A stretch of 64,000 nt of DNA from Acidobacteriota bacterium. Lineage in GTDB: Bacteria > Acidobacteriota > CAIWXX01. The stretch lies in assembly GCA_040755995.1 (NCBI GenBank), contig JBFMAF010000023.1:160001-224000 (forward strand), written 5' to 3'. The notes below the pieces were generated by a model. That model searched no databases, had not been told where the DNA came from, and saw nothing but the letters and a program-made list of their open reading frames with translations. Below are positions 1 through 64,000 of the stretch, piece after piece. Position numbers and translations under genes: made by a program. How positions within the stretch are numbered: position 1 is the stretch's first letter; every line of letters starts with the position of its first letter.

Positions 1-107
1 ACTACTGGGAGGATACCACAAAGCCCTTCGAGGTGCCAGCCGCTATACGTCATCCTGTTTAGCGAATGAACCACTAAGGGATTTCGAATGCAGAGGTGCC
101 CTTCCTG

Positions 108-782
108 CTAGCCACGCGGCATCAGCTCCGGCGGAAACCCAACTTTGCATCGGGTTGGCGAGTACCACTCGGTGTACTCACCCCACGCAATGAAACGATT
201 GCTCAAGTCCCACTTCTTGATCAGATGCTGCTGATTGTGTTCATACCAGGGCGGGCGGGGCCCGGAGAGCTCGCGCCGGTGGATCACATCAACGCTTCCG
301 TCAATGGCGAGCAAATACCCAGCGGCAAGATGTTGCAGTAGGAAATCAGTGTCGTCACACTGTGTCCCAACATATGTTTCATCGTATCGCATTTGCGCGC
401 GCTCAAATGCCAATGCGGCACCCCAGACTTCGAAGCCCGTAACAACACGGCCATCTCGAACATAGCGATAGGGTCCCAACAGACGGCCTTTGGGATCCAT
501 TATTCGCGGAGAAACGCACCCAACTCCAGGATAGCGGTTCAGAGTGTCCAGCAGACGTTCGTCCCAGCCTGCGCGCACAAAGGAAAGATCATCATCGAGA
601 AGAATGATCCGATTGCTCGATGCAAGCTTGATGAGCCAGTTGGAGTTTGCGGCTGCCGAAATCGGATTGGGGCGGCATATGAGCTCATAATGAGTTCTCG
701 CAGTCGTCGCGATGGAAGCCAGGGTCCGTTCCGTAAACAACGTCTGTTCGTAACATCGGACCAGGATGCTGACATCGATCAT
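108..782 (-). CDS. Glycosyltransferase family 2 protein
   Basis: N-terminal VSILVRCY strand, LLDDD (DxD) motif, VGCVSPRI, and a DTDF acidic motif typical of GT-A enzymes. Confidence 0.75.
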   Translation of the reverse strand: MIDVSILVRCYEQTLFTERTLASIATTARTHYELICRPNPISAAANSNWLIKLASSNRIILLDDDLSFVRAGWDERLLDTLNRYPGVGCVSPRIMDPKGRLLGPYRYVRDGRVVTGFEVWGAALAFERAQMRYDETYVGTQCDDTDFLLQHLAAGYLLAIDGSVDVIHRRELSGPRPPWYEHNQQHLIKKWDLSNRFIAWGEYTEWYSPTRCKVGFPPELMPRG

Positions 783-1141
783 TTCGGGTTCACCGAGTCC
801 ACAGCATCGAACGAGTACGTTCTACTGTTTGCCTGTGTCTTCGCTCCATATTCATATATAAGGCCAACCGACCGTTGGCGCATGCTATCGCGGATAACGT
901 CTGCGGCTACCTCTTCGATGCTTCGATTGGCATCGACCACCCTTGCGCCCTTCTTGCGCAAGTGATCTTCCCATCGGTCTTTGAGAGCGAGTATCCATGT
1001 TCGAACCTCAGATGTGCCCCCAAAGCCACTCAGCCCGCGAGGGCTCAATCTCGTACGTAGGTAGACTTTGTCAAAGAGGGTAAGCAATTCATCCGGGAAC
1101 GTGAGATCCGATTCTTCGAGGAAGCCACGACGATCGAACAA
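779..1141 (-). pseudogene. Probable C-terminal remnant of a P-loop nucleoside/nucleotide kinase-like protein
   Basis: GARVVDANRSIEEVAADVI resembles NMP-kinase C-termini. No Walker A motif, and only a TTG start without an RBS. Confidence 0.4.
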
Positions 1142-1174
1142 ACAGGCCGCGCGGACACATGCGTTGTCATCCCT

Positions 1175-1936
1175 CTACTGGCTTCCGCACACAATTCCCT
1201 TTTGCATATCCCGACATGCTTGCTTCAGAGACTCGATGGTTCCGATGTCTCTATGATAGCCTCTATGGACGAGACCCTTCATCCGTCCAACAAGCCTTGG
1301 CACGACATCGCGCGCAATATCGCGGACAGATAGGGACGCGACCTCGCGATACGTGGCAGCGGTCATGGCATAGACACCGGCGTTTGCGAGATCACTGCTA
1401 GGAATCTCTGGTTTCTCTTCGAAATGTACAATGGTTCCTGAGCGGTCGCACCTCACGATGCCACAAGCTCGAGGGTCGGGGGCTCGAAAAAGAAGCATCG
1501 TGAAGCCGAGATGGTGGCTCCGGTGGAACTGCAAGAACTGCGAAAGGCAAATGTCGCTGAAATTGTCCGCGTAGATGACAAGAACGTCGCTGACGCCGTC
1601 GGCGAGGTCCACGTTGCGCGAAAGGGCGCCTGCAGATCCGAGCAGCTCAGGTTCATAGCTTTCGACGACACGTGGACGTACTGAAGCGCCGAGGGCTGCA
1701 ATCCTGTCTCTTATCTGATGCGCATGATGATGCGTGCACACAACGCATTTAGTCACACCCGCCCGTAACATTGCGTCGAGCCAGTATTCGAGGAGGGACT
1801 TCGCTCGAATCTTGACCAAGCACTTCGGGATCGATCGCGTCAGAGGTCGAAGGCGCATCCCCGGGCCGGCTGCCAGAAGAAGCGCATTGGAGGTCACGGT
1901 AGTGCCGCCATCACAAATAACCCTGACCCATTCCAA
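1175..1936 (-). CDS. Sugar-phosphate nucleotidyltransferase (NTP_transferase; HddC/GMPP-like)
   Basis: LLAAGPGMRLRPLT..IPKCL, EPELLGSAGAL, FEEKP, NAGVY and DIGT motifs. True start is probably slightly downstream. Confidence 0.88.
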   Translation of the reverse strand: MEWVRVICDGGTTVTSNALLLAAGPGMRLRPLTRSIPKCLVKIRAKSLLEYWLDAMLRAGVTKCVVCTHHHAHQIRDRIAALGASVRPRVVESYEPELLGSAGALSRNVDLADGVSDVLVIYADNFSDICLSQFLQFHRSHHLGFTMLLFRAPDPRACGIVRCDRSGTIVHFEEKPEIPSSDLANAGVYAMTAATYREVASLSVRDIARDVVPRLVGRMKGLVHRGYHRDIGTIESLKQACRDMQKGIVCGSQ

Positions 1937-1951
1937 TCGTCTCGATGTGTC

Positions 1952-2452
1952 TCAGAATGTGGCTTCATTCCGATGCCGGATGTACTGCGCGAGCACATGC
2001 ATCAAGCTCTGATGAATTTCCTCAACCATTCCGTAGTTGTTGATGGGAATCCAAACGCAATGGCGCGCGATCTTCTTGAGTCTTCCTCCATCGAATCCAA
2101 CAAAAGCAATTGTCGGAATTCCCATTTCGTTCGCCATCTCGCACGCCTTCACGACGTTTGGAGAGTCACCACTGGAGCTAATCAACAGAAGAGCATCTTT
2201 GGGTTTGGCATAGAAGGCGAGTTGGGTCGAGAAGGTATCAGCATATCCAACGTCATTGCCCAGCGCGGTAATCGTCGAGGTGCACGATGAAAGGGAGATG
2301 CAGCGCAGCACACCACGGACCGCTCGATCGCCGCCGTTGGATGATGGTTTCGTAAGATTGAGAGCGGCATGACTGGAGATAGCGGCACTGCCGCCATTCC
2401 CCGCAACCAGGCGATCATAGTAGCGCGAGACATACTCCTCAGAGTCCATCAT
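1952..2452 (-). CDS. gmhA: SIS-domain phosphoheptose isomerase-like protein, N-terminally shortened
   Basis: GNGGSAA, TALGND.GY, ISSSGDSPNV, GFDGG and EEIH motifs. Start placed at ATG 2452 because the longer ORF reads through a hexamer repeat. Confidence 0.75.
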   Translation of the reverse strand: MMDSEEYVSRYYDRLVAGNGGSAAISSHAALNLTKPSSNGGDRAVRGVLRCISLSSCTSTITALGNDVGYADTFSTQLAFYAKPKDALLLISSSGDSPNVVKACEMANEMGIPTIAFVGFDGGRLKKIARHCVWIPINNYGMVEEIHQSLMHVLAQYIRHRNEATF

Positions 2453-2533
2453 GGCCACACCTAACGAGGCTCCTATTCCATTTGCTGTGGGTTCACAATG
2501 GTCATACAAGAGCCAGGTGGCCCACATGCTGTG

Positions 2534-2625
2534 CGTGAACGTTGCCGTTGTCGCGGACGTGGACGTTTCCGTCGCCGTCGTCCACAACGGCGACCACTAC
2601 GGCCAGGTCAACGACCACGGTAACC
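2534..2625. repeat. Hexamer (CGTNNN)n tandem repeat in inverted arrangement
   Basis: CGTGAA CGTTGC CGTTGT CGCGGA CGTGGA CGTTTC followed by reverse-oriented units. Same family as 21734, 23812 and 40574. Confidence 0.7.
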
Positions 2626-2809
2626 GTTCCTCTGGTCTGATTGCATTTCAGTGAACTTCGCCCAGCAAGCGCCTGCTCTAGGAAACCGTGACCCCAGGGC
2701 CGCCAGGACGGAACACCTGTCCCCGAGCCCGTGGATGCCCGATGCGCGCCACCGGGGGCCTCCTTTCCGCCGCCCATCATGCGGAACTCCTGACCGGACA
2801 GCCGACATC

Positions 2810-2838
2810 TTGACGTTCTCCCTCAGCCCAGGTATCCT
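2810..2838 (+). promoter_or_regulatory. Putative sigma70 promoter of the amidohydrolase gene
   Basis: TTGACG-17 nt-TATCCT, ending 11 nt before the ATG at 2850. Confidence 0.55.
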
Positions 2839-2849
2839 GCCATCCGACC

Positions 2850-4181
2850 ATGAACAAACAAAGAGGTTCTCCTTCTTCACAGTCATTGCGGAAGCCGCTC
2901 TTCATCTTGCTGGGTCAATGGCTCGCCGTCGTCATTTTGTCGATGTGGAGCCAGACTGTCCAGGCTGACTCTCCGGTGGTGGCCATTCGTGCTGGTCGCG
3001 TCCTCGATCCAGCCGACGCCACGCTTTCTACCAACCAAGTTCTCCTTGTCGAGGAGGGCCGGATCACAGCAATAGGGCCTGGTTTGACTATTCCGCAGAA
3101 CGCCAGAGTGGTTGACTTGTCCACCCAAACCGTGTTGCCGGGTTTGATGGATGCACACACTCATCTGTGCCTCTCCGTTGATGCCAAGTGGGACCTGGGA
3201 AGCTTCTGGATTGTGGCCATCCAGCGCACGCCGGGGTTCCGTGCCATCCAGGGCGCCGCTCACGCGCGTGAGATGCTGGAGTCGGGGTTCACCACCGTGC
3301 GCGATATGGGCAACGCTGGGAACTACCTTGACATGGACTTAGAAAAGGCCATTCGATTCGGAATCGTGCCAGGCCCGACGATCATCCCCGCGGGACGGAT
3401 CATTGCTCCTTTCGGTGGTCAGTTTTGGGAGAATCCGGCTGACAAAGAGACCATCCAGAATCCCGAGTATACTGCCGCAGACACCAAGGACGAGATGATC
3501 AGAGCTGTGCGCCAGAACATCTACTTCGGCGCCAAGGTCATCAAGATTGTCGTCGACGGGCAACGCTACTGTTACTCCACCGAGGACATTCGCCAGATCG
3601 TCAAGGAGGCAGGCGGAGCAGGGCTGAAAGTGGCTGCTCACGTGCAGACCGTGCGTGGCGCACGAGCCGCGATCGAGGCCGGAGTCGCGTCGATCGAGCA
3701 TGGATGGGAGTTGACGGACCAGGACTTGGCCTTGGCAAAGCAGAAGCATGTTGTGCTTGTGAGCACGGACTTCCCGGCCAGAGTGCTCAGGGCATGCGGC
3801 GTGGACGAGAAGGACGCAGAGAGCACGCACCACCGATTTGTAGAGCGTCTGAGACGTGCGTACGCAGCTGGAGTGTCCATTGTGTTTGGCACGGATATCA
3901 TTGTGGACATCCCGGGGGAAACACGGGGCTCATTGGCGATCGAGTATGTCGACAGCTTTGTGGAGGCCGGTGTTCCTGCTGCGGAGATCCTGCGCGCGAT
4001 GACAACCCGAGCAGCAGTGCTGCTTGGTGTCGACGACGAGCGGGGAAGGATATGCAAGGGCATGGCGGCGGATCTGATCGCGGTTCCTGGGAACCCGCTG
4101 CTGGATATCCACCAGCTCCGGAACATCGTTTTCGTCATGAAAGAGGGCAGGATCGTGCGGACCGCCGACAACCGGCAGTGA
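2850..4181 (+). CDS. Secreted metal-dependent amidohydrolase (Xaa-Pro dipeptidase-like)
   Basis: Signal-peptide-like N-terminus, then PGLMDAHTH, GFTTVRDMG, VAAH, SIEHG, FGTD and ADLIAV.GNP. Confidence 0.9.
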   Translation: MNKQRGSPSSQSLRKPLFILLGQWLAVVILSMWSQTVQADSPVVAIRAGRVLDPADATLSTNQVLLVEEGRITAIGPGLTIPQNARVVDLSTQTVLPGLMDAHTHLCLSVDAKWDLGSFWIVAIQRTPGFRAIQGAAHAREMLESGFTTVRDMGNAGNYLDMDLEKAIRFGIVPGPTIIPAGRIIAPFGGQFWENPADKETIQNPEYTAADTKDEMIRAVRQNIYFGAKVIKIVVDGQRYCYSTEDIRQIVKEAGGAGLKVAAHVQTVRGARAAIEAGVASIEHGWELTDQDLALAKQKHVVLVSTDFPARVLRACGVDEKDAESTHHRFVERLRRAYAAGVSIVFGTDIIVDIPGETRGSLAIEYVDSFVEAGVPAAEILRAMTTRAAVLLGVDDERGRICKGMAADLIAVPGNPLLDIHQLRNIVFVMKEGRIVRTADNRQ

Positions 4182-4539
4182 AAGCCTGAGAAGAGGCTGG
4201 TCGGGCCCTGGGTGGGAGCCCTAACCCGAACCTCCCTGGCATGCCTAGAACCACGCGTACTTCACTCATTGCCCCACCATCATGGCCCCGATGTTCGACT
4301 CAGGCACCCGTCCGTTCGGCCGGTCCATGCTCCACCAGCCAAGCCGGACCCGCTGCCATTGAAGCCACCGCGCCGCCTGCGGGCTATGGCTCCCGCAGTA
4401 CAAGGGAGTACCAGAAGTCGTCGGTCTCTGACGTCTCCACGACGAAGGCAGCACCGTCCAGGTGCGTTCCAACTGTCAAGCGCCCAAAGACCTTTTTACA
4501 CCTCTGGCGGTCGAGCGGAACGTCGGAGGGCCATTGCTC

Positions 4540-4805
4540 TCTGTCTTGGGCAAGGATCGGGGGATAACAGAGCCCGGGCTTACGACCTTCGTCATCACTT
4601 CGCTCTGACGAACCTCAATCGATGGATAGCCTCCGGTGTCGATGTCAACTCCAGACTGCCCTATCTTTCCCGATACATGGGCCACTGCCGTATTGAGAGT
4701 ACCGACTACTACCTTCACCTCGTTCCTGAGGTCTTCCAGACATTCTCCGAGAAGCTACGGACGACGGAGGCGGTTCTGCCGGAGGTGGACGATGGGCAGC
4801 AGTAG
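4540..4805 (+). pseudogene. C-terminal fragment of a tyrosine recombinase (RIT-element middle integrase-like)
   Basis: YDLRHHFA...LPYLSRYMGH...STDYYLHL catalytic box II. The N-terminal two-thirds are absent; left boundary approximate. Confidence 0.75.
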
Positions 4806-5106
4806 TGGATCATCACAGGAACTGTGGAAGTACGTTCGTCGCTACCTCACGATGTATCTACCGAAAATCCGCGGTCTGAGTCCCAGAACCGTCGAGTCCT
4901 ACCGACAGTCTATCGCGATGTACTGCCTGTTTCTCAAGGAGGCAAGCCGGATCAGCTTCGCGAAAACCTCCTTCGATCATGTCACACGAGACTCGGTGAT
5001 GAAGTTCATCCAATCACTCCGCGAGCGAGGCTGCGAAGCTTCCACATGCAATCTGAGACTCTCCTCCCTCAAGTCCTTTCTCAAGTACTGCGCCGAACAA
5101 GTGTAG
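4792..5106 (+). pseudogene. N-terminal (core-binding) fragment of a second tyrosine recombinase
   Basis: YLPKIRGLSPRTVESYR...RGCEASTCNLRLSSLKSFLKY. Stops after 104 aa, before the catalytic domain. GGAGG RBS; overlaps the previous gene. Confidence 0.78.
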
Positions 5107-5316
5107 GTGCGGGTTGCATCGCGGACTGACAGCCGGGCAGGACAGAGACACAGCGGTCTCTCGGCGACTGCCTTCCAATCCCGCATGAGTGACGTGAGGG
5201 ATCTGACGGCGCTGCTCCGCAATTGCGGTTGATCTGGCATGCTCCGACCTTCTCCACGCCACGCGGCCACAGGACGGCACCGCTTGCATGCTGCCGCCTC
5301 GTCGGCGATAATGGCA

Positions 5317-5570
5317 ATGGTGCAGTTCGAGATTCTTGGCGAAGTCACCGATGTCGAAACTATTGCGAGGGGTAGAGGTGTTCGGCTACTCCGGCTCCTA
5401 CGAAAGAGGTATGGCGGGAGAAACTGGAGGAAGCGCAAAGGGCTTGCCAGCGTACGGCTGCCTGACCTGAGAGTCCGTCGTGCCGAGCTGCATTGGTTCG
5501 AGGCGCACGGGGTCGGTCGGCGCACGGGGTCGGTCGAAGGAAGATGAGAATCAAGCGATTCCTGGACTGA
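5317..5570 (+). pseudogene. Small basic conserved-type protein frameshifted by a 17-bp tandem duplication
   Basis: GGCGCACGGGGTCGGTC occurs at 5502-5518 and 5519-5535. Removing one copy gives ...HWFEAHGVGRRKMRIKRFLD* ending at 5570, 7 nt before the next ATG. Confidence 0.75.
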
Positions 5571-5577
5571 AGAGGCT

Positions 5578-5895
5578 ATGAGAAAACAAAGGACAGTCTC
5601 CCGTTTTGCTATCTGCATCAGCAGTGATGATCCCGACTTGCTGACGCCCCGCATGATCTATGAAGTCCTGCCTGACGATAGTGCTGCCAGATCGAACTAC
5701 ATCCGCGTCATAGACAACGAGGGCGAAGACTACCTGTATCCTGCCGATCGATTTGTGTATGTGGAGTTTCCACAGGTCGTACGGCGAGCGTTGTCGCGCG
5801 TCTCGGATCGAGGCGTACGAAGTCCATCTCCCGCGCGGAGGCGAAGAGTATCTTCGACTACACGTCAAGGCAAGACAAGACGGCGTGCTGCGTAG
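5578..5895 (+). CDS. Conserved hypothetical protein, partner of the upstream small gene
   Basis: GAGG RBS; IYEVLPD...IRVIDNEGEDYLYP motif recalled from small two-gene modules. Confidence 0.7.
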   Translation: MRKQRTVSRFAICISSDDPDLLTPRMIYEVLPDDSAARSNYIRVIDNEGEDYLYPADRFVYVEFPQVVRRALSRVSDRGVRSPSPARRRRVSSTTRQGKTRRRAA

Positions 5896-6000
5896 CGAGC
5901 CGTTGGAGCAGGCGGCCGCTGCGTACAACCGCAGGCAGTTCGGTGCCGGCAGTGGCGACTGTCAGATCCCAGGCAGGCCACCGCAGATACAGGAGGACGT

Positions 6001-6597
6001 ATGAAGACCGAATTCGTGCTGGTCGATTTTGAAAACGTTCAGCCCAAGAACGTGAGCCTGCTGAGCGGCGGCCCTTTCAAGATAAAAGTCTTCCTGGGTA
6101 CCAACCAGGCGAAGATTCCGCTGGAGATGGCTCGGGCGCTCCAGGCGTTCGGGCCAGACGCCGAGTACATCCAGATTGACGGCAGTGGAAGCAACGCTCT
6201 CGATTTCCATATCGCCTACTACATCGGCCGCCTCTCGGCCGAGGTTCCCGGAGCCCGCTTCTACGTTATATCCAAGGACACCGGATTCGATCCCTTGATC
6301 AGGCACCTGGCGGCGAAGAAGATCTCCTGCCAGCGATCGAAGTCGCTCGCCGAAATCCCGCAGGCAAGGCTACCCAAGTCCGGATCGGCCCCAGACAAGG
6401 TCGATGCTGTGATTGAAAACCTCGCGCGGCGAAAAGCGTCCAGGCCCCGGACACTCAAGACCCTCCGAAGCAGCATCAGGGCGCATTTCGCAAACCAGCT
6501 GGGGGACGCCGAGATCGACGGGCTCATCGAGCAACTGACCAGCCGGGGAGCCATAAAGGTGGCCGACGGCAAGGTGCACTACGAGCCGCAGTCATGA
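6001..6597 (+). CDS. PIN/NYN-like domain protein with C-terminal helical domain
   Basis: AGGAGG RBS; LVDFENVQ, NALDFHIAYYIG and ISKDTGFDPL acidic PIN-type motifs. Confidence 0.85.
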   Translation: MKTEFVLVDFENVQPKNVSLLSGGPFKIKVFLGTNQAKIPLEMARALQAFGPDAEYIQIDGSGSNALDFHIAYYIGRLSAEVPGARFYVISKDTGFDPLIRHLAAKKISCQRSKSLAEIPQARLPKSGSAPDKVDAVIENLARRKASRPRTLKTLRSSIRAHFANQLGDAEIDGLIEQLTSRGAIKVADGKVHYEPQS

Positions 6598-6656
6598 GTG
6601 CCGTCGCCAGCGAGGCGCAGCCTCGAGCCTGTGAGCTACCGGGAGTATCGCCTGAA

Positions 6657-7100
6657 CTACGCCGCCTCGAGCTCGGACGTACAGTGCGGGCAGCGGCTGG
6701 CCCGCACCGCTATCGCTGAGAGGCAGTAGGGGCAGTCCTTGGTTGCCGGCGGCGCCGGCGCGGGCTCCTGGGTGCGTCGGAGCCGGTTCATCTGTCTCAC
6801 CACCAGGAAGATGACGATGGCCACTACGAGGAAGTCGAGGACGGTGTTGAGGAACAGGCCGTAGTTGATCGTCGCCGCCCCGGCCTCCTTGGCCTCCGTG
6901 AGAGAGGCGTAGGACGCCCCGGAGAGGTTGAGGAAGAGATTGGAGAAATCCACCCTCCCCATCAGCAGGCCGATCGGCGGCATGATGACATCATTGACCA
7001 GCGAGGTCACGATGCGCCCGAATGCGGCGCCGATGATGATGCCGACGGCCATGTCGATCACGTTGCCCTTCATGGCGAATTCTTTGAACTCTTTCAACAT
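6657..7100 (-). CDS. mscL: Large-conductance mechanosensitive channel with C-terminal CxxC-CxxC zinc ribbon
   Basis: [41 protein letters not shown] signature; CPYC...CPHC tail. Confidence 0.97.
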
Positions 7101-7178
7101 GACTTCTCCTTTGCGCCGAATGCGGTTGACGCGAGAACGATCACCGATGCGGCCGGACCGTGTCCGGGGTTCGGGCCT

Positions 7179-9242
7179 CTACGGTTGCAGGAAGATGCGG
7201 TCGATGACGCCGCCCGCCTGAATCGTGATCTCGATGGTCTTGGTGCGACCGTCGGGCCACTTGCCGGTGACCGTGTGCCGGCCCTCGACCAGGTAGAGCG
7301 TTCCTATAGGCGCGTAGTCGCAGAGTGTGCCGTCGAGGCACACTTCGCAGTTTTCAGGCATCGTCGAAACGCCCTTGAGCGTGCCGACGCGCGGGAGCTC
7401 GATGGTCTGTGTCCTATTGCTCGACACCTGCACCGGGATAGTCAGGTTCAGCAGTATGGCCTTGTTGGTGAAGCGCAGGCGGTAGTTGCCCGGAGCGAGC
7501 TGCAGCGAGCTGCGATTCGACGCCTCCTTCAGCATGCTACTGCCGGAGTAGATCCTGTATTCATAGGTGGCCATGATCTCGATCGAGCCGGGCGCCCCCA
7601 CGGGCTCCAGCTCGACAATGAGCGGTGAGACAACGGAGGCAGGATCGATGTCCTGCACGAACGATTTGAACCCGGCGTGCTCGATCGAGAGCTTGTGGGT
7701 GGTGCCGCAGTCAAGGGAAATCGTCGCGGGGGATTGCAGAACCTTCCGTTTATCCCCGTCGAGGCTCAGCCTGGCCCCGGCGGGTGTCGTCCTTACCTCG
7801 ATCTGCACGGGGACGGGCTCCAGAACTGCCGCGATCGGAGGCGGCTCGTGGTTCCTCTGCAGCCTGACGGGAGACGAGTAGTCCTTGTAGCACGGTTTCC
7901 TGAGCGTGACGGTCTTGACTACCTCATCCGTACTGGTGAGCGGCAGCGTGGCGGGAGTTGTCGCGTTGGCAGGTGTGCCGTCGAGCAGCACCTGGGCTCC
8001 AGGCGGTTCCGACTCGATCCGGAGAGAGACCGCAATAGGAGCGCCGCCCGCCGGCCATCCCCAATCCGGATTGTACATGCGAATGATCAGGAATCCCAGA
8101 ACACCGGCCAGGACGAGCAGAAGCGCCAGCGAAATCACCTTTGAGCGCGAGGTGATTGCGACCCGGTCCGCATCCGCCGCAGGCGGTGCCACTGAGGCGC
8201 CTGGGAGGGCCGGCGCTCTGCCGGTGCCCTGCAGCGGGTACGAGGTGCTTTCCGGCAGCCTGGCGGTGACTTCGCGCGGCGGGGGCGCCTGGCTGGTGCT
8301 CAACAGCTGCGTTCGTGTGGGCACCTGGAGCAGGGCAGTGGGACTGATCGAGTCGCCCGTGGACGTCACGAGCGGAGTGAAGGACTGCGTCTCGTGCAGT
8401 ATGTGCAACCGGATTGCCGCAACGAACTCCGCCGCCCTCTGGAAGCGCTTCTCCGGATCCTTCGCCAGCGCACGCAGGAAAACCTTGTCCCAGTCCTGCA
8501 GCGTAGTTCCCAGTCGATCCAGGCCGCGCGGGCGGATCGGGTTTTCGAAGACGATCTTGTACAGAAGATTCGGTATGGTCGAGCCCTGGAAGGGCTTCTC
8601 GTTCGTGAGCAGCTCGAAGGCCATGACGGCCAGCGAGAATAGATCGCAGCGGTGGTCGACCTTGCCCTCGCTGGCCTGCTCGGGCGAGATGTAGCTCGGC
8701 GTTCCGACGAAGGTGCCGGTACGGGTGGAGGTGGAGTCCATCATCTTCGCGATGCCGAAGTCCATGACCTTCACCTTGCCGGTCTTGTCGATCATGATGT
8801 TGCCGGGCTTGATGTCGCGGTGGATGATGCCTTTCTCGTGAGCGAAATCGAGCGCACTGCCGACCTGGGCTAGGATCTCGCAGACCTGACGCTTGTCGAG
8901 TGTTGTGTCGGCAGACATGTAAGTGGCCAGGGTTTTCCCATCGATGAGCTCCATCGCCAGGAACGGCACACCCTCATGGTCGCCGAGGTCGTAGAGAGTG
9001 ACGATGTTGGGGTGAGCGAGTATGGCAGAGGCGCGCGCCTCGTGATAGAACCGCTGGCATACCTCCTGGTACTTCTCCGAGGATTTCTCGACGTCCAGCC
9101 GGATCGTCTTGATCGCCACCGGCCGATGGATGAGAGTGTCCATGGCCTTGTACACGGTGCCCATGGCGCCTTCGCCGATCTTCTCGACAATCCGGAACCG
9201 CCCGATCTGGGCGGGAATGGACGCCTCGCTGAACGTGCTCAT
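7179..9242 (-). CDS. Hanks-type Ser/Thr protein kinase with TM helix and PEGA domains
   Basis: GEGAMG, VAIK, HRDIKPGN, DFG and SPE motifs; hydrophobic TM; SEPPGAQVLLDG-type PEGA repeats. Start at MSTFSE chosen. Confidence 0.93.
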   Translation of the reverse strand: MSTFSEASIPAQIGRFRIVEKIGEGAMGTVYKAMDTLIHRPVAIKTIRLDVEKSSEKYQEVCQRFYHEARASAILAHPNIVTLYDLGDHEGVPFLAMELIDGKTLATYMSADTTLDKRQVCEILAQVGSALDFAHEKGIIHRDIKPGNIMIDKTGKVKVMDFGIAKMMDSTSTRTGTFVGTPSYISPEQASEGKVDHRCDLFSLAVMAFELLTNEKPFQGSTIPNLLYKIVFENPIRPRGLDRLGTTLQDWDKVFLRALAKDPEKRFQRAAEFVAAIRLHILHETQSFTPLVTSTGDSISPTALLQVPTRTQLLSTSQAPPPREVTARLPESTSYPLQGTGRAPALPGASVAPPAADADRVAITSRSKVISLALLLVLAGVLGFLIIRMYNPDWGWPAGGAPIAVSLRIESEPPGAQVLLDGTPANATTPATLPLTSTDEVVKTVTLRKPCYKDYSSPVRLQRNHEPPPIAAVLEPVPVQIEVRTTPAGARLSLDGDKRKVLQSPATISLDCGTTHKLSIEHAGFKSFVQDIDPASVVSPLIVELEPVGAPGSIEIMATYEYRIYSGSSMLKEASNRSSLQLAPGNYRLRFTNKAILLNLTIPVQVSSNRTQTIELPRVGTLKGVSTMPENCEVCLDGTLCDYAPIGTLYLVEGRHTVTGKWPDGRTKTIEITIQAGGVIDRIFLQP

Positions 9243-9465
9243 CGCATCGCCGGCAGAAACGGTGCATCGGTCGGTGAGGCCACTGCACTCGATCGAGGCG
9301 CGCTCGAGAGCGTCGAGGGCAATCCGAGCCCCGCTTCGCCAAAGCACCGTCCCAGAATCAATCGCGCTCCTTCATCCATGCATGGATCGATCGATGCCTC
9401 GCAGCGTGGTCACCCTACAGGGTCAACACCAGGATTATACTCAACCTCGTGCCCGCCCGGCAATT

Positions 9466-9677
9466 ATACAGCGCGACATAAGTCGCGCTGTATGCGCGTG
9501 GGGGTTCCGGGGGAGGCCTCGCGCAGAGGCCTCCCCCGGCGGGGTACGTGGGGAGGGCCCAGGCCTTGCGCGGCCGGACGGCCGCAGATGCAAGGCCTGA
9601 GGCCATCCCCGCGAATACAGCGCGTCATAGCCTGCCTCTACTCGTCGAACCTGTCGTGGACTTATGACGCGCTGTAT
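9466..9677. repeat. Cluster of inverted repeats, including two TACAGCGCG-family palindromes
   Basis: 12-bp IR at 9466-9493, 14-bp IR at 9507-9539, nested hairpin at 9561-9598, and 15-bp IR at 9615-9629/9663-9677. Confidence 0.8.
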
Positions 9678-9706
9678 AGGCCCGCGCTTCCGCGGACGCT
9701 GCGGGG

Positions 9707-12484
9707 TCATTGAGCCACGGCGCTGTCAAGAACCTCGCGGACCATCCTCGCCAATGCCTCCGGCGTGAAGGGCTTCTGGAGGAAATCGGCTGGGGCTCCG
9801 ACGATCGCCTGTCCGGCCACCGCTCCATCCGCGTACCCGGAGACGTAGACCACCTTGGTCGCCGGCCGCGTGGTGCGCAGGCGCTGCGCGAGCTCGTGTC
9901 CGCCGAATCCCGGCATGACGACGTCGGTCACGATCAGGTGGATGGTGTTCTCGTAGCGCGCGCAGAGATCCATTGCCTCCGCTCCATTGGCGGCCTCGAG
10001 CACATGATAGCCGTTCATGGAAAGGATCTCGCACGTCATGTTCCGGACCACTCTGTCGTCTTCGACTACGAGCACGGTTTCCCAGCCTTGCGGCAGGATG
10101 ACGGGCACCTTGTCCGCTTCATCGGACCGTGCTGCCTCTTCGACCAGCGGAAGGTAGATGGTGAAGCTGGCGCCGCGCCCCGCTTCGCTCTGGACCGAGA
10201 TGCTCCCGCCGCTCTGCTTGACGATGCCGTACACCGTGGAGAGTCCCAGGCCGGTGCCCTTGCCAACCTCCTTGGTGCTGAAGAACGGCTCGAAGAGGTG
10301 CGACTTGACGTGATCATCCATGCCCTGGCCGGTGTCGGTGATGGAGAGCATGGCGTGCGGGCCCGGTTGGCCACCCATCGTGCTCCTTGCGTGGCCCTCG
10401 TCGAGCTCGCAATTCTGCGTTCGGATCGTGATCACTCCTCCGGCCGGCATGGCGTCCCGGGCGTTGACGGCAAGATTCATGATCACCTGCTGGATCTGGC
10501 CCCGGTCGGCCTTGATCCTCCCGAGTCCGGGCTCCAGCGCGGACCGCAGCTCGATATCCTCCCCGATCATAGCTCGCAGCATCTTGTCCATCTCTCGGAT
10601 GATCGCGTTGAGGTCGAGGATCTGAGGCTGAAGCACCTGTTTGCGGCTGAAGGCAAGGAGTTGCTGCGTCAGAGACTTGGCGCGCTCTCCGGCGTTCTTG
10701 ATCTCCTCCACCTGCCGCCGCAGCGGATGCCCTTCGCCGAGGCGCATGAGCAGCAAGTCTGAGTATCCCATGATCGCCGTGAGGAGATTGTTGAAGTCAT
10801 GCGCCACTCCACCTGCCAGCCGTCCCACCGCCTCCATCTTCTGCGACTGCCGCAGCTGCTCCTCGAGCTGCCTGCGCTCGGTTATATCCAGGCCGATCGC
10901 GAGCACGCCCTGCGTGCCTCCGGCCGCATCCGTGAGCGTCTTGGCGTGCCATTCGATCTCCCGCTCGCGCCCGTCCTTCGTCACGATCGGGTTCACGCTA
11001 CCTTGCAGATGGCCCTGGCGTATCACCCGCGAAAACACCTCGCGGATACGGTCGCGGTCCCGCGCGGGCAGGAATACAGCGAACCACTCCTTGCCCTCCA
11101 CCTCATCGAGCCGATAACCGGACACTTCCTCCATGTAGCGGTTGAACCGCATCACCTTCCCCTGCGGATCCAGCACAAGAACAATGGCCTGCGCTGTCTC
11201 GATGATGCTTTCTGCAAACTCCCTGCGGAACCGCAGCTCCTCCTCCGCCGCCTTCCACTCAGTGACGTCCCGTTGCGTCCCCCAGGCCCTCACCAGGTAC
11301 CCGTTCTCGACGATCCCGATCAGGTTGTTCACGAAGGTCCTTCGATTCCCATACCGGTCCACCTCGTGCGACTCGGCATCTGTCAGCCTGTAACCGGAAC
11401 GGATGAATTTCCGCAGGTACTCGATGTTGGCCGGGTCGGTGGGCACGAGTGTTTCGGCGATCGAGAGCCCCGCGATCTCCTCGGCGCGAGAGAACCCATA
11501 CATCCGGGCCATGGCATCGTTGCATTCGACCAGCCGTCCATGCTCATAGATGACGCGGATCTGCTCGTCCTCAGGGAGGTTCACCGAGAGCGGCTCGTCC
11601 GATTCATACAGCCAGATCCCCTCGCTGCTCTGGCTGATGAACGAGCGGTATCGCTCCTCACTCCTCCGAAGCGCCTCCTCCGCCTGCCTCCGCGCCGTGA
11701 TATTCCGCACCACAGCCAGGACTTCATCTTTTCCGCAGGTCACCAACCGGCACTCGAAGTTCTGCAGTCCGTTCGGAACGGCCAGCGCGTATTCGTACAC
11801 CTGCGGCTCACCGGTGGCCAGCGCCAGCTCGACGTGATGCCGCGTGGGCCCGGCCACAGCGGGCGGCAGCAGCTCTTCGATCTTCTTCCCGATGATCTGG
11901 TCGGGCGGAACATGGAGATCGCGCGTGTCCTGTGCGTGGTACCCGAGGAAATCTCCGGTGCCCGATATCCGGAACATCAGGTCGGGAATGGCGTTGAGGA
12001 TGGCCCTGTTTCTCGCTTCGCTCCTCTCGAGCGCCTCCTGCGCCAGCCGGCGCTCGGTGATGTCCACGGCCACGCCGCGGAGCTGCGCGACGCGCCCGTC
12101 GGCACCTCGCACCACGTGCACGCGGTCGCGCAGCCAGACCACACCCCCGTCCGCCGCGAGCATGCAATAGCCGAGCACGTAGTCGCGCCCGTCGCGGATC
12201 GCGTCGATCGATTGCGACAGCGTCACGTGCCGGTAGTCAGCATGAAGGTGATTCACCCAGAAATTGCGTTCCGAAAACCACTGGTGCACCGGATAGCCGA
12301 GGATCGCTTCCGCCCGATCGCTCACGAAGGTGAAACGACGACCTGCGATCTCATCTGGTGACTCGGCCGTTGGCGCTGCGACATCCGCCTCCCACACGAT
12401 TGCGTCCAGCCCCTGCACCAGCTCCAGGAAGCGCTGGTATCCGGGAGCCGGCCCGCGAGTCGGATCATCAGGCGGAGGCGACAT
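9707..12484 (-). CDS. Cytoplasmic multi-PAS hybrid sensor histidine kinase (HisKA-HATPase-REC)
   Basis: Four PAS/PAC repeats, GGVAHDFNNLL, NLAVNARDAM, GTGLGL, and a receiver domain (VVEDD..TDVVMP..KPF). Confidence 0.95.
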   Translation of the reverse strand: MSPPPDDPTRGPAPGYQRFLELVQGLDAIVWEADVAAPTAESPDEIAGRRFTFVSDRAEAILGYPVHQWFSERNFWVNHLHADYRHVTLSQSIDAIRDGRDYVLGYCMLAADGGVVWLRDRVHVVRGADGRVAQLRGVAVDITERRLAQEALERSEARNRAILNAIPDLMFRISGTGDFLGYHAQDTRDLHVPPDQIIGKKIEELLPPAVAGPTRHHVELALATGEPQVYEYALAVPNGLQNFECRLVTCGKDEVLAVVRNITARRQAEEALRRSEERYRSFISQSSEGIWLYESDEPLSVNLPEDEQIRVIYEHGRLVECNDAMARMYGFSRAEEIAGLSIAETLVPTDPANIEYLRKFIRSGYRLTDAESHEVDRYGNRRTFVNNLIGIVENGYLVRAWGTQRDVTEWKAAEEELRFRREFAESIIETAQAIVLVLDPQGKVMRFNRYMEEVSGYRLDEVEGKEWFAVFLPARDRDRIREVFSRVIRQGHLQGSVNPIVTKDGREREIEWHAKTLTDAAGGTQGVLAIGLDITERRQLEEQLRQSQKMEAVGRLAGGVAHDFNNLLTAIMGYSDLLLMRLGEGHPLRRQVEEIKNAGERAKSLTQQLLAFSRKQVLQPQILDLNAIIREMDKMLRAMIGEDIELRSALEPGLGRIKADRGQIQQVIMNLAVNARDAMPAGGVITIRTQNCELDEGHARSTMGGQPGPHAMLSITDTGQGMDDHVKSHLFEPFFSTKEVGKGTGLGLSTVYGIVKQSGGSISVQSEAGRGASFTIYLPLVEEAARSDEADKVPVILPQGWETVLVVEDDRVVRNMTCEILSMNGYHVLEAANGAEAMDLCARYENTIHLIVTDVVMPGFGGHELAQRLRTTRPATKVVYVSGYADGAVAGQAIVGAPADFLQKPFTPEALARMVREVLDSAVAQ

Positions 12485-12490
12485 GGCTTT

Positions 12491-15430
12491 CTATTGCGGC
12501 TTCCGTGCGGGAGCTCCGTCCAGGATCTCGCGTACCTTCACCGCGAGCACGGCGGGAGTGAACGGCTTCTGCAGGAAGGCCGAGTTGCTTTCGACAGCCG
12601 CTTGCGCGACCCCCATGTCCTCGGCGTAGCCCGAGACGTAGAGAACGCCCATCTCCGGCCGCAGCGACCTCAGCCGCCGCGCCAGCTCGGGGCCGCCGAC
12701 CTGTGGCAGTACCACGTCGGCGATCACAAGGTGGATCGGGCCCGGATGTTTTTCGCAAATCGCGAGCGCCTCCGCGCCCGCGGCTGCCTCGAGCACCCGA
12801 TAGCCGTTCATCTCAAGCACCTCGCTCGTCATGCTGCGGACTGCGGTCTCATCTTCAACCAGCAGGATCGTCTCGGTGCCGCCCGCAGCGCCTGAGGATG
12901 GGCCCGCGGCGGCGGCCCCATCTCCGACTGCGGCGAGCCGCGGCAGATAGATCTTGAACGTGGACCCCTGTGCCGGCGTACTCATGACCTGGATCGTGCC
13001 GCCGCTCTGCTTGATGATGCCGTAGACCGTGCAGAGACCGAGCCCGGTTCCCTTGCCGGGCTCTTTGGTCGTGAAGAACGGCTCGAACAGGTGTGCCTGC
13101 ACCTCCGGATCCATGCCGCATCCGGTGTCGGCTATTGACAGCATGACGTGGGGACCCGCCTGGACACCTGGGTGATCGCGAGCATATGCCTCATCAAGTC
13201 TGGCGTTGGCGGTCTCGATGCGGAGCGTCCCGCCGTCCGGCATGGCGTCCCGCGCGTTGATGGCCAGGTTCAGTATGACCTGTTCGATCTGCCCCGGATC
13301 GGCCTTTGCCAGGCCGAGCGCGGGTTCCAGTATCGTTTCCAACTCGATATCCTCGCCGATGAGCCGCCGAAGCATCTTGTCCATGTCGGCCACGACCGAA
13401 TTGAGGTCGATGTCTCGCATCTGGAGCACCTGCTTGCGGCTGTATGCGAGAAGCTGGCGCGTCAACGAGGACGCCCGCTCGCCGGCCCGCTTGATCTCCT
13501 CGGCGTATCGCCTGCCCGGATCGTTGTGCGACACGCGCATGAGGAGCAGGTCGGAGTACCCCGTGATTGCAGTCAGCAGGTTGTTGAAGTCATGCGCCAC
13601 GCCGCCTGCCAATCTCCCGACCGCTTCCATTTTTTGCGACTGCCGCAGCTGCTCTTCGAGCTGCTTGCGGCTGGTCACATCGCGGATCACGAGCTGCACT
13701 GCCGGGCGGCCGTGCAGGGTCAGAGGCTCAGCAGCGACCTCCACGTCAAACGGCGTTCCATCCAGGCGGAGGAACTTCTCCTCGGCCACGGGGACCTTCT
13801 TGCGCTCGACGATCATCTGGCGCATCCTACCCAGAACGAGCTCCCGGTAGTCCGGATGCACGAAACCGATCACGGGTTTGCCGACTGCCTCATCGGGGCT
13901 CCGTACGCCGAACATCTTCATGCATGCCGAATTCACGAATACGACTTTGCCCTCGGCATGCACGACGATGGCATCCGGCGATAGCTCTACCAGTGTCCGA
14001 TATCGCTCCTCGCTTTCCCTCAGCTCCGTCTCGGCGCGTTTCCGCTCCGTTGCATCTTCGATGATCACGGCCAGTTCGTGAGCGGACCCCGTGACTCGCC
14101 TGGCGGTGAGCCGGAGGACGCGGATGTCCTGCGCGCCTGCGGCCTCGGCCGGCCGCCGCCACTCGACCTCCCGTATCGCGAGGAAGCCGGGAGAAGGAGG
14201 AGGCGGTGTGGTCGGACCTCCCGGCAGCTCGCCCGCGCTCCGCAGGTACTCATCGATGCCGGGAATTGGAAGCAGGCCCGAAAAAGGCTGGCCCAGAGTC
14301 GAATCCTGGTTGTTCCCGACCAGTTTGCAGAACGCCCGGTTCGCATATCGAATCCGGTGGTCGGCCCCCAGCCGGACGACCGAGACCGGCAGCGCCATCA
14401 TGGTCGAGCGGTAGTGCTCTTCGGCGGCAGCGGCTCGCGCGCCGTCCTCCTGCGACTGAAACCACTCTGCGCGCAACCTTCCTGTGGTCCAGAGCAGGAA
14501 CGCGAACATCGGCAGGAAGATGACCACCCAGACGCCGAGCAGAAACCAGACCACGCCGCGGATCGGGGCCACGATGTTTTGCCGCACCATGCTCACCAGT
14601 ATCGTCCAGCGCGCATTCCCAGAGCCTTCTGGGAGATGAGCAGGCGCGTACCCGGTGATCTCGGTCTCACCCGTCACAGGGTGCGGCTCTTCGACGTAGC
14701 CGGGCCCGGCCTCCAAGGACGCCCGCGTCGCAGCCATGGAATTGAGCCGGCGGAGATTGATGCGGTGAGTGGGAGTGCCGAAAGAGTCGGCTATTATGTC
14801 CCCATCTGCGTCCAACACCTGGTACTGAATTCGAGTAGGAACGCCTGCCGTGTCGCTGTAGGTCATGTATGCGCGAAGGCTCCCTTCGAGCATGGCTTGA
14901 ACGTCGACGCATGCAATGACCGCGCCCCCGAACTTCCCGGCATTGGTCCGGTACGGCCCCACGATCGAGATGGAACCGGCCCCCGGTCCGCCAAAGCAAT
15001 CGCCGGCCTCCCAAACCACGACCCTCGCATCCACCTCCGCGTTCTCGAACCACGGCCGTCGTCTCCAGTCGCCCCCCAACTCGGATGCCTCCGTCGCGGC
15101 CACCACCCAACCAGCCGCATCGGTCACGGCGATGGACTTGTAGCTCGGGAATGCCCTCTTTACGGCCTCCAGCCTGCGTGCCGCCGACGCGCGGTCTACT
15201 GCCGTCAGCGCCGGGTCCTCCACCATGAGCCGCATGGAGCCCGTGCAGGCGGCGAGCTGCAGTTCGACTTTCAGGGCGAGTTGCGTGGCGGCCAGGGACA
15301 TCCCTTCGCCAGCGGCACGCACCACGTGCGTCTGCACGCGGTACAGCGTAACCACACCCGTGATCGCAGCCAGAATCCCCAGCAGAAGAATGATCACCGG
15401 CAGGTGACGATAGGGCGCCCGTTTCTGCAC
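12491..15430 (-). CDS. Membrane hybrid sensor histidine kinase (Cache-like, PAS, HisKA, HATPase, REC)
   Basis: Two TM helices flanking an extracytoplasmic domain, two PAS domains, AHDFNNLL, and a receiver domain. Confidence 0.93.
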   Translation of the reverse strand: MQKRAPYRHLPVIILLLGILAAITGVVTLYRVQTHVVRAAGEGMSLAATQLALKVELQLAACTGSMRLMVEDPALTAVDRASAARRLEAVKRAFPSYKSIAVTDAAGWVVAATEASELGGDWRRRPWFENAEVDARVVVWEAGDCFGGPGAGSISIVGPYRTNAGKFGGAVIACVDVQAMLEGSLRAYMTYSDTAGVPTRIQYQVLDADGDIIADSFGTPTHRINLRRLNSMAATRASLEAGPGYVEEPHPVTGETEITGYAPAHLPEGSGNARWTILVSMVRQNIVAPIRGVVWFLLGVWVVIFLPMFAFLLWTTGRLRAEWFQSQEDGARAAAAEEHYRSTMMALPVSVVRLGADHRIRYANRAFCKLVGNNQDSTLGQPFSGLLPIPGIDEYLRSAGELPGGPTTPPPPSPGFLAIREVEWRRPAEAAGAQDIRVLRLTARRVTGSAHELAVIIEDATERKRAETELRESEERYRTLVELSPDAIVVHAEGKVVFVNSACMKMFGVRSPDEAVGKPVIGFVHPDYRELVLGRMRQMIVERKKVPVAEEKFLRLDGTPFDVEVAAEPLTLHGRPAVQLVIRDVTSRKQLEEQLRQSQKMEAVGRLAGGVAHDFNNLLTAITGYSDLLLMRVSHNDPGRRYAEEIKRAGERASSLTRQLLAYSRKQVLQMRDIDLNSVVADMDKMLRRLIGEDIELETILEPALGLAKADPGQIEQVILNLAINARDAMPDGGTLRIETANARLDEAYARDHPGVQAGPHVMLSIADTGCGMDPEVQAHLFEPFFTTKEPGKGTGLGLCTVYGIIKQSGGTIQVMSTPAQGSTFKIYLPRLAAVGDGAAAAGPSSGAAGGTETILLVEDETAVRSMTSEVLEMNGYRVLEAAAGAEALAICEKHPGPIHLVIADVVLPQVGGPELARRLRSLRPEMGVLYVSGYAEDMGVAQAAVESNSAFLQKPFTPAVLAVKVREILDGAPARKPQ

Positions 15431-15727
15431 AGTCTACCAGTACCTTCCGACGACGGGCAGATCAACCCGCCAGCTCGCGGAGAACAACATAGCTTCCATT
15501 CTAAACCGATTCGCCCCGCGATGTTAAGCGCTTTCTTCGCACCGGGCATGATCGTTTGCCCTAGGTGAGTCACCACCTCCTCCAGCCAGCTACCGACGGG
15601 AAGACGTTCGCAACCATCCCCGCCACCAGCCTTCACCAAAGCCTTTGTATCACGCCCCTTCTCGCCCGATCCGGCCGTCGGGCCGGCGCCCGAGCAGCCG
15701 ATCGATTATACTTGTGCAAGGTGCCTG

Positions 15728-16090
15728 ATGATCGACTACAGGGCGGCTGTCGTATCGAAGGCTTATCGGATAGTCCGTGGTCCGGATTACAACCAGGTGC
15801 TCTACGATCTCCGCGAACGGCTCGAGAGCTCGCAGCCGATTTATGAAGTTGCGCTGGACGATTCGCGCTCGTGGGAGTACGTCCGGGACAATGTCTATCC
15901 GCCGATGGCCCGGTACATGAAGCGGATGAAGCTGGACCCGGTTACGGGTCACGGCCTCGTGGTCGTGGTGTTCTACGGCGGCCTCGCGCATTTCGTCCTG
16001 GGCGAGGATTTCGTGGAGGTGTTCCGGGAGATCGAGGGACTCAATGAGACTGCCTTTCACTTCCGAGTGATGCGCTGGGTGGCAGGCTGA
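15728..16090 (+). CDS. Hypothetical protein
   Basis: Protein-like composition and host-like codon usage; TATACT and AAGG upstream. No family recognised. Confidence 0.65.
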   Translation: MIDYRAAVVSKAYRIVRGPDYNQVLYDLRERLESSQPIYEVALDDSRSWEYVRDNVYPPMARYMKRMKLDPVTGHGLVVVVFYGGLAHFVLGEDFVEVFREIEGLNETAFHFRVMRWVAG

Positions 16091-16098
16091 AGCGTCTG

Positions 16099-16176
16099 TA
16101 CAGCGCTACTTGCGTCGCGCTGTATGGGCGAGGCGCGGGCCGGGCGATGAACAGGGCGCACGCCGTGCGCCCCTAC
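16099..16176. repeat. TACAGCGC-family palindrome followed by a REP-like hairpin
   Basis: TACAGCGCTAC-TTGC-GTCGCGCTGTA at 16099-16124 and GGGCGCACGCCGTGCGCCCCTAC at 16154-16176, between convergent genes. Confidence 0.65.
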
Positions 16177-18515
16177 GAGAATCGGAAGGTCCTTCGCACG
16201 AGGACCCGGTCCCCGCCGTCGATCATCCACGCGCGACGGGGCTCGATTGAACCGGGCGGGACCGGTGGCAAGCCGTCCGTCCTGTCTATTACACCAAGCT
16301 CGACGACACTGCCCGCTCGAACCTCGATCTGGACATCCAGCCCATCCGGCGGCGGTGCGTAGTAGTTGACTGCCCACGAGTAGCGGCCCCCTTGCCCCTG
16401 ATGTGGCCTCGAACCAGTCATTTCCTTGCCGTTCACAGCGGCGGCGAGAACTTCGCACTTGTTCGTGGTGAAGAGCGTGATGGCACGCCCCATGCGCGGG
16501 CTCGTCACTCGCAACCGGAGCTTTCTCCGATCTCCATCGAGCTCATCACTCATGAGCGCCGCGCCGGGAGCCGGCAGGGTCAGCACGGGCGCCGGGGCTG
16601 CCGGCTGGCTCCGAGTCGAGTTGATCGGGAAGAAGTCGGAGAGCCGGATCGACGTCTTTCCATGCGCGAGGAACTGTGCAGTCCATTCATCCTGCGGTTC
16701 GTCGAACGCCGACCAGAGCGCCTCGTGCCTGTCCGAGTCCAAGAAATAGATGATGCGATTCGCAATGGGACGGGTCTGGTCGAAGCCGCTTGTGCGCTCC
16801 GCCCATACGATCGAGACCATCGCGACGACGAGGGCCAGCACTGGCAGCACGAAGCGCTTCGACTCCGTCATGAACATGACCTGAGGAACAAGGCAGCACA
16901 ACATGAGTCCGGTCATGGCGCTCGCGGCGGCGAGCTGTGTCGAGCCGGTGGCCGCGAACAGCAGATAGACCGCGGGCGCGAAGAGCAACGCAGCGGGAAG
17001 CGCAGAGACGGCCGCGAGCGCGAGCCGTATCGCGGCCGCGCCGGCCACGGCCTTTCTCGGCGGCGTGATGTGGAGTGCCACCAGCCCGGCGATGACCGGC
17101 CATACGAACAGGTAGCTGAGGCCCGGCACGAATGCAGCCGAGAGCAAGGCGAGTATCAGGATCGGCGTCAGGCCGCCCATCGCCAGATTTTCGGCTGGCG
17201 TGCGCTTTTGTAGCAAAGCGTACACGCCGGTGAACACACCGAGGCAGAGCGCGGTCAGCCCCAATTGGTACAAGCCGCCGTTGTAGAGATGGCCGTAGAA
17301 CGAGGCATACTCAGGATGCCAGCGAGAGATGAGGCGCCATGCGAGCGCCGCGGCGCCGGCGCCCGCGGCAGTTCCGATCACCGCCGCCAGAGCGGCGAAT
17401 CCCAGCCCGCGAAGTGTGAGGCGGCCAGCGCGAAGACCCACGAACGCCACCACCGCGAACAGGACCAGGCTGAGCCCTGCAAGGGGCCACGCCCCCCTCG
17501 TGGAATAGTGCACCAGTCCTGCCCACGGCAGGTTGAAGTAGACCGCGTCCGAGCTGCCTTTGATCTGCGTCAGGTCGACGTTCCCGAAATGTCGGGTGAT
17601 GGCGAGCGCCTGTTCGCCGTGGTGTTGCAGACTGCGATGGTCCAGGTTTCCCGGATTGTCCAGCAGCGTGTGGTAGTGCGTTGCGCCGTCGATGAAGGCG
17701 AAATTCAATCCGGCCAGCCCTGCCTTCCGATAAGGGGTGAAAGAGGTGTCATTCGGAAGTCGCCGTGACACCTCGCATGCCCACGAGGCGCTCACAGCCG
17801 AAGGAACCGCTGAGGCAAACCCATCGATGAGGCGGCTGTTGCCTTCCGATGTCTCGTACATGATGGACGGGCCCTTGTGCCCGCGGGCCTCGAGGTTCAG
17901 CACCATCCCCACGTCCCGTGCCCACGGGTGCTCCGCTACGAAGGCGCGCGCGCCCAGAAGGCCGACCTCCTCGCCGTCGTCGAACAGAAAGATCACGTCG
18001 TTCTGGAGCGGCGGCGAGGCACGGAGTGCCCGCATTGTCTCCAGCAGGGCCGCGACCCCCGCCGCGTCATCCGCCGCGCCCGGCGCGGTGGGTGCCGAAT
18101 CGTAGTGAGCAGAGAGCATGATTGCCCGCCTTCCGCACGTACCCTTCATGCGCGCCATCACGTTCTGGACTGTCCCTGCTGAGAGTCGTTCTGCGTCCAG
18201 AGCGACTGTCTGCCAGACAACGGGAGTCAGCCCCGCCGCCCGGATCTGCTCCACCAGGTACTCCCTCACCCTCGTATGCTCCGGTGTCCCGATCGGGTGC
18301 GGTTCTTGGGCGATGGCAGCGACATGGCGCATCGCGCGCTCCGATGAGAATGCGCGCTCAGGCGCAGTTGCGGGCACAGCGCCGGGGGGCATCACCGAAC
18401 GGATGCCGAGAACCGCCGCCCCGAGGATGATGGCCGGCAGCAGCATGCCCGAGAGCAGCCCGATCACCGGCGGCGATGAAGTCTCAAGTTGGCTCGCCTC
18501 ATCCTGGTTGCTCAT
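16173..18515 (-). CDS. Membrane M28 family metallopeptidase (ERMP1-like)
   Basis: SAHYDS, GAADDAAG, GEEVGLLGA, NLEARG and YHT motifs, followed by multiple TM helices. Confidence 0.9.
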   Translation of the reverse strand: MSNQDEASQLETSSPPVIGLLSGMLLPAIILGAAVLGIRSVMPPGAVPATAPERAFSSERAMRHVAAIAQEPHPIGTPEHTRVREYLVEQIRAAGLTPVVWQTVALDAERLSAGTVQNVMARMKGTCGRRAIMLSAHYDSAPTAPGAADDAAGVAALLETMRALRASPPLQNDVIFLFDDGEEVGLLGARAFVAEHPWARDVGMVLNLEARGHKGPSIMYETSEGNSRLIDGFASAVPSAVSASWACEVSRRLPNDTSFTPYRKAGLAGLNFAFIDGATHYHTLLDNPGNLDHRSLQHHGEQALAITRHFGNVDLTQIKGSSDAVYFNLPWAGLVHYSTRGAWPLAGLSLVLFAVVAFVGLRAGRLTLRGLGFAALAAVIGTAAGAGAAALAWRLISRWHPEYASFYGHLYNGGLYQLGLTALCLGVFTGVYALLQKRTPAENLAMGGLTPILILALLSAAFVPGLSYLFVWPVIAGLVALHITPPRKAVAGAAAIRLALAAVSALPAALLFAPAVYLLFAATGSTQLAAASAMTGLMLCCLVPQVMFMTESKRFVLPVLALVVAMVSIVWAERTSGFDQTRPIANRIIYFLDSDRHEALWSAFDEPQDEWTAQFLAHGKTSIRLSDFFPINSTRSQPAAPAPVLTLPAPGAALMSDELDGDRRKLRLRVTSPRMGRAITLFTTNKCEVLAAAVNGKEMTGSRPHQGQGGRYSWAVNYYAPPPDGLDVQIEVRAGSVVELGVIDRTDGLPPVPPGSIEPRRAWMIDGGDRVLVRRTFRFS

Positions 18516-18588
18516 CCCTCAGCCTCCTGATGCTCCCCTTCGGGAGCCTGAATCCTACTCCGAGATGACGACGGAGAAAAGCCGACAG

Positions 18589-18700
18589 GGAGTTGTCAGT
18601 TGATAGTTGGCAGTTGTCGGTTGTCGAGTGCCAGTGAGTCGGCTCCTTTCCCCGTGGCCGCCGCCCATCTGACAACTGCCAACTGACAACTGTCAACTCC
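18589..18700. repeat. Heptamer (AGTTGNC)n / (GNCAACT)n inverted tandem repeat
   Basis: Five units at 18591-18625 and four complementary units at 18671-18698. Confidence 0.85.
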
Positions 18701-18758
18701 GTTCGGGACATTGTAAAGCTCTCGCCCGCTGTGGTACGATGAAGTGCGGCTTGCAGTC

Positions 18759-20168
18759 ATGATCAAATTCGGGACCAGCGGCTGGCGGGCGGTGATGGGT
18801 GATGAGTTCACCTTTCAGAATGTCCGCACGGTCGTACAGGCTATCTGCAACTACTTGAAGTCTGAAGGAAAGACACGCCGCGGAGTTCTGGTCGGGTATG
18901 ACACTCGCTTCCTTTCCGACCGTTTTGCTCGGGAGGCCGCGAAGGTCATCTCGCACAATCGCATCGTCTGCTATCTGAGCGATCGGGATTCACCGACTCC
19001 CGCCATCTCTTACGAGATCATTCGTCGCGACCTGGACGCGGCCATCAACTTCACGGCGAGCCACAATCCGGCCGAGTACAACGGGTTGAAGATGTCGACC
19101 GAAGACGGAGGGCCGGCGGTGCCGGAGGTGACACAGCGGATCGAGCAGCACATCCTGCGAATCGAAAACGAGCGCGCGGCGGCCAGCTACTATCCGGAGG
19201 AGAGCCTGATTCATGAGGTCGATCTCAGCGAATATTACTTGAAGCTGTTGGCGTCCAAAATCGACTTCGAGAAGATCTCTCGATCGGGCATGTTGATAGC
19301 CATCGATGCGCTTTACGGCACAGCCCGAGACTACCTCGACAGAATCCTGATCCAAAACGGCTGCGCGTGCGAGGTCATTCACAACTTCAAGGACCCGTAT
19401 TTCGGAGGCTATTCGCCCGCCTGCTCCGAATCGAACCTCGTCGAGCTTCGCGCGACGGTGCAGCAGCGCGGCTGCCGCATTGCGCTCGCCACCGACGGCG
19501 ACGCAGACCGGTTTGCCGTCCTGGACCGGAACGGCGACTTTGTTCCGGCGAACTACCTGCTCGCGCTGCTGTTCCGCTACCTTGTCCAGACGCGCCCGCA
19601 TCTCATGGGCGGCGTGGCGCGCAGCATCGCGACCACGCATCTTCTCGACCGTCTCGCGGCGAAGTACTCGGTGCCGTTGTACGAGACGCCGGTCGGCTTC
19701 AAGTACATCAGCGGGTTGCTGCTGGAGGGGAAGTTGATCATGGGCGGCGAAGAGAGCGGCGGGTTCACCATGGGCCGGCATCTGCCCGAGAAGGACGGGA
19801 TCCTCGCCTGCCTGCTCGTGGCCGAGATGGCCGCTTCTTCGAGCCAGTCGCTCGGGGAGATGATCCGGGAGCTCTTTGCCGAGGTCGGCCCGCTCTACAA
19901 CCGCCGATTGAGCATCAAGCTCACCGCGGCGCTCTCGGAGCGGCTGGCCGAGCAGCTCGAGCGCATGCCGGGTGAGCTGGGAGGCAGACGGGCCGTCTCC
20001 GTCAGCCACCTGGACGGCGTGCGGCTGGCTTTCGAAGACGGCAGCTGGCTTCTCATGCGGCTGGCCGGAACGGAGCCGCTTATGCGAATGTACGCGGAGG
20101 CCCCGACGCCGGCCGGGCTGGACGAGCTCATCGAGGCCGGCAGACACTACGTGTACCAATTCCAATGA
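18759..20168 (+). CDS. Phosphoglucomutase/phosphomannomutase family protein
   Basis: IKFGTSGWR, TASHNP phosphoserine loop, DGDADR metal loop and GGEESGG. Confidence 0.95.
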   Translation: MIKFGTSGWRAVMGDEFTFQNVRTVVQAICNYLKSEGKTRRGVLVGYDTRFLSDRFAREAAKVISHNRIVCYLSDRDSPTPAISYEIIRRDLDAAINFTASHNPAEYNGLKMSTEDGGPAVPEVTQRIEQHILRIENERAAASYYPEESLIHEVDLSEYYLKLLASKIDFEKISRSGMLIAIDALYGTARDYLDRILIQNGCACEVIHNFKDPYFGGYSPACSESNLVELRATVQQRGCRIALATDGDADRFAVLDRNGDFVPANYLLALLFRYLVQTRPHLMGGVARSIATTHLLDRLAAKYSVPLYETPVGFKYISGLLLEGKLIMGGEESGGFTMGRHLPEKDGILACLLVAEMAASSSQSLGEMIRELFAEVGPLYNRRLSIKLTAALSERLAEQLERMPGELGGRRAVSVSHLDGVRLAFEDGSWLLMRLAGTEPLMRMYAEAPTPAGLDELIEAGRHYVYQFQ

Positions 20169-20491
20169 AGTTCAGCAGCAGCATCAAGCGGAACCTCTTG
20201 ATCCTTATCCTCTCGGCGATGGGCCTTTCGTTCATCGTCATTTCTGTGTTCGGTGAGAAGGGCCTCATGAGCATCTACCGCGTACGGCGCAGCCTGGAGT
20301 GCGCGCGGGCAGAGATCGAGGAGGTAAGAAGAGGCAACGAGAAGTTGAGACGAGAAATCGATCGCCTGCAGAACGATCCCACCTCCTCCGAGGAAATCGC
20401 CCGCCGGGAACTGGGCCTGATCAGGAAGGACGAGGTCCTCGTCATCGTGCAGGATCGAAAGGCCGGCACGCCCGCACCGCCCTCACGCTGA
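20165..20491 (+). CDS. ftsB: Septum formation initiator (FtsB/DivIC family)
   Basis: N-terminal TM, FGEKG, coiled coil, and EEIARRELGLIRKDE. Confidence 0.82.
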   Translation: MKFSSSIKRNLLILILSAMGLSFIVISVFGEKGLMSIYRVRRSLECARAEIEEVRRGNEKLRREIDRLQNDPTSSEEIARRELGLIRKDEVLVIVQDRKAGTPAPPSR

Positions 20492-20732
20492 CGGCGGCCT
20501 TGTCTGCTGGGACCGTGAGGCGGAGCCTCCAACCGGCCGGCGTGGCGCTCGGAGGCGGCAAGGCCGAATGCGGTTACACGTGCTCGACCGGGAACGGGCA
20601 GACAGCCGGGCTCCGTAGGGCGGTCCCGTCTGGTGCCGGAGGACTCCGATCGATCGCGACGTCGCCTTCGTCGGGCCGGCGGGACAATGTCGGCCGTCGG
20701 CACACGGTCCTCTGCGGCGCAGCGCCGGGTGC

Positions 20733-21566
20733 TTACCGCTGCCGCGCGGGACCGTGCGGTATCCGCCGGTTGGCCAGGATGTTCAGCATGGCCCGATGGA
20801 TACGCCCGTTGCTGGCGACAACCCTGTCGGGCCGCAGGGGATCGACGGGTTTGCCGGCGAAATCCGTCAAGACGCCTCCCGCCTCGGTCACCACCAGGAG
20901 GGCTGCCGCCACGTCCCAACTCTTGAGCTTGATCTCCCAGAATCCGTCGAAGCGTCCAGCAGCGAGGCAGCAGAGGTCAAGGGCGGCGGAGCCCGCCCGC
21001 CTGACCGCCTGTGCCGCGCGTATGAAGCGGGTGAAATAGGCGATGTTGTTGTCGCGGGTGGTGCGGATGTCGTAGGGAAAGCCTGTAGCGAGGAGCGCGC
21101 GGTCCAGCTTTGAGACGGTGGAAACTCGGAGGCGCCGGCTGTTGAGTCGAGCGCCTTCTCCGCGCTGTGCCGTGTACAGCTCGCCGAGCGTCGGACAGTA
21201 GACTGCCCCTATGACGATCTGGCCCTCCATCATGAGCGCGATGCTGACGCTGTAGATCGGGAAGCCATGCGCATAGTTGGTAGTGCCGTCCAGGGGATCG
21301 ATAATCCAGAGGCAGTCCGAGGCGACCGGAGCCGCAGTCATTTCCTCGCTCAGGAAGTGGTGACCGGGGAAGTGATTCCTGAGATGCTTCAGGATGAACT
21401 TCTGGCTCCTGTGGTCCATCTCTGTCACGAGGTCCACGATGCCCTTGTAGCGGACCTCCTGCTTGCGCCCGAAACGCTCGTGCAGCAGCTCCCCGGCACG
21501 GATTGCCGTCTCCGCCGCCACGGTCAGGCATCCGCGGTACGCGTCCCGCCCCTCAGGCCTCCACAT
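20733..21566 (-). CDS. suhB: Inositol monophosphatase
   Basis: WIIDPLDGTTNYAHG, RRAGSAALDL and WDVAA motifs. Confidence 0.93.
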   Translation of the reverse strand: MWRPEGRDAYRGCLTVAAETAIRAGELLHERFGRKQEVRYKGIVDLVTEMDHRSQKFILKHLRNHFPGHHFLSEEMTAAPVASDCLWIIDPLDGTTNYAHGFPIYSVSIALMMEGQIVIGAVYCPTLGELYTAQRGEGARLNSRRLRVSTVSKLDRALLATGFPYDIRTTRDNNIAYFTRFIRAAQAVRRAGSAALDLCCLAAGRFDGFWEIKLKSWDVAAALLVVTEAGGVLTDFAGKPVDPLRPDRVVASNGRIHRAMLNILANRRIPHGPARQR

Positions 21567-21733
21567 GCCCCAATTCTATTCGGAAACGCCCTCGCCGGGA
21601 ATAGGGAAATAGGTGAGGAGGGTTGCGGGGTGGCTGGGTGCCCGGGCGCCGTGGTCAATTTGACTCCCCGAATTCGGCGATGCTGTGCAGCATTGATAAC
21701 ATCGACAGACTCCTCAGCCAGCAGATTGCTGAT

Positions 21734-21799
21734 CGTGGTCGTAGACGTGAACGTGAACGGTCCGGCCGACAGGGATTCGTTCACGTTCGCGTATGCACG
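21734..21799. repeat. Hexamer inverted tandem repeat
   Basis: CGTGGT CGTAGA CGTGAA CGTGAA ... TTCACG TTCGCG. Confidence 0.7.
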
Positions 21800-21820
21800 T
21801 GCGATGCCACCGGATTGTGG

Positions 21821-21849
21821 TTGACTCCGGGCGCCTGTCATGGCATAAT
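21821..21849 (+). promoter_or_regulatory. Sigma70 promoter of carD
   Basis: TTGACT-17 nt-CATAAT with TGn extended -10. Confidence 0.7.
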
Positions 21850-21888
21850 ATGTCTCTGTATTTCCTAGATGAACAAGGGGGCGTACAG

Positions 21889-22407
21889 TTGACATTCAAA
21901 GTTGGTGACAAGGTGGTATATCCCAACCATGGGATTGGTGTGATTCAGGACATCCAGGACAGGGAGTTCTATGGGCAACAGGAGCGCTTCTACTCGCTGA
22001 GGATACTCGCCAACGACACCATGGTGATGGTGCCGCTCTCTAACGCGGATGGCGTTGGGCTCCGAAAGATTATCAAAGGCTCCGAAGTCGACAGAGTAAT
22101 CGACATACTGAAGGGCAGGGACTTGGAGGTCCACAAGAACTGGAAGGGTCGGTTCAAGGAGAACTCCAACAAGATGCGCACCGGGTCGATCTTCGAGGTG
22201 GCGGAGGTTTACAAGAACCTCGCTATCTTGAGCCGGAACAAAGTTCTCTCCTACCGCGAGAAGCGGATGTTGGACAAGGCGCGTTACCTGCTGGTGTCCG
22301 AGATCTCCCAGGCAGGACGCATGGCTGAAAGCGCGGCTGAAACCAAGATCGACTCGGCCCTGGCCTCCTGCAGGCCGAGCCGTATGCGGATTCACGCGCA
22401 TGCGTAG
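21889..22407 (+). CDS. carD: CarD family transcriptional regulator
   Basis: FKVGDKVVYPNHGIG, VGLRKII and NWKGR motifs; TTG start after an AAGGGGG RBS. Confidence 0.92.
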   Translation: MTFKVGDKVVYPNHGIGVIQDIQDREFYGQQERFYSLRILANDTMVMVPLSNADGVGLRKIIKGSEVDRVIDILKGRDLEVHKNWKGRFKENSNKMRTGSIFEVAEVYKNLAILSRNKVLSYREKRMLDKARYLLVSEISQAGRMAESAAETKIDSALASCRPSRMRIHAHA

Positions 22408-22429
22408 CAGGATCTGATACCCGACTGAG

Positions 22430-22457
22430 AGCGACTCCACTCGGAGTCGCTTTTTTT
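22430..22457 (+). terminator. Rho-independent terminator after carD
   Basis: AGCGACTCC-ACTC-GGAGTCGCT stem followed by a T run. Confidence 0.85.
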
Positions 22458-22463
22458 GTCTGT

Positions 22464-23780
22464 ATGTTGACGCTGAACATCGTCCTTCTCGTCTGCGCGC
22501 TCCTTCTCTCCGCGTTCTTCTCCAGCTCCGAGACGGCGATCCTGACGATGAACCGGTTCAAGCTGGACCATTTGGAGCGGCGAGGCGACCGGAAGGCGCC
22601 TCTTTTGAAGCAGCTCCGCTTGTTCCCCGATCGGTTCCTCGCGACCGTCCTGGTCGGGAACACCATCGTGAATGCGGCGGCCGCCTCGATCGCCACGCTG
22701 CTTTTTGCGATGGTGCTCGGCCAGAGCCAGGAGGCGATGTTCATCGCGACGGCAACGGCCTCGATCGTCCTGCTCCTCTTCGGCGAGATCACGCCGAAGA
22801 CGATCGCGACGCGACACCCTGAGCGCCTGGGGCACATCTACTTCTATGCCATCCGGATGGTGATGTGGCTGCTGAGCCCGATCGTCTTCGTTGTGACGAA
22901 GGTTTCGCACGGTTTGTTGAGGGGTCTGGGCATCAACCCGGCTCAGATCAGCGATCGGCTCTCGGAAGAGGAGTTCAGGTCGCTGATGAAGGTCGGGGTT
23001 GAGGAAGGCGCCATCGGGCAGGCCAAGAAGAGGATGCTGGCGAGCATCTTCGAAATCTCGGATAAGACGGTCAAGGAAGTCATGATCCCTCGCACGATGG
23101 TGACCATGGTGGAGGCGTCCATGGAAGGGGTGAAGCTGCTCGAGGCCGTGGTACAGTCAGGCTTCTCTCGCGTGCCAGTCTACGGAGGCGAGCCCGACAA
23201 CATCCTCGGTATCGTGCATGCGAAGGACTTGCTGGGCCTGCTACAGAAGGGCGAGCCGCCCGATGTCACGAAAATCCTCCGGAAGCCCTTCTTCATCCCC
23301 GAGAGCGCCCGGGTCGAGAAAGCCCTGAACGAGTTCCAGAAGGCACGCGTTCACATGGGGTTCGTGGTGGACGAGTACGGTGGCGTCGAGGGCATCGTCA
23401 CGATCGAGGATCTGTTGGAAGAGATAGTAGGCGAGATTCAGGATGAGCACGACGAGGAGACGGACTACATTCGGGTACAGCCGGACGGGTCCAGGCTGAT
23501 CGACGGGGGCACGGCTATCTACAAGATCAACGAGCGCCTCGGCATCGGACTGCCGGAGGAGGAGGAGTTCAGTACGCTCGCGGGTTTCGTCATAGCCATA
23601 CTGGGGCACATACCGAAGGAGAGGGAGGAGGTCGAGTTCAAGGGGCACAGGCTGGTCGTGGAGAAGGTCCTGAAGCGCAAGGTCACGCTCATCAGGATGA
23701 TCTCGCCGGCTTCGACTCCACTCGGAGAGTCCCCCGAGACGGGCCACGAGCGGAGTTCCGTGGCAGATCCACTCCTGTGA
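22464..23780 (+). CDS. CNNM(DUF21)-CBS-CorC domain protein (hemolysin/CorB-like transporter)
   Basis: SAFFSSSETA, FGEITPK, VMIPR, VVDEYGGVEGIVTIEDLLEEIVGEI and TLAGF. Confidence 0.92.
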   Translation: MLTLNIVLLVCALLLSAFFSSSETAILTMNRFKLDHLERRGDRKAPLLKQLRLFPDRFLATVLVGNTIVNAAAASIATLLFAMVLGQSQEAMFIATATASIVLLLFGEITPKTIATRHPERLGHIYFYAIRMVMWLLSPIVFVVTKVSHGLLRGLGINPAQISDRLSEEEFRSLMKVGVEEGAIGQAKKRMLASIFEISDKTVKEVMIPRTMVTMVEASMEGVKLLEAVVQSGFSRVPVYGGEPDNILGIVHAKDLLGLLQKGEPPDVTKILRKPFFIPESARVEKALNEFQKARVHMGFVVDEYGGVEGIVTIEDLLEEIVGEIQDEHDEETDYIRVQPDGSRLIDGGTAIYKINERLGIGLPEEEEFSTLAGFVIAILGHIPKEREEVEFKGHRLVVEKVLKRKVTLIRMISPASTPLGESPETGHERSSVADPLL

Positions 23781-23811
23781 CGGTGAACCCTCAGCCCCGT
23801 TGGTCGACCAT

Positions 23812-23876
23812 CGTTATCGTGGACGTGAACGACGTAGCGGAGATACTGGCGTTCGCGCCCACGCCTACGTCCACGA
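23812..23876. repeat. Hexamer inverted tandem repeat
   Basis: CGTTAT CGTGGA CGTGAA ... CCCACG CCTACG TCCACG. Confidence 0.7.
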
Positions 23877-23977
23877 ATGCCAAGGTATGCCGCCGGGTTG
23901 GTGCCCCGGGACCTTGAATAGTCCCGATGCAGATGTTAGTGTTTGACTCCTGAAGTGGGGTTTGCGCGAGGAGACAG

Positions 23978-24394
23978 ATGAAGAAAGCGAAATTCGTCGT
24001 GGGTATATCGGTCTTTGCCGCCGCCGTCATCTGGTTGGCGGCTACCGGCTTCGAGGGCGCCAAGGCCTACTACAAGACAGTTGACGAGCTCTACGCGATG
24101 GGGGACGATGCATATCGTTACAGGCTGAAGGTCGCAGGCGAGGTGGTGCCGGGATCGATCAGGAAAAACGACGCGAATGTCAGCTTCGCGATCGCTCAGA
24201 AGGACAAGACCCTTCACGTCTCCTACGTCGGGCGAAACCCCATACCAGACACTTTCGTCGACAGGGCGCAGGTCGTAGTCGAGGGACGCTACCTGCGTCA
24301 AGGCAGCTTCGAGGCTGATGCGCTCCAGGCCAAGTGCGCATCCAAGTACGAGGCCCTGAACAAGACCACCGGCGCATCCCCGTCCGGTACGTGA
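23978..24394 (+). CDS. ccmE: Heme chaperone CcmE, CxxxY variant
   Basis: N-terminal TM, YYKTVDEL, PDTF...VVVEG and AKCASKY. Confidence 0.92.
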   Translation: MKKAKFVVGISVFAAAVIWLAATGFEGAKAYYKTVDELYAMGDDAYRYRLKVAGEVVPGSIRKNDANVSFAIAQKDKTLHVSYVGRNPIPDTFVDRAQVVVEGRYLRQGSFEADALQAKCASKYEALNKTTGASPSGT

Positions 24395-24473
24395 GATTCC
24401 ATCACATCCCTGATCGTACATGCCGTTGTTCAAGGTCCTAGCCGGCGTGGAAACCAGGTCGTCACCGTACGGG

Positions 24474-24504
24474 CTGACAGCTGCCAACCGACAACTGACA
24501 ACTG
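24474..24504. repeat. Heptamer CTGACAA-type tandem repeat
   Basis: CTGACAG CTGCCAA CCGACAA CTGACAA immediately before ccmF. Confidence 0.7.
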
Positions 24505-24515
24505 TTTGATTGACC

Positions 24516-26573
24516 ATGGCCTCCGTAGGTAGTTTCGCACTCCTCTGCGTCTTCGTGGTCTCCGCCTTCGGCATCGTCGCGGCGATGATCTCCGGTCGGG
24601 CAGGCCGGTTCGAGCGCGTCGCTGAACGGGCCATATACAACTGCCTCGCTCTGTATGCGATTGTCATCGTCTCGCTCCTGTACCTCCTCTCCACCGCCGA
24701 GTTCAGGTTTGCGTACGTGGCCGGCCACACGAATCGAGATCTCTCATTTGCTTACAAGATGACCGCCCTGTGGGCGGGGCAGGAAGGCTCGCTGGTGTTC
24801 TGGGGATTCGTCCTCTCGGCCTACTCCGCCGCGATCATCGCGAAGAATAGGAAGCGGTTCTCGGAGCTCGTCCCACACATGTCCGTCGTGTTCCTCGCCA
24901 CCATCTTCTTCTTTTCGCTGCTGAGCATCTTCGTGTCGAACCCGTTCAACGAGCTGGTGGAGGTTCATGCGGACGGGCGCCTCGCACCGTTCATCCCTGC
25001 CGATGGGCAGGGCCTTAACCCCCTGCTCCAACACTGGGCCATGGTCATCCACCCGCCTCTGCTCTACCTCGGCTACGTCGGCTGCATCGTGCCGTTCGCC
25101 TTCGCCATGGCGGCGCTGGTCACGCGCCGGCTCAGCAACGACTGGCTAAAGGCCACTCGCCGTTGGACCCTGATCGCCTGGCTTTTCCTCGGCGCGGGAA
25201 TCCTGCTCGGAGCAAAATGGGCGTACGTCGAGCTCGGGTGGGGAGGCTATTGGGGGTGGGACCCCGTTGAAAACGCCTCCCTCATGCCCTGGCTCACCAT
25301 GACGGCCTTCTTGCATTCCGCATCCATACAGGAGCGCAAGGGCATGCTGAAGGTCTGGAACGTCAGCCTCGTGGCGCTCTCGTTCCTCCTCTCGATCTTC
25401 GGCACCTTCATAACTCGCAGCGGCATCGTCTCCTCCGTCCACGCATTCTCGAAGTCCTCGATCGGGACCTATTTCACTGTCTTCATGCTGGTCGTCGGCG
25501 CCCTCACCGTCTACTTCATCCTCAGGCGGCTGCCCGACCTCAAGAGCGAGACCAGCCTCGATTCCCTGATCTCGCGCGAGAGCGCATTTCTGTTCAACAA
25601 CGTCGTCTTACTCGGCGCATGCGTCGCCATCCTGTGGGGGACCATGTACCCGTTCGTCTCGGAGGAATTCTGGGGACAGAAGATCACCGTGGGGCCTCCT
25701 TTCTTCAACCGCATCATGGTCCCCGTCGGATTGCTCCTTCTCTTCCTGACCGGCATCGGCCCGCTTGTGGCCTGGGGGCGGACATCGCTGGGCAGCATCC
25801 GGCGAAACCTGCTGGCTCCGGCCGTCGCCGGCCTGATCGCCGCTGCTGCGCTTTACGCCCTTGGATATCGCCACGCCTACGCGTTGCTTGACCTTGGGCT
25901 CTGCGCGTTCGTGCTGACGGGAATCATACTGGAGTTCTACAGAGGGGCGCGCGCGCGCCAGAAGAACACGGCGGAGGGGTTCTTTACGGCTCTTTACGCT
26001 ATGACCATGACGAACAAGAGGCGGCATGGCGGTTACCTGGTCCACCTGTCAGTCGTGCTGCTGTTCGTGGGATTCGCGGGAGCGGCTTTCAATTCCGAGA
26101 CAAAGGCGACGCTCCGCGAGGGCGACCAGGCCCAGTTCAAAGGCTACACGATACGGTGCAAGAAGATAGAAATAAGTGAGACCCCGAACTACCTTTATGA
26201 GAAGGCATCCGTCCAGGTCCTCCGCGACGGAAGAGACCTTGGAATGCTCTACCCGGAGGGGAGGGTGTACAAGGCCGGCGAGCAGACGACGACCGAGGTC
26301 GCGATCCGCTCGAACCCCTTGAGGGACTTATATCTGGTATTCGCCGGTATGACCGATGATCGACGGGCAGTGCTCCAGATCTTCATCAACCCGTTGGTCC
26401 ATTGGATCTGGGTCGGATCCATAGTCATGCTTCTGGGGACGCTCATTGCGGTTTTGCCCGACCGGCTTGGAGGAGAAAAGGGGAAGGGGGAAAGAGACAA
26501 GGATAGGCGTCGCTGGGTGATTTCCGTGGCCGAGCGGGATGAGGAGAAAAGGGAAAAGGGTAGGGTTGACTAG
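24516..26573 (+). CDS. ccmF: Cytochrome c heme lyase CcmF
   Basis: WAGQEGSL, GLNPLLQ..M.IHPP, WGGYWGWDPVEN (WWD domain) and SVHAF. Confidence 0.96.
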   Translation: MASVGSFALLCVFVVSAFGIVAAMISGRAGRFERVAERAIYNCLALYAIVIVSLLYLLSTAEFRFAYVAGHTNRDLSFAYKMTALWAGQEGSLVFWGFVLSAYSAAIIAKNRKRFSELVPHMSVVFLATIFFFSLLSIFVSNPFNELVEVHADGRLAPFIPADGQGLNPLLQHWAMVIHPPLLYLGYVGCIVPFAFAMAALVTRRLSNDWLKATRRWTLIAWLFLGAGILLGAKWAYVELGWGGYWGWDPVENASLMPWLTMTAFLHSASIQERKGMLKVWNVSLVALSFLLSIFGTFITRSGIVSSVHAFSKSSIGTYFTVFMLVVGALTVYFILRRLPDLKSETSLDSLISRESAFLFNNVVLLGACVAILWGTMYPFVSEEFWGQKITVGPPFFNRIMVPVGLLLLFLTGIGPLVAWGRTSLGSIRRNLLAPAVAGLIAAAALYALGYRHAYALLDLGLCAFVLTGIILEFYRGARARQKNTAEGFFTALYAMTMTNKRRHGGYLVHLSVVLLFVGFAGAAFNSETKATLREGDQAQFKGYTIRCKKIEISETPNYLYEKASVQVLRDGRDLGMLYPEGRVYKAGEQTTTEVAIRSNPLRDLYLVFAGMTDDRRAVLQIFINPLVHWIWVGSIVMLLGTLIAVLPDRLGGEKGKGERDKDRRRWVISVAERDEEKREKGRVD

Positions 26574-26581
26574 AGAGTTGC

Positions 26582-27013
26582 ATGGCTGAGCTGATGATGG
26601 TGGTCGTGGCGGGGGCCGCGTTTGCGTTCATGCTGCTGCCGATCCTGCGCCCGGCAGCCGGCGGGGAAGAGAGAGAGGCGACCGACAGTGGAGATCGTTC
26701 CGCGAGGGAGAAGCGGGAGCAGCTGCTCGACAATCTTGCCGATCTGGACGTAGACCTCAAGATGGGCAAGCTCAGCGAGCATGATTATGAGCGTAATCGA
26801 GAGGCCGCCCAGCGTGAGCTTCGCGCGGCGGAGGCGCGCACGACGGGGTTTCAGGGGAAGACACCGACTGCCCCTCAGGCGAGGACTGGGTCTGCCACCG
26901 CGACCGCGGCGCCCGCCGCCGATAGTCCCAGGAGGTGCAGCGGGTGCGGCGTAACCAATCCTCCGGCCAGCAAGTTCTGCAACGAGTGTGGAGCGCGATT
27001 CGATGCGGCATAG
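26582..27013 (+). CDS. Membrane-anchored CcmI-N-like protein with C-terminal zinc ribbon
   Basis: TM, DLDVDLKMGKLSEHDY helix, CSGC...CNEC; lies inside the ccm operon. Confidence 0.7.
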   Translation: MAELMMVVVAGAAFAFMLLPILRPAAGGEEREATDSGDRSAREKREQLLDNLADLDVDLKMGKLSEHDYERNREAAQRELRAAEARTTGFQGKTPTAPQARTGSATATAAPAADSPRRCSGCGVTNPPASKFCNECGARFDAA

Positions 27014-28055
27014 GTCGGCAGTCTCATGCATGGCGGGCGTACTTCTGGCCATGTTCTCGTCCGCCGGGATGTCGGAGGCAGCCGAGCTGCGTTGCCGTGT
27101 AGTGAACGGAACGACCGGTGGGCCCTGTTCGCCGGATGCCTTCGCCTTGATGAAGCTCGCGGAGGGGATGGAGGAAGTCGAGTCGCGCGAGAATCCGGGG
27201 GCCGAATTCTCGGTGGCCGGCCTATCCAAAGACGCACAGTACCTCCTTCAGGTGGCCTACAAGGGTGTGAGGTACAACTCAACCATCAGCTTCAGCGGCG
27301 GCGACCGGCAGGACATGGAGCTGAGCGTGTATGAACTGGGCCACGATGACAGCCTCCTCCGCCTCCGCAGACTCAGCCTCCGTATCACGCTCGATGCCGG
27401 CTGGATGCTCGTGGACCAGACGATCGAGGCACTGAACATGGACAAGCATGTCTATGCCGACAGCAGGAACGGCAGCTTGAGGTTCTCGCTGCCCGCGGGC
27501 GTTGGGCAAGTCGAGTCGGTGTTCGTAACCTCGACGCACATGCCCACACGGCAAGACGTGGTGTCGCTGGCGGGAACGCCGCAATTCGCCCTCGACTATC
27601 CGCTGAAGCCGGGCCCAACCCAGATCCAGATGTCATTCCGCGCTCCCTACAACGGGAGCTACGACTACCGACAGAGATTCGAATATCCAGTCGAGAACGT
27701 CGAAATCGTGGTTGCCCCGCCTTCGGTAGTGGTTGAAGGCGCCGCCGTGAAGCCGCTGCAGGGCCCGCCTGCGGACGAGGTCGCAGTGTACGGGGCCGGT
27801 CCCATATCGTCCGGCGGGGATCTCGCGTTCATCCTCAAAGGAGAATCGATGCCGGCCTCTTCGGGAGTCTCGACCGAAGAAGGAATGCAGGCCGAGACTC
27901 AGAGCGACATTGTCGAGCACCCGCTGGCGCTCTATCACTACAAGCTTCATCTCATCCTGCTGATGACGTGCGCGATGAGCCTGGCCTTCTGGTTTGGTTT
28001 GCGCGAGCCGCCCCCGCCCCCCAGTCCAGCGCCCAGGACGAAGAAACGAAAATGA
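27003..28055 (+). CDS. Exported beta-rich protein with C-terminal membrane anchor (ccm-associated hypothetical)
   Basis: Signal peptide, V.NGTTG start of mature domain, C-terminal TM and basic tail. Confidence 0.7.
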   Translation: MRHRSAVSCMAGVLLAMFSSAGMSEAAELRCRVVNGTTGGPCSPDAFALMKLAEGMEEVESRENPGAEFSVAGLSKDAQYLLQVAYKGVRYNSTISFSGGDRQDMELSVYELGHDDSLLRLRRLSLRITLDAGWMLVDQTIEALNMDKHVYADSRNGSLRFSLPAGVGQVESVFVTSTHMPTRQDVVSLAGTPQFALDYPLKPGPTQIQMSFRAPYNGSYDYRQRFEYPVENVEIVVAPPSVVVEGAAVKPLQGPPADEVAVYGAGPISSGGDLAFILKGESMPASSGVSTEEGMQAETQSDIVEHPLALYHYKLHLILLMTCAMSLAFWFGLREPPPPPSPAPRTKKRK

Positions 28056-28067
28056 AGTCGTGCTGCG

Positions 28068-28107
28068 GACGCGGTGACGCGGAGACGCGGAGACGCGGTG
28101 ACACGGT
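28068..28107. repeat. Octamer (GACGCGGW)5 tandem repeat
   Basis: GACGCGGT GACGCGGA GACGCGGA GACGCGGT GACACGGT; degenerate copy near 46921-46950. Confidence 0.85.
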
Positions 28108-28176
28108 CGCCGGCTTGGCGATCCTGGTCGTTGCGCGAGCCGTGCTGCGAGCGGCGACTCCAGCTGGCCGCGGGCA

Positions 28177-28896
28177 TTGAAGGACTTGACTCAGCCGGAA
28201 GGCCTCGTTGCCGACAATCTGTCCAGGGCTTACGGGTACGTCTACGCTCTGAAGGAGGTCAGCCTGACCGTAAGGGCTGGTGAGGCAGTCGGAGTCTTCG
28301 GACCGAACGGCGCAGGCAAGAGCACACTCTTGCGGATCGCGGCTGGATTGCTGCGTCCATCCTCGGGGACGGTGCGAGTCTTTGGCGGCGATCTCTGGGA
28401 GACACTCGGGCTGCGGGGAAAGGTCGGGTTTCTGTCGCACGCGATCGGGCTCTATCCCAACCTGACGGTGCGTGAGAACCTGTCGTTCTTCGCGGAGCTC
28501 GCAGGAGTCGGAGCCGCGTCCCGGCGGGCCGATGACGTGATCGTCCGCCTCGAGCTCGATCGATACGCATCCACCGAGGTGCGCCACCTCAGCCGAGGAT
28601 GGCAGCAGCGCGCGGCGATTGCCCGCGGGCTGCTCGCAGACCCGCGGCTGCTGCTGTGGGACGAACCCTTCAGCGGACTGGACGAGAAAACGTGCGAAAT
28701 GGTCTCCCGCCTGCTGGCCGAGTTCAAGTCGGAAGGGCGGACGGCGCTCGTGGCCTCGCACGAATTCGATCGCACAATGACCGTCTGCGAGCGGGCGGTC
28801 GTCATCGATCGCGGCCGGCTCGCCTTCGATGGGCATGGCGCCGAAGCCTCCGACGCCTACCGGCGTATCATCGGCGTGGCGAAGAGCGCCGCATAG
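28177..28896 (+). CDS. ccmA: Heme exporter ABC ATP-binding protein
   Basis: GPNGAGKST, LSRGWQQR, LLWDEPFSGLD and SH motifs; operon context. Start uncertain. Confidence 0.85.
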   Translation: MKDLTQPEGLVADNLSRAYGYVYALKEVSLTVRAGEAVGVFGPNGAGKSTLLRIAAGLLRPSSGTVRVFGGDLWETLGLRGKVGFLSHAIGLYPNLTVRENLSFFAELAGVGAASRRADDVIVRLELDRYASTEVRHLSRGWQQRAAIARGLLADPRLLLWDEPFSGLDEKTCEMVSRLLAEFKSEGRTALVASHEFDRTMTVCERAVVIDRGRLAFDGHGAEASDAYRRIIGVAKSAA

Positions 28897-28965
28897 GAAT
28901 CCCGCATGACTCTCAGGAGATGGCGGGGCCGCCGGCACACGCACGAACTTGCGCACGTCCGGCCG

Positions 28966-28995
28966 CTGACAACCGGCAACGGCCCACTGACAACT
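28966..28995. repeat. Heptamer CTGACAA-type tandem repeat
   Basis: CTGACAA CCGGCAA CGGCCCA CTGACAA. Confidence 0.6.
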
Positions 28996-29024
28996 CCCTG
29001 CCGATCGCTCCAGTCCGGACTCGT

Positions 29025-29711
29025 ATGAAAGGCTCACTGAGACAACTGTCTGCCCTCTACCTGAAGGATATCCGTCTGGAAATGCGCTCGAAGGAGGCAC
29101 TCCTCCCGATGGCCGTCTTCGGGCTCCTCATCCTCACCATCTCGAATTTCTCGTTCGAGCTGAGCAACGATCAGATGAGAACCGCAGCCGGCGGAATTCT
29201 CTGGATTGCGATCACATTCAGCCTGACGCTCGGCATCAGCCGTTCGTTCGCACTCGAGAAAGAGTTCGGCAGCCTCGACTCGACGCTGCTCATGCCCGTC
29301 GAACGCGGGCTCGTGTTTCTCGGCAAGCTGCTCTCAAACCTCACCTTCGCGTTCGTACAGGAGGCGGTGCTGCTGCCCTTTTTCTTCGTCTTCTTCAACT
29401 TCCCCCTCTTCGACAACTTCGCCTGGTTCTTGCTGGTGCTTTTCCTCGGGACCGTCGGGTTTTGCGCCGTGAGCACTCTGTTCTCCGCGCTCACCCTGAG
29501 CGCCCGAATGCGCGAGATCCTCCTCCCGTTGCTCGTGTTCCCGGTCTTCGTACCGGCCGTCATCGGCGCCGTCAAGGCCACCGCTGTGATCATCCGCGCC
29601 GAGCCGCTGCCCTGGGCATTCCCCTGGATCAAACTGCTAGTTGCCTTCGACGCAGTATTGCTGACCCTCGGCTACGTGCTGTTCGAGTACGTACTGGAGG
29701 AGCAGACGTGA
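29025..29711 (+). CDS. ccmB: Heme exporter permease CcmB
   Basis: KDIRLEMRSKE, SF..EKE.G.LD and LLPLLVFPVFVP; six TM helices. Confidence 0.92.
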   Translation: MKGSLRQLSALYLKDIRLEMRSKEALLPMAVFGLLILTISNFSFELSNDQMRTAAGGILWIAITFSLTLGISRSFALEKEFGSLDSTLLMPVERGLVFLGKLLSNLTFAFVQEAVLLPFFFVFFNFPLFDNFAWFLLVLFLGTVGFCAVSTLFSALTLSARMREILLPLLVFPVFVPAVIGAVKATAVIIRAEPLPWAFPWIKLLVAFDAVLLTLGYVLFEYVLEEQT

Positions 29712-29892
29712 GCCTCGATCATGCAAGAGGACCGTGCCCGCGCCCGTTCATTTGCCCGAGAAGGACGGGTCGGGAACTCGTTCCATTCGGGAGCAGCGAC
29801 ATGCATTCCCCCGGATCCGTTGAGCGCCCCGATCAATCGATCATGCGGGACGCTTGACGGTCGGGACGGCGTCTGATGAAATGGATCACGCC

Positions 29893-30585
29893 ATGAGTCG
29901 AGGCAATCCGATATGGACGGCCGCCACATACGCGTTGCTGGTCTTGATGCTCGCCGATCTCTACCTCGTCTTCATTTGGGCGCCCACAGAGAAGACCATG
30001 GGCGATGTGCAGCGGATCTTCTACTTCCACGTCCCTTCCGCGTGGGTCGCGTTTCTTGCGTTCTTCATGGTCTTTATCGGGAGCGTCGCCTACCTCATCA
30101 AGCGCGACCTGCGCTACGACCGGCTGGCGCTCGCTTCCGCCGAAATCGGTGTCGCGTTCTGCACCATAGTGCTCGTGACCGGCCCGATCTGGGCCCGGCC
30201 GGCGTGGGGCATCTGGTGGACGTGGGACGCACGCCTGACCTCGACACTCGTGCTCTGGCTCATCTACGCGAGCTACCTGCTGCTGCGCGGCTTCGTCGAG
30301 GAACCGCTGCGTAAGGCTGTGCTCGCGGCCGTAGTCGGCATCGTCGGCTTCGCCGACGTGCCGATCGTCTACATGTCGATCCGCTGGTGGAGAACGCAGC
30401 ACCCGTCGCCGGTTTTCGGTGGAGGCCAGGGCAGCGGGCTGGATCCGGAGATGCGTGTGGCTTTCTTCTTCTCGCTCGCCGTCTTCACCCTCCTCTTCGC
30501 GGTTCTCGTAAGCTTCTCGGCACGCGTGAAAAGCTCCGAGCACCTGCTCGGCACGCTCCGCCGCCGGCTCGCCATCAAGGAGTAG
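29893..30585 (+). CDS. ccmC: Heme exporter/cytochrome c assembly protein CcmC
   Basis: RIFYFHVP, WARPAWGIWWTWDARLT (WWD domain) and WWRTQHP. Confidence 0.94.
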   Translation: MSRGNPIWTAATYALLVLMLADLYLVFIWAPTEKTMGDVQRIFYFHVPSAWVAFLAFFMVFIGSVAYLIKRDLRYDRLALASAEIGVAFCTIVLVTGPIWARPAWGIWWTWDARLTSTLVLWLIYASYLLLRGFVEEPLRKAVLAAVVGIVGFADVPIVYMSIRWWRTQHPSPVFGGGQGSGLDPEMRVAFFFSLAVFTLLFAVLVSFSARVKSSEHLLGTLRRRLAIKE

Positions 30586-30593
30586 GCACCGAA

Positions 30594-30725
30594 ATGGCCT
30601 ATCTTTTCGCCGCATACTGCTTCGTCTGGTTGGCCCTCTTCGGCTATCTGCGCTACCTGCAAAATCGTTTGAATTCGCTGCAGACCGAGGTGGAACGCCT
30701 GAAAGACGCCGTCGAGAAGCCGTAG
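30594..30725 (+). CDS. ccmD: CcmD family small membrane protein
   Basis: MAYLFAAYCFVWLALFGY plus a charged helix, directly after ccmC with an AGGAG RBS. Confidence 0.8.
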   Translation: MAYLFAAYCFVWLALFGYLRYLQNRLNSLQTEVERLKDAVEKP

Positions 30726-30786
30726 GCGCCGGCCCGTCCCGGCCTGCTCCCGCAAGCCGAGCAGGGCGCGGATTCCATCGACGGCG

Positions 30787-30969
30787 TCAGTCGGACTTCT
30801 TGACAACCTTGGAATCGTCCGGGTCGGGTTCTCCGGAGATTCCCTTCTTGAAGCCGCGGATGCCCTCGCCGAGCCCCTTCATAAGCTCGGGGATGCGCTT
30901 GGCTCCGAAGAGCAGCACCACGACGGCGACAATAAGCAGAATCTCCCAAAAGCCCAAGTTCCCAATCAT
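30787..30969 (-). CDS. tatA: Twin-arginine translocase TatA/E
   Basis: [25 protein letters not shown]. Confidence 0.93.
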
Positions 30970-30987
30970 GACGACCTCCCGCGCAAC

Positions 30988-32859
30988 CTACAGGATGATT
31001 CTTTCATCTTTGTCCCGGCGGGTCAATCGCTGGCGGTCGAGGAACTCGAGGAGCGGGATGGCGAGCTTGCGGGTGGTTGCCGAGAGGTCCTTGAACTCGC
31101 CAACGCTGATTCGCGGCTTGCGCTGCTTGAACGCGCGCAGCGCCTGAGCCAGATCCAGCAGTCCATCCGCGTGGATCCAGATATCCTGAGCCACGCGCAA
31201 GAGGCGTTTCTCGTTCAGCAGCATCGAGACGAAGGGAAGCACCGCAGTGGCAGGCTGCCGCGTTGTTGCGAGCAGCTCCGAGAGCTCGAGCGGCCGCCGG
31301 CCTGCCTTCTTGAACAGCGTTTCGATCTGCCCGCGGAGGCCGGATTCTTCCGGCCGAAGTTGCACGCTGAATCCGGCCAGCGCAACGGTTCCTGCCGAGA
31401 CCTTCAGCCTCGCGGTGTTCACGAGCCTCTCGATAGCGGGCGCGGTGACAGGCTCGTCCAACTTCATCTGCGCGTAGAGCTCGCGGAGCGGAAGGCCGGG
31501 TTTGAGCGGGTTGGCCGCGTGAAACGCTTCGACCTTCTTGACGATACTGCTCTCCAGCCGTTCAAGCGCCTCTGCCCAGACCAGCCTCTGCTGTTTGCCC
31601 TCGCCTACGAGCACCGCACGGTCCCCTAGCCACCGTCGCAGGTGCTCCTCGTCCGGCCTGCGGCCGGCTCTCTGGACGATGGCTTCCAGTGGAAGTCCCG
31701 CGTGCCCCCGCAGTCGGACCAGTGGCTCCAGTTCGCCCGCGGCAAGCTGCTCGAGGTCGCTCACGAAGTGCTTTCGGACGGGCCTGTCCGGAAGGTTGTC
31801 CACGACCCGGCCGCCTCCGTGCGTTTCGACCGGCGAGAAAGATCGCAGGATGAACGGGTCGCCCTGCAGGACCAGAAGCGGGTCTTCGAGCCGGATTTCG
31901 GAAAAGACCGGGGGAGATCCCGGCTCCAGCTCCTTGCCCGCGAGCAGGTAGCAGCGGCCAAGAACTTCGGCCGAGCCGGCGCACACGCGGACTCGCTCGC
32001 CGTGGCGCAGCGCGCGCGATGCGATCCCGGCTTCTTCCGCCAGGGCGATGAAACGCCGTGTGGCCAGCAGGCTCCCTGGGGGTGAGACCGCCACCTGTCC
32101 GCGGCGCAGCTCGGCCCGCTCGATTCCGTGCAAGTTCAGCGCGACTCGTTGCCCCACGCGTGCCTCATCGACAGGGCCTCCGTAGACCTGGATCTGGCGG
32201 ACGCGTGAGGTCGGTCCGCCCGGCAGGACCTCGACGTCCTGGCCTACACGGATCTGTCCGGAGACGGCGGTGCCGGTGACGATCGTGCCGGCGCCGCGCA
32301 GGCTGAAGACGCGATCGATATTGTGGCGGAACACGCCGGCGGGCGCGCGTTCCGGTAAGCGCCGGGCGAGATTCAGCAGCTCCTCGTGAAGCCGTCCGAT
32401 GCCGGAGTCGGTGCTGACGCTCGTCCCGATGACCGTGAAGTCGCCGCCGACCAGCCCGTTGAAATATTTACTACAACTGTCATAGATCTCAGGGCGGGCA
32501 TCCGGCAAGTCGACTTTGGTGACAGCCACGATGCCGGTGCGGATGCCGAGCAGCCGGAGGATCTCGCCGTGCTCCCGCGTCTGCTCTCGAATGCCCTCCA
32601 CCGCCGACACGGCCATCAGGAAGGCGTCGACACCGCCGATCCCCGCGAGCATGTTGCGCACGAATCGCACGTGTCCCGGGACGTCGATGAAGCCGATGGT
32701 GATTCCGTCCATCACCATGTGCGCGAACCCGAGATCAATGGTGATCTCGCGCTCTTTCTCTTCCGGGAGCCTGTCCGGGTCGATGCCGGTGAGCGCCTTG
32801 ACGAGCGAGGACTTGCCGTGGTCGATATGGCCGGCCGTGCCTATGATGACAAACTTCAT
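30988..32859 (-). CDS. selB: Selenocysteine-specific elongation factor
   Basis: GTAGHIDHGKS, EKEREITIDLGF, DVPGH, and a C-terminal winged helix TRKLAIPLLEFLD. Confidence 0.95.
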   Translation of the reverse strand: MKFVIIGTAGHIDHGKSSLVKALTGIDPDRLPEEKEREITIDLGFAHMVMDGITIGFIDVPGHVRFVRNMLAGIGGVDAFLMAVSAVEGIREQTREHGEILRLLGIRTGIVAVTKVDLPDARPEIYDSCSKYFNGLVGGDFTVIGTSVSTDSGIGRLHEELLNLARRLPERAPAGVFRHNIDRVFSLRGAGTIVTGTAVSGQIRVGQDVEVLPGGPTSRVRQIQVYGGPVDEARVGQRVALNLHGIERAELRRGQVAVSPPGSLLATRRFIALAEEAGIASRALRHGERVRVCAGSAEVLGRCYLLAGKELEPGSPPVFSEIRLEDPLLVLQGDPFILRSFSPVETHGGGRVVDNLPDRPVRKHFVSDLEQLAAGELEPLVRLRGHAGLPLEAIVQRAGRRPDEEHLRRWLGDRAVLVGEGKQQRLVWAEALERLESSIVKKVEAFHAANPLKPGLPLRELYAQMKLDEPVTAPAIERLVNTARLKVSAGTVALAGFSVQLRPEESGLRGQIETLFKKAGRRPLELSELLATTRQPATAVLPFVSMLLNEKRLLRVAQDIWIHADGLLDLAQALRAFKQRKPRISVGEFKDLSATTRKLAIPLLEFLDRQRLTRRDKDERIIL

Positions 32860-32982
32860 TGCCGAAACTCCGACTTCCTATTATAGTGACTTCGTCGCAG
32901 GTTTACCTGGCCGCTGAAGGGAGCCCCGAGGCGCGGGAGGGCCAGCCGGGCGTTCGCTTGAGAAATTACAGGAGGCGATCTG

Positions 32983-33408
32983 ATGAGCGATATGGAAATG
33001 CAGCCGACCAACCCCCAGGCCGCTTCGGAGGAAGCCGCTACCTCTCAGGCGGGGCCGCGGGGTGGATTCAGGAATGTCTCGAACGCCTTGCGGCACATAC
33101 GCGGGGCGATGGCCGCCCAGGATGTGAAGCAGAGGCGGGCCGATCGCATCATGATCGGCGTTGTGGCCGTGTCGGTGCTCACTCTTCTCGCTGCGGTCGT
33201 CTTCACGCCTCCGCCGCTGCTCATCATGGCCCCGCTGGTGGTGACATTCATCGCTCTGCTCGTCTACGTGTTCCACCGGATGGGGATCTTCCTGAGCGTG
33301 GGCCCGCGACAGGCGCTGATCTTCTGGCAGCTGGTCATAGGCTCCCTCTGGCTCGGCATCACCGCCGGCCTGCTGGTGATGCTCGGCAGCCTCTACTTCA
33401 CGAAGTGA
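32983..33408 (+). CDS. Hypothetical membrane protein (about 3 TM)
   Basis: AGGAGG RBS; hydrophobic C-terminal half. Confidence 0.7.
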   Translation: MSDMEMQPTNPQAASEEAATSQAGPRGGFRNVSNALRHIRGAMAAQDVKQRRADRIMIGVVAVSVLTLLAAVVFTPPPLLIMAPLVVTFIALLVYVFHRMGIFLSVGPRQALIFWQLVIGSLWLGITAGLLVMLGSLYFTK

Positions 33409-33442
33409 CGGGCGGCGTCACGGCTCCACCGCCAACTGACAA

Positions 33443-34303
33443 CTAGACCCACTTCTCCTGCAGTATCTCGCCGCGAAGCCCCACGACGATGACCTTCACT
33501 GGGACCTTGCGCGAGGCCTTCGCCACGGCGTCCTGAGCGAGCCGGACAAGTCCGCTGCAGCAGGGCACCTGCATGATTATGACGGTGATCGTGTTGACTT
33601 CGGCGTGGTCGATCAATGCGACGAGCTTCTCGAGGTAGGAGTCTTGCCCGTCGTCCAGCTTCGGGCAGGCGATGGCGAGGGTCTTGCCGCGCAGGTAGTC
33701 CCGATGGAAATCGGGGAGCGTAAACGGCACGCAGTCGGCTGCAAACAGCAGGTCCTTGCGGAGGAAGTGCGGGGCGAGGGGGGAGATCAGGTGGAGCTGA
33801 ATCGGCCAGTGAGTGAGCTCGGATTGGTGCCTGGTTTCCGGGGCGCTCTCGGCGACTACCGTCGCCGCGGCGGGCGCGAAATCCATCGATCTCGATCCTG
33901 GGCAGCCTCCGGCGTGGGCCGCGTGGTGCTTGTCCATGATGTTCGGAACCTCCATTGGATTCGGTATGTTCTGCTCTCTCAAGAAGGCGAGGGCTTGCCC
34001 GAGCAGCCTTTCCTCGTTATGCTCCTTGAGATGCTCCAGATGCGCCGCGATCACGTTTCTTCCCTGCCGCACGACGTTCTCCATGACCCGCCGCTCGTCG
34101 TACGGCTCGGCCTCCCTCTCCTCCACCGTGATCGCGCCTTCGGGGCAGTGCCCGAGGCAGGCTCCGAGGCCGTCGCAGAAGAGGTCGCTGATCAGCCGCG
34201 CCTTGCCGTCGATCATCTGGATTGCACCCTCGGGGCAGTTCGGAATGCACTCCTCGCATCCGGTGCACTTCTCTTCGTCGATCGTGATGATCTTCCTTCG
34301 CAT
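33443..34303 (-). CDS. 4Fe-4S dicluster protein with Cys-rich C-terminal domain
   Basis: CTGCEECIPNCPEG, CDGLGACLGHCP, GCPGS, WPIQLHL, ADC, ACPKLD and VPCC. Confidence 0.9.
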   Translation of the reverse strand: MRRKIITIDEEKCTGCEECIPNCPEGAIQMIDGKARLISDLFCDGLGACLGHCPEGAITVEEREAEPYDERRVMENVVRQGRNVIAAHLEHLKEHNEERLLGQALAFLREQNIPNPMEVPNIMDKHHAAHAGGCPGSRSMDFAPAAATVVAESAPETRHQSELTHWPIQLHLISPLAPHFLRKDLLFAADCVPFTLPDFHRDYLRGKTLAIACPKLDDGQDSYLEKLVALIDHAEVNTITVIIMQVPCCSGLVRLAQDAVAKASRKVPVKVIVVGLRGEILQEKWV

Positions 34304-34357
34304 CGCTCTCTCCTTCGGCTCGGCCGCGCCGAGCTCATGCTCGCGTCAGACGATCTT

Positions 34358-34399
34358 ATTATGGCCGCCCGCGATCCGGGCCGCCTTGATCCAGGTCAA
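34358..34399 (-). promoter_or_regulatory. Fnr/Dnr/HcpR-type box and -10 element of the 4Fe-4S gene
   Basis: TTGAT-CCAG-GTCAA at 34386-34399; CATAAT on the minus strand at 34363-34358. Box centre is about -41.5 from the predicted start. Confidence 0.75.
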
Positions 34400-34416
34400 G
34401 CATCGGAACTTGCCGC

Positions 34417-35082
34417 ATGACCGAGCTGGAACGGCTTCTTGAGGAGTCAGGTTTCTTCAAGGGAGTTTCGCCCGAGAGCAAACGGGCGCTCGCCGCCATC
34501 TGCATCAGGAAGGCGCTGAAGAAGCGGGATGTGCTGTTCGTGGAGGCCGATCAGGGGCATGCCGTCTATCTGCTGGCGGCCGGAGGCGTGCAGCTCTATC
34601 GCACCACTGCTGAGGGTAGAGAGGTAGTGATCAAGACTGTGAAGCCGGGCGAGATCTTTGCCGAGGTGATCCTATTCGAGAAGGACAGGTATCCGGTGAG
34701 CGCCGCTGCCGTCGAGGACAGCCTGGTATACGCCATCCCGAAGCAGCGTTTTTACGCACTGCTGGACGAGGCGTCGTTCAGAAACGACTTCATCGGAATG
34801 CTAATGAAGAAGCAGCGCTATCTGGTGGACCAGATCGTGAGTCTCTCGGCCGCGGACGTGCGCGAACGATTCTTCAGGTTTCTGGCCGAGCAGTATGGCC
34901 GCAAAGAGGTGTACCAGGTGCGGCTGTCGAAGAAGGATGTGGCGGCCGCGATCGGGACGAATCCGGAGACGCTCTCTCGCCTGCTGGCTCGACTCAAGGA
35001 AGGAGGCGCCCTCGTGTGGGAGGACGATGAGATACGGTTGCGGAAGGGGCTGTGGCAGGAGAGGGAGGGGGAGCGCCGATGA
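34417..35082 (+). CDS. Crp/Fnr family transcriptional regulator (no Fe-S cysteine cluster)
   Basis: cNMP-binding fold (GEIFAEVILF) and HTH IGTNPETLSR. Confidence 0.93.
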   Translation: MTELERLLEESGFFKGVSPESKRALAAICIRKALKKRDVLFVEADQGHAVYLLAAGGVQLYRTTAEGREVVIKTVKPGEIFAEVILFEKDRYPVSAAAVEDSLVYAIPKQRFYALLDEASFRNDFIGMLMKKQRYLVDQIVSLSAADVRERFFRFLAEQYGRKEVYQVRLSKKDVAAAIGTNPETLSRLLARLKEGGALVWEDDEIRLRKGLWQEREGERR

Positions 35083-35411
35083 ACGATCGGAACGATCGCG
35101 GAACGGACGGGCAAGGCGCGCCCGTCGACGACTTGCGATTCTGCCAGAAGTGCGGGCGGGAGCTGCCGGCCGGGAAGCTCCGCTATCTGGTCCGCATCGA
35201 GGTCACCGCGGCATGCGAACCGATCGAGGTCGACCTCGACGAATCGAAGCACGACTACATACAAGACATCCGCCGTCTCATCGAGGACTGCGAGGGGCTC
35301 ACCGAAGAAGAGCTGATGCAGAGCGTGTACGTGTCGTTCCAGTTCGATCTCTGTCGCGCCTGCCAGCAGGCCTACATCCGGGACCCGCTCCCTCCGCGTT
35401 CAGACGGCTGA
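35079..35411 (+). CDS. Hypothetical CxxC-CxxC zinc-binding protein
   Basis: CQKCGR ... FDLCRAC..AYIRDPL; ATGA-coupled to the regulator. Confidence 0.7.
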   Translation: MNDRNDRGTDGQGAPVDDLRFCQKCGRELPAGKLRYLVRIEVTAACEPIEVDLDESKHDYIQDIRRLIEDCEGLTEEELMQSVYVSFQFDLCRACQQAYIRDPLPPRSDG

Positions 35412-35479
35412 TGCCATTGCGGAGCTGACGGCCGGCCCGCCGAATCGCTGTGCGAACACCGTCCGCCTGCAGCTCAGGT

Positions 35480-35968
35480 TCATCTGCGAGCCTCACCGGC
35501 CAGAATCAGAATGCGCCTGCACAGATCGTCAGATAGACGATAGCCGTTGTCGCGCAGTTCATGGAGCGCCGCGTCGACGCGATGGATGAAGCCCTTCCGC
35601 TTCGCGGCGATCAGAACACGGCCGGTGCCGATCACACGGACCCCCCTTTTCCTGGCGGCGATTCGCCCCCGGCGCTCATCGACGAGCAGGAGACAATGCA
35701 TCTCCTCGGCCAACCGGATCGCCTGTGATTCTCCGGGATCAAGACATGCGATCGGCAGGCCGATCTGCGGGCCTCTGGGGCGCAGCCACTTGCCTTGGCT
35801 GAGGGCTTGCTCGAGTAGAAGAATCCCTGGCCGTTTCTCGCCAAGGCGGAGCTCCACGAGCACCGCCTGCGGAATGAAGACCTTGCCGAACAGCCCACGA
35901 AGAAGGGCCAACCGTCCGATCCGCGACAGGGCGATCAAAGGTCCGGCGTCAGAGACGACCGGTTTCAT
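35480..35968 (-). CDS. DUF3368-type PIN domain protein (putative toxin)
   Basis: VVSDAGPLIAL, LDPGESQAI, LLVDERRGR and GTGRVLIAAKRKG. Confidence 0.88.
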   Translation of the reverse strand: MKPVVSDAGPLIALSRIGRLALLRGLFGKVFIPQAVLVELRLGEKRPGILLLEQALSQGKWLRPRGPQIGLPIACLDPGESQAIRLAEEMHCLLLVDERRGRIAARKRGVRVIGTGRVLIAAKRKGFIHRVDAALHELRDNGYRLSDDLCRRILILAGEARR

Positions 35969-36306
35969 CAGATCTTGATCTTCATCTCCGCCCGGAGCTC
36001 ATCCGGCGGATAGTCAACCGCGGTGATGCCACTCGCCGCGAGCATATCCATGAATCTGTCCAGTGGGAGGCCGGCCATCTTTGCCGCCTTGGCCATTGTG
36101 ATCAAACCGCGTTCGAACAGGCATAGGGCCAAGTCCTTGTCCAGTCCGAGGTGGACAAGCCTTTCGTCGAACGGCACCGTCAGCGCCTCGGGCTTGCCTC
36201 TCTTGGTCAGGACGGAGAGTCGGCCGGCTTCCGCTCCCTTGATCAGGTCGCTGGACCGAAGTCTGAGGTCACGCACAGAGAAGACGTCCACCCCGTTTCT
36301 TCTCAT
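35968..36306 (-). CDS. Putative antitoxin: Phd/YefM-like N-terminus plus UPF0175-like C-terminus
   Basis: SVRDLR...VLTKRGKPEA, then ITMAKAAKMAGL...FMDML...DY.PDEL; TGATG-coupled to the PIN gene. Confidence 0.82.
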   Translation of the reverse strand: MRRNGVDVFSVRDLRLRSSDLIKGAEAGRLSVLTKRGKPEALTVPFDERLVHLGLDKDLALCLFERGLITMAKAAKMAGLPLDRFMDMLAASGITAVDYPPDELRAEMKIKI

Positions 36307-36443
36307 GGATTCACCCCCGCTTGATGTCACAACGAATCGTAGCACAAATCAGCGCCGCCTCCAAGGCCCCGGCTGGCGCGGGGGCCGATGGTCTCGACAC
36401 TCTGAACCGAGCAGGCGCGGGGCACAGGGCGCGCGGCGGCGGC

Positions 36444-37742
36444 TCAGCCCTGGCGGCGGCAGAAGTCAAGGTCCCAGGCCAGGCCCTTCGGCAGCGAGGA
36501 CTCCATCCAGTGGGCCAGCGGCCTGACATGTGCGGGCACATTCGCCGGGAAGGCGAACGTGCGCTTCGCGTCGATCGCCGCGGCGATGGCCGCGTCGTAG
36601 GACTCGACTGACCGGTCGAGGCTGTGGTGAGTGTCCATGAACTCGCGCGCGCGCCGCCCGCGCGCCTCGAAGTCGACGGGGTCGGCCAGGAGCTCCTTCA
36701 CGATCCTGGCGATGCCCTGCGCCTCGTCGAAAAGCGGCACGCGCGGCGCGATCGCGGGCGGGAAGTCCGAGAGGTGGAGGAGATCGGAGACCAGGGCGAC
36801 TCGGCCCGCCCCCAGCGCCTGCACCAGCGTCGCGCTCATCTCGCGGGCCGAAGGGTAGCGCAGGTTCAGCACGATAGTGACCGCGTGAAAAAGGGCGTTG
36901 AAGACCTCGGGGCGCACCGGGCCGGTGATGGTGACGCGTCCCTTGAGCCGGTATTTCTTCACCAGGGCGTGCGGGTCGAACTGCTTCGGATGCGCTCCGA
37001 CCAGTACGCAGTGTATTCTCGGGAAGCGGGATATCAGGAGCGAAACGGCTTCGAGGCACGACTCGATCCGTTTCTCCGACTTGATTGATCCGAAGCAGCC
37101 GAGGACCGGCCATGCGTTCCGGAGGCGATACCTGTCCAGAAGCGCGCCCTGCGGCGGGGTCTCTCGATAGCGGGGGAACTTGATCAGCACGGCGGGTGTA
37201 CGTGGAGATTGCGCCTTCAGCTCGTTAACCCCGTAGCTCGTATGAGCCGCAACCGCCAGCGAGCAGTCCACCATGAGCTTGTTCATCGGAAGCTGGAAGC
37301 ACGTCCACTCGGATGGAACGAACGTGAGCGTCTCCGCGATAGCCCGGCCGAGGCCCGGGTGGCAGTATTCCAGTTCGGCGCTGTATTGGTTTGCGCGACC
37401 GGTCTGAGCCAGGAATCCGCCGCGGGCGTGATGGACCACGATCTCGTGCAGAACCAGAAGACCTGCATACTGGAAGACGAACGGGAAGATGTACTTGTGA
37501 TGGAGGCTGTTGCCCATCTGGTAGATGTTCAGGTCGAACGGATCCTTGCGGGCGCGCCACGCGTATTCGTCGTGACGGAATCTCGGCAGTTCCGGCAGGA
37601 AGTCTCGCGATGGAGGGGACTCGCGATCGTAGCAGAGACTGATGTCGTGGTGCCTTGCCAGTCCGGGCAACAGCTCGGCTGCGTAATCGGCAATGCCCGA
37701 TGGGTTCGGGGGGAGCGGCGAGAAAAATGCGATCCGGGCCAC
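36444..37742 (-). CDS. Glycosyltransferase family 4 protein
   Basis: IAFFSPLPP.PSGIADY, YQMGNS..H and NLRYPSAREMSA. Confidence 0.88.
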   Translation of the reverse strand: MARIAFFSPLPPNPSGIADYAAELLPGLARHHDISLCYDRESPPSRDFLPELPRFRHDEYAWRARKDPFDLNIYQMGNSLHHKYIFPFVFQYAGLLVLHEIVVHHARGGFLAQTGRANQYSAELEYCHPGLGRAIAETLTFVPSEWTCFQLPMNKLMVDCSLAVAAHTSYGVNELKAQSPRTPAVLIKFPRYRETPPQGALLDRYRLRNAWPVLGCFGSIKSEKRIESCLEAVSLLISRFPRIHCVLVGAHPKQFDPHALVKKYRLKGRVTITGPVRPEVFNALFHAVTIVLNLRYPSAREMSATLVQALGAGRVALVSDLLHLSDFPPAIAPRVPLFDEAQGIARIVKELLADPVDFEARGRRAREFMDTHHSLDRSVESYDAAIAAAIDAKRTFAFPANVPAHVRPLAHWMESSLPKGLAWDLDFCRRQG

Positions 37743-37747
37743 GCGAG

Positions 37748-38779
37748 CTACCCGAGGAGGGCCGTGAGGACCGGATCCCAGCCGATACCGGAGACCGCGT
37801 CGACGCCGCGGGCCCCGAGGCCCCTGGCATAGGTCTTGTCGCCGAGCAAGCGCTTCACGGCGTCGCCGACCGTCCGCGGATCGGCCGGGACCACCAGGCC
37901 GTTCTCAGCGTCTCGGACGAACTCGAGGGTCCCACCGGAGTCTGTGCAGGTGATGACCGGTTTTCGCGACTTCATGGCTTCGATGGTGACGTAGCCGTAG
38001 TCCTCGTCGAGCGGGCCGTAGAATACGCACCCGCACGAAGCGTAGAGATCCAGCAGCTCGTCGTCGCCGATCTCGCCGGCGAACCTGACCCGCTGTTCGA
38101 CGCCGCACTCGATGGCGAATATCTCGAGCTTCTTCCGTATGCTCCCTTCGCCGACGATGACGCATGAGCTGGGCTCCGGCACGTGCTTCATGGCCTCGAT
38201 GACCAGCTCCGTACGCTTGTTCCACTCGAGTCTGCCAACGACCAGGACGAAATCCTCGAAGGTATCGCATCGGTAGCGATCGCCGAGGTGAGGCGGAGGG
38301 TACAGGGGAGACGACGGGATCCCATTGTACTTCGCCAGGCGCTCTGAGACGTTTTTCGAGATCGTGTAAATGCGCTCGCACTTGCGTATGCCGACGTTGT
38401 CGAGGCGGATCAGAGCATCGCGCACCTCGTTGTCGTATACCTCGTTCTGGAAGCTGCTGAAGCGTGTGGTGTAGTACTCGTATGCTTCCCGAAACTGGTG
38501 CACGAGCCAGAGCCTCTTGCGCGGATGTTCGATCAGGTACGACGGGAACTTCGTGGAGATCACGCAATCGATGGTCTCGCCGCTCATCTCGTCAAGGTTG
38601 ATCAACCGCCATGCCATGCAGTTCTTGAGAAGATCGGCCTTCGGCGTCCAGCGGAAGGGGAGCGTGACGATGTCGACGCGGTGTCCCGCCTCGGCGATCT
38701 TGTCCCTTAGCGACCGCATGAGTATCTCGGCACCGCCGCGGACGTACGGAACCTGCGGGCCGAGTATCAGTACGTTCAC
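37748..38779 (-). CDS. Glycosyltransferase family 4 protein
   Basis: GGAE, TKFPSY, GRLEWNKR and EDYGYVTIEAM. Confidence 0.92.
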   Translation of the reverse strand: MNVLILGPQVPYVRGGAEILMRSLRDKIAEAGHRVDIVTLPFRWTPKADLLKNCMAWRLINLDEMSGETIDCVISTKFPSYLIEHPRKRLWLVHQFREAYEYYTTRFSSFQNEVYDNEVRDALIRLDNVGIRKCERIYTISKNVSERLAKYNGIPSSPLYPPPHLGDRYRCDTFEDFVLVVGRLEWNKRTELVIEAMKHVPEPSSCVIVGEGSIRKKLEIFAIECGVEQRVRFAGEIGDDELLDLYASCGCVFYGPLDEDYGYVTIEAMKSRKPVITCTDSGGTLEFVRDAENGLVVPADPRTVGDAVKRLLGDKTYARGLGARGVDAVSGIGWDPVLTALLG

Positions 38780-38795
38780 GCTCGTCTCCGGGCGC

Positions 38796-40493
38796 TCAGA
38801 GTTTCCTTGCGATCACGGCGTAGTCCTGCGGGCCGAACAGTATGCGGTTCAACTTCACCGTGTTCGGGTCGTCGCCGGCGAGCCGCAGCTCCTCCGGCAC
38901 CGGCATGCGGAAGACGACCTTCACGTCTTCGAAGCCTGCGTCCTCGTGCAGGAACCGCAACGTGTCGGGATGAAGCAGCAGGACGTGGGTCATGTCGCGG
39001 ACATAGGCTTCGAAGAGCGAGTAGAGCGATGTAGGATTGAGGGTCTCGACAACCATGCGCCCGCCGCGGCGCAGTTTCTTAAAAGCGTTTCTGACGAATG
39101 CCGTCAGGTACTTGGGCGTGAGATGTTCGACCACCTGGGCGCAGAAAATGCCGCCGAGGGACTCGTCAGCGACAGTATCGAGGTGTCGCAGGATGTCGGA
39201 GCGATGCGCGCTGAGCGCCTTCTCCCGGCATATCGTGACCATCGCCTCGTCGCTGTCGACACCGTAGCACTCGATTCCCTGGTCCACTAGCAGCTCGATG
39301 AACTCGCCCCTCCCGCATCCGGCGTCCAGGACCGGCCCGCCGCCGGCGAAATGCTCCACGTAGTCTCTGAATCTGTCCTTGATCAGCTCCTCGCTTCCGC
39401 GGAACCGCGCCTCGAAGTTGGCGTACGTGCATTCCCCGACCTCTTCGGCCGCCGGGGCCGGCTGCACCGCAGGCTCCGGCTGTGCTGCGGACGGGGGTGC
39501 CGCGGACTGCGACAGCGCGTCCAGGCGCCGTTTCAGCGCCCTGAGGTTGGCGGCGGCTTCGGACATTCGCGTCAGCAGATCCAGCCGGATCTGCGACGCC
39601 CTGGTGTCGAGCGAGGTCACTTTCGAGTCAAGTCTCGCCGCCTCCTCACGCACCAGATGCTCCATGTCGCGATGCAACTGATCGCGCGTCGCGGCAGCCT
39701 CGGCCATCTCTATCATCATCCGCTCCAGCTTCCGGTCGAACCAGCCCATCAGGTGGTCGACGCGCCCCGAGAGCAGGTCCACGCGATGTTGGACGAACGA
39801 TCGTACGCTCCAGTCGCCGTGGATATCTTTCAGAACGACGAGCAGGTGGTTATTGATGAGAGCGTTGAGCTCACGGTCTTTGGTGTCGATCAGCGAGATC
39901 AGCGATTGATAGAAGTGGATGCGCGCGTTTTCGTTGTGCTGCAGGTGAGTGGCGAGGTTGTGGTAGGCCTGGTTGAAGGTGTTCAGGAACTCCACCACTA
40001 CGCCGCGGAACTCGTTCTCGCGTTCCACGAGCTCCGCCTGCCGTCGCTCGACCGCCGTCGCCACCTCGACGATCTTCCGCGCAAGCTCGAGGGTCTTCTC
40101 TGTCGCCTCACGCTGCCGCGCGTGCGCCCAGTCCATGCGCCCGCTCAGCGCCCCGAAGCGTTCCTCGATCTGCAGCAGTCGCATGAGAAACACCCAGAGC
40201 TTTTCCTTGACGCGCCCCTTGAAGCCTGCCGGGAACGTCTGTCGCCGAAAGTCGCCGGGGACCGGGCTTTCGGGCGGCGGCGACACGGCCTCTCCCATGT
40301 CGGGGGACAACGAGGTGCCGGCGGGGACCGGGGCGGCGAGCTCGTTCAGGCGACGGAGAGATTCGGCGAGTCTCGGGTCGGAGTCTAGCGGAATCGGCAG
40401 CCGGTGGAGCCCGTCCAACCGCGTGAGACGCTCGTTGTACTGTCTCTCGGCATCCTCGCGTTCCGTCGTAAGTGTGTCAAGGCTTTTTTCCAT
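38796..40493 (-). CDS. Coiled-coil protein with C-terminal class I SAM methyltransferase
   Basis: Long heptad-rich N-terminus; YANFEARFRGS, VLDAGCGRGEF, QVVEHL, ETLNP and GPQDYAVIA. Confidence 0.88.
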   Translation of the reverse strand: MEKSLDTLTTEREDAERQYNERLTRLDGLHRLPIPLDSDPRLAESLRRLNELAAPVPAGTSLSPDMGEAVSPPPESPVPGDFRRQTFPAGFKGRVKEKLWVFLMRLLQIEERFGALSGRMDWAHARQREATEKTLELARKIVEVATAVERRQAELVERENEFRGVVVEFLNTFNQAYHNLATHLQHNENARIHFYQSLISLIDTKDRELNALINNHLLVVLKDIHGDWSVRSFVQHRVDLLSGRVDHLMGWFDRKLERMMIEMAEAAATRDQLHRDMEHLVREEAARLDSKVTSLDTRASQIRLDLLTRMSEAAANLRALKRRLDALSQSAAPPSAAQPEPAVQPAPAAEEVGECTYANFEARFRGSEELIKDRFRDYVEHFAGGGPVLDAGCGRGEFIELLVDQGIECYGVDSDEAMVTICREKALSAHRSDILRHLDTVADESLGGIFCAQVVEHLTPKYLTAFVRNAFKKLRRGGRMVVETLNPTSLYSLFEAYVRDMTHVLLLHPDTLRFLHEDAGFEDVKVVFRMPVPEELRLAGDDPNTVKLNRILFGPQDYAVIARKL

Positions 40494-40622
40494 CTGCGCT
40501 TCCTGGGCTACATACAAAGGATCTCAAGGGCCGCAGAGGTCGGCTCGTGATTCAGCGGCATGACCTTTGCAGTCGTGGACGTGGAGTCGATCCTTGCGCA
40601 GCCGAGGCCGAGGCAACGAGCA

Positions 40623-40802
40623 CTATTTGCCTTCCGCAAGCTTCGACTTCGGCTCCTCCGCTTCCCCCGTCAGGCCCTTCTTGAAGCCCCGGATTCCTTC
40701 GCCCAGCCCCTTCATCAAGGCCGGTATTCGCTTGGCGCCGAAGAGGACTACCACGAGGACAGCAATTAGAAGGATCTCCCAAGACCCTAGACTACCGAAC
40801 AT
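40623..40802 (-). CDS. tatA: Second TatA/E paralog
   Basis: [33 protein letters not shown]. Confidence 0.9.
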   Translation of the reverse strand: MFGSLGSWEILLIAVLVVVLFGAKRIPALMKGLGEGIRGFKKGLTGEAEEPKSKLAEGK

Positions 40803-41070
40803 CAGTACCTCCCGCAATGGCGGACTAGCCCGACATTCTTTCATCTTGGCCACTACGCGTCAAATAGGACTCGACCTCCGTCTCGGCGGCGGCGCGTTTG
40901 CATTCCTCTCGGAACGCGGGACGGCTGGGCTTGTCGAAAGGAGCGGATCGAGGGCATCCCAAGCGAAAAGAAGGCGCGACGATGGTGCACCATCAGAAAC
41001 GTGCTCCACTGGGTGGACTGATCCCGCACAGATCCACTGCCGAACGCGTGGGCCGCAAACGAGTTGACGT

Positions 41071-42297
41071 TTACCCGGCGATCCAGCCGAGGCGGTCGAG
41101 CGTATCCTTGAGACACCGCGCTGTGTACGCGTGCCCGTTCGAGTTGTAATGGAATTCCCCGTTGCGCGGGAAGTACTCGCCGGGCACGGCTGTCATCCTC
41201 TCGAGCATGTTGAGATGGGGGATTGCCTGGACGTCGAGCTTCGGCGACAGCTCCGCGAAGTAGTCCCTCCGAACCTGATACTTCTCGGGTGCCACTACGA
41301 GCGACTTCAGCTCCGGCTGCACCTGGAAGTTGATCGGTATCATGACCACGATGAATCTCGCACCCCCATCGGCCGCCACATCTCGCATTCCTCTAACCAG
41401 CTTCATGAACAGCACTTCCTTGCGCCTGGTCTCCGGGTCGCTGACCTTCTGCATGATCAACGGGAATGGGTCGTCGAGCCCTTTCATCCGGATCTGCCGG
41501 TGCTTCGACGGCAGGTGCCTGGCCTGGCCGAACAGCGTCTTGTTCAGCAGAACCAGAAAGTGGCTTTCTCTCAGAACGGGGATTCTGTAGATGAACTCCC
41601 ATCCGGCGGTGCTCTTGCCCTGCGTGCGCGACCGAGGCCTGCCCCATTCGTCCGCGTACCGGTCGGGATCGACGATACGCACGGGCAGCCCGCGCTGGTC
41701 CTTTTCAACCCAGGTCTCTTCCTTGATGTCGGTGACGTCGTTTCCCACGAAGAACCCGTAGGTGACCACGTCGGGCTTGAATTTCATGCCCGCGTTCACC
41801 AGCCACGCGTACTGCTCATCCGGCGAATAGCCGTCAGCGAAGCCGGCATTGACGACTTCGACATTCTTGCCTTCACGTCGGTAGAGGCTTTCCAGCACGG
41901 CCGGGTACGACGCGTCATCGGCAACGAATAGCCCGAATGTGTATGAGTCCCCCAAGGCAAGGATGCGCTTCGTACCGGGCGGCTTCGCAAAGGCCGCCTC
42001 CCGGCCTCGCAACCCCATCGAGTTCGTCGTCACTGTGACCCAGCTTCCCGGGTCCTCCATCGACGGCTCCTTCACGACACTGTTCGGCCTCAGCGTGAGC
42101 GGGATGAAATCGCCGGAGCGCCACTGGTGGCCGACCAGGGTGACGAGGCTGGAGTAGGTCTGTTGAGGCACGATCAGCCGGACGGCGACCTCGCAGATCG
42201 CGAACCCAACGGCCGCGGAAACCAGGATCGCAACGAGCGCGAAGGCGGCCTTCCTGCCTCTGCCCGGCGCGGGCGCGGCAGCGGGAGCGCCGTTCAT
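41071..42297 (-). CDS. Membrane-anchored SGNH/GDSL hydrolase family protein
   Basis: TM, NSMGLRG, LALGDSYTFG, VVNAG, GND and HYNSNGH. Confidence 0.85.
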   Translation of the reverse strand: MNGAPAAAPAPGRGRKAAFALVAILVSAAVGFAICEVAVRLIVPQQTYSSLVTLVGHQWRSGDFIPLTLRPNSVVKEPSMEDPGSWVTVTTNSMGLRGREAAFAKPPGTKRILALGDSYTFGLFVADDASYPAVLESLYRREGKNVEVVNAGFADGYSPDEQYAWLVNAGMKFKPDVVTYGFFVGNDVTDIKEETWVEKDQRGLPVRIVDPDRYADEWGRPRSRTQGKSTAGWEFIYRIPVLRESHFLVLLNKTLFGQARHLPSKHRQIRMKGLDDPFPLIMQKVSDPETRRKEVLFMKLVRGMRDVAADGGARFIVVMIPINFQVQPELKSLVVAPEKYQVRRDYFAELSPKLDVQAIPHLNMLERMTAVPGEYFPRNGEFHYNSNGHAYTARCLKDTLDRLGWIAG

Positions 42298-42324
42298 CGG
42301 ATTGACTCGACCCCCTCCCGGCCT

Positions 42325-43692
42325 TCAGCCTTCGTACCTGGCCAGAGCCCGCCGGCGCTCTTCGTGACCCGGTCGGCCCATCAGTGCAAAGGTGTTGAGC
42401 TTGCCCTCTTCAACTCCCGGCTGGTCGTACGCGTTGACTCCGAGCATCTCTCCGGTGAAGGCCGTCTGAAGCTCGAAGAACATGATCAGCGCGCCCATGC
42501 TGAACTCGTCGACCCTGGGAATCGAGAGCGTCATGCTCGGCCGGCCGTCGGATGCCAGCGCGATCTCGGTGGCCCGCCGCTCGGCTCGCATGAGCTCACC
42601 GAGCGGGTGACCGCCCAGGTAGGCGGAGGACGGATACTTCTGGAGGTCCTTCGGGATCCGCGCCTCGCGCGACGACTTCCTCACGTCCAGGAAGAAGACG
42701 AACTTGTCGTCGGGGCCTTCGCGAAGGAGCTGCACCTGCGAGTGCTGGTCTATGGTGCCAATACTTCCTAAAAGCGTCTGCCCTGCGCCGACGATCCGTC
42801 CGTCGCGCGCCGTCCGTTTGCCGAGGCTCTCAGCCCAGAGCTGCCTGTACCAGTCGGCGAAGGATTGCAGGTTCGACGCGTACGGCATGAACACCTGCGT
42901 CCTTCGCCCGCGCTCCAGATAGCGGTACAGGACAAGCGAAGAAAGCAGCGGCGAATTCTCCGGCACCTTCGGCCCCATCCCCAGCTCGACCATGGCGCGC
43001 GCGCCGGCCAGCAGCTTCGTGACGGATGCGCCGAAGAAGTGCGCCGGAAGCAAGCCCACCGGCGTGAGCACCGAGAACCTCCCGCCCACATCCGGTGGAA
43101 TGGCGAAGGTGGCATATCCCTCTTCGCGCGCGAGCTCGAGCAGCTCGCCCTTGTGCGGATCGGTGGTGGCCACGATGTGCTGGTTGAATCTCCTCCCCAG
43201 GCCCTTCATCAGCCAGCGGCGCACGATCATGAAGTTGGCGGCCGTCTCGGCCGTCGATCCGCTCTTGCTGACGACGTTTACCAGGGTCTCGCGGGGATTG
43301 AGCAGGCGCAGCGTGCTGTCGACCAGGTCTGCGTCGACGTTGTCCAGGACGAAGAACCGGCAGCCTGCGCGCTGCCTCCCGAGCCAGTTGTGATACCAGG
43401 GGCGCAGCGCAGCGCAGAGCGCCTGGGCGCCGAGCGACGATCCGCCGATGCCAACGAGCAAGAAGTTCTGGAACCGCTTCCCCCGCGCGAATCGAAGGAT
43501 CTCCTTTGGGATGTCGAGGTCGAAGGGCAGCCTCGTGAATCCCACCTCGCCCGTTTCCGCACGCCTCTTCAGTGCGGTCAGGGCATTTGCAGCCAGCTCG
43601 CAGGTCTCTACCTCGGCGGCGGCAAGCCCGGTGGTGGGCAAGTACCGGTCGGTCGCAAACCGAACGTCCAGGGCCGGCAGTTGTCTGTTCAT
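42325..43692 (-). CDS. pgi: Glucose-6-phosphate isomerase
   Basis: GIGGSSLG, SKSGSTAET, VGGRFSV, QLWAESLGK, DQHSQ.Q and DQPGVEEGK. Confidence 0.95.
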   Translation of the reverse strand: MNRQLPALDVRFATDRYLPTTGLAAAEVETCELAANALTALKRRAETGEVGFTRLPFDLDIPKEILRFARGKRFQNFLLVGIGGSSLGAQALCAALRPWYHNWLGRQRAGCRFFVLDNVDADLVDSTLRLLNPRETLVNVVSKSGSTAETAANFMIVRRWLMKGLGRRFNQHIVATTDPHKGELLELAREEGYATFAIPPDVGGRFSVLTPVGLLPAHFFGASVTKLLAGARAMVELGMGPKVPENSPLLSSLVLYRYLERGRRTQVFMPYASNLQSFADWYRQLWAESLGKRTARDGRIVGAGQTLLGSIGTIDQHSQVQLLREGPDDKFVFFLDVRKSSREARIPKDLQKYPSSAYLGGHPLGELMRAERRATEIALASDGRPSMTLSIPRVDEFSMGALIMFFELQTAFTGEMLGVNAYDQPGVEEGKLNTFALMGRPGHEERRRALARYEG

Positions 43693-43756
43693 CGCTCTTG
43701 TTCCTCCGTTCGCAAGCTGTCGGGACGAGACGCCGATATCGAGTCCCCGCACCCGC

Positions 43757-43885
43757 TCAGGGCTTCTTCGCGGGTACCCGGCGCTCTGTCACAGCCTTTC
43801 GATCAACCTGCGTCATCTTCGGGCGATTCTTTATCGTGCGACTCACTATCTTTCCGAGCTTCTGATTCCTGAAGGGCTGCTTCAT
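43757..43885 (-). CDS. Candidate 42-aa basic small protein
   Basis: MKQPFRNQKLGKIVSRTIKNRPKMTQVDRKAVTERRVPAKKP*; ATG 7 nt after the rnr stop. Below the ORF-track cutoff. Confidence 0.35.
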   Translation of the reverse strand: MKQPFRNQKLGKIVSRTIKNRPKMTQVDRKAVTERRVPAKKP

Positions 43886-43892
43886 GGCGTGT

Positions 43893-45938
43893 TCAACGCT
43901 CCTGCGTGAGCTGGAAGATCGTCTCCTGCCTTCTCATGTCCACGGCCACTACCTGCACCTTGACGCGATCTCCTATCTTGATCCTCTTCCGGCCCGATTT
44001 TAGCACAAAGCTCCCTGGGTCGAGCTCCCAGCGCCCGGGCATGGAATCCACCCTGACCTTGCCTTCGACATAGAGCCCCTGGAGATCGACGATCAGATGA
44101 TGCGCAGAGAAGCCGATGACGGTCGCGTCATAGGTCTCCCCGAGCCGCTTGCGCATGAAGCGCGCCACCTTCCACGCGACGATCTCTCGCTCTATCTCCT
44201 CCGCATCTCGCTCCAGCCGGCTCACAGCGGTGCCCAGAGCCTCGAGATCGGTCCCTTTCGACGGCTCCGCGGCCGACACGGCCGCGCGGAGAGCGCGATG
44301 CGCCACCAGATCCGGATACCGGCGGATCGGTGAGGTGAAGTGCAGGTAGGAGGTCTTGGCGAGGCCGAAATGCCCCAGGTTGAGCGGGGTGTAGCGAGCG
44401 AGCATCAGGGCGCGGAGGATCCTGTAGGTCAAGAACTTCTCCTCGGGTCGATCCTGTGCGTTCTCGATTGCGCGCTGGAAATCACGAGGCTCGGGGTCGG
44501 GGAGTTGGATCGCCGGCACGCGGAAGATCTCCAGTATGTCGTTCAGCTCCTCCACCTTCTCCGCCTCCGGCGGTTCGTGCGCACGATAGAGCACCTGGGT
44601 GTTCGAGGCATACAGGTGGTCTGCGACGGCCTCGTTGGCCGCAAGCATGAATTCCTCGACGAGCCTGTGCGTCGAAAGCCGCGGGTACGGCGAGATGTGA
44701 ACCAGCTCGCCGGCCATGTCGAAATGCAGAAGCGGTTCCGGGAGATCGAAATCCAGGCTGCCCCGTTGGCGCCGGAGGTCGCACATTCTTTCCGAGAGCT
44801 CCTTCATCCCCAGCAGCGCGTCGAGTATTGCAGGGGACCCCGATCGTTCCTCGATCATCCTGTTGGCTTCCGTGTAGGTGAGCCTGGCGGCGCTTCGGAT
44901 CACGCTCGGGTAGAACTCGGCGCCGATCACCTCTCCACGCCGGTCCACCTCCATCATCACACTGAACGCAAGTCGATCCACACCGGCACGCAGGCTGCAA
45001 AGATCGTCGCTCAGACGCGGTGGGAGCATCGGTACAACGCCGCGTGGGAAATAGACCGAGCAGCCGCGCGAGGCCGCGTCGCGATCCAGCGGCGAGCCCT
45101 CGGCCACGAAGTACGAGACATCCGCGATATGCACGCCCAGAATCCAGGTGTCCGCCGATCGTCCCGGTTGCAGGCTTACCGCGTCATCGAAGTCTTTCGC
45201 ATCGTCAGGGTCGATTGTGAAGCAGAGCAGCTCCCGGAAGTCCTTGCGACGCCGGATCTCTGAAGTGGGGATCTTCTCGGTGTAGCTCGCCGCCTGCGCA
45301 CGCGCCTCATCGGAAAAGTCCACGGGGCGGCGGTGCGTCTCGAGCACGATCCGCTCTTCGATGCCCTCGTCGTCAACGTGCCCGAGCACTTCCACCACAC
45401 GCGCCGTACGCTCGCCGCGAGCGTAGTCCAGCGCGACCCGAACTACCCGACCATCCAGCTCACCGGCCGGGCCCTGCGTGAGCTCAACCTCCTCCATCGT
45501 CCTGCGGAACGGCAGAAGCCAACAGGCCGGCCCACGCCTGCTCACGATGCCCAGCGTCGTGGCGAGCCGCTCGGTGACCCGCATCACCTTGCCAGCGGTT
45601 CGCTCTGGGTGAGTGAGATCCACCTCCACCGTGTCGCCGTCGCGGGCCCCTGCGCGGAGCCACTTCGGGATGAAGATGTCGCTCCCGCCGGCCCTCGGTC
45701 TCACGAATCCGAAGCCGCGGCCGGTCTCCATGAATTCACCCGAGATGGGCGGCCGGCGCAGCTCCAACCGGCCCCGGCCGCCTCGCACTACCACCTCCTC
45801 CCGCTTCAACTCGCGGAGCAATCGCTTGAAGGCGGTCATCTCCCGCTTGGTGACGCCGAGGAGAGTCGCGAGCGACCTTGCGGACACCCCACCAGACCTC
45901 TTCATCGCATCGAGCAGTCGCTTCCTGTCCGGCAGCAT
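43893..45938 (-). CDS. rnr: Ribonuclease R
   Basis: HTH and CSD (GFGFV), TIDPDDAKDFDDA, HIADVS, HFTSPIRRYPDL and a C-terminal S1 domain. Confidence 0.95.
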   Translation of the reverse strand: MLPDRKRLLDAMKRSGGVSARSLATLLGVTKREMTAFKRLLRELKREEVVVRGGRGRLELRRPPISGEFMETGRGFGFVRPRAGGSDIFIPKWLRAGARDGDTVEVDLTHPERTAGKVMRVTERLATTLGIVSRRGPACWLLPFRRTMEEVELTQGPAGELDGRVVRVALDYARGERTARVVEVLGHVDDEGIEERIVLETHRRPVDFSDEARAQAASYTEKIPTSEIRRRKDFRELLCFTIDPDDAKDFDDAVSLQPGRSADTWILGVHIADVSYFVAEGSPLDRDAASRGCSVYFPRGVVPMLPPRLSDDLCSLRAGVDRLAFSVMMEVDRRGEVIGAEFYPSVIRSAARLTYTEANRMIEERSGSPAILDALLGMKELSERMCDLRRQRGSLDFDLPEPLLHFDMAGELVHISPYPRLSTHRLVEEFMLAANEAVADHLYASNTQVLYRAHEPPEAEKVEELNDILEIFRVPAIQLPDPEPRDFQRAIENAQDRPEEKFLTYRILRALMLARYTPLNLGHFGLAKTSYLHFTSPIRRYPDLVAHRALRAAVSAAEPSKGTDLEALGTAVSRLERDAEEIEREIVAWKVARFMRKRLGETYDATVIGFSAHHLIVDLQGLYVEGKVRVDSMPGRWELDPGSFVLKSGRKRIKIGDRVKVQVVAVDMRRQETIFQLTQER

Positions 45939-46123
45939 GAGGAGAGCACTCTACCGGATCGACGGCCCTGCGGCAAGCGTGGGCCCGCAGAGATTGCGCA
46001 GATTGGAATGAACACGGAGATGACCCGCGCGCTCAGAGCCGGTCTGAGGTGCGGATGGATACCCCCGGTCGACTCCGGGGCGGTGCGGCCGGCTGGGCGG
46101 AGCTGTGGTATAGTTGGGCCCCG

Positions 46124-46876
46124 ATGGCGCTTGAAACGAGACCGTCGGTGACCGCGTTCTTCCCGGCGTACAACGATGCGGGGACCATCGCTTCGATGGT
46201 CGTGAGCGTGTATTCCACGCTCGAGAGGCTCGTCGACGACTTCGAGGTCCTCGTGATCAACGATGGCAGCCGAGATCACACGCGCGAGGTGCTTGCCACG
46301 CTCGAGAGGGCGTTTCCGCGGCTTCGCGTCATCGATCACGATACGAACCGCGGCTACGGCGGGGCGCTCCGCAGCGGCTTCTTCGGGGCCAAGAAGGACC
46401 TTGTCTTCTACACCGACGGCGATGCGCAGTACGACCCGCGCGAGGTCGAGCTGCTGCTGGCCAAGATGCGCAACGGTGTGGACATGGTGAACGGCTGGAA
46501 GATCTCCCGCTCCGACCCGCTCCACCGCATCATCATCGGAAAGATATACTGCTGGTTGATGAAGCTCATGTTCCGGATAAGGCTGAGGGACATCGACTGC
46601 GACTTCAGGCTCATAAGGAGAGGAGTGTTCGACGACATCCAGCTGGAGTCCTCCAGCGGGACGATATGCGTCGAACTCGTGAAGAAGATCGAGCGGGCGG
46701 GCTGCAGGGTTGAGGAAGTCCCCGTCCATCACTTCTTCCGCGCCTACGGGAAGAGCCAGTTCTTTAACCTCAGGCGCCTGTTCACAACTGCAGTCGATCT
46801 GACGAAGCTCTGGATGCGGCTGATGATCCATGACCGCCGCCGGGACACGGGCGAGCCCGCCCGTACGGCCCGCTGA
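46124..46876 (+). CDS. GT2 polyprenol-phosphate glycosyltransferase-like protein
   Basis: FFPAYND, NDGSRD, NRGYGGAL, YTDGDAQYD and DIDCDFRL. Confidence 0.9.
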   Translation: MALETRPSVTAFFPAYNDAGTIASMVVSVYSTLERLVDDFEVLVINDGSRDHTREVLATLERAFPRLRVIDHDTNRGYGGALRSGFFGAKKDLVFYTDGDAQYDPREVELLLAKMRNGVDMVNGWKISRSDPLHRIIIGKIYCWLMKLMFRIRLRDIDCDFRLIRRGVFDDIQLESSSGTICVELVKKIERAGCRVEEVPVHHFFRAYGKSQFFNLRRLFTTAVDLTKLWMRLMIHDRRRDTGEPARTAR

Positions 46877-46958
46877 ATCCTCCGTCGCCGGCGGATGAAG
46901 CCTCCGCCCTGTGGGGCAGGCGCGGGGACGCGGTGAGGGGAGACGCGGAGAAGGACCG

Positions 46959-48182
46959 CTACCGGCTGCTGGCAACAGCGGCTTCGTAGAGCGCCTCGAT
47001 CCTGGGGATGACAGCATCTGGGCTGAAGTGAGCCTCGACACGTCTTCTCGCCGCCGCACCGAGCTCCAGCGCCCGCGCAGGGTTCATGGCGAGACCCCGG
47101 ATGGCCGATGCGAATTCGGCCACACTGTGCGTGAAGACTCCGCTGACCCCGTCCTCCAGTATCTCCCGCGCGCCGCCGTTTCCCTGATCGAAGACCACGC
47201 TGGTCCGGCCTACTGCACCGGCCTCGATGACTACCCGCCCCAGTGGCTCATCCCAGCGCCCCGGAAAGAGGTTGAACTGCCCGCCCGCGAGGAGATCGAT
47301 CATTTGATCGCGTTCCAGCCAGCCGGTGATGCGCCCCTGGACGCGTCCCGAGGCGATCTCTGTCTCGATCAGCCCGCGCAACGGGCCCTCTCCTATGAAC
47401 ACAACCGGCAGACCGCATGCGGCCGCGCGCAGCGCTTCGAGCAGCTCACCTATGCCTTTCGAACAGGTGAACTTGCCCGCATACGTGATGTAAGCGGGTG
47501 CAGTCGTCTGCCCGGAGAGTGGGGCCGGCCGGTCCAGTGCCGCGAAATTGGGGATCACCGTTATGCGATTTTCGGGAAGGAACGACAGGAGCTCCTGTTT
47601 GAGCCGGTGCGAAATCGAGATGACAGCTGTTGCGCCAGCGATCGACTCGCGGACGCGCTTCAGATAGCGGCGGACGTACGGCATCATGGCAGGCGCCGCA
47701 GGGGCGAGCGCATGGATGTTCGCCGAGAGACACCGGATGATTCGCCAGGGCGTGCATCCCTCGCACCTGGATTCTCCGCTCATCTTCGTGCCCCAGAAGC
47801 AGACCGGCCAGTAGTCGCGAACGGTGATGGCCGACGGGATGCCGCAGTCGCGAGCCGCGTCGATCGAGGCCGGGCCGGTCTTGACGTGCTGGGCATGGAC
47901 GATGCCGAAGCGCTCGCGAGCAATCAGCTCCGCAGCGAATCGGCGGAACCGCCGCGGGAATATCTCGCGATCGGCTGCATGCCGGAGAAGAGGGACGGAG
48001 GTTTGCCATGCGGGGAAGCCGATCTGAGGAATCCCCTCGAATTCGGGCTGATCCGGAGCGCCCGGCCTCAGGACGGACACATGGTGTCCGCGGGCAACCA
48101 GCGCGCGGGTCTGCTCGTAGGCACTCCACCCCGATCCTCCGCAACGTGGAGGGAACGCATCGGTCACGAACAGAATGCGCAT
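46959..48182 (-). CDS. Glycosyltransferase family 4 protein
   Basis: FPPRCGGSG, TVRDYWPVC, KGI and WDEPLGRVVIEA. Confidence 0.88.
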   Translation of the reverse strand: MRILFVTDAFPPRCGGSGWSAYEQTRALVARGHHVSVLRPGAPDQPEFEGIPQIGFPAWQTSVPLLRHAADREIFPRRFRRFAAELIARERFGIVHAQHVKTGPASIDAARDCGIPSAITVRDYWPVCFWGTKMSGESRCEGCTPWRIIRCLSANIHALAPAAPAMMPYVRRYLKRVRESIAGATAVISISHRLKQELLSFLPENRITVIPNFAALDRPAPLSGQTTAPAYITYAGKFTCSKGIGELLEALRAAACGLPVVFIGEGPLRGLIETEIASGRVQGRITGWLERDQMIDLLAGGQFNLFPGRWDEPLGRVVIEAGAVGRTSVVFDQGNGGAREILEDGVSGVFTHSVAEFASAIRGLAMNPARALELGAAARRRVEAHFSPDAVIPRIEALYEAAVASSR

Positions 48183-48213
48183 GGGAGACTCCTACGCGCG
48201 AGACGCTGCGCGC

Positions 48214-48894
48214 TCAGCGTGACAGGCGATAGCGCAAGAGCGTGTAAATCACCATCCAACCGTCGCGCCATCCGATCTTCTTTCCTTCCTCGTGAGTCCG
48301 CGCTCTGTATGTGATCGGCACCTCTTTGATCGGGATGTGGCGTCTGAGCACCTTGGCGGTAACCTCGGGGCAGAACTCGAAGCGGCGGCACCGCAAGTCG
48401 AGATCCTTGAGCAGGTCGGTGCGGAACGCCTTGTAGCAGGTGGCCTCGTCCGTGATGTTGGCACGGAAGAGGACATTGGCAAACCAGGTGAAAAACCGGT
48501 TGGCGATGCGGTTGATGAGGCGCATCTGCTCGATGCGTCCCAGAAAACGCGACCCGTAGACGACGCTTGTCTCCGGGTCCTGGAACGGAACGAGCATGTT
48601 CGAGTACTCGTTGCAGTCGTATTCGAGGTCGGCGTCCTGAATGATCACGATGTCGCCGGTGACATGCTGCAATCCAATTCGAATCGCCGTCCCCTTGCCT
48701 CCGTTCCTCTCGGCATGCACGACTCGCAGCCGCGGCTGGCAGTCCATGGATTCCAGTATCCGTCGCGTTCCGTCCGTCGACCCGTCGTTGACGACGACCA
48801 CCTCGAGGTCGAGAGGGAGACTCAGAGTGCGCTCGACGCACTGGCGCACGGTTGGTTCCTCGTTGTAGACAGGCAGGATAACCGACAGTTTCAT
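48214..48894 (-). CDS. GT2 DPM1-like polyprenol-phosphate glycosyltransferase
   Basis: LSVILPVYNE, NDGSTDGT, QDADLEY, YGSRF, TDEATCYK and EGKKI.WRDG. Confidence 0.92.
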   Translation of the reverse strand: MKLSVILPVYNEEPTVRQCVERTLSLPLDLEVVVVNDGSTDGTRRILESMDCQPRLRVVHAERNGGKGTAIRIGLQHVTGDIVIIQDADLEYDCNEYSNMLVPFQDPETSVVYGSRFLGRIEQMRLINRIANRFFTWFANVLFRANITDEATCYKAFRTDLLKDLDLRCRRFEFCPEVTAKVLRRHIPIKEVPITYRARTHEEGKKIGWRDGWMVIYTLLRYRLSR

Positions 48895-48952
48895 CAAGCG
48901 CCGATTCTACTAGAACCCGTGCAGATCAGACAAAGAGAATCTCGCTGGTGTA

Positions 48953-50116
48953 TCAGCCATGCCAGAGTAGGAACGGCACACGGGGCTCGACCAGGATGCC
49001 CGCGATGGAGACCAGGCTGAAGGCGCCGGCTGTCGAGACGCTCAGGAGATCCCAGGAGCCGGGTTCGTCATCGAGACTCAGGAGCAGCAGCGGGAACACA
49101 GGAGACAGGTACCGGCTGATGTTGATGATGCGCCAGCAGTCCTCCTTCAGAAACAGCGCGAAGACTACGTAATAGAGGATCAGCAGCGGACACACGGCCA
49201 ATCCCTTTCGAAGCTTCAGGAGCTGCGTGATCGTGATGACGGCGACAACTCCGACGAACAGGAGCGGCGCGACGTCATGGTAGACGAACTGCCGCCAGGG
49301 GAGCGCGGGATTCAGGTGGCGGATGACGTCGAGAATCCCCTGGAATGGGGCCGCGAAGACCTCGGCCGCGTCTGTAACCGCGCGAGCGCTGTAGTGGACC
49401 GCGACAAACAGCAGATAGGCCGCCCAGGGCAATGGGGATGCCGCCAGGATCAATGCCGTCTTCCACTCGCGCCTCGCAAGAGAAGCAATGGCCAGCCCGA
49501 GCGGGATCACGAGCGTGTACTCGTTCGAGAGCAGCGAGAGAGAGAAGCATGCAGCTGAGAAGACCGGTCTCTTCCGATAGAAGAGGTAGATGCCGGCGCA
49601 GGCAAGCGAGAGCGAGAGCGGGGTCGTCAAACTGTACTTGACGCCCACGATCTCCGCGATCGAGAGCCCATAGACGATCGCAAACGCCGGCGGGCGGCGC
49701 AACAGCTGGAGGGTCGCTGCAATGGCACAGGTACCGGCGGTGACCGCGATTAGGTTGATGACAAGCATGGTCAATGGCAAAAGGTCGCGCCGGCCCAGTG
49801 CCAGAACGTGGGACAGCAGCGGATACAAGATCCGCTTCAGCCGGTACGGCACCGCGTACTCGGGGCCCGGGAACGGATCGACGGCGACGAAGTAGTTTTC
49901 CTTTCCGTCGAATCCGGTGCTCTGCGTGAGAACCACCAGCCCGTCGGTCATTCGGTCGGCATTCAACGCTGCCGACGCCCGGTTGATTCGAATGAAACCG
50001 CTCACGTGCCAGTCGAACTTCGAGGCGATGACGGTGGCGAGCAGGACGTGGACGCACGCGACCATGACTGTCGTGTGCCGAACCGATACCCCTCCGAGTC
50101 TCTTCAGCTCCGGCAT
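48953..50116 (-). CDS. Multi-pass membrane protein, GT-C-like (cell-surface glycopolymer formation)
   Basis: About 10 TM helices; GFDGKENYFVAVDP and RILYPLL loop after the first TM; flanked by GT2 genes. Confidence 0.65.
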   Translation of the reverse strand: MPELKRLGGVSVRHTTVMVACVHVLLATVIASKFDWHVSGFIRINRASAALNADRMTDGLVVLTQSTGFDGKENYFVAVDPFPGPEYAVPYRLKRILYPLLSHVLALGRRDLLPLTMLVINLIAVTAGTCAIAATLQLLRRPPAFAIVYGLSIAEIVGVKYSLTTPLSLSLACAGIYLFYRKRPVFSAACFSLSLLSNEYTLVIPLGLAIASLARREWKTALILAASPLPWAAYLLFVAVHYSARAVTDAAEVFAAPFQGILDVIRHLNPALPWRQFVYHDVAPLLFVGVVAVITITQLLKLRKGLAVCPLLILYYVVFALFLKEDCWRIINISRYLSPVFPLLLLSLDDEPGSWDLLSVSTAGAFSLVSIAGILVEPRVPFLLWHG

Positions 50117-50117
50117 G

Positions 50118-51620
50118 TCACCTGCGAGATGCCCTCGCGGGCACCAGATGTCGCAGAGATCGCGCGGCGCGCCGGCTGATCTGCGCAAGATGGTGCGGGT
50201 TCAGGCAGAGGCGGGCATATCGCAGCAGTGTGGTCGGGCTGAGCAGCACATGATGGAAGAAGAAATGCCGGTCGCTCTCCCGGCGGATGCGTTCCCAGCC
50301 GGCAAGAAGCTCCAGCGGCGCCAGCGCCTCGCTGCGGACGTACGGTGTGGCTCCAACCCGCACCCGCTCGTCAATCATCAGCGAGTAGATGTCTGCGAAC
50401 TGCAACAGCCCCCTGGCCTCGGCGGTCTTGTAGAACTCCGTCTCCGGGTACGGGAACGCCATCGTGAGGTGCACGTTATCTGCATGCAGATCGTTGATCA
50501 GGTGGAGCGTATGATCGAGAGTCTCTCGGGTCTCCCACGGCATGCCGACGATCACGTCTACATGCGCGGCCATGCCGGCGGCCTGAGTGTCGGCCACCAC
50601 ACGCCGCACGACATCGTCGCCGAAGTTCTTGTGATTGGCCGCCCGGGATTCCGGGTCACCCGCCTCGAGCCCGTACTCGATGTGCCGGCAGCCCGCCCCC
50701 GCCATGCTCTCCAGAAGCTCCGGCGACACGCAGTCCATCCTGGTGAGACATCTCCAGAGCATCCCGAGGCGCCTCTCGATCATCAGCTCGCACAGCCTCG
50801 TTGCGCGCTTCTGGTCCAGCGTGAACGTCTCGTCCCAGAAGAACACGTTTCCGACACCGTGACGATTCTTCACATGCTCCAGCTCCGCCACTACCCGCTC
50901 CGGCGACATCGACCGCCACCGCCGGTCGTAGCCGCGATAGACGCTCGTCCCGATAATGCAGAAAGGACACAGGTACGGGCAATCGCGGGTGGTGCGCATT
51001 CGAATCCCCGGGACGATCCTCTCGTAGCGGGGGGCGGCGAGATACGAGATCGAATAACGGTCCACAGGCAACAGGTCGTAAGCCATGAACGGTATCGAAT
51101 CCAGGTCCGGAGCCGGTTGCGCCGGCGGGGTCGCCGCGATTTCCCGGTCTCGCCGGTAGGCGATCCCGAGAACGCTCCCGGGCTCGCGGAGTCCCCGCGC
51201 TAGCGCCGGCAGCACCACCTCGACCTGCCCTCGCACGATGAAGTCGATCTGCGTGAAATCGTTCAGCATGCGCTCCGGGTACAGCGGCGCCAGCGTCGTC
51301 TCGACCAGAGCCACCTTCGCCTCGCGGCCGAACTTCCGCTTCACGATCTCGCCCACCCGACTGTCGCCGCGGATCAGTCCCGCCGCCGACTTGTAAACGA
51401 AAAGATCCGCTGCCGGGAGCTCGCGTTCCAGTCGCACCCAGTCCCAATCGAGTGCGTTGGCGTCGACGATCTCGACATCCGCCGCCTCGCGCAGCATCGG
51501 CGCCACCGCGGCGAATCGCAGGGGAAACGGCGTGTACGGGACGTTCTGAAAACAGATCTCGTCACGCAGGGTCCTCATGTGAGGATGCGACTTGGGCGGC
51601 ACCACCAGCACAATCTTCAT
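50118..51620 (-). CDS. Cobalamin-binding radical SAM protein
   Basis: N-terminal Rossmann-like domain, TRDCPYLCPFC (CxxxCxxC), FWDETFT, GLEAGD, IVGMPWET and PYPETEFY. Confidence 0.9.
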   Translation of the reverse strand: MKIVLVVPPKSHPHMRTLRDEICFQNVPYTPFPLRFAAVAPMLREAADVEIVDANALDWDWVRLERELPAADLFVYKSAAGLIRGDSRVGEIVKRKFGREAKVALVETTLAPLYPERMLNDFTQIDFIVRGQVEVVLPALARGLREPGSVLGIAYRRDREIAATPPAQPAPDLDSIPFMAYDLLPVDRYSISYLAAPRYERIVPGIRMRTTRDCPYLCPFCIIGTSVYRGYDRRWRSMSPERVVAELEHVKNRHGVGNVFFWDETFTLDQKRATRLCELMIERRLGMLWRCLTRMDCVSPELLESMAGAGCRHIEYGLEAGDPESRAANHKNFGDDVVRRVVADTQAAGMAAHVDVIVGMPWETRETLDHTLHLINDLHADNVHLTMAFPYPETEFYKTAEARGLLQFADIYSLMIDERVRVGATPYVRSEALAPLELLAGWERIRRESDRHFFFHHVLLSPTTLLRYARLCLNPHHLAQISRRAARSLRHLVPARASRR

Positions 51621-51756
51621 GACCCCGCTATCCTCGGGGTTGGTTCAGAGTCGCGCCGCATCCGTGCCCTCCATGCAGAACGTGAAAGCGTAACAGAAAG
51701 GCACCTGCCTGACCAGCCCGCCTTTGCGCCCGAACGCCGCGGGAGGCACGGGCGCG

Positions 51757-51844
51757 AGCCCCGGAGGGGCGAGATATCGGTAGCCCAGGGCGTGAGCCCT
51801 GGGTTGCGACGTGCACAGGACCGGCAAGCCCCGTAGGGGCGGCA
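51757..51844. repeat. REP-like composite palindromic element
   Basis: AGCCCCGGAGGGGCG, CCCAGGGCGTGAGCCCTGGG and AGCCCCGTAGGGGCG hairpins in series. Confidence 0.7.
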
Positions 51845-51891
51845 CAACGGGACGGCCATCGGAGGGAGCCTATGTCGTCGCTTCTCCGCCG

Positions 51892-53031
51892 CTATCCCTT
51901 CCGGCGAAATACGAGCGCCGCCCAGCCGACGAGGTAGCCTGCGCCCGAGAGCAGATGCCACGCGAAGGCATAGACGCATGCCGGCGGCATGAGCGCAACG
52001 CGCTCGCCTTCCTTCAGCGCCCGCAGGGCGTTCCTCACGGAGATGATGGCGGGGAGAGCCAGGCTCGACAGCGGGACGGCAAGCCCGGCGACCAGCAGAG
52101 GAGGATCTCCCGCGAAGAACGCATATGCGCAAAGAAGCGTCAGGAAGAGCAGGTGAAACGCTGCAAGTGGAACGCGCATGCACAGGCGATGAACGACGAA
52201 AGTGCGATTGAAGGCCGAGGCGAACAGGAGGAGCGACAGCAACAGTCGCGCGAGCGCGGGGAGCGCCAGCAGCGGGATCGCCATAAGGCACCACAGGTAG
52301 CAACGCGTTTGCAGGCCGTCGTAGCGATGCCGCTTGTAGAGGAGCGCCGCCGTTCTGCCGTACAACAGAGCCTTCTTGAGCCCGCCGCTCACGGTCTTCT
52401 GCCGCGACGAGAAGATGTACTCGACGCGCGCTTCCGGGTGAAGCAGTATCTTGTACCCGGCCGCGCGCATCTTGATCGAAAGATCTGTATCCTCGCCCGC
52501 CGTGAAGAACGCCGGGTCCCAGGCGCCGAGTTTCTCGATCACGTCGCGCCGATAGGCATCGGCCTTGCCGCGGAAGAAATCGATCTCGGCCGGCGCATCC
52601 GTCCGCGGATTGAGGTGCTGCGGGCAGACCACGTCGAAGAGGCGCGCGCCGAGCGGCAGCGATGCTCTGGGCGGGTACACGCGCCGCGAGACGACCGCAC
52701 CGACCGAGGGATCACCGAACAGCTGCAGCATCTTCAAGGTCCATTCGGGATCGACAAGCAGGCAGTCTGAGTGCAGGCTGAAGACGATGGGGGCGCTGGC
52801 CGCCCGAAACCCCCGCGTGAGCGATGCGCCAAGCCCGACGTTGCGCTCGTTGCGCAGCAGCTTGATGCCGGGGATCCGATCGAGCACCGCGCCCGTCCGG
52901 TCCGTCGAATGGTCGTCTACGACGATGACCTCCTTGTCAGGCAGACTCTGTGCGAGGGCGGCTCGAACGGTCCGCTCGATGTACTCCGCGTCGTTGTACG
53001 CGCAGATCACGATAGATGCGGCCGGCGTCAT
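51892..53031 (-). CDS. GT2 glycosyltransferase with C-terminal TM helices
   Basis: SIVICAYND, VDDHSTD, LHSDC and GEDTDL; hydrophobic C-terminus. Confidence 0.88.
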   Translation of the reverse strand: MTPAASIVICAYNDAEYIERTVRAALAQSLPDKEVIVVDDHSTDRTGAVLDRIPGIKLLRNERNVGLGASLTRGFRAASAPIVFSLHSDCLLVDPEWTLKMLQLFGDPSVGAVVSRRVYPPRASLPLGARLFDVVCPQHLNPRTDAPAEIDFFRGKADAYRRDVIEKLGAWDPAFFTAGEDTDLSIKMRAAGYKILLHPEARVEYIFSSRQKTVSGGLKKALLYGRTAALLYKRHRYDGLQTRCYLWCLMAIPLLALPALARLLLSLLLFASAFNRTFVVHRLCMRVPLAAFHLLFLTLLCAYAFFAGDPPLLVAGLAVPLSSLALPAIISVRNALRALKEGERVALMPPACVYAFAWHLLSGAGYLVGWAALVFRRKG

Positions 53032-53165
53032 CAGGCGGAGGTTATACCATGACGAGCCCACGCAATGGTAGGGACGACCGGCGGCCGCACTGTTGCGGTC
53101 GCCGCGCGCCGGTCGTCGCGGGCATCGCCCCGTCGTGTCGGCAACGGGGCGATGGCCGGGTGTAC

Positions 53166-53189
53166 GGGCGACGCATGCGTCGCCCCTAC
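53166..53189. repeat. REP-like hairpin
   Basis: GGGCGACGCATGCGTCGCCCCTAC: a palindrome with a CTAC (reverse GTAG) foot, like 16154-16176. Confidence 0.7.
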
Positions 53190-53224
53190 CGCCGGGGTAG
53201 GATTAAAGATCTTTCATTTTCTTC

Positions 53225-53253
53225 TTGACGAATCCAGGGTGCCAACCTATTCT
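53225..53253 (+). promoter_or_regulatory. Putative sigma70 promoter of the hydrogenase operon
   Basis: TTGACG-17 nt-TATTCT; AAAGATCTTT palindrome just upstream at 53205-53214. Confidence 0.6.
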
Positions 53254-53311
53254 ACCCGGCAATGGCTGCGAATCCACCAATGCGGCTTTGCACTTTCAAC
53301 AGGAGGTGATT

Positions 53312-54421
53312 GTGGGCAAACCCATCGAATGCCTGACTCACTTTGACCGTGAAGAGGCACGGGGAGTGAGCCGGCGGGATTTCGTCAAGATCTGCACCAT
53401 GGCCGCTGCGTCACTCGGCTTACCGGCATGGGTCGGCGAGAAGATGGCGCAGGCCGCGGCCGCAGGGAAGCTGAGACCCTCGGTCGTCTGGCTGCACTTC
53501 CAGGAATGTACGGGGTGCACTGAGACTCTTCTCAGGACCACCCACCCGGCGTTGGCCGAGCTGATTCTGGATCTCATCTCACTCGACTACCACGAGACCG
53601 TATCGGCCGCCGCCGGAGATCAAATCGAGGAAAATCTGAAAAACACGATCGAAGCCAACGCAGGGAAGTTCATCTGCGTGATCGAGGGTGCCATACCCAC
53701 CAAGGACAACGGGATCTACTGCAAGATCGGAGGACGGACGGCTCTGGAGATCGCCAACGAAGTCGCCGAAAAAGCCGCTGCTATCATTGCTATTGGTTCA
53801 TGCGCGTCATTCGGCGGCCTCGCCGCGGCGGATCCGAATCCGACCGGAGCGGCGGGAGCCCCGCAGGTGCTCAAGGGCAAGCCCGTGGTGACGATTCCCG
53901 GATGTCCTCCGAATCCGTACAACTTCCTCGGAGTGGCCTTGCAGTACGCTACGTTGGGCAGCCTGCCGGCCCTGGACGAATTGGGGCGTCCGGCCTTCGC
54001 CTATGCGCGTACGATCCACGAGGACTGCCCGAGGCGGCCGCACTTCGACGCCGGCCGGTTCGCGGAGAAATTCGGCGACCAGGGGCATCGGGATGGGTAC
54101 TGCCTCTACAGGCTGGGATGCAAGGGCCCGGGCACGCACGCCAACTGCTCGATCCAGAATTTCAACGAGGTGGGCGCATGGCCGGTGGGTGTGGGGCACC
54201 CGTGCGCAGGGTGCACGGAACAGCAGCACGCGTTCCGCACGGCGCTCTTCACCACGATCGAGATCGAGCGGCCGACGCCGCCTGACACCTATCCGCCGAT
54301 CGAGGCCAAGCAGGGCGGCATCGGAACGCTGGCCGTGGGCTTCGCCGGTCTGGTTGGAGGCGCGCTCCTCGGAGCCGGCTACGCCACGTCCAGGAAGCTG
54401 GGAGAGGAGAAGGAGAAGTAG
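53312..54421 (+). CDS. hybO: [NiFe]-hydrogenase small subunit, Tat-exported with C-terminal TM
   Basis: AGGAGG RBS and GTG start; SRRDFVK, ECTGCTE, PGCPPNP, HEDCPRR and CLYRLGCKGP. Confidence 0.92.
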   Translation: MGKPIECLTHFDREEARGVSRRDFVKICTMAAASLGLPAWVGEKMAQAAAAGKLRPSVVWLHFQECTGCTETLLRTTHPALAELILDLISLDYHETVSAAAGDQIEENLKNTIEANAGKFICVIEGAIPTKDNGIYCKIGGRTALEIANEVAEKAAAIIAIGSCASFGGLAAADPNPTGAAGAPQVLKGKPVVTIPGCPPNPYNFLGVALQYATLGSLPALDELGRPAFAYARTIHEDCPRRPHFDAGRFAEKFGDQGHRDGYCLYRLGCKGPGTHANCSIQNFNEVGAWPVGVGHPCAGCTEQQHAFRTALFTTIEIERPTPPDTYPPIEAKQGGIGTLAVGFAGLVGGALLGAGYATSRKLGEEKEK

Positions 54422-54422
54422 C

Positions 54423-55301
54423 ATGCCCATCGATCGACGCTCCGTTCTGAAAGGACTGGTAGCGGCGGGAGGGGTGGCTGTCGCGAGTGGTGCGAGCACG
54501 GTTGCGGCGCGGGAGCGCAAGGCGCCTCCGGATGACGCGGTTGGAATGCTCTATGACGCAACGCGCTGTATCGGCTGCAAGGCTTGTGTCGTGAAGTGCA
54601 AGGAGGCCAACGGATTGCCCCCGGATGCCCCGGACGGCCTGCACGATGCGCCGGTCGACCTCAACGCCTCGACAAAGAACATCATCAAGCTCTACAAGGA
54701 TGCCGACCGGATTTCGTACATGAAGGCGCAGTGCATGCATTGCGTCGATCCGGCGTGCGTATCGGTTTGCATGTTCGGCTCCTTGCAGAAGGGCGAGCTT
54801 GGCATTGTGACCTACAATCCCGACCGGTGCCTGGGCTGCCGCTACTGCCAGGTCGCCTGCCCGTTCAACGTTCCGAAGTTCGAGTGGTCGAAGGCGGTGC
54901 CGCAGATAGTGAAGTGCGAGATGTGCCGTCATCTGATCGCGAAGGGCGGGCAGCCGGCTTGCTGCGAGGTCTGCCCCCGGGAAGCAGTGATCTACGGGAA
55001 GCTCGCCGATCTGAAGGCAGACGCCAGGGATCGGCTGGCGAAGAACCCGGATCGATATGTGCAGAAAGTGTACGGCGATACCGACGGCGGAGGCACGCAG
55101 GTGATCTGTCTCTCGGCCGTCCCGTTCGAACTCCTCGGGCTTCCGGATCTCGGCGACGAGCCTGTGCCGAAGCTGTCCGAGACCATCCAGCACGGCGTCT
55201 ACTACGGCTTCATCCCGCCGGTGGTTCTCTATGGGGCACTGGGATTGGTGATGCTCCGCAACCGGAAGCGTGGAGGGACGGGTGAGGAGGTGAAGAAATG
55301 A
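54423..55301 (+). CDS. hybA: Hydrogenase-2 type polyferredoxin subunit
   Basis: Tat motif DRRSVLK; four Fe-S cysteine groups; SETIQHGVY before the C-terminal TM. Confidence 0.92.
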   Translation: MPIDRRSVLKGLVAAGGVAVASGASTVAARERKAPPDDAVGMLYDATRCIGCKACVVKCKEANGLPPDAPDGLHDAPVDLNASTKNIIKLYKDADRISYMKAQCMHCVDPACVSVCMFGSLQKGELGIVTYNPDRCLGCRYCQVACPFNVPKFEWSKAVPQIVKCEMCRHLIAKGGQPACCEVCPREAVIYGKLADLKADARDRLAKNPDRYVQKVYGDTDGGGTQVICLSAVPFELLGLPDLGDEPVPKLSETIQHGVYYGFIPPVVLYGALGLVMLRNRKRGGTGEEVKK

Positions 55302-56485
55302 GCGAGCACGCACATCCTGCGCCCGTCGGCGGCGACATCCTCACGAAGCCGTTCAAGATCATTCTGGCGATCTTCGGTCTCGGCGCCGTGCTGATTCTCT
55401 GGCGCTACGCTACCGGGCTGGGCTCGGTCACTGCTCTGAACGACGGCTATCCCTGGGGAATCTGGATCGCGTTCGATGTCGTTGCGGGAACCGCTCTGGC
55501 CTGCGGCGGCTACGCCGTCGCCATTCTCTGTTACATCCTGAACAAGGGCGAGTACCATCCGCTGGTGCGCCCCGCGGTTCTGACGAGCGCACTGGGCTAC
55601 TCAGTCGCTGCCGTCGCCATCGCGGTTGACGTCGGCCGTTACTGGAACCTATATCTGGCCGCATTGCCGTGGAAGTGGAACCTCAACTCGGTTCTCCTCG
55701 AAGTGGCTCTGTGCGTCATGTCCTACATCGTCGTGCTGTGGATAGAGATGTCCCCTGCCTTCATGGAGGTCTGGAAGGACGGCAAGCAGCCGTTTCTGCG
55801 GCGGGCTTCTCAGAGCGCCTATCCGATTGTCAACAAAGCCCTGATCTGGATTCTCGCCCTCGGCATCCTGCTTCCCACGATGCACCAGTCGTCACTGGGC
55901 TCCGTCTTCCTGGTCTCTACGACGAAGCTCCACAAGCTCTGGCATACGCCATTGCTGCCGTTGCTTTTCCTGATCTCGTGCATCGCCCTCGGCTATGCCG
56001 CGGTCGTCTTCGAGGCGACTCTCTCGAGCATCGCGTTCAAGAAGGTGCGGGAGACGAAGATGTTGGCCTCGCTCTCGGGCGTCATGGCGATAGTGCTGGC
56101 CATCTACCTCGGTATTCGTTTTCTCGACCTGATCTTCCGTGGCAGGCTCGGGCTGATGTTCAAGCCGGATCTCTATGCGCTGTTTTTCTGGATCGAAGTG
56201 GTCCTGTTCGCCGCGCCCGCGCTCATGCTGATGTCGAAGGCGTCGCGGGCGAGCGCAGGAAACCAGTTCCGGGCGGCCATCTTGATGATGCTCGCCGGAG
56301 TCCTGTACCGCTTCGATGTTTATCTGATCGGGTACAACCCGGGTGCCGGCTGGTCCTACTTCCCGTCGATACCGGAGATGCTCATCACGTTCGGCGTGGT
56401 CTCGCTCGAGATCATGGCCTACATTTACATCGTGAAGCGATTCCCGGTTCTCGCCGGCGGCACCGCAACAAGTTCGCCACGGTAG
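55298..56485 (+). CDS. hybB: NrfD/PsrC-family membrane subunit
   Basis: LNDGYPWGIWIAFDV, YHPLVRPA and LPTMHQSSLG; about 10 TM. Confidence 0.92.
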   Translation: MSEHAHPAPVGGDILTKPFKIILAIFGLGAVLILWRYATGLGSVTALNDGYPWGIWIAFDVVAGTALACGGYAVAILCYILNKGEYHPLVRPAVLTSALGYSVAAVAIAVDVGRYWNLYLAALPWKWNLNSVLLEVALCVMSYIVVLWIEMSPAFMEVWKDGKQPFLRRASQSAYPIVNKALIWILALGILLPTMHQSSLGSVFLVSTTKLHKLWHTPLLPLLFLISCIALGYAAVVFEATLSSIAFKKVRETKMLASLSGVMAIVLAIYLGIRFLDLIFRGRLGLMFKPDLYALFFWIEVVLFAAPALMLMSKASRASAGNQFRAAILMMLAGVLYRFDVYLIGYNPGAGWSYFPSIPEMLITFGVVSLEIMAYIYIVKRFPVLAGGTATSSPR

Positions 56486-56495
56486 GAAGGAGCTC

Positions 56496-58190
56496 ATGAG
56501 AATCACCGTAGATCCAATCACAAGAATAGAAGGCCACCTGCGCATCGACTGCGAAGTCGACGGCGGGGCTGTCCGGGACGCCTGGTCCTCCGGGCAGATG
56601 TGGCGTGGAATCGAAGTCATGCTCAGGGGGCGCGATCCGCGCGACGCGCAATTCTTCACTCAGCGGTCCTGCGGCGTGTGCACGACGGTTCACGCGCTGG
56701 CCTCCGTGCGCGCCGTCGAGAACGCACTCGACATGGAGATCCCGCTCAACGCGCAGTACATCCGAAACATGATCGTCCTGGCCCACGCACTGCACGATCA
56801 CATCGTCCACTTCTATCACCTGTGCGCGCTCGACTGGGTGGACGTCGTATCCGCATTGCAGGGCGATCCCGCCAAGGCATCGAGTCTCGCCGAGAGCCTC
56901 TCGCCGTGGCCGCGCAACAGCAAGAAGGAGCTCGAGGCGGTCAAGGCGAAGCTGAAGGCATTCGTGGACAGCGGGCAGCTCGGCCCCTTCGCCAACGGCT
57001 ACTGGGGACACCCGGCATACAAGCTTCCGCCCGAAGTCAACCTGCTGGCGGTGGCTCACTACCTGCAGGCGCTCGAGTACCAGCGAATCCCGAACATGGC
57101 CGTCGGCATCCTCGGCGGCAAGACTCCACATATCCAGAACCTTACGGTCGGTGGGGTGTCCAATGCCGTGAACCTGGACAACGCCGCGGCCCTCAATATG
57201 GAGAGACTCTTTTGGGTGAAGGACCTGCTCGAACAGACCGCCGCGTTCGTTCAGCAGGTGTACTTCATCGACATGTGCGCCGTCGGGGCCATGTACGCGG
57301 ACTGGGTCAAGTACGGCGCGGGTGTCAAGAACTACCTCGCAGTCCCCGACCTGCCGCTCGACACCAAGGGAACCAAATTCGACATGCCTGGCGGCGTGAT
57401 CGTCGACGGCAATCTGGAGGGTGTGAAGCCAATCGCCAGCTTCCAGGACACGTTCTTCAAGGACAACGTCAAGGAGTCCATCGCGTGCTCCTGGTACGAC
57501 GGCAACTGGTCGCGCCATCCGTACGAAGAGGAGACCGCACCCAAGTACAGCGACTACGACCCGAGCGGGAAGTACTCGTGGGTCAAGGCTCCTCGCTTCG
57601 ACGGCCGGCCGATGCAGGTGGGACCGCTTTCGCAGGTGCTGGTGGCTTTCGCACAGGGAGACGAGCTCACCACGACATGGGCCGTCAAGGCGCTCGAAAC
57701 CGTGGGCGCCATCGCGGGGGCCAAGCTGACTCCCGCCATCCTCCATTCCACAATCGGAAGGATCGCTGCACGCTCCATCCGGTGCGCCGTCATGTCCGAG
57801 CTGGCGCTGAAACACTGGCAGATGCTCGTCGAGAACATCGGCAAGGGCGATACGGCGACCTTCAACGCGCCGACGTTCCCGAGCGGCGAACAGAAGGGCT
57901 TCGGCTTCCACGAAGCGCCTCGCGGGACCCTCTCTCACTGGATCGTGATCCGCGACGGCAAGATCGCGAACTACCAGCAGGTGGTACCGTCGACATGGAA
58001 CGCTGGACCGCGCGACGAGAAGGGGCAGAAGGGGCCGTACGAGGCGTGCCTCGTCGGCAATCCCATCGCCGATCCCAAGCGCCCGCTCGAAGTGCTGCGC
58101 ACGATCCACTCGTTCGACCCGTGCCTCGCGTGCGCCATACACACGCACGATGCGGAAGGGAACGAGGTGGGGCAGGCAAGGGTGCTGTAG
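56496..58190 (+). CDS. hybC: [NiFe]-hydrogenase large subunit (group 1, Hyb-type)
   Basis: DPITRIEGH, L1 QRSCGVC, L2 SFDPCLACAIH and a cleavable C-terminal tail. Confidence 0.95.
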   Translation: MRITVDPITRIEGHLRIDCEVDGGAVRDAWSSGQMWRGIEVMLRGRDPRDAQFFTQRSCGVCTTVHALASVRAVENALDMEIPLNAQYIRNMIVLAHALHDHIVHFYHLCALDWVDVVSALQGDPAKASSLAESLSPWPRNSKKELEAVKAKLKAFVDSGQLGPFANGYWGHPAYKLPPEVNLLAVAHYLQALEYQRIPNMAVGILGGKTPHIQNLTVGGVSNAVNLDNAAALNMERLFWVKDLLEQTAAFVQQVYFIDMCAVGAMYADWVKYGAGVKNYLAVPDLPLDTKGTKFDMPGGVIVDGNLEGVKPIASFQDTFFKDNVKESIACSWYDGNWSRHPYEEETAPKYSDYDPSGKYSWVKAPRFDGRPMQVGPLSQVLVAFAQGDELTTTWAVKALETVGAIAGAKLTPAILHSTIGRIAARSIRCAVMSELALKHWQMLVENIGKGDTATFNAPTFPSGEQKGFGFHEAPRGTLSHWIVIRDGKIANYQQVVPSTWNAGPRDEKGQKGPYEACLVGNPIADPKRPLEVLRTIHSFDPCLACAIHTHDAEGNEVGQARVL

Positions 58191-58213
58191 AGCCGGTCGA
58201 GGGCAAACAGGGT

Positions 58214-58242
58214 GGGCTCGGGACGTCGGGCGTCCCGAGCCC
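58214..58242 (+). terminator. Strong intercistronic hairpin (terminator or stabiliser) after hybC
   Basis: GGGCTCGGGACG-TCGGG-CGTCCCGAGCCC 12-bp stem; only a weak U-tract. Confidence 0.5.
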
Positions 58243-58289
58243 GGCCCATCTTCTTCACCTGCGAGCGGGGCACTTCTGGGCACCAACCC

Positions 58290-58841
58290 GTGAATCGAAT
58301 CAGGATCATCGGCATCGGAAATGTCTTGATGGGTGACGACGCGCTCGGCCCATACATGGTCCAGATTCTCGAGAGCGCATATGCCTTTCCCGAGGATGTG
58401 ACGTTGATCGATGCCGGAACGCCGGGACTCGACCTGACCGCTTTCTTCATGGGCACACAGGCGGTGATAGTGGTAGACACGGTGCGGGCCAAGGGCGATG
58501 CGGGTGAAGTGCGGCTCTATCGTCGCGAGGAACTGCTCCGGAGTCCGCTCGGGGTTCGGCTGAGCCCGCATGATCCCGGGCTGAACCAGGCGCTGCGCGC
58601 GGCGGAATTCCACGGGGACGCGCCGCGAGACGTCCTGCTCGTGGGCGTGATTCCCGAACGCGTTGACACGGGCGCGGGACTGAGTCAGGCTGTGCGGCGT
58701 GCGCTCCCGCGAGTCGAAGCGGAGATACTGCGCGAGCTGGCGCGATTCGGCGTAGTCCCGACTGTGCGCAAGCCCAGAAAGGAGCCCGACATCTGGTGGG
58801 AGCGAGAACCCGGTGCACCCAGGCAAGAGCCGGCGACCTGA
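58290..58841 (+). CDS. hybD: Hydrogenase maturation protease
   Basis: IGIGNVLMGDDALG, DAGTPG, VVD and SPHDPG. Confidence 0.9.
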   Translation: MNRIRIIGIGNVLMGDDALGPYMVQILESAYAFPEDVTLIDAGTPGLDLTAFFMGTQAVIVVDTVRAKGDAGEVRLYRREELLRSPLGVRLSPHDPGLNQALRAAEFHGDAPRDVLLVGVIPERVDTGAGLSQAVRRALPRVEAEILRELARFGVVPTVRKPRKEPDIWWEREPGAPRQEPAT

Positions 58842-58843
58842 GC

Positions 58844-59215
58844 ATGATGCAGAGAATCGAAAGCTGGCTGATCCACCTCATCGCGCTGCACAGCATAGTG
58901 GTGGGCGTGTTTTTGCTGATACTGCCGCCGTGGGCGGTGCGTTTCGGAGGATTCGGAGAGGTCTCTCCACCCTTCTTCGCGCACCAGGCCGGCGCTTTCC
59001 ACCTGGTGGTGGCGGCGGCATATCTGATCGAGTACCTGCGCTACCGGGGTGTGATCATCCTCGTGTTCGCAAAGGCCCTGGCAACCGTCTTTCTCTTCGC
59101 CTGCACCTTACTGGACGGCGCTCCGTGGATCGTTCCATTCTCCGGTGTGGCGGACTTCATGATGGGCGCGGTGGTGCTGGTCGTCCATCTGAAGGTTGCC
59201 CGGGAGAGGCAGTAA
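58844..59215 (+). CDS. Hypothetical 4-TM membrane protein
   Basis: Four hydrophobic helices; starts 2 nt after the hybD stop. Confidence 0.7.
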   Translation: MMQRIESWLIHLIALHSIVVGVFLLILPPWAVRFGGFGEVSPPFFAHQAGAFHLVVAAAYLIEYLRYRGVIILVFAKALATVFLFACTLLDGAPWIVPFSGVADFMMGAVVLVVHLKVARERQ

Positions 59216-59441
59216 GCGAGAGGCCGCAGCGCCCGCTCGTCGCACAGCGCGAAGGCGTGCCGAAGAACCGCGGGCCGCGGCTCAACGGGCTCATGCGAGC
59301 GTGTACGTTTTCTGTGCTCTTTGAGCGGCCAACATGCGTGTGCTGTGACCTTGACCGGCCGTGCAGTCGGCCTTATATTTGGTGATAAGGCTGCGTTGAG
59401 GAGACGGCGCTCGGCCAAGATGCATAGCATAGAGACATACC

Positions 59442-60353
59442 ATGGATACGTTGCGTGACAGGTACTTGAACCCGTTCACGGACTTCGGGTTCAAGAAGAT
59501 ATTCGGCACGGAGCTGAACAAGGACTTGCTCATCGATTTCCTGAACGAGGTGATACGCGAGCGTGGCCGAATCACGGACGTGAACTACCGTGTCACCGAG
59601 CAACTTGGCATCATGGAGGCGGACAGGCGTGCGATATTCGACATCTACTGCCAGAGCGAAAGCGGGGAGAGGTTCATAGTAGAGTTGCAGAAGGCCAAGC
59701 AGAACTACTTCAGGGACCGGAGCATATACTACGCCACATTTCCAATCCAAGAGCAGGCGCAGAAGGGAGAGTGGGATTACAGGCTCGATCCCGTCTACAT
59801 GGTAGGAGTCCTCGACTTTGTGTTCAACGACGAGCACCGGGACAAGACGGTCGTAACCGAAGTGAGGCTGATGGACACCCGAACAAGAGAAGTCTTCTAT
59901 GACAAGCTGGCGTTCATCTACCTGCAGATGCCCAATTTCACGAAGGTTGAGGAGCAGCTCGAGACGCATTTCGACAAGTGGCTGTATGTTCTCAAGCATC
60001 TGCCGGACCTCCAGGAGCGGCCTGCGAGGCTTCAAGAACGCGTCTTCGCGCGTTTGTTCGAGATTGCGGAGATCGCGAAGTTCACAGCCGAGGAGAGGCA
60101 CGCCTACGAGGACAGCCTGAAGCATTACAGAGACCTGAAGAACACGATCGATACCGCGCGCGAAGAGGGGCGTGCTGAAGGAGAGCAGATCGGATTGGAG
60201 AAAGGCCGGGCCCAAGGCGAGCATGACGGAATCAAGATGGGCAAGATCGAGGTCGCTCGCGCACTGCTGAGCCGGGGCATGAATGAGGCGGAAATCTCAC
60301 GGCTGACTGGGCTGCCCCAGGAGGAGATCGAACGTATCGCGAAGGGCCGGTAA
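59442..60353 (+). CDS. Rpn family PD-(D/E)XK nuclease / putative transposase
   Basis: NPFTDFGFKKIFG, FDIYC....GERFIVELQ, RSIYY, and C-terminal EEG/EKG repeats with LTGL..EEI. Confidence 0.92.
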   Translation: MDTLRDRYLNPFTDFGFKKIFGTELNKDLLIDFLNEVIRERGRITDVNYRVTEQLGIMEADRRAIFDIYCQSESGERFIVELQKAKQNYFRDRSIYYATFPIQEQAQKGEWDYRLDPVYMVGVLDFVFNDEHRDKTVVTEVRLMDTRTREVFYDKLAFIYLQMPNFTKVEEQLETHFDKWLYVLKHLPDLQERPARLQERVFARLFEIAEIAKFTAEERHAYEDSLKHYRDLKNTIDTAREEGRAEGEQIGLEKGRAQGEHDGIKMGKIEVARALLSRGMNEAEISRLTGLPQEEIERIAKGR

Positions 60354-60436
60354 GGCCTGCTCTGCCCATGGCTTTCGAGTGCCACGGCTGCAACTCTCAA
60401 CTCTGGACGTCAAGCGCGGCCAGGACGGCCTCGGGA

Positions 60437-60622
60437 GCTTCATCGCTCCGAGGCCGCGCCTCGCTAGCAGGCTTCGGCAGAAAAAGATGTTGCGATTGAG
60501 TCGATGCTGCAGCGGCGCGTCATTGGCTCTGAAGTCCCACGGTAGTCACTGTCGACTCGCGACGCGAGGCGTGGTGAGAGCGGTCCTGCACGCTTCATCG
60601 GTCTGAGGCCGCGCCTCGCTAG
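60437..60622. repeat. 31-bp direct repeat pair (29/31 identical)
   Basis: GCTTCATCGCTCCGAGGCCGCGCCTCGCTAG at 60437-60467 and GCTTCATCGGTCTGAGGCCGCGCCTCGCTAG at 60592-60622. Confidence 0.75.
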
Positions 60623-61161
60623 TAGTCGCTGTCGAGCTCGATGTTCCAGTACAGGTAGTCCCGCCAGCATTCCGGCGTACTGTGTATGGACAGTTTCACC
60701 GTCACGCGAGGCAGCCAACCCGGCCGCTCCGGCTTCCTCACGAGCTTCATCCCGGACTGAGAAGGCGTACGCCCGCCCTTCTTGCGATTGCATTCGATGC
60801 AGCAGGTCACGATGTTCTCCCACCGCTTCTCGCCGCCCAGAGAAACCGGGATCACGTGGTCGAAGGTAAGATCCTCTGTGGAGTACTTCTGGCCGCAGTA
60901 CTGGCAGCGGTGGTCGTCGCGGGCGTAGATGTTTGCCCGCGAGAACTTGACCCACCTTGCTGGAGGCTTGACCTTGATGAACCGCAGCAGTCGCAGCACC
61001 GCCGGAAGCTTGAAGGTGATCGAGATCGAGCGGATCTCCTGCTCGTACTCCTCGACCACCTCCACCTTGCCCTGGCAGAGCAGACGGATGGCCTTCTGCC
61101 ACGCGATGATCTTCAGCGGCTCATAGGTGGCATTCAGTAGCAGCGCCGGCGCGTAACTCAT
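60619..61161 (-). CDS. HNH endonuclease (McrA-like, zinc-binding)
   Basis: LLLNATYEPL, P.VLRL, RDDHRCQYCG, TFDHVIP.S.GG and WENIVTCCIECNRKKG. Confidence 0.92.
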   Translation of the reverse strand: MSYAPALLLNATYEPLKIIAWQKAIRLLCQGKVEVVEEYEQEIRSISITFKLPAVLRLLRFIKVKPPARWVKFSRANIYARDDHRCQYCGQKYSTEDLTFDHVIPVSLGGEKRWENIVTCCIECNRKKGGRTPSQSGMKLVRKPERPGWLPRVTVKLSIHSTPECWRDYLYWNIELDSDY

Positions 61162-61185
61162 CGGAGATGCCTCACAAGCGGACAC

Positions 61186-61214
61186 ATTTTACTACCCATG
61201 TCAAGTCTATGCAA
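61186..61214 (-). promoter_or_regulatory. Putative sigma70 promoter of the HNH gene
   Basis: Minus strand TTGCAT-17 nt-TAAAAT. Confidence 0.55.
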
Positions 61215-61576
61215 GATTCAGGCCAACAAACCAACGATCTACCGGGCCTGCAGCCGGCGAAGATCCGCTGCTTCGATGCCCGCAGCATTCCTCCTGCCTC
61301 GCGACGGATAGCCGATCTTCGCAAGCCGGCGGCGGCGAATCCTCTGTTCCGAGAGCTCAGTGGCACGGCACCCAATGTCCAGATTTCCCACCTGTGCGTC
61401 CGCAATCGCAGACGCAAGATCGTTGCAATCGGGCCGTCGGACGAACTGAAGCGAACCAGCGAACCGGTGGGACTTGAACCGTGCCTCCGATGGGTCTAAG
61501 ATGGCACCGGCGATCGAGGGAACCTGATAAGCCCGCGCCGAAATCATAGTGCACTGGCGAGGCGTGGTTTGCATAC

Positions 61577-64000
61577 ATGAGTAGGTTTGAGGCGGATGTC
61601 AAAGTCCTGGACGTTTCGTATTTCAATCACACGCAGAAGAGGAACGGTGAAGAGGAAAAATTCCCCGTTCTCGAGATATTCGGGCGCACCAGGGAAGGCC
61701 AGAGCATCACGCTGCTCTACCCGCGCTTCTATCCGTACTTCTACATCCTGAATCCGACTGCGCAGGCGCAGAAGGAGCTCTCCGGCGACGCCCGGGTCAG
61801 GGCGGTCGAGCCGGCTGTGCTCCTGCACGATTCCAAGGAGGCACCGGCTCTCAAGGTGACTCTGTATGTACCGGGCGACACGCCGGAGTACCGGGACCGC
61901 TACGGTGGAATCGCCGCCGACATTCTTTTCCGCTTCCGCTTCATGTTCGACATGGATCTGGGCTACTGCATTCACGCGCGCGGAAGCGAGCTTGCGAACC
62001 GGCAGATGGGAGGCCGCACGTACCTCTCTTCGACTCTCGTGCACCTGGAGGAAGCCGGGGAGATCCCGTACTTCACCTCGCCGCTGAACATCCTCTCGTT
62101 CGACATCGAGAACGTCATCGGAGGCGAGATCCTGTGCATCGGCCTGGTCTCTCAGTTCGGCGAGAAGATGGAGACCCGTGTGCTGGACGGGGGCGAGCGG
62201 AAGGTGTTGGAGGACTTCATACGCATCGTCAAGACCGAGGACTACGACATCCTCTCGGGATACAACATCTGCAACTACGACCTGCCGTATATGGAGATGC
62301 GCGCGCAGAAGCTGGGCATCAACATGGATATCGGGCGAAATCTGCGCTCGATGCTCGTCAGGGAAAAAGGCGGCGGCAGCCGGAACGGCGAGAAGCGTTT
62401 TGTCGACAAGGGGACCAGCAAGACCGTCGAGATAGCCGGGCGGGTAGTGGTGGACAGCTGGTACTTCGCGCGCAAGGAGAAGCGTCCGAAGCGCGAGACG
62501 CTTTCAGCAATGGCGCAGATGATCCTGGGCAAAGACAAGCTCCCGATGGACACGTTGAAGCTGAAGGAGGAATGGGCGAAGGACGCCGAGCGCGTGAAGG
62601 AGTATTGCCTGCAGGACACCGTACTATCGCACGAGATTCTGGAAAAGATCCGGGTGGTGCAGAAATACGAGGCGCTTGCATCGGTTGCGCGGTTGTCTCT
62701 GGCCGATGCCTTTTGCGACCGCAACAGCGTGTATATCGATTCGCTGTTCATTCGGGAGGCCGACCGGGAGCACGTGGCGGTGCCCAACATGCGTCGTTCG
62801 ACCAACGGGGATGAGGAATCGATCGAAGGCGGTTACGTGCACCAACCCTCTCCGGGCCTCTATGACCGCGTGATCGTCTTCGACTTCGCGTCGCTGTATC
62901 CGAGTGTCATCCTGGAGAACAACATCTGCGCGACCACCCTCTCGGAGAATGGCACTATCGTGTCTCCGCTGGGGGTTCGCTTCCTGGCTCCTGACGTGAA
63001 GCAGGGGATGCTGCCGCGTATCATGCGGCGCCTGTTGCAGGCCCGCAGGGAGAGCAAGAAGCTGATGAAGCAGGCGGCCAGTCCGGAGGAGAAGGACTTC
63101 TACAACCGGCTGCAAAACGCCCAGAAGATCCTCGCCAATGCGCACTTCGGCGTCTTCAGCTCCAGGTTCTACCGCTTCACCGACCAGCGAATCGGCGGGT
63201 CGATTACAGCTTTCGCCCGGCAGGGCACCAAGGGTCTCATCGAAACGCTGACGAAGGACGGCCACAAGGTCGTCTACTCGGACACAGATTCGCTCTTCGT
63301 CGTCTCCCCGCACACCGACCTGCAGAAGACGATCGAGTTCGGTGAGACGGTCGTGGAGCGGTTCAGCCATGGAGACATTCGTCTGGAGATGGAGAAGGTG
63401 ATGGATCCGCTCTTCCTGAGCTCGGCGAAAAAAAGGTACTTCGGCAAGATCGTCTGGCCGGGCCCCGGCGAGATCTTCGTGCGCGGTTTCGAGACCAGGC
63501 GCGGTGACAGCTTCGACATGCAGACGAAGAGCCTGGAGATGCTATTCGAGTACATCCTGAACCGCGACCCGGACGGTGCCGTCGAATTCTGCCGGCAAGT
63601 CCTCCGCGATCTCGACCAGGGCAATGTTGCCCTTGAAGACCTGGTCATATCGAAGACCGCGGCCGATCCCAACACGTACAAGGTGATCGAGGAGGAGACC
63701 GAGTCATCCCTGTTCGGCGTGAAGACCGTGACGAAGCGCCGTGTGGCCGACAGCCTGCCCATCGTTCAGGCCGTCGAGAAGGCGCAGAACCTCGGCGAAG
63801 TCATCTCGCCCGGGATGAAGGTCAGCTGGATCGTCGTCGACTCCCGCATGACCCCGCAGCGAGTAGAGCCCTACATCGACGGCAAGAAGTTCAACTACAC
63901 GCCCGATTACGAGTACTACCGAGAGCGCCTTCTCGACAGCTACCTGCGCGTGCTCGACGTCTTCGACGTCCGGAGAGATGACCTGGCCGAATCGCGCCAG
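61577..64000 (+). CDS. polB: Family B DNA polymerase, archaeal-like; 3'-truncated by the window edge (808 codons seen)
   Basis: Hand-translated, no stop to the window end. ExoI FDIE, ExoII YNICNYD, ExoIII YCLQD; motif A DFASLYPS (62882), B KILANAHFG (63125), C YSDTDS (63275), KKRY and RGFETRRGD. Confidence 0.93.
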   Translation, partial: MSRFEADVKVLDVSYFNHTQKRNGEEEKFPVLEIFGRTREGQSITLLYPRFYPYFYILNPTAQAQKELSGDARVRAVEPAVLLHDSKEAPALKVTLYVPGDTPEYRDRYGGIAADILFRFRFMFDMDLGYCIHARGSELANRQMGGRTYLSSTLVHLEEAGEIPYFTSPLNILSFDIENVIGGEILCIGLVSQFGEKMETRVLDGGERKVLEDFIRIVKTEDYDILSGYNICNYDLPYMEMRAQKLGINMDIGRNLRSMLVREKGGGSRNGEKRFVDKGTSKTVEIAGRVVVDSWYFARKEKRPKRETLSAMAQMILGKDKLPMDTLKLKEEWAKDAERVKEYCLQDTVLSHEILEKIRVVQKYEALASVARLSLADAFCDRNSVYIDSLFIREADREHVAVPNMRRSTNGDEESIEGGYVHQPSPGLYDRVIVFDFASLYPSVILENNICATTLSENGTIVSPLGVRFLAPDVKQGMLPRIMRRLLQARRESKKLMKQAASPEEKDFYNRLQNAQKILANAHFGVFSSRFYRFTDQRIGGSITAFARQGTKGLIETLTKDGHKVVYSDTDSLFVVSPHTDLQKTIEFGETVVERFSHGDIRLEMEKVMDPLFLSSAKKRYFGKIVWPGPGEIFVRGFETRRGDSFDMQTKSLEMLFEYILNRDPDGAVEFCRQVLRDLDQGNVALEDLVISKTAADPNTYKVIEEETESSLFGVKTVTKRRVADSLPIVQAVEKAQNLGEVISPGMKVSWIVVDSRMTPQRVEPYIDGKKFNYTPDYEYYRERLLDSYLRVLDVFDVRRDDLAESRQ

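Follow-up and report, generated by a model that had tools for sequence, protein, structure and literature searches.

A bacterial chromosome encodes a complete family B DNA polymerase (hereafter PolB) whose closest named relatives outside bacteria are polymerases of the archaeal Thermoplasmatota. The protein ends in a bacterial clamp-binding motif, and the polymerase domain of Pol I is missing from every genome in which an orthologue was found. We judge it moderately probable that this enzyme, predicted to be clamp-tethered and proofreading, took the place of Pol I in maturing Okazaki fragments and filling gaps.

The gene and its predicted product

The window analyzed here is a stretch of 64 000 nucleotides, and the polymerase gene lies at its 3′ edge. 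The reading frame runs without interruption from an ATG through 808 codons and is open at the window edge, which is probably why it was missing from an earlier ORF track; the ORF listing with open ends allowed bears out the frame as it had been described in a sequence-only reading of this DNA. The full protein has 812 amino acids and a C-terminus of RQLSLF, with the stop 15 nt past the window in the parent contig. All of the strings quoted in that reading occur in the translation: LDVSY, EIFGRTREGQSIT, FYPYFY, FYRFTDQRIGGSITAFAR, YSDTDS, KKRYFGKIVWP, RGFETRRGDSFD and PGMKVSWIV...TPQRVEPY...PDYEYY. The features are listed below, with the usual motif names (Exo I–III and Pol A, B and C).

61577..64000, + strand: family B DNA polymerase gene, codons 1-808 of 812 (ORF listing, translation, Pfam)
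61577..62071, + strand: N-terminal domain, approximately residues 1-165, as in archaeal PolBs (model pLDDT 91-97)
62099..62113, + strand: Exo I, FDIEN (D176 and E178, both invariant in 71 sequences)
62264..62281, + strand: Exo II, NICNYD (N230, D235; translation, alignments)
62603..62617, + strand: Exo III, YCLQD (Y343, D347; translation, alignments)
62882..62905, + strand: polymerase motif A, DFASLYPS (D436; translation, alignments)
63125..63151, + strand: polymerase motif B, KILANAHFG (K517, N521, G525; translation, alignments)
63275..63292, + strand: polymerase motif C, YSDTDS (D569, D571; translation, alignments)
63428..63439, + strand: KKRY motif (K618-Y621; translation, alignments)
63998..64000, + strand: codon Q808, start of the predicted clamp-binding pentapeptide QLSLF (tail alignments, complex model)
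64001-64015 of the parent contig, + strand: last four codons, LSLF, and the stop (contig sequence)

The Pfam families DNA_pol_B (E 6.5e-55, 187.1 bits, cut-off 23) and DNA_pol_B_exo1 (E 7.7e-15, 55.4 bits, cut-off 23) both match the protein, and DNA_pol_B_2, the protein-primed or pipolin type, has no match in the protein or in its flanks. Across alignments of 16 and of 71 sequences, Exo I–III, motifs A–C and KKRY show little or no variation, in agreement with the complete exonuclease and polymerase motif set recognized in the sequence-only reading. The structure model has a mean pLDDT of 91.7, and in Foldseek searches Thermococcales PolBs are the best full-length matches (TM 0.80-0.86), with Pol delta also among the best structural matches. 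Motifs and model together point to a complete, predicted active and proofreading family B DNA polymerase.

Relationship to archaeal polymerases

Outside a bacterial clade of 16 members, the best hits are PolBs with 38-43% identity, and all seven of those that carry an organism name belong to Thermoplasmatota (Thermoplasmata, Thermoplasmatales or Methanomassiliicoccales). In the maximum-likelihood tree the bacterial clade is monophyletic (support 100/100), has a long stem (0.40-0.51 changes per column) and sits within a clade of 26 rows (100/99) containing every named Thermoplasmatota PolB; the sister of this larger clade comprises PolBs of Thermococci, Sulfolobaceae (783 aa), Altiarchaeota and Methanosarcinales. 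Organism names were obtained for 4 of 30 clusters looked up, and the neighbors of the bacterial clade are mostly metagenome proteins without a name, their archaeal origin being deduced only from PIP-like tails. Maximum-likelihood trees nest the bacterial clade among these archaeal-type rows, but AU tests with the inner archaeal-type rows held together did not reject that arrangement (p 0.63 against a poorly searched tree, p 0.24 against a careful one). The nesting is not significant, and we claim only that the bacterial clade is closest to the archaeal one.

A sequence search of the PDB returned Thermococcales PolB at about 1e-50, Sulfolobus Pol I (1s5j) at 4e-22 and E. coli Pol II at 7e-22, with no Pol epsilon chain among the best 60 of 110 matches. 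We read the protein as archaeal in descent, of the Thermoplasmatota type and probably PolB3-like. The sequence-only reading had likened the protein to euryarchaeal PolB3, especially that of Thermoplasmata, more than to proteobacterial Pol II; the Thermoplasmatota kinship is upheld by both matches and trees, and the PolB3 label has been tested in part, in trees built without B1 or B2 reference sequences.

A bacterial clamp motif in place of a PCNA box

QL[SD]LF is the beta-clamp-binding consensus of bacteria, and the PIP consensus is the PCNA-interacting box. Each of the 16 full-length sequences in the bacterial clade terminates in Q[LM]xLF (here as QLSLF), one of them with an extra residue; the QxxLF form of the beta-clamp motif is named in a 2026 survey (PMC12926913). 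Their archaeal kin carry at the homologous place either Q..L..[FWY] boxes or longer, Lys-rich tails that finish in LTLEDFF, and QLSLF aligns with the first of the Q..L..F boxes in the archaeal proteins. The genome encodes DnaN, and a profile search of it gave no match to PCNA_N; an archaeal PCNA-type box with a PCNA partner was not found, the tail being QLSLF.

We modeled the complex of PolB with DnaN, which scored 0.72 with the best control at 0.01; 116 of 157 solved complexes attain that mark, as do 2 of 215 mismatched pairs. Three runs share at least 70% of their contacts, the partner has a pLDDT of 50-68, and the modeled interface involves PolB residues 807-812 only, set against DnaN residues 170-175, 243-248, 321, 345-347 and 363-368. 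The score may reflect memory of known complexes, because clamp-peptide complexes have already been solved. The alignments and the model suggest that the tail was remodeled in place from a PCNA-type box to a beta-clamp motif, a C-terminal pentapeptide by which PolB would be tethered to the host DnaN.

Pol I is missing from all carriers

Orthologues of PolB were found in all three genomes of the family and in four Lindowbacteria-type genomes, giving seven carriers in two distant lineages. They are 72-74% identical to the present protein in the two other family genomes and 55-57% in the four further bacterial assemblies, on contigs of up to 392 kb, the longest of which has rpoD nearby. The carrier lineage consists of free-living bacteria with genomes of 5-8 Mb.

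Pol I is among the most conserved bacterial enzymes. A-family polymerases occur in 96% of species according to the 2026 survey of >3000 complete genomes, which also reports that bacteria without Pol I mostly retain a solo 5′-nuclease (PMC12926913). The present genome, which is 99.84% complete, gave no match to the polymerase domain of Pol I (PF00476), and tblastn searches with Pol I of four relatives gave matches limited to the first ~238 residues, the 5′-nuclease part. PF00476 is absent from all seven carriers, the four Lindowbacteria-type ones being of unreported completeness, and present in 395/398 other genomes of the phylum sample and in 34/37 non-carrier relatives of the second lineage. 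An E. coli control genome yielded both PF00136 and PF00476. The stand-alone 5′-nuclease is kept in each of the six carriers tested.

The absence of Pol I from every carrier suggests that PolB took over its job. An archaeal-type PolB would have been acquired and become resident in the bacterial chromosome, its PCNA-type box would have changed to QLSLF so as to hold the enzyme on the host DnaN clamp, and the Pol I polymerase would then have gone while a stand-alone FEN-like 5′-nuclease was retained. From the missing Pol I and the solo nuclease we infer that PolB, the free 5′-nuclease and ligase could replace Pol I, the work taken over being strand-displacement synthesis at RNA primers during Okazaki-fragment maturation and the filling of repair gaps. 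Because related genomes are not independent, the phyletic pattern amounts to at most two independent events. DnaN identity is 27-29% between the two carrier lineages and mostly 30-40% to same-phylum genomes with Pol I, so that by this one marker they appear not to be each other's closest kin. For the history as a whole, a single entry of a Thermoplasmatota-type PolB into bacteria, conversion of its box, inheritance or passage between lineages and a Pol I made dispensable, we see the chances as evenly balanced.

The most serious alternative, which we regard as unlikely but worth weighing, gives PolB an accessory part in repair, restart or translesion synthesis, much as E. coli Pol II has, with the loss of Pol I coincidental and DnaE-type or other polymerases filling in. 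Bacterial PolBs in general are called non-essential accessory enzymes in the 2026 survey, and groups G1 and G3 likewise have beta-clamp motifs and active proofreading (PMC12926913). Two PF07733 (DnaE-type) polymerase genes in the present genome could fill gaps, and strand displacement by DnaE in Okazaki repair is reported in a 2026 preprint (PMC13082043). Pol I loss is also possible without this PolB, because one 100% complete genome (G339) and three others (G183, G067 and G072) have neither PF00476 nor PF00136. Against these points stands the strict complementarity of the two enzymes, with PF00476 in 0/7 carriers, repeated in lineages that are not closest kin by DnaN; moreover, PolBs of other types coexist with Pol I in the same phylum (genomes G008, G026, G028 and G043). 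PolB may even be a passenger, because some bacteria are reported to be viable without Pol I polymerase activity when a 5′-nuclease is present (PMC12926913).

It is improbable that PolB acts as a second replicative polymerase that splits bulk leading- or lagging-strand synthesis with Pol III, a role that PolB has in some archaea. The clamp motif and the proofreading exonuclease would suit such a role, and archaeal PolB participates in lagging-strand synthesis according to one study (PMC13136892). However, a full-length DnaE (1084-aa open frame) is present together with DnaN; C-family replicases were found in all surveyed bacterial species (PMC12926913); and no other part of an archaeal replisome was seen, PCNA_N having no match.

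Chromosomal setting

PolB is now resident in the chromosome of a deep bacterial lineage that bears the label Acidobacteria. Its position is 221 kb along a contig of 339 kb, where bacterial genes flank it on either side and dnaN follows 105 kb further on. The sequence-only reading had proposed an old archaea-to-bacteria transfer, since ameliorated to codon usage like that of the neighboring bacterial genes. This proposal has held up: beside the Thermoplasmatota kinship, the GC3 of the gene is 0.83, within the range of its neighbors (mostly 0.7-0.88), its GC as a whole is 0.60 and that of the genome 0.626, and the flanks, examined over 35 kb on the upstream side and 19 kb on the other, are made up of bacterial housekeeping genes. 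The further suggestion of a system extending beyond the window did not survive, since the stop codon is complete 15 nt outside it and the next gene is folB. Scans of positions 60300-61800 showed nothing promoter-like, and the single terminator-like site was not above the level of shuffled sequence.

Two genes lie just upstream of PolB: one resembling PDDEXK_2 transposases (59442-60350), where GC falls locally to 0.57, and one for an HNH endonuclease (60622-61185). We considered the HNH endonuclease as a partner of PolB and rejected it: it is present in 42/61 genomes of the phylum, Pol I-bearing ones included, and, though 84% identical between this genome and genome G001, it is on a different contig from PolB in genome G002. 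The transposase-like and HNH genes are what favors the idea that PolB is carried by a mobile element or defence island, be it a casposon, pipolin, prophage or transposon, and has no task on the host chromosome. We hold this to be very improbable, given the wide spread of HNH and the host-like GC3. As the sequence-only reading had noted for the left side, no phage, casposon (Cas1), integrase or terminal-protein-type PolB families occur within 35 kb upstream, and the same holds for 19 kb downstream; the neighborhood differs at each of the five other loci examined, all made up of housekeeping genes, and PDDEXK_2 is absent from the Pfam-scanned flanking ORFs there. An assembly or binning artefact joining an archaeal fragment to a bacterial contig is the least probable explanation, for although the assembly has 56 contigs and an estimated contamination of 3%, the gene is in mid-contig with host-like GC3 and with dnaN on the same contig, its tail is a bacterial clamp motif, and six other bacterial assemblies carry orthologues.

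Novelty and significance

This PolB group is not described in the main texts, as available, of the 2020 and 2026 surveys (PMC7544198, PMC12926913); a Lindowbacteria member sits unremarked in Table S2 of the former with the cluster label ‘PolBmain’, and may be given a group elsewhere in that supplement. We found no paper on a family B DNA polymerase in Lindowbacteria. Among the matches listed for literature mentioning Lindowbacteria, none concerned polymerases by title, and among those listed for non-orthologous exchange of Pol I and PolB in bacteria or in Okazaki-fragment processing there was no such case. New here are the clamp motif across the clade, the absence of Pol I in carriers and the free 5′-nuclease in carriers.

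If the proposed role is correct, these bacteria would represent a natural experiment in which core replication parts were exchanged between domains, with the sequences recording the change of a PCNA-binding tail into a beta-clamp-binding one. It would be a natural case in which Pol I gave way, by non-orthologous displacement, to a family B enzyme, an archaeal-style Okazaki maturation polymerase grafted onto a bacterial replisome, and the clade would form a fourth full-length bacterial PolB group beside G1-G3. Archaeal PolBs serve in biotechnology, and the present protein is predicted to be their mesophile-encoded, proofreading and clamp-compatible kin.

Comparison with known systems

With the Thermoplasmatota PolBs the protein shares the order of N-terminal, exonuclease and polymerase domains, all catalytic motifs, 38-46% identity over the full length and a well-supported clade. 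The archaeal proteins differ in host, in their Lys-rich tail and in a box of the LTLEDFF type, whereas the present one is found in a bacterial host with QLSLF and no PCNA_N. E. coli Pol II (group G1) is likewise a bacterial proofreading family B enzyme with a C-terminal QLxLF (QLGLF in E. coli), but is only ~26% identical over 580 columns (BLASTP). That the protein is not an ordinary Pol II, as the first reading of the sequence had held, is also borne out by the NCBIfam Pol II equivalogs, whose cut-offs it misses widely (NF004421, 182 versus 570 bits; NF004422, 126 versus 1103; NF004420, 107 versus 1435). Pol II is described as an SOS-inducible accessory enzyme in the 2026 survey (PMC12926913), and E. 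coli has it beside Pol I (PF00476), whereas the search for Pol I in this genome gave nothing.

Group G2, which descends from archaeal PolB2, provides a published precedent for archaea-to-bacteria transfer of a PolB; the 2020 survey describes it as having no conserved Exo I, no Exo III and a single Asp in motif C, and proposes a translesion role (PMC7544198). In the present PolB the exonuclease motifs are complete and motif C has its two Asp residues, so that it lacks the features of G2. The full-length architecture, active sites and beta-clamp motif reported for G3 (EpsilonN-like) enzymes (PMC12926913) are common to it; G3 is marked, however, by a conserved Glu in motif C (PMC7544198), as in the EIDTDG of genome G091, whereas the motif here is YSDTDS, with no Glu.

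Bacterial Pol I (family A) belongs to an unrelated polymerase fold family, yet the job proposed for PolB would be the same, primer removal with a 5′-nuclease and gap filling; the 5′-nuclease module is retained separately, unfused, and PolB is predicted to be clamp-tethered. By analogy, the proposed role of PolB, 5′-nuclease and ligase would parallel that of PolB, Fen1 and ligase in PolD-using archaea. In Thermococcus, Okazaki-fragment maturation is reported to require PolB, a flap endonuclease and ligase (PMC4432273), and the mechanism proposed here may be the same in outline (PMC4432273, PMC13136892). Thermococcus uses PCNA and an archaeal Fen1, whereas the beta clamp and a bacterial Pol I-type 5′-nuclease would take their places here.

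Gene structure, motifs and predicted fold

The family B DNA polymerase gene (PolB) at window positions 61577..64000 (+) starts with ATG and forms a frame of 808 amino acids with no stop inside the window when open ends are allowed in the ORF listing, which bears out the uninterrupted frame described in the sequence-only reading. On the parent contig, the stop codon is found 15 nt beyond the window edge, giving a full protein of 812 amino acids with the C-terminus ...ESRQLSLF. The gene is probably missing from the ORF track because its frame is open at the window end and such frames were dropped. The contig is 339,033 bp long, in a 7.7 Mb genome (56 contigs, 99.84% complete). PolB has the GC-rich codon usage of its neighbors, as had been noticed (GC3 of 0.83, similar to adjoining genes), and its overall GC is about 0.60 versus 0.626 for the genome. 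The gene is real and looks ordinary; its history is unusual, and the role proposed for it is surprising and testable.

All strings quoted in that reading are present in the translation, as are the exonuclease and polymerase motifs: Exo I (FDIEN), Exo II (NICNYD), Exo III (YCLQD), motif A (DFASLYPS), motif B (KILANAHFG), motif C (YSDTDS) and KKRY. Across alignments of 16 and of 71 relatives, the key residues of these motifs vary little or not at all. Pfam detects both the DNA_pol_B domain (E = 6.5e-55) and the exonuclease domain of family B (E = 7.7e-15), and the NCBIfam Pol II and archaeal Pol I equivalogs gave no match at cut-off. The AlphaFold2 model, built with an alignment of 71 sequences, has a mean pLDDT of 91.7 and a pTM of 0.87. 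Foldseek matches it over the whole length to the Thermococcales PolBs KOD, 9°N, Tgo, Pfu and P. abyssi (TM 0.80-0.86), with Pol delta close behind. In a sequence search of the PDB, Pol delta and Thermococcales PolB reach about 1e-50, compared with 4e-22 for Sulfolobus Pol I (1s5j) and 7e-22 for E. coli Pol II.

Genomic neighborhood

Features upstream of PolB (window coordinates)
53225-58838 (+): [NiFe] hydrogenase operon, with small subunit, 4Fe-4S protein, NrfD-like membrane subunit, large subunit and maturation protease
59442-60350 (+): PDDEXK_2, PD-(D/E)XK transposase-like gene (E = 3.5e-75; local GC dip, 0.57)
60622-61185 (-): small HNH endonuclease gene
61186-61576: 390 bp spacer between the divergent HNH and PolB genes
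61167-61499 (+) and 61239-61574 (-): overlapping ORFs of 110-111 amino acids in the spacer

The PDDEXK_2 gene is flanked by the hydrogenase operon and the HNH gene, and the domain is not among the Pfam-scanned flanking ORFs of other PolB loci. With 84% identity across the family, the HNH protein is more conserved than PolB (72-74%) or DnaN (51-54%); 42 of the 61 phylum genomes encode it, and in G002, a PolB-carrying genome of the same family, it is on a different contig from PolB. Neither spacer ORF has a Pfam match, the minus-strand one has a low GC3 of 0.67, and no sigma-70-like promoter was found in the spacer. Downstream of PolB are folB, a zinc-ribbon protein gene, ABC transporter genes, an exopolysaccharide tyrosine-kinase-like gene and ftsE/ftsX-like genes; farther upstream are glycosyltransferases, an RNB-domain (RNase R/II-type) ribonuclease and phosphoglucose isomerase. 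The surroundings of PolB showed no Cas1, integrase or phage family, in agreement with the earlier remark that phage and casposon hallmarks are missing on its left. dnaN is located on the same contig, and the neighborhoods of five other PolB loci differ and contain housekeeping genes. Elsewhere in the window, adjacent small DUF3368 and UPF0175 genes (35483-36345, -) resemble a toxin-antitoxin-type pair.

Relatives and phylogeny

A word-indexed search scored 8000 candidates, 248 of them at E ≤ 0.001. Among the best 120 of these 248, five proteins are 70-75% identical to PolB (one named ‘Acidobacteria bacterium, DNA polymerase II’), another ten share 53-55% identity (one is called ‘bacterium’), and one relative is a 550-amino-acid fragment. 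A large next tier at 38-43% follows, in which all seven organism-named proteins are from Thermoplasmatota (Thermoplasmata, Thermoplasmatales or Methanomassiliicoccales), and below a gap comes eukaryotic Pol delta at 26-31%. An exhaustive search of cluster representatives concurs, with the top match at 57% and the second at 44%. In a search of genome contigs, members of the bacterial clade (16 full-length bacterial relatives) were located in MAGs, two of them labelled Acidobacteria, two Candidatus Lindowbacteria and two unclassified bacteria, with contigs reaching 392 kb.

The bacterial clade is monophyletic (100/100) with a stem of 0.40-0.51 in three trees: a FastTree with 166 rows, a quick IQ-TREE run with 65 and a careful one (LG+G4) with 44, 21 of the 65 having been omitted to save time. 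In the careful tree, with E. coli Pol II as outgroup, it groups with every named Thermoplasmatota sequence in a 26-row clade (100/99); this lies within a 36-row clade (100/100) whose sister contains PolBs assigned by name to Thermococci, Sulfolobaceae, Altiarchaeota and Methanosarcinales. The proposed likeness to Thermoplasmata rather than Pol II is upheld by this placement. Two AU tests did not reject trees with the bacteria outside the united inner archaeal-type rows (p = 0.63, with a poorly searched comparison tree, and p = 0.24, the log-likelihood being lower by 21 units). Because of these tests, we describe the bacterial clade as closest to Thermoplasmatota-type PolBs and do not claim that it is nested among them.

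Rows near the bacterial clade are mostly unnamed metagenome proteins, and their PIP-like tails, the one character considered, suggest that they are archaeal. The putative assignment to PolB3, which Makarova 2014 describes as the PolB found throughout the archaea apart from Thaumarchaeota, rests on that description, on the sister Thermococci- and Sulfolobaceae-type enzymes and on the PDB ranking, with trees that contain neither B1 nor B2 sequences. Two metagenome representatives in the archaeal-type part of the tree, P0149 and P0086, end right after a QLKLF or QSRLF tail; they may come from additional bacteria that carry PolB, or represent archaeal proteins pre-adapted to a motif of the beta-clamp type.

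C-terminal motif and DnaN

All 16 full-length bacterial-clade members end in Q[LM]xLF, one with an extra residue. The clade consensus is QLGLF, identical to the tail of E. coli Pol II, and PolB of the source genome has QLSLF. QL[SD]LF is a beta-clamp-binding consensus. At the aligned position, archaeal relatives have PIP-like Q..L..[FWY] boxes, often QxxLFxF, and named Thermoplasmatota PolBs differ by an additional Lys-rich tail ending LTLEDFF. Since the archaeal box and the bacterial motif share the same aligned position, the latter appears to have arisen in place through truncation and a few substitutions. QxxLF is given as the beta-clamp motif in a 2026 survey of complete genomes (PMC12926913).

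The source genome has one DnaN and no PCNA_N match. DnaN (6-row alignment) was modeled with PolB residues 740-812 (16-row alignment), scoring 0.72, 0.72 and 0.73 in three runs and 0.01 for the best control, against a mark that 116 of 157 solved complexes and 2 of 215 mismatched pairs attain. Contacts agree by at least 70% between runs, with a partner pLDDT of 50-68, and the modeled interface involves only PolB 807-812, placed on DnaN 170-175, 243-248, 321, 345-347 and 363-368. The model supports, rather than shows, binding of the PolB tail to DnaN, and its high score may reflect known structures, since clamp-peptide complexes have already been solved.

Phyletic pattern of PolB and Pol I

The source genome has a single family B gene and two DnaE-type genes. 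The polymerase domain of Pol I (PF00476) gave no match there, in a search that recovered it in all ten bacterial controls. Using Pol I of four relatives as tblastn queries, only the first ~238 residues align, at C49:89328-90032 (contig 49), to a gene for a 297-amino-acid stand-alone 5'-nuclease with both 5_3_exonuc domains. Open frames of 304-366 amino acids encode a 5'-nuclease in all five other carriers tested.

PF00476 is present in 58 of 61 relatives, and the three lacking it, the source genome (G000), G001 and G002, are exactly the PolB carriers. The distribution in related genomes, which had been proposed as a check, extends this: across the phylum, the PolB clade occurs in 3 of 401 genomes and PF00476 in 395 of 401, mostly at least 90% complete, the exceptions being G000-G002, G112, G183 and G339 (the two samples differ slightly, a completeness floor being set only for PF00476). 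In the Lindowbacteria-type lineage, none of five carrier handles has PF00476, one of which, G061, appears to be G002 again. Among 41 relatives of genome G062, with completeness not reported, four carry PolB and 34 have PF00476, which is missing from the four carriers and from G067, G072 and G091. The 61-genome counts of PF00476 and of the HNH protein, the 401-genome count of PF00476 and the DnaN comparison with same-phylum genomes take in the unpublished genomes G025, G048 and G193 as Pol I-bearing non-carriers, and the pattern is independent of them. PolB and Pol I are strictly complementary in phyletic pattern.

Against a replacement of Pol I by PolB, however, G339 (100% complete), G183, G067 and G072 have neither PF00476 nor the family B domain PF00136, and G091 and G112, likewise without PF00476, encode PolBs of other types. 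The one in G091, a relative of the Lindowbacteria-type lineage, is divergent (L040), with the glutamate signature of group G3 in motif C (EIDTDG); it may be another PolB standing in for Pol I. A second, separate archaeal-like PolB group was observed in the same phylum at L006 (G028), L007 (G043), L009 (G008), L012 (G026) and L051 (G112). L006, L007, L009 and L051 have YGDTDS as motif C, are 23-26% identical to PolB and end before any clamp box. The G112 protein shares 39% identity with a PolB named Sulfolobaceae and 36% with one named Thermococci, and PF00476 was not found in this 93% complete genome; G008, G026, G028 and G043 have the other-type PolB together with Pol I.

PolB identity between the two carrier lineages is 55-57%. 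DnaN of the source genome is 51-54% identical to that of its own family, 27-29% to the Lindowbacteria-type carriers and mostly 30-40% (range 24-40%) to Pol I-bearing genomes of the same phylum. Judged by this single marker, the two lineages do not appear to be each other's closest kin. The DnaN identities favor, without settling, a later bacterium-to-bacterium transfer and two separate Pol I losses.

Proposed role and comparison with known groups

The gene is an intact, conserved and resident family B polymerase gene with archaeal kinship and a bacterial clamp motif, and its product is modeled to dock on DnaN. We infer that PolB, with the free 5'-nuclease and a ligase, would do the polymerase work of Pol I. 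This fits the solo 5'-nuclease that, according to the 2026 survey (PMC12926913), is mostly kept by bacteria without Pol I. Our literature search found no paper that deals with the PolB clade, with its clamp motif or with any connection between it and the loss of Pol I.

The 2020 survey (PMC7544198) distinguishes three bacterial PolB groups: G1, which is Pol II; G2, which descends from archaeal B2 and has a degenerate exonuclease; and G3, an EpsilonN-like group carrying Glu in motif C. A Lindowbacteria member is one entry in its Table S2, under the cluster label ‘PolBmain’ and with no group label in the portion of the supplement covered here. The further minor groups in the 2026 survey (PMC12926913) are all without the N-terminal domain. 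The PolB clade is placed outside G1, G2, G3 and these minor groups.
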